DNA from: Bacteriovoracaceae bacterium
GTDB taxonomy: Bacteria; Bdellovibrionota; Bacteriovoracia; Bacteriovoracales; Bacteriovoracaceae
Reading direction: 5' to 3'
DNA length: 12,663 bases
Assembly: GCA_041586955.1 (NCBI GenBank)
Contig: JBFGZE010000088.1
Location: 1-12,663, forward strand
Part shown: piece after piece, positions 1-12,663 of the stretch
Numbering within the stretch: position 1 is the first letter of the stretch
How the letters are laid out: every line of letters begins with the position of its first letter
Position numbers and translations under genes: made by a program
Notes under the pieces: generated by a model
Database searches by the model: none
Told to the model about the DNA's origin: nothing
What the model saw: the letters and a program-made list of their open reading frames with translations, nothing else

Positions 1-1123
1 CATGCAGTATAGTAGAGTGGTCCCTTTGTAAATAACGGCCAATCGCTCCCAAGCTGTGATCGAAGTGACGATTGAGCCAATACATCAAAACCTGGCGAAT
101 AAGGGCCAAGGGCGCGAGGCGTCTTCGGCCCAAGATATCATCCTTAGAAAAGCGGCCATAGTCTGACAATAAATTGAGCACTTCTTCCATATTCTCTTCA
201 TTATTTGGCGCCGCTCTTTTCCCTTTAGAAATAGTGCGAGTAAACCACTTTTGCCAATAATCATCATCTTCTTGATTTAAAGATAAGGCCTGAGAATCCA
301 ATTGATGCATGAACTCTTTTAATTCAAAGGCATTATTAAAGGTACCAAAGTTAAGAAAGTCATTCTTTAGGGATTGATGATGAGGCGGTAATAAACCATC
401 CATCAAGCGCTCGGAAATTCCCTTATCCCACGAATAAATTTCCACTTGAGTTAAGCTTTTAAGACGCCCCTGAGTTCGTCCATCCATGTTTTGGTATTGT
501 CCAATTTTTTCATGAGATGAAAACAAAATACGCACATTATGGAGTTGGCAAAAGTCAATGAACTCACCGAGTCGCACTTCCTCTTTTGAAGAGAGGATTT
601 TCCAGACCAAACCATCCAGAATAATACCTTTTTTATCTTTTAAAGAATGAAATGGTCGATTCAATAATTCAGCGATGGCAAGAGAATCATTGGCGAAGCA
701 CCAATCTTTTTTCTGTTTTAGCTCCTGCCATTCAGCGAGGAGTAAATGGCTTTTTCCTACGCCACAAGGCCCAACAAGAAAAAGACTGCTGTCTTTTCCT
801 TTACCTGTAAACCACGAGCGGACCTTGATGGTGGCCTCTTTATTACTTCGGCCAACGATCCATTCTTTACGAGAGTCTAATGCTAACCTTGATGATTCAG
901 GAATAGCTCCAACGGGGGGAGTCATAAGACGCCGCTTACGGCGCCTTTTATCACAACGAGGGGGCACTCCTTGTGCTGGGGTGATGGACGTTAATAAATC
1001 GAATTCATGATTCATTAAAGACAGAAGGTTTAATTGCTCACTCGCTTCCTTCCGCCGTGTCGTTTTGGCAACCTTTTGCCGCTGAGAACTCTTCTCAACT
1101 ATAATTGAAGATACATCTAACAT
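1..1123 (-). CDS. Divergent DnaA-like protein (AAA+ domain III plus DNA-binding domain IV), 3'-partial (runs off left edge)
   Basis: Manual translation of the minus strand gives an open frame from ATG 1123 (alternative ATG 1015) to the window edge, 374 codons with no stop. Motifs: EWIVGRSNKEA (cf. DnaA NFVEGKSNQLA), LFLVGPCGVGKSHLL (Walker A, 749-772), IILDG (Walker B position, 611-625), DGRTQGRL (box VII), and DDILGRRR..LALIRQVLMYWLNRHFDHSLGAIGRYLQRDHSTILH (DnaA signature, cf. RDHTTVLH). An upstream in-frame TGA lies at 1157-1159; AAGGAAG/AAGG precedes ATG 1123. Confidence 0.88.
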   Translation of the reverse strand, partial: MLDVSSIIVEKSSQRQKVAKTTRRKEASEQLNLLSLMNHEFDLLTSITPAQGVPPRCDKRRRKRRLMTPPVGAIPESSRLALDSRKEWIVGRSNKEATIKVRSWFTGKGKDSSLFLVGPCGVGKSHLLLAEWQELKQKKDWCFANDSLAIAELLNRPFHSLKDKKGIILDGLVWKILSSKEEVRLGEFIDFCQLHNVRILFSSHEKIGQYQNMDGRTQGRLKSLTQVEIYSWDKGISERLMDGLLPPHHQSLKNDFLNFGTFNNAFELKEFMHQLDSQALSLNQEDDDYWQKWFTRTISKGKRAAPNNEENMEEVLNLLSDYGRFSKDDILGRRRLAPLALIRQVLMYWLNRHFDHSLGAIGRYLQRDHSTILH

Positions 1124-1167
1124 GATGGCCTTTTCTTCCTTTTTCCATGGAAATCGTCAAGGCCTTA

Positions 1168-1195
1168 ATAATAATTACCAATTTCAATTGGTCAA
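1168..1195 (-). promoter_or_regulatory. Putative sigma70 promoter for the DnaA-like gene
   Basis: Minus strand TTGACC (1195-1190), 16 nt spacer, TATTAT (1173-1168), ending about 45 nt upstream of ATG 1123. Confidence 0.55.
1177..1192. promoter_or_regulatory. Palindromic operator-like site ACCAATT-N2-AATTGGT
   Basis: Perfect 7-bp inverted repeat overlapping the -35 element and spacer of the putative promoter; a further AATTGG half-site lies at 1213-1218. Confidence 0.45.
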
Positions 1196-1203
1196 GCCAT
1201 ACG

Positions 1204-1263
1204 CTATCTACTAATTGGATTGATACCCCTTAGACTATCTTCTTTTCTCTTCTTTACGCCCAT
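1204..1263 (-). CDS. Possible small ORF, 19 aa (MGVKKRKEDSLRGINPISR)
   Basis: ATG at 1263 preceded by GAGGGGG (SD-like), TAG at 1206-1204; below the ORF-track length cutoff. Confidence 0.25.
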   Translation of the reverse strand: MGVKKRKEDSLRGINPISR

Positions 1264-1421
1264 ATCCCCCTCTATCAAGACCAGTCGCAAACTTGCCTCT
1301 TTAATTATTTTTTTCTTTAATAACAAGCGTATCAATAGCGACGCCCTGCACACAAGCTAAAATAATCCTATTTTCCAATATTGCCCCTTTAAACCCACCA
1401 GAATTTGAGTAAAATGAATTT

Positions 1422-1856
1422 ATGGAATCAAAAATAAATGCACCACGAGATATCCGCTTTTTGCTCATAGACGACATGAGTTTTTATTTATCATTTCTAA
1501 TTGATGGATTGAAAAACCTTGGATTTTGTGGCGAATTTCTAACGGCCCATAATGTTACCGAGTCCATCAAGGTAATCGAGGGCGAATATAAAAATAAACG
1601 ACAAATCGACTTTATTATATCAGACCTCAAGCTCCCAGATGCCCCAGGAACAATACTCTTACAAAAAGTCCGAAAGAATGCGATCCTTGCCAACATCCCT
1701 TTCCTCCTTATTACTGTTGAAGACAAATCAATGAACATCATTGACGCTTTTGAACATGGGGTGAGTAACTTTATGTTTAAACCCATCGATATAAAGATTT
1801 TGGGCGAGAAGATTCAATTTTGTTGGGAAAAACACCACTTGAATAAAAAAAAATAA
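1422..1856 (+). CDS. Single-domain response regulator (CheY-like receiver)
   Basis: FLLIDD acidic pocket, FIISDLKLPDAPG phosphoacceptor Asp, IPFLLIT, GVSNFMFKP; no output domain. Confidence 0.92.
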   Translation: MESKINAPRDIRFLLIDDMSFYLSFLIDGLKNLGFCGEFLTAHNVTESIKVIEGEYKNKRQIDFIISDLKLPDAPGTILLQKVRKNAILANIPFLLITVEDKSMNIIDAFEHGVSNFMFKPIDIKILGEKIQFCWEKHHLNKKK

Positions 1857-2216
1857 TTATTTCAGTTCGACCTGTGGCCTATCGCCATTTATTTTAATCG
1901 AATCGTTAATTGTTTTATAGCGTTCCTGATTGATGACCTTACAGTCCTCTATTTCTAAATGTTCACCAGGCGTAACAATGTCAAGTTCTTTAACCTTTTC
2001 ATCATCGGAAAAACCATTTTCACCGGTGGCCCTATCAGGTTCTTTCTGCTGTCCAACCTTTTTTGGCCGTACTTTCTTTTCAATGACTGGAAAGTCTCTA
2101 TGAGAGATATCTTCTTTTCCAAAATGAGTATCAATATTAATGACCCCATCATTTCCAGCATAAGAAATTGCACCCATGATCATCGTTAATAAAGTTAAAA
2201 CTCTCACTAAACTCAT
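1857..2216 (-). CDS. Hypothetical secreted protein
   Basis: 119 aa with an N-terminal signal peptide (MSLVRVLTLLTMIMGAISYA); charged hydrophilic body; abuts the stop of the receiver gene. Confidence 0.7.
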   Translation of the reverse strand: MSLVRVLTLLTMIMGAISYAGNDGVINIDTHFGKEDISHRDFPVIEKKVRPKKVGQQKEPDRATGENGFSDDEKVKELDIVTPGEHLEIEDCKVINQERYKTINDSIKINGDRPQVELK

Positions 2217-2324
2217 AATTTTTTATCGGTTATTCGACAATAAAACATTAGGTACATAATATTGGGGAGTTATACTGATGATAATTCTGCCTAGTGGTTA
2301 AAACTGATCTTTAAAAGGTAAAAT

Positions 2325-3077
2325 ATGAGAGTGAAGTGGTTGCCAATAATATTATGTTTTTTTTCTTTATACGCTCAAGATGAACAGGAAGGAGTACTCC
2401 TCAAGGTTCATAAATTAACGTATTTCCATCCCTACTCCTACACGACGTCCGATCAAGATGCCGGCAAGGAAGCCGAAGTCAAGTATCAAATTAGCCTAAA
2501 AACAGCTCTTATCGGCAACGGCGGCCCAGGCTCGTTATTCTTTGCCTATAGCCAAAAGAGTATATGGCAAATTTATAATGACGAAGCGTCAGCACCTTTC
2601 CGGGAAACCAATTATAACCCCGAAGTTTTTATGCGCTTTGGAAGTCCCTCCCTCTTTGCTGATTTTGGTTATTCCCATGAATCTAATGGCCAACAAGACC
2701 CAGAGTCGCGGGGATGGGATCAATTTTATCTCACAGGGCATCTTAAAACAGAGTATATTAATATTTACCTGCGGTCTTGGTACGTCTTTGCGGAAGATCA
2801 AAGTGTCCCTTCAATCGTACAAAAGAATACCTCTATTATTGACTATTATGGTTATGGCCAATTGGGAATTACGCTTAAGTTAGGGACTATGTTTATTCAT
2901 TATATGGCCCGGCATAATTTCAAGACACATTTTGGTGCCCACGAAAGTAATATTTCCTTCCCCCTTGGTAAGGGATTCTATCTTCACTTTCAGCATTTCA
3001 GTGGTTACGGGGATACTCTTATTGATTATAACCACTCCACCAATCGTTATGGGGTTGGACTTCTTCTCAATCGATAA
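2325..3077 (+). CDS. pldA: Outer-membrane phospholipase A (OMPLA/PLA1 family)
   Basis: Signal peptide; EVKYQISLK, FAYSQKSIWQIYN..SAPFRETNYNPE, catalytic HESNG..SRGW, GYGDTLIDYNH, C-terminal GVGLLLN; AAGG SD-like sequence upstream. Confidence 0.93.
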   Translation: MRVKWLPIILCFFSLYAQDEQEGVLLKVHKLTYFHPYSYTTSDQDAGKEAEVKYQISLKTALIGNGGPGSLFFAYSQKSIWQIYNDEASAPFRETNYNPEVFMRFGSPSLFADFGYSHESNGQQDPESRGWDQFYLTGHLKTEYINIYLRSWYVFAEDQSVPSIVQKNTSIIDYYGYGQLGITLKLGTMFIHYMARHNFKTHFGAHESNISFPLGKGFYLHFQHFSGYGDTLIDYNHSTNRYGVGLLLNR

Positions 3078-3101
3078 GCTTATATCTGCAAATGAGCAAA
3101 A

Positions 3102-4028
3102 TTAGGGACAAAAACCTCGTAAAATAGGCTGATTTTCTTTTTTATTTTTTCTTTCAGTCGTGTAATGAAAACTCATCTCTCCCCCATTGACAAGGGCGAT
3201 CGCCTCTTGTTGTTGGAGTTTCTGTAAACGAATATAACGAAAATCAATCCCCGCCCTAGGTTTAAAATTGGGATTTTTTAATTGAAAGGGGCTAAAAAAG
3301 AATTCATAGGCACTTCCCTTACTTAAAAGTAGCCACTTTTGGCCGTCGGCGCTCATATCTCCAGCAGTAATAATATGGTGTTTATTTTTAGAAAAAGGGC
3401 GAAGAGACGATAAATCGAGGGTGCCCAAATAGAGGGCGATAAGAGGTTCGCTTTTAGCTTTATACTCTAAAAGGGCCTTATAGGGGATATGGTATAAATT
3501 CGTTTTCCCCGCCTTCTCGCCATGGCCTGGCTTGGTCGCGATAATGATGTCTCCACTGGGAGTTGTAAAAAGGGTTTCAGCATTATGTGATTTTTTGTCT
3601 GCATATTTAAAGTGAATGGCCTTAATAAGGCCTGTCTCCAAAGCGCCAGCACTGGGATGATTCACATAATATAATTGATAGCGCTTGCGCGCCAGATCAT
3701 TGTCACCAATATCACCGATAATAAGGCAAGAAGTTTGTTCAAAGCATTTGCCAACGCTTAAATCTTCAACGTCTTCAAAAAGGACCCCTTTAATGCTGAC
3801 CTTATCGAATCGGGAGTAATTATAATTTGAGCGATAAAAAGAATCACCATATTGAGTGTCATTGATAAAGTACCAATGGGCATTTTTGCCCTCTCCTAGC
3901 ATATCCATTCCGGAAACTTCTTTGAGGACTTTTTTAGGTAAAACACCGAGCTCAGAAATTGATGAGCGACAATCCTCTGCAAAAAGAACCGTGCTCCAAA
4001 GTATAAGAATTGTGCTAAAAAAAATCAT
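3102..4028 (-). CDS. Secreted hypothetical protein, probable beta-propeller (GDIGDN-motif type)
   Basis: ATG 4028 with GGAGG SD and signal peptide MIFFSTILILWSTVLFA; blade-like acidic motifs EVSGM, DVEDLSVG, IIGDIGDN, NAETL, ITAGDMSADG, QQEAIA. Confidence 0.75.
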   Translation of the reverse strand: MIFFSTILILWSTVLFAEDCRSSISELGVLPKKVLKEVSGMDMLGEGKNAHWYFINDTQYGDSFYRSNYNYSRFDKVSIKGVLFEDVEDLSVGKCFEQTSCLIIGDIGDNDLARKRYQLYYVNHPSAGALETGLIKAIHFKYADKKSHNAETLFTTPSGDIIIATKPGHGEKAGKTNLYHIPYKALLEYKAKSEPLIALYLGTLDLSSLRPFSKNKHHIITAGDMSADGQKWLLLSKGSAYEFFFSPFQLKNPNFKPRAGIDFRYIRLQKLQQQEAIALVNGGEMSFHYTTERKNKKENQPILRGFCP

Positions 4029-4088
4029 CGATTCCTCCGGCCACCATCCTAGCAATTTCGTGTAAAATGAAAAGACTTTCTAAACAAA

Positions 4089-4760
4089 TTATATATCAAA
4101 TATTTCGGCCAATAGCCCGAAATTACTATTGGCCTCGGAGTTAAACATTTGAGCAAATACATTGAGGGCAACCACTGCATTTTTATCAGCATCGCCTTTT
4201 GAATAAGAGCGAAGTCGTTCTAATAGGCAGCGGTTGACAATTGCCAACGCTTTGTACTGCTCTAATAAATCTTTGATGTTACATTGCGCCTGCTCGCCAC
4301 CCTGTTTTAAAAATTGCTTCACAAGGTGTCCGCTGAGGGTGCGGAAATGAGTCTCTTGAATGGAGCTAAACGGCAAATGGAACCTGGCCAAAGGCCGTAA
4401 AAAACTAAAGTGGGGGCATTTACTGGTGGCCATAATAAGTCCCATCAGACTAAATAGACCCGTTTGTAAATCGGTATTTTTATAATAGACCCGCTCTTCA
4501 ACCTCGACAACGACCTTGGCCTCTTCATAGCTTAAGCTATTTTTAATTCTAGTGATCACATGGGACATATTGGCGGCAACTGGACAAGAAGGTGTATCGC
4601 CCTCATTTAATGGACAATTGGTACATTGATGATGCCCTAGCTTAGTCCAGGAAGGTAATTCCCCTGTCACATCTTTACCTGTCAAAGTCTCGTCATCAAT
4701 GATGACATCATAATTCCAAAACTTTTTATCAGCGAATACAAATTTATATCCAATTTTCAT
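4089..4760 (-). CDS. Cys-rich hypothetical protein (DUF6901-like)
   Basis: WTKLGHHQCTNCPL..CPVA, LQTGLFSLMGLIMATSKCPHFSFLRPLARFHLPF and DADKNAVVAL resemble DUF6901 from recollection; likely start ATG 4760 (MKIGYKF). Confidence 0.7.
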   Translation of the reverse strand: MKIGYKFVFADKKFWNYDVIIDDETLTGKDVTGELPSWTKLGHHQCTNCPLNEGDTPSCPVAANMSHVITRIKNSLSYEEAKVVVEVEERVYYKNTDLQTGLFSLMGLIMATSKCPHFSFLRPLARFHLPFSSIQETHFRTLSGHLVKQFLKQGGEQAQCNIKDLLEQYKALAIVNRCLLERLRSYSKGDADKNAVVALNVFAQMFNSEANSNFGLLAEIFDI

Positions 4761-4962
4761 ATTGATCTGATCGGTGCAAAACAAGAATATATTAAGAAAG
4801 ATAATTTTAAAAAATTTAACTGAGGTTTTTATACAGACTTTATTTAATGATACAGCAATAAGTATTTATCGCTCTCTAGTTATGGACTAGAACAGAAAGA
4901 ATTAAAGATAAACTGGGCGATAGAAAATGCTCGGTTCAAATGATAAAAACCAACAAAATCAA

Positions 4963-6351
4963 TTATGAATTGGCATTTTTAAAAGTCAGAACTTCTTCAA
5001 GTTCTCCCTCTTCTTTAAATGGTGGAAGAGATTTATGACTCACTTTAAAATATAATTTAAAACACGTTCCATGCTCATAAGCATCGGATTCTTTAACACG
5101 GCTTTCAACGATTATTTTGCCACCCATTAGGTCCATAATATGTTTAGCTATTGGCATACCAAAACCAGTTCCCGTTTCCCCTCTCGTCCCCTCTCTATTA
5201 GTCTTGGCCAATGGGTTAAATATATTTTGGAGAATAGTCTCAGGAATCCCAATACCGTGGTCACGAATACAAAGCTCTACCATTTCATCACTAAAGGTAC
5301 GCAGATCAAATACAATGACACCACCCTGGCAACTAAATTTAATCGCGTTATTTATAATATTTTGAATCACCTGGGTTTCGACCATATGACGGTTTCCCAT
5401 TATAGGTTGGACTCCAATATTAAAATTTTGGATGATTTTTAATTCCTTAACATCAAACATGTCCTTATTGTTTAGTAAAATCGAGTCCATCAATTGACCT
5501 AAATCAAAGGAATCCAATTTAAGATCCTTCTTTCCACTTTCAACAGACTCTAATGCTCTAGAGCTTTCGATCGTTTTTCCCATTTTAAGGGCATTTTTTT
5601 CCATCACTTTTAGGCGTTTTTCAAGATCTGTGAAATCGGCTTGCATAAATGATTTATAGGCCCTAGCAATAGACAATTTTATCACTGAGAGAGGAGTTGA
5701 GATATCATGTGATACTATTCGAAGAATATTTTGTTTCGATAAGGCCTTCTTATGAAGGATCTCATTTTTGAATTTATCCTTCCCCAAAAGAAGCAAAGTA
5801 AAGGCACTATTGAGGACGATCATTCCTGCGGTAACAAGAAATTGCGTCATAGTACGGGCCCTTTCATCTAAATAATTATTTAGCAATTGCAGATGGACAT
5901 CGAGGATAAAAACTGTGAACATCGACAAAATAGCAACGATGGACCATATCAACGCATGCTTCTTATTCGTTAAAACCCCTGCAATAGATGGTAAAATAGC
6001 AACCCAGACGAGGGTCGAATTATAAAACCCACCTGTTAATAAACAAAAATGTAATTGAAATAGGCCACCAGTAATAAGAATGACATAGCTCGCAAATACC
6101 AGTGAGCGCTTCCAGCGATAGGCCAAAGGTGCCGTTATATGGACACAAGCATAACCAAAGCCTAAGTACTTAATAGAAATATGATCAATAAAATAAAAGG
6201 AAAGAAACGCGTAGACCCACATCAATAGGCCTGTCACAATCGTTACCAAGAGAAAAAGGTGGACTCGATATGACATAATAGCATCTAGTTGATGTTTTTC
6301 ATCAATAAATTTATTATAAAAATTGTGGTAGAGCTTAATTATCCAATTCAT
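4963..6351 (-). CDS. Membrane-bound sensor histidine kinase (HisKA + HATPase_c)
   Basis: About 5-6 hydrophobic TM segments at the N-terminus; H-box VSHDISTPL, N-box NIINNAIKFS, G1 DHGIGI, F-box IFNP, G2 GTGFGMPIAK. Probable start ATG 6351 (ORF track extends to 6387). Confidence 0.93.
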   Translation of the reverse strand: MNWIIKLYHNFYNKFIDEKHQLDAIMSYRVHLFLLVTIVTGLLMWVYAFLSFYFIDHISIKYLGFGYACVHITAPLAYRWKRSLVFASYVILITGGLFQLHFCLLTGGFYNSTLVWVAILPSIAGVLTNKKHALIWSIVAILSMFTVFILDVHLQLLNNYLDERARTMTQFLVTAGMIVLNSAFTLLLLGKDKFKNEILHKKALSKQNILRIVSHDISTPLSVIKLSIARAYKSFMQADFTDLEKRLKVMEKNALKMGKTIESSRALESVESGKKDLKLDSFDLGQLMDSILLNNKDMFDVKELKIIQNFNIGVQPIMGNRHMVETQVIQNIINNAIKFSCQGGVIVFDLRTFSDEMVELCIRDHGIGIPETILQNIFNPLAKTNREGTRGETGTGFGMPIAKHIMDLMGGKIIVESRVKESDAYEHGTCFKLYFKVSHKSLPPFKEEGELEEVLTFKNANS

Positions 6352-6598
6352 TTCTACAATTAGCAAAGCAAAAAGAAAGTATCCCAAACGGAATATATAA
6401 GCTCTCTTCAGCGATTACTTCCTTATCAAAACAACAAAAACTTTGTTAGTAAAAAATCTAAAAAACGGAAGAGGAGGGACTGATACGATCTCTGGATAAA
6501 ACTTTTCCTGGCCTTACTTCCACTTTCAAAAAATCCTTTTTCTTACAAAGATTGTTCGGCTTCAAGGTAGCTAATAATAAATTAATTTTTCTTAATGC

Positions 6599-7264
6599 TT
6601 AGCGGAATGTAACATAGCGATATTGCCCTACCTGAACAAAGGCCTGGCAATAGCGAGGGTCTGGAATTGATGCTTGAGAGCGCCTAATACACTCCTGATA
6701 GGCGGTGGTTGCACGTACCGCTTGATAAGAATCAAAAGGAAAAGGGTAATGGTGAGAGAGATCTTTCATCATCATCACACCGGTCAATGGCCTTTGTTGA
6801 TAATACGATTCGACCACCATTTCTAAAGTATAAATCTTTTTTGCTTCATATAAATGAACACATTTTGCCGGCCCAATATACCAAGACTCACTTCCCGAGT
6901 TAGTCGTTGGATAAATACAAAGCCGCTCTGTGGACATAGGGTTTTTAACCTGAATATAAATCTTTTTTTCATTAGTATTACTTTGGCAAACTGTGTATTC
7001 ACCCAAGTGGTAATGATTGTCAGCAAAGCCCGTTTGGCCATCACTTGACCATTTGCAATGGCGTATCTCTTCGGGAATATAATTTTCACTTGTAGCGCCA
7101 GATACTTCGCCAGATGCCAGACTAATGCCATCATCCGTAATAGCTGGAGTCGCCTTATTCAGAGAATCAGAATTTTGACCAAGGGAGCGAACGGTACGCC
7201 TACTACGAGGAGCTTCGCAGCCAAGTAAGGCCAATACAGTAAAAAGACTAACGACCATCTTCAT
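6599..7264 (-). CDS. Putative lipoprotein, Cys-rich, unknown function
   Basis: Strong SD (GGAGG); lipobox-like LLGC after a hydrophobic stretch; disordered linker followed by a domain with six Cys. Confidence 0.8.
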   Translation of the reverse strand: MKMVVSLFTVLALLGCEAPRSRRTVRSLGQNSDSLNKATPAITDDGISLASGEVSGATSENYIPEEIRHCKWSSDGQTGFADNHYHLGEYTVCQSNTNEKKIYIQVKNPMSTERLCIYPTTNSGSESWYIGPAKCVHLYEAKKIYTLEMVVESYYQQRPLTGVMMMKDLSHHYPFPFDSYQAVRATTAYQECIRRSQASIPDPRYCQAFVQVGQYRYVTFR

Positions 7265-7334
7265 AAATAGGCCCTCCTACCTCTTATTCTGCCAAGATTA
7301 GATAATAAATAAAATCAGGCAAGTTTATCCAGCT

Positions 7335-7928
7335 TTAAAGGCCTTCTTTTATCGATTGGTTGGCCCAAATTTTTTTCAAGTATTCATCTCTACCTGAATT
7401 CAAGCGATAAAATTTATAAGTACGGGGATTTTTACGGTAATAATCCTGATGATATCCCTCTGCCAAATAAAAAGTCGTCGCCTCTCGGAGGACAGTTTGA
7501 ATCGGATTTTTAAAAATATTGCTCTTTTGCAATTTTTTAAGCGAATTAAGAGCAACGGCCTTTTGCTTCTCACCCAGATAAAAAATTGCAGTGGTATACT
7601 GATACCCGCGATCAACGAATTGACCGCCTCCATCGGTTGGATCAATATTGCGCCAAAAAACTGTTAATAATTGATCATAAGAAACCTTTTGGGGATCGAA
7701 GGTAACCCGAACTGCCTCTAGGTGTTGTGTCTGCCCAGAGGACACTTGTTGGTAGGTAGGGTTTTTTTGTGGGCCACCGATATAACCCACTTCTGTTTTA
7801 TTGACTCCATTAACTCCGTCAAAGGGTGGCTCCATACACCAAAAACAGCCCCCAGCAAATATCGCAGTATCAGCAAAAACACGGGGCATTAATAAGATAA
7901 AGGAAAAGACAACTGTCGCTAATTTCAT
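7335..7928 (-). CDS. msrA: Peptide-methionine (S)-S-oxide reductase MsrA, exported
   Basis: FAGGCFWCME active-site motif, GYIGG..NPTYQQV, DPTDGGGQFVDRGYQYTTAIF, FYLAEGYHQDYY; N-terminal signal peptide MKLATVVFSFILLMPRVFA; GAGG SD before ATG 7928. Confidence 0.96.
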   Translation of the reverse strand: MKLATVVFSFILLMPRVFADTAIFAGGCFWCMEPPFDGVNGVNKTEVGYIGGPQKNPTYQQVSSGQTQHLEAVRVTFDPQKVSYDQLLTVFWRNIDPTDGGGQFVDRGYQYTTAIFYLGEKQKAVALNSLKKLQKSNIFKNPIQTVLREATTFYLAEGYHQDYYRKNPRTYKFYRLNSGRDEYLKKIWANQSIKEGL

Positions 7929-8032
7929 GAAAACCTCGTTCATTTAATATGACAATAATAAGTGACGCTCAATCCACTTTCGTGACGAGGGCAATGATGA
8001 CAAAAATCCGTGATCCTGACTGGCGCAGACGA

Positions 8033-8290
8033 TTAATGATATATGGGAGCTGGGCCTTTGAATTCTTCGAATTTATCTTCAAATAAATAATTACTACGGT
8101 ACTTGATGGCCGCTTGGACCACGACATCACTATCCTTGAGGGATAATTGGCCGGGCACTTCGTTATTCAGCTCCACATTTCTTTTAAACTTTTGATCATC
8201 AATATAATGAATCACCAATTCTAATAAAGAATAGGGGCCTTCCTCACAAAGGCCTCTTGGCAGCTTTTCAGTAAATACTTGATTTTCCAT
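8033..8290 (-). CDS. Small acidic hypothetical protein (85 aa)
   Basis: ATG with upstream AGGA; same strand as neighbours, fills the gap; protein-like composition. Confidence 0.65.
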   Translation of the reverse strand: MENQVFTEKLPRGLCEEGPYSLLELVIHYIDDQKFKRNVELNNEVPGQLSLKDSDVVVQAAIKYRSNYLFEDKFEEFKGPAPIYH

Positions 8291-8477
8291 AACTAAATCA
8301 TCCTAACCGCAACCCACTCTGTCAAGAAAAGTACTTCCCCTTTCCTTTAGGTTATGGAAACCAGGAATGTAATGACTCACAAACCTTCTTACGAATCAAG
8401 ATATTGCTCAAAGCGGCCCATAAAACTGACCTAAAAATTGATTGGAAAAGAATACATCATATGGAGTGAATATCCAC

Positions 8478-8507
8478 AAAAAAGTGCCGCCATATTTAAA
8501 TTGGCAG
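8478..8507 (-). terminator. Putative intrinsic terminator of the fibre gene
   Basis: Minus strand CTGCCA-ATTTAAATA-TGGCGG stem-loop (one G-U pair) followed by CAC and TTTTTT, about 36 nt after the fibre stop codon. Confidence 0.5.
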
Positions 8508-8543
8508 AAATACAAGGTACAAGAACTGATTTTTTTTATGTAA

Positions 8544-11500
8544 TTAAAATAAATTAAGCAAACCTGTACATTTATGGCACATCCCCTTAAGAATATAGGT
8601 ATATGGAACAGTTGGTGTTGAATTGTGATCCCGCTGCACCCTGAATGTAAAGGTATCTGTGGACTGAAGGTAAGTAATTGAATCAGTAAGAATTGACCCA
8701 TTGATGGCAGAGTCATTCATCTCTTGAATTGTATTTGCCTGAAGAGTTCCATCATTATTTCGATAAAACCATAATTTATATTTTTTGGTACCGCCGTGAG
8801 CTCCTACACCATTTGTACGATGACTGGTGATTTCAAGTTCAAGATTAATCATTGCGCCAGCGGGAATATCAACTTGAAAAACATCAGTTAAAACATTGTC
8901 AGTAATGGTTTTTGTATTAATTAAAGTAATGGCCTTTGAAACATCGTCATTACCTCTAATTGCAACATCCCCCTTAACGTCTAATTTTGCAGTAGGGGCC
9001 GTCGTCCCAATCCCGACATTACCATTTGTATCAATTCTCATTCTTTCATTTCTAGTATTGCTACCAGTTGAGAAACTTACACCATCATAAGCATTAACAG
9101 AAAGGCCATCTGAACTTGTATTTGTGGTTGAATGATCATAGGCGAGAATCGAAAGATTATATTTATTAGTATCTGTAAATCCTTCCCTAAAAAAGATCCC
9201 GCTTTCGTCGCCTAGAGCAAAGGCGTCGACAAGGGCGTCCCCTTCTATATGAAGTTTTTCAACCGGAGATGTTGTCCCAACTCCAACGTTACCGTTATGG
9301 TCAACCATCGTTCCTCCAGATAACTCATCTGGAATGATCATGACATAGTCGATGTACTTATTCCCAGCGTAACCAGCGTTACCAAAAACCATATATACAT
9401 TGTCAGTTTCGGCCCAATCAGCAACAAAACTACCTCCATATAGCGTTTGGTAAGAATTAGTGACAGAAGCTGTGATATCTTTCGTGCCGAGGGGGTAACT
9501 AGCGGTAGTATTATTATAAATGGAGAAGCGAAAACCAGTGGCGCCAGCATCTTTTTTTGCTCTGATATAAACATGATACTTACGCCCTTTATTAATAAAG
9601 CCTTCAACGCTATTTCGAAGATAGATGTTCCCACCCCATCCAATTACAAATAGTCCCGCCTGTCCATAAGAAGCATCAGGGTCGGCAACATAACTCATAT
9701 TGCCCGAGGCAGTTATTCTGTCATTTTGGCCAGGATTTGCGATCAATACGGGAAGATTTGAATTGAAACTCAATCCGGATGAGGCAATAATATCGCCTGT
9801 CACTTTTATATTTCCATCCACTTCAAGCTTTTCTGTAGGGCTTATCGTCCCAACCCCTACCTCTCCAGTATCAGCGACAGTAATTCCTTTTGTTAAATCT
9901 GCTATGGTGAAAGCTCCTGGATCTAGGCCAGCGGTATTAACATTTATTCCTCTACCTCGTATTTGAACTTGCTGTCCCCAATTTCGAGCAATCGTTTTTT
10001 CAATATAAAATTCAGTTACGCCTGCATTTCCAGTTTGGTTTGTATATTTAAGATCTAAACCGATAATGCCCTTCGTCCCATCGAGAGGAGTAATCCTCGT
10101 ACTATTTGTTCCACTAGAATTTTTAATTTCTACCAGTATTCTTTTAGATACTCTGTAATCACCCTCATATATCTCAATTACCGCATGCGCGATGGAGCCA
10201 TTATAAAGTGTATTGGTTTTAAAAAGAAAGGTATCAGTATTAACGGCAAGAGGACTCCAGTAGTAGTTCTTGTAGAGAAGACCCTCGTGCTGGAAATCTC
10301 CAGCGACATCAAGGTTTGTAGTTGGTGAAAGCTTACCTACTCCCATCTTTCCATTTGCATCTATAGCTATTCTATCTAGTCCAGCATTTTGATCATATAG
10401 TCTAAATGGATAATTGCTATCTGTTATTAACCTTACCCAATTTGTTGATTGCTTAAAGTCTACACCGGCCTGACCTATCCCCGAATGCTCAAACATACCT
10501 TTGGCAGAAGTTGGATCAACAACATGAAGCGGAGCAGAGGGAGCTGTTGTTCCGACCCCGATATTTCCGGTAGGGCCAATTACCATTTGGGCAACGTCAT
10601 TCTCATTAAAAGTATAAAGGTTGGCATTACTAACAGATCCACCAGATGAAGTGGCGTTAAATTGCATAATTGCATCATTGGCCTGATAGATATCATTTAA
10701 GGAGTTGGCCGTAATTCTTCCTCCAATTCCTCGATCTCCACTTATATTTGATGAGCCAGTAAAGTCAATCTTCCCAATCTGATGGTTAGCTCCTAATGAA
10801 TCAATTCCTAAAGAGACGCCGCCAAATGTGTCAGCACTGATCTTTATAAGATCTGCAAATTCACTAGATGTATGAACTTCAAGAGTTGTGTCCGGCGAAC
10901 TTGTTCCAATCCCAATATTTCCATCTTTATCTATTCGCATTCGTTCAGTAGGAATGGCATTATTGGTCGCTGAGGTATTAAAGCCGATACTGGCATCAGA
11001 CGCCAATCCGCGAAGGATGATGGATGAAGCCGCCGCTCCCGTATCTAAGAAAACGCCATCACTTTCTCTTCTGTTTGATCCAAGCAAAATCCCCTGATTA
11101 GAGGGTGATGTATCAAAAGCAGATAAAAAGCCTCCCATTGTTCCATTATTGGCCGTAACCTCAATACCATCAATTGAAGAGGATGAGTTGACATCAAAAC
11201 GGTAACTTGGAGACGTCGTCCCAATCCCAACTTTTCCATCTTTAATAACTAAAGTATCATCATAAGCGGTACTAGAGCTTGTCGTGCCAAAACTCAAAAA
11301 ATTACTTGTATTATCCCATTTGACAAGTGATTTATTATTAGTGTCCTCTCCAAGAGCGAGTACTGCTGGTGCCGCTCCATTTCCTATGGCCAGGGCAAGT
11401 TCCGTTGACCCATAACCAAGATCAGCACCCATCTTCAAATTACCAGAAGTGTCGATTTCTGCTTTCGTTGTTCCGGCCGTTTTAAATGTAATAGATTCGC

Positions 11501-12663
11501 TTCCTGAGTTATCTGAATCTGATTCGACGATAGTAGTACCAGTTGTCGTTGTGCTCACACCCGAGGGCGTGACTTTGAAAACTTCATTTCCTGACCCATC
11601 TTTTACGAGGAAGAGATTTGCACCACTTTCTTCGTAACCAATAATCCCATTTGCTGTAGTTAAAGCATTTGTGGTGAGGGTTAAATTAAGTGCGTCCGCA
11701 ATAGCTTGAATGGTATAATTATTGCCATCAAGTTTAATCACTTGCCCAACACTAAGTTCTGTATCAAAAGCGGTTCCTGTACCAACGACAGCAGCACTCG
11801 CGCTGGTAATATCGATTGTGCCAGTAAGAGCAGCAGTGAGATCACCATTAATTTGTAGTTTTGAACTTGAAGCAGTGGTCCCTATTCCAACATTTCCATT
11901 AGAATTAATTCTAAGATGGTGAGTATCACTTCCCCCTGCCGAAAGCCCAATATGCCCGGTAACGTTATTATTTTGTATCACAAGAGAATTTGCTGTATTG
12001 ATGATTTGGTTGGGATCTATTGCGATTTTAGAGCTCCCATCATCAACAAGGAGGCCAGCTTGAGAGTAATCTGCAACACTTGGAAAACCAATCGTCCCAG
12101 TGATAAAAGATGTTAATTGAGCTGTAGGCGATGTCGTGCCAATCCCGACCTTCCCCGTTGCATCGATGGTCATTCTTTCTAGCCCATTAGTGGAAACACC
12201 AATCTCGTTGACAGTGTCCGAAAAGATGCCCGTATCGAGGTCGGTTCCAAACGTTATAGAGGGAGTCGCTGCAGTCCCATCTGCATGTTCAAGAGGTCCT
12301 GTCATAGTGACAGAGCCATCTTTCATAAAGTCGCCACCAGAGTCATTATCTGTATCACAAGCAAATCCACCGCTGCCATCAGAAGATAAAATCTGACCAA
12401 CCATACAACCTGCAGCGATGCCACTCATTTTAGTATCAGTGATGGCCTGGGCGGCCACTTTCGCTGTCACGACACCACCATCTTTAACGCGCAGATCATT
12501 TGATCCATCTATTTCTATTGTTGAATTATCAACTTCCACTTGGAGAATGGCATCGCCACTTAAAGCGCCTCCAGAAAGGCCTGAAGTAGCACCTGTTTGG
12601 ACAGATTCCATATCGGCGGCAGCTGATGGCCAACCATTACTAATCGTTTTACAATTTGCACCC
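8544..12663 (-). CDS. Large mosaic tail-fibre-like adhesin (trimeric fibre, MAT-like), 5'-partial
   Basis: Frame remains open upstream of 12611 to the window edge (GANCKTISNGWPSAAD-MESV...), giving >1370 aa. Contains CMVGQILSSDGSGGFAC, DGTAATPSITFGTDLDTGIF and nine G[NKE][VIM]G[IV]G[TK] repeats typical of phage-like fibre shafts. Confidence 0.88.
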   Translation of the reverse strand, partial: GANCKTISNGWPSAAADMESVQTGATSGLSGGALSGDAILQVEVDNSTIEIDGSNDLRVKDGGVVTAKVAAQAITDTKMSGIAAGCMVGQILSSDGSGGFACDTDNDSGGDFMKDGSVTMTGPLEHADGTAATPSITFGTDLDTGIFSDTVNEIGVSTNGLERMTIDATGKVGIGTTSPTAQLTSFITGTIGFPSVADYSQAGLLVDDGSSKIAIDPNQIINTANSLVIQNNNVTGHIGLSAGGSDTHHLRINSNGNVGIGTTASSSKLQINGDLTAALTGTIDITSASAAVVGTGTAFDTELSVGQVIKLDGNNYTIQAIADALNLTLTTNALTTANGIIGYEESGANLFLVKDGSGNEVFKVTPSGVSTTTTGTTIVESDSDNSGSESITFKTAGTTKAEIDTSGNLKMGADLGYGSTELALAIGNGAAPAVLALGEDTNNKSLVKWDNTSNFLSFGTTSSSTAYDDTLVIKDGKVGIGTTSPSYRFDVNSSSSIDGIEVTANNGTMGGFLSAFDTSPSNQGILLGSNRRESDGVFLDTGAAASSIILRGLASDASIGFNTSATNNAIPTERMRIDKDGNIGIGTSSPDTTLEVHTSSEFADLIKISADTFGGVSLGIDSLGANHQIGKIDFTGSSNISGDRGIGGRITANSLNDIYQANDAIMQFNATSSGGSVSNANLYTFNENDVAQMVIGPTGNIGVGTTAPSAPLHVVDPTSAKGMFEHSGIGQAGVDFKQSTNWVRLITDSNYPFRLYDQNAGLDRIAIDANGKMGVGKLSPTTNLDVAGDFQHEGLLYKNYYWSPLAVNTDTFLFKTNTLYNGSIAHAVIEIYEGDYRVSKRILVEIKNSSGTNSTRITPLDGTKGIIGLDLKYTNQTGNAGVTEFYIEKTIARNWGQQVQIRGRGINVNTAGLDPGAFTIADLTKGITVADTGEVGVGTISPTEKLEVDGNIKVTGDIIASSGLSFNSNLPVLIANPGQNDRITASGNMSYVADPDASYGQAGLFVIGWGGNIYLRNSVEGFINKGRKYHVYIRAKKDAGATGFRFSIYNNTTASYPLGTKDITASVTNSYQTLYGGSFVADWAETDNVYMVFGNAGYAGNKYIDYVMIIPDELSGGTMVDHNGNVGVGTTSPVEKLHIEGDALVDAFALGDESGIFFREGFTDTNKYNLSILAYDHSTTNTSSDGLSVNAYDGVSFSTGSNTRNERMRIDTNGNVGIGTTAPTAKLDVKGDVAIRGNDDVSKAITLINTKTITDNVLTDVFQVDIPAGAMINLELEITSHRTNGVGAHGGTKKYKLWFYRNNDGTLQANTIQEMNDSAINGSILTDSITYLQSTDTFTFRVQRDHNSTPTVPYTYILKGMCHKCTGLLNLF
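8995..12160 (-). repeat. Nine dispersed protein-level spacer repeats (consensus approx. ERMxIDxxGNVGIGTTSPxxKLxVxG)
   Basis: Copies near 12140 (GKVGIGTTSP), 11885 (GNVGIGTTAS), 11225 (GKVGIGTTSP), 10910 (GNIGIGTSSP), 10555 (GNIGVGTTAP), 10340 (GKMGVGKLSP), 9855 (GEVGVGTISP), 9280 (GNVGVGTTSP) and 9010 (GNVGIGTTAP); the DNA sequence is diverged between copies. Confidence 0.85.

Follow-up and report, generated by a model that had tools for sequence, protein, structure and literature searches.

Locus and coding sequence

The window, meaning the whole stretch of 12,663 nucleotides that was analyzed (contig JBFGZE010000088.1 of assembly GCA_041586955.1, Bacteriovoracaceae bacterium), carries at its left end a minus-strand reading frame for a DnaA paralog, P0001. 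Read from its ATG, the frame is free of stops for 374 codons up to the window edge, and comparison with relatives places the C-terminal ~30 residues of the protein beyond that edge. The following features were located, all on the minus strand.

2..1123, minus: DnaA-paralog reading frame (P0001), 374 aa, open at the 3' end, ATG at 1123..1121
869..1123, minus: predicted disordered N-terminal region, residues 1-85, in place of DnaA domains I-II (pLDDT <50)
1022..1036, minus: QLNLL, residues 30-34, a short linear motif resembling those that bind the beta clamp, in register with the invariant QL of the family described below
929..949, minus: basic stretch KRRRKRR, residues 59-65, read from the sequence; relatives have comparable stretches after their QL motif
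224..865, minus: AAA+ module of the DnaA domain III type, about residues 87-300 (phmmer alignment and AF2 fold)
749..772, minus: Walker A, GPCGVGKS, residues 118-125, intact, with Lys at the E. coli K178 position
608..625, minus: Walker B, IILDGL, residues 167-172, with D235 kept and Gly in place of D236 (codon GGT, differing from GAT by a single base)
509..529, minus: sensor 1 region, ILFSSHE, residues 199-205, with His at the E. coli D269 position
461..484, minus: box VII, DGRTQGRL, residues 214-221, with R216 and R220 aligned with E. coli R281 and R285
314..334, minus: sensor 2 region, NAFELKE, residues 264-270, with Phe at the E. coli R334 position
2..187, minus: helix-turn-helix of DnaA domain IV, residues 313-374, truncated at the edge of the window; basic loop RRR, RQ and DHSTILH present (Bac_DnaA_C)
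1168..1195, minus: sigma-70-like promoter match, TTGACC-16-TATTAT, ~45 nt upstream of the ATG of P0001

The promoter is a match to consensus only, one of 9 in the region against 5.5 expected, and a stretch containing AGG precedes the ATG. Upstream of P0001 lies a divergent gene for a CheY-like receiver (1422-1856), as had been claimed in an earlier reading made from the letters alone (the sequence-only reading). The rest of the neighbourhood consists of housekeeping or envelope genes whose codon usage is like that of the P0001 frame (KL 0.053). One neighbour encodes a DUF6901 protein; neither a look-up of that protein nor NCBIfam models run on all the neighbours pointed to a lineage.

DnaA boxes were sought as TTATCCACA with up to one mismatch. 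The whole window contains three, where 3.87 would be expected, and 1124-1421 contains none, which bears out the earlier remark that no boxes lie upstream of the gene. The pattern WTCCACA matched once in the window against 3.61 expected, so no excess of DnaA boxes was seen by either pattern.

P0001 could also be read as initiating replication of a mobile element such as a plasmid or phage: DnaA-like initiators occur on some replicons, and one weak match was obtained from a plasmid collection. That match (E 8e-5) proved to be a dnaA of chromosomal type, carried on a record of 592 kb, no phage match was found, and the neighbourhood is the housekeeping and envelope one just described. We regard the mobile-element reading as extremely improbable, and a plasmid or phage origin in particular was ruled out on the two database results.

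Domain architecture and predicted fold

The sequence-only reading had aligned the product by eye with DnaA domains III and IV, and the resemblance holds under profile and structure comparison. The HMM check it had proposed for Bac_DnaA_C gave a match over residues 313-374 (E 3.6e-13) that passes the Pfam cut-off, at 49.8 bits against 31.5. The Pfam Bac_DnaA ATPase model reached 16.9 bits, under its cut-off of 23, and no Pfam match to DnaA_N, the model for domain I, was obtained in P0001. Both NCBIfam models scored below cut-off, with 62.5 bits against 343.9 for DnaA (TIGR00362) and 30.1 against 194.8 for Hda (TIGR03420). In a phmmer search of the PDB, residues 87-374 aligned with domains III-IV of Aquifex DnaA (E 8.6e-5). 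The AF2 model is confident over roughly residues 90-240 (pLDDT >90), where it has a DnaA-type AAA+ fold, and its best fold matches in the PDB are the DnaA entries 1l8q, 2hcb, 8btg and 3r8f.

Several parts of the initiator are missing from this framework. Domain I of DnaA binds the helicase and DiaA, and it is absent here. Between Walker A and Walker B, ~11-12 residues of the initiator-specific helices are lacking; the distance from the Walker A Lys to the Walker B Asp is 46 in P0001, compared with 57 in 205 of 295 canonical DnaAs and a median of 45 in the family of relatives. The B motif, which binds single-stranded DNA, is also absent (K243 to S, R245 to K). According to the review PMC5742627, the H and B motifs of DnaA bind the single-stranded DUE.

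Catalytic and DNA-contact residues

Residues were checked against a 467-aa Citrobacter DnaA, in which those at the E. coli numbers all agree with the published review. Walker A and both box VII arginines had been said to be kept, and the equivalents of K178, R281 and R285 are indeed present, with RTQGR correctly placed at 464-478. The same is true of the basic loop and signature of domain IV: P0001 retains R399, R407, Q408, D433, H434 and H439, while T435 is replaced by Ser.

The three catalytic replacements proposed earlier are likewise all present (D236G, D269H and R334F). They do not form one set, since those at sensor 1 and sensor 2 are ancestral features found across the family, whereas the Walker B change is private to P0001. 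The second Asp is kept in 40 of the 40 other family members; for that residue this counts against the sequence-only reading, which had named retention of catalytic residues in orthologs as a refutation. R334 is needed for intrinsic ATPase activity, RIDA and DDAH and is not needed for initiation complexes, according to PMC5742627. P0001 is a very divergent copy of DnaA, probably dead for hydrolysis and without the parts for helicase loading and DNA opening.

Relatives of P0001

An exhaustive search with P0001 gave a best match of E 3.2e-11 at 26% identity and nothing at E<=1e-30 among 1.84 billion representatives; seven short matches have the architecture of P0001. A homolog search of the protein libraries with P0001 found nothing, and scanning genome contigs with it gave 14 pattern matches and 0 relatives. 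A search with one of the relatives, P0037, returned 35 clusters at E<=2.4e-72 followed by a gap, with canonical DnaA beginning at E>=9.4e-28. In a profile search with alignment A1, P0032 was the one family member among the matches listed, the list being taken up by canonical DnaAs. Altogether the family comprises at least 42 clusters.

Named members come from Halobacteriovorax sp. GB3, H. marinus, Bacteriovorax sp. and Bacteriovoracaceae bacterium. NCBI labels those of Halobacteriovorax and Bacteriovorax 'DnaA/Hda family protein', and they are uncharacterized; in the openly accessible literature searched, no experimental data were found on any member. The gene of the window had been presented as a hidden one. 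As a kind of protein it is not hidden, since an existing and already labelled family accommodates it. The suggested relevance to predators fares better: the named relatives belong to the predatory Bacteriovorax and Halobacteriovorax.

Members of the family share a disordered N-terminus with a motif of the QLDLLSF type and a basic stretch, a DnaA-type AAA+ module and a domain IV helix-turn-helix. They lack the B motif and ~12 residues of the initiator-specific helices. The R334 position holds Tyr in 39 of 41 members and Phe in the other 2, no more than 1 of the 41 retains D269, and R245 is never Arg. The DNA contacts of domain IV are well preserved (R399 in 40 of 41, R407 in 41 of 41, D433 in 40 of 41 and H434 in 41 of 41). 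However, most members have Tyr for H439 and His for Q408, where P0001 keeps the His and the Gln, so that the DNA specificity of the family may differ from the DnaA box. An intact Arg finger had also been claimed. In P0001 this stands, as R220 aligns with R285 of DnaA, but the equivalent residue is Lys in 30 of 41 members and Arg-finger donation is therefore not a conserved property of the family.

Compared with the labelled proteins (P0273, P0298, P0276, P0287, P0032 and relatives), P0001 is the same in architecture, length, QL motif and basic stretch, and like them it has an aromatic sensor 2 residue, no sensor 1 Asp, short Walker spacing and domain IV. It differs in having Phe rather than Tyr at sensor 2 and Gly at D236, and in the two domain IV residues just mentioned. 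Its identity to individual family members is no more than 18-24%, with a terminal branch of 5.11 changes per column. P0001, P0002 and P0151 form deep long branches, and the free tree leaves their placement open. The HMM scores of P0001 are 125.7 bits with the family model (113.0 when P0002 is left out) and 120.7 bits with that of canonical DnaA. Because these are nearly equal, membership rests on shared characters and not on overall similarity. Placing P0001 with the family as one clade was 16.99 lnL units better than the free tree, and this arrangement was not rejected (p-AU 0.79). We best read P0001, on its sequence characters, as a very divergent and fast-evolving relative of an existing DnaA-derived paralog family of the Bacteriovoracaceae and Halobacteriovoraceae. 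Within that family the gene in the window is an outlier, extreme and degenerated beyond the rest, and its own value is more modest.

Such divergence could also mark a decaying or relic copy that has no function, with the ATPase-site changes and the long branch reflecting relaxed selection. The branch length fits, as does P0001 being the sole member of 41 without the second Walker B acid; the ATPase domain falls under its Pfam cut-off, no close homolog is known from the searches and the P0001 sequence is absent from the protein libraries. Set against this, the frame stays open for 374 codons in DNA of 42% G+C with codon usage like that of its neighbours, and a promoter-like site and an AGG-containing stretch lie before the ATG. 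The AAA+ core is predicted with confidence, and what has been kept looks selective: Walker A, R281/R285, the domain IV contacts and the QL motif. We consider a functionless relic distinctly unlikely.

A conserved QLxLL motif in the N-terminus

The N-terminus had been described as basic and of low complexity in place of domain I. Domain I is absent and KRRRKRR is present, as stated, yet the description is incomplete because a conserved QLxLL motif sits there. The motif is nearly invariant in the family, reading QLDLLSF (QLNLLSL in P0001), and Q30 and L31 are invariant throughout. Within the first 60 residues, the motif was found in 41 of 42 family members and in 0 of 347 other stored proteins. 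The clamp-binding motif of Hda is 6-QLSLPL-11 (PMC5397184). This clamp-binding-like motif is the strongest functional clue in P0001, and it was overlooked by the sequence-only reading.

Complex prediction was carried out with residues 1-66 of P0001 and a Halobacteriovorax DnaN, a stand-in from another organism, and scored 0.55 against 0.00 for the best control. Of 157 solved complexes, 116 attain the mark applied to such scores, as do 2 of 215 mismatched pairs; those attaining it with 0.60 or less are just 18 of the 157 solved complexes and both mismatches. Three runs agreed in at least 66% of contacts, with partner pLDDT of at least 44. The model may be recalling solved structures, because complexes of clamps with peptides are abundant among them. 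The prediction lends weak support to a putative Hda-like clamp-binding motif in the N-terminus of P0001, and we do not count it as evidence by itself.

A protein with this motif need not work through the clamp. P0001 might be a DnaA-box-type transcription factor or a protein occluding the origin independently of the clamp, in which case QLxLL would bind some other partner or mediate self-association, while the AAA+ module would be no more than a scaffold for oligomerization or nucleotide sensing. Domain IV is the best conserved part and the divergent neighbour is a response regulator, both of which would suit such a role, and DnaA itself acts as a transcription factor (PMC3193534). The weak pass of the clamp fold also leaves room for it. 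However, the motif fits the clamp-binding consensus and, like that of Hda, lies at the N-terminal end of a disordered region; it was present in nearly all family members and in none of the other stored proteins, and all controls in the complex predictions scored 0.00. We hold the clamp-independent reading to be unlikely, though less so than a relic.

Canonical dnaA genes in related genomes

A scan of contigs with alignment A2 gave 599 stretches, of which 597 were relatives, and 80 loci were retained; all 9 of the loci that were read encode canonical DnaA, and the scan yielded no family member together with its surroundings. In 70 of the 80 canonical dnaA loci, dnaN lies directly downstream. 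The Bacteriovorax MAG locus L001 has the order yidC, dnaA, dnaN, recF and gyrB, and the Halobacteriovorax MAG locus L013 has dnaA and dnaN.

These loci bear on whether P0001 could be the only DnaA of its organism, highly diverged and initiating replication. Initiation complexes can form without the sensor 2 Arg (PMC5742627), short DnaA-like proteins without domain I occur in other phyla, and dnaN could still adjoin downstream, beyond the window edge. Yet MAGs of genera that bear the family carry a canonical dnaA-dnaN pair, and P0001 has a CheY-like gene upstream where L001 has yidC. Its own features argue in the same direction, namely the lack of domain I and of the B motif, the shortened initiator motif, the D-to-G change in Walker B, the low TIGR00362 score and the absence of DnaA boxes nearby. 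A role as sole initiator is thus very improbable. The earlier judgement that this is no plausible housekeeping initiator is upheld by the same missing parts, together with the loss of sensors 1 and 2.

Proposed role

P0001 would be unable to initiate replication, because domain I and the B motif are missing and part of the helix pair bearing the H motif is shortened. It would bind nucleotide, since Walker A is intact and Walker B retains its first Asp, but hydrolysis would be poor or nil: the whole family is without the Asp of sensor 1 and the Arg of sensor 2, and P0001 has further lost the second acid of Walker B. Such a protein would be static or switch-like. Hda, ADP-bound and with Asn103 at the end of its Walker B, offers a comparison. 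Domain IV would take it to DNA resembling DnaA boxes while the N-terminal motif would hook the beta clamp. Its site of action would then be the meeting place of replisomes and DnaA boxes, with R216 and R220 on the box VII face docking on DnaA protomers. The outcome may be triggered hydrolysis of DnaA-ATP, as in RIDA; alternatively, DnaA at oriC may be capped, titrated or occluded. Both outcomes would restrain re-initiation while replication runs.

A replisome-tethered, non-hydrolysing regulator of DnaA or oriC that binds DnaA boxes is the reading we favour, with a likelihood that we place just short of even. A bolder version is more tentative and in our estimate rather doubtful: the family would be a third kind of DnaA-derived regulator in Bacteriovorax-type predators and in the organism of the window, one that is dead for hydrolysis, retains domain IV and has acquired a clamp hook like that of Hda, so that the loaded clamp would bring it to DnaA boxes to inactivate or cap DnaA.

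Clamp-coupled inactivation of DnaA (RIDA) is known through Hda/HdaA, which lost the DNA-binding domain. A DnaA paralog combining a clamp-binding-type motif, an intact domain IV and a non-hydrolysing AAA+ module would represent a new way of tying ongoing replication to control of the origin. On the bolder version, control of initiation through the clamp would have arisen independently and convergently in a lineage other than that of Hda. The family sits in predators, in which replication is off during the attack phase and runs for many rounds inside prey. If the bolder version is right, the protein could govern the switch from the non-replicating attack phase to multi-origin filamentous growth.

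Comparison with known systems

With chromosomal DnaA (TIGR00362; Bac_DnaA plus Bac_DnaA_C), P0001 shares the fold of AAA+ domain III, the domain IV contacts, Walker A and R281/R285. It differs in having neither domain I nor II, shortened helices and no B motif, in the residues lost at sensor 1 (Asp), sensor 2 (Arg) and the second acidic position of Walker B, in its N-terminal QLxLL motif and in an equivalog score far under the cut-off.

Hda/HdaA (TIGR03420), the inactivator of DnaA in RIDA, resembles P0001 in having a clamp-binding-type motif (putative in P0001) on a flexible segment, no domain I, short spacing between Walker A and B, a Walker B without the second acid and a basic box VII residue. 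In Hda, Walker A spans 50-57 and Walker B 98-103 (PMC5397184), the latter ending in Asn103 in the E. coli protein. Hda is without domain IV and keeps the sensor 1 Asp137 and the sensor 2 Arg202, the opposite of P0001. The AAA+ module of P0037 scored 70.8 bits against DnaA domain III alone and 40.9 bits against Hda, and relatives reached 45-85 bits with TIGR03420. Orthology of P0001 with Hda was ruled out because domain IV is present, the scores are below cut-off and the AAA+ module is closer to that of DnaA.

YabA of Bacillus contacts DnaA and the beta clamp and restrains initiation; it has an unrelated fold, is not an AAA+ protein and is not known to have a domain that binds DnaA boxes. The job proposed for P0001 would be of the same kind as that of YabA, performed with a different fold.

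The dnaA-like gene and its neighbours

The DnaA paralog of the window, P0001, runs off the window edge, and comparison with its relatives puts its C-terminus about 30 residues short. Being cut in this way is a trivial reason for any absence of the frame from the gene track.

Features of the window
2..1123, minus strand: P0001, one uninterrupted 374-codon frame; ATG at 1123..1121, open at the window edge
1195 to 1168: sigma-70-like match TTGACC-16-TATTAT, ~45 nt upstream of the P0001 ATG
1422-1856, plus strand: stand-alone CheY-like receiver, divergent from the DnaA paralog
2325-3077, plus strand: outer-membrane phospholipase A1 (196 bits)
4089-4784, minus strand: DUF6901 protein
4963-6387, minus strand: membrane histidine kinase, 3 kb from the CheY-like receiver and not adjoining it
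7335-7943, minus strand: MsrA with an N-terminal hydrophobic leader
8544-12611, minus strand: 1355-aa ORF, no match in Pfam or NCBIfam

The codon usage of P0001 lies at KL 0.053 from the pooled neighbours, and no gene in the window is closer. The absence of DnaA boxes upstream, noted in the sequence-only reading, held up: allowing at most one mismatch, the intergenic region upstream of P0001 contains none and the whole window three (3.87 expected), while WTCCACA occurs once against 3.61 expected, so that the window has no DnaA-box excess. The phospholipase A1, MsrA and DUF6901 neighbours point to a diderm host and carry no lineage signal. The 1355-aa ORF carries nine G-x-[IVM]-G-[IV]-G-[TK] motifs (e.g. 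GNVGIGT) along its length and resembles a large, repetitive protein of surface or fibre-like type.

Domains, fold and key residues of P0001

The Pfam model Bac_DnaA_C matches residues 313-374 of P0001 at 49.8 bits (cut-off 31.5), and the Bac_DnaA ATPase model reaches 16.9 bits, under its cut-off of 23. Against the NCBIfam models P0001 scores 62.5 bits for DnaA (cut-off 343.9) and 30.1 bits for Hda (cut-off 194.8). A phmmer search against the PDB aligned domains III-IV of Aquifex DnaA with residues 87-374. The AlphaFold2 model, built from a 41-row family alignment, has a mean pLDDT of 73.2, with the AAA+ core above 90 and residues 1-85 below 50. Its best PDB fold matches are DnaA structures (1l8q, E 1e-11, then 2hcb, 8btg and 3r8f), and the Hda entries 3sc3 and 3bos rank 10-11.

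E. coli numbering was set on a 467-aa Citrobacter DnaA (locus L034), which agrees with the review PMC5742627 at every calibration position (178, 211, 227, 235, 236, 243, 245, 269, 281, 285, 290, 334, 399, 407, 408, 433-435, 439). P0001 keeps the Walker residues K178 and D235 and has Gly at D236; K243 is Ser, R245 Lys, the sensor 1 residue D269 His and the sensor 2 residue R334 Phe. Both box VII arginines (R281, R285) are present, as are R399, R407, Q408, D433, H434 and H439 of domain IV, with T435 replaced by Ser. The sequence-only reading had taken P0001 for a DnaA paralog with an apparently inactivated ATPase; checked against the Citrobacter protein its residue readings were correct, as was its placing of RTQGR at 464-478, and so the observation is confirmed. 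The interpretation is partly supported.

Relatives of P0001

A word-index search returned no close relatives. When 1.84 billion representatives were scanned exhaustively with HMMER, there were 247 matches at E<=1e-3, one at E<=1e-10 (3.2e-11, 26% identity) and none at E<=1e-30, and a scan of genome contigs with P0001 as query found no relative. As such, P0001 is without a close relative in any library searched. Its architecture is nevertheless common to seven short proteins of 376-403 aa among the matches listed (P0002, P0003, P0005, P0011, P0012, P0032 and P0037). Searching with P0037 (124 proteins at E<=1e-10 among 3865 candidates) retrieved 35 clusters at E<=2.4e-72, the canonical DnaAs following only at E>=9.4e-28; judged by this search the group, here the QLDLL family, is sharply bounded.

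Source names within the family include 'DnaA/Hda family protein [Halobacteriovorax sp. GB3]', 'hypothetical protein A9Q84_12345 [Halobacteriovorax marinus]' and 'MAG: DnaA/Hda family protein [Bacteriovoracaceae bacterium]', and two members are named from 'Bacteriovorax sp.'. The paralog had been called hidden; its kind is in fact already in the databases, under a generic name only. Nothing on the family was found in the literature searched. Many Atlas clusters, with Planctomycetota and Armatimonadota as their commonest phyla, consist of short DnaA-like proteins (319-373 aa) that have domains III and IV, which indicates that DnaA paralogs lacking domain I are widespread and mostly unstudied.

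Shared characters of the QLDLL family

Near the N-terminus the family carries a QLDLLSF[VI] motif (QLNLLSL in P0001, QLKLFES in P0002), in which Q30 and L31 are invariant within an otherwise unconserved, disordered region. Of 42 members, 41 have the pattern QLx[LF][LFM] in their first 60 residues, and the slightly tighter QLxL[LFM] occurs in none of 347 other stored proteins, mostly canonical DnaAs. A Lys/Arg-rich stretch follows the motif, and domain I is absent.

From the Walker A Lys to the Walker B Asp the family has a median spacing of 45 (range 45-58, n=42; 46 in P0001), compared with 57 in 205 of 295 canonical DnaAs. The deletion maps to the initiator-specific helix pair, the carrier of the H motif, and there to the second helix. 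In residue tables of 41 rows, from which the partial sequence P0303 was left out, Walker A is intact throughout and the first Walker B acid is always kept (Asp in 40, Glu in one). Only P0001 lacks the second Walker B Asp, which the other 40 members retain. The family has no B motif (no member has Arg at R245), the sensor 1 Asp occurs in at most one member, and Tyr (39 members) or Phe (two) takes the place of the sensor 2 Arg. The R285 position is always basic (Lys in 30; Arg in 11, P0001 among them). The contact residues of domain IV are conserved; at positions 408 and 439 most members carry His and Tyr, and P0001 the canonical Gln and His.

In P0151, a deep-branching DnaA-like library protein of 326 aa, QLSFF stands at residue 8 and is followed by a basic stretch, an AAA+ module whose Walker B is DD, and Bac_DnaA_C. 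The combination of clamp-type motif and domain IV may therefore extend beyond the Bacteriovorax-type family.

Placement of P0001

A family HMM built without P0001 scores it at 125.7 bits, in an alignment that starts at residue 14 and spans the QL motif; with P0002 also withheld the score is 113.0 bits. A canonical DnaA HMM (60 matches) gives 120.7 bits, its alignment beginning at residue 87. By overall similarity P0001 thus lies about equally near to both. Other short DnaA-like matches (P0042, P0021, P0067 and P0019) are something different, since the canonical model scores them far higher.

A quick 52-row tree drew on P0001, 17 of 41 family members, 24 of 80 locus DnaAs and 10 other matches. 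It sets 33 canonical or canonical-like rows apart (SH-aLRT 93) from a single clade of 16 family rows (SH-aLRT 86), with P0001, P0002 and P0151 as unresolved long branches in between. Forcing P0001 and the 17 family rows into one clade gave a log-likelihood 16.99 above the free search (p-AU 0.79), which does not reject, and does not prove, such a clade. On shared derived characters we file P0001 as a putative deep, fast-evolving member of the QLDLL family.

The end branch of P0001, at 5.11 changes per column, and its private Walker B loss would suit a functionless relic. We consider this improbable, given an intact frame, native codon usage, a confidently predicted fold and the selective keeping of key residues.

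Prediction of a clamp complex

Residues 1-66 of P0001 (family alignment) were folded with DnaN of the Halobacteriovorax MAG at locus L013 (32-row alignment), a stand-in from another organism. The scores were 0.56, 0.55 and 0.46 (median 0.55) against 0.00 for the best of three controls, with contact agreement between the runs of at least 66% and partner pLDDT of at least 44; the verdict is 'weak support'. Of 157 solved complexes 116 reach the mark, and of 215 mismatched pairs two. In the range of 0.60 or lower only 18 of the 157 remain, together with both mismatches. Clamp-peptide complexes are also common among solved structures, and the pass may reflect likeness only. A DNA-binding regulator that works independently of the clamp is the leading alternative, though we hold it to be rather unlikely.

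Canonical DnaA in the same genera

Canonical dnaA genes in the classical locus are found in MAGs of the same genera, encoding proteins with a long N-terminal region, sensor 1 TSD and sensor 2 N[IV]RELEG.

Canonical dnaA loci
L001, Bacteriovorax MAG: dnaA 3539-5254, 571 aa; yidC, dnaA, dnaN, recF, gyrB
L013, Halobacteriovorax MAG: dnaA 2318-3880, 520 aa; dnaA, dnaN

It is accordingly very doubtful that P0001 is a sole, diverged initiator. An initiator belonging to a mobile element is scarcely credible. His at Q408 and Ser at T435 are common to these canonical DnaAs and the short family, which fits a paralog origin within the Bacteriovorax/Halobacteriovorax lineage and hints at lineage-specific reading of DnaA boxes. 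The tree does not recover the two groups as sisters.

A proposed mode of action

The finding is a putative DnaA-derived regulator. Such a protein would neither load helicase nor open DNA, since it has no domain I and no B motif and its H-motif helix pair is shortened (roles as described in PMC5742627). Nucleotide would be bound and barely hydrolysed, as R334, required for intrinsic ATPase, RIDA and DDAH according to the same review, is missing, and D236 is also lost in P0001. Domain IV would read DnaA-box-like DNA while the QL motif tethers the protein to the sliding clamp. The box VII face could then engage DnaA protomers, either triggering ATP hydrolysis or capping or occluding DnaA assemblies; with either outcome, initiation would be restrained during active forks. 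That most relatives carry Lys at the R285 position speaks against conservation of an Hda-type Arg finger and makes capping, occlusion or titration the likelier common mode of the family; P0001 itself has Arg there. The interest lies mostly in this family-level design of clamp motif plus domain IV, and less in the 'inactivated ATPase' of P0001.

Comparison with Hda

According to PMC5397184, E. coli Hda prefers ADP and has its N-terminal motif, QLSLPL, at residues 6-11. Its Walker A lies at 50-57 and its Walker B, which ends in Asn103, at 98-103; sensor 1 is Asp137, the Arg finger is R153 and sensor 2 is R202. The QLDLL family resembles Hda in the position and type of its N-terminal motif and in its short Walker A-Walker B spacing, and P0001 further shares a Walker B without the second acid. 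Neither curated cut-off is reached by family members (146-222 bits against 343.9 for DnaA; 45-85 bits against 194.8 for Hda), which explains the neutral name used by NCBI. Unlike Hda, the family retains domain IV and is without the sensor 1 and sensor 2 residues, and its AAA+ module is nearer DnaA: for P0037 the score is 70.8 bits with domain III alone of B. subtilis DnaA, compared with 40.9 bits for Hda.
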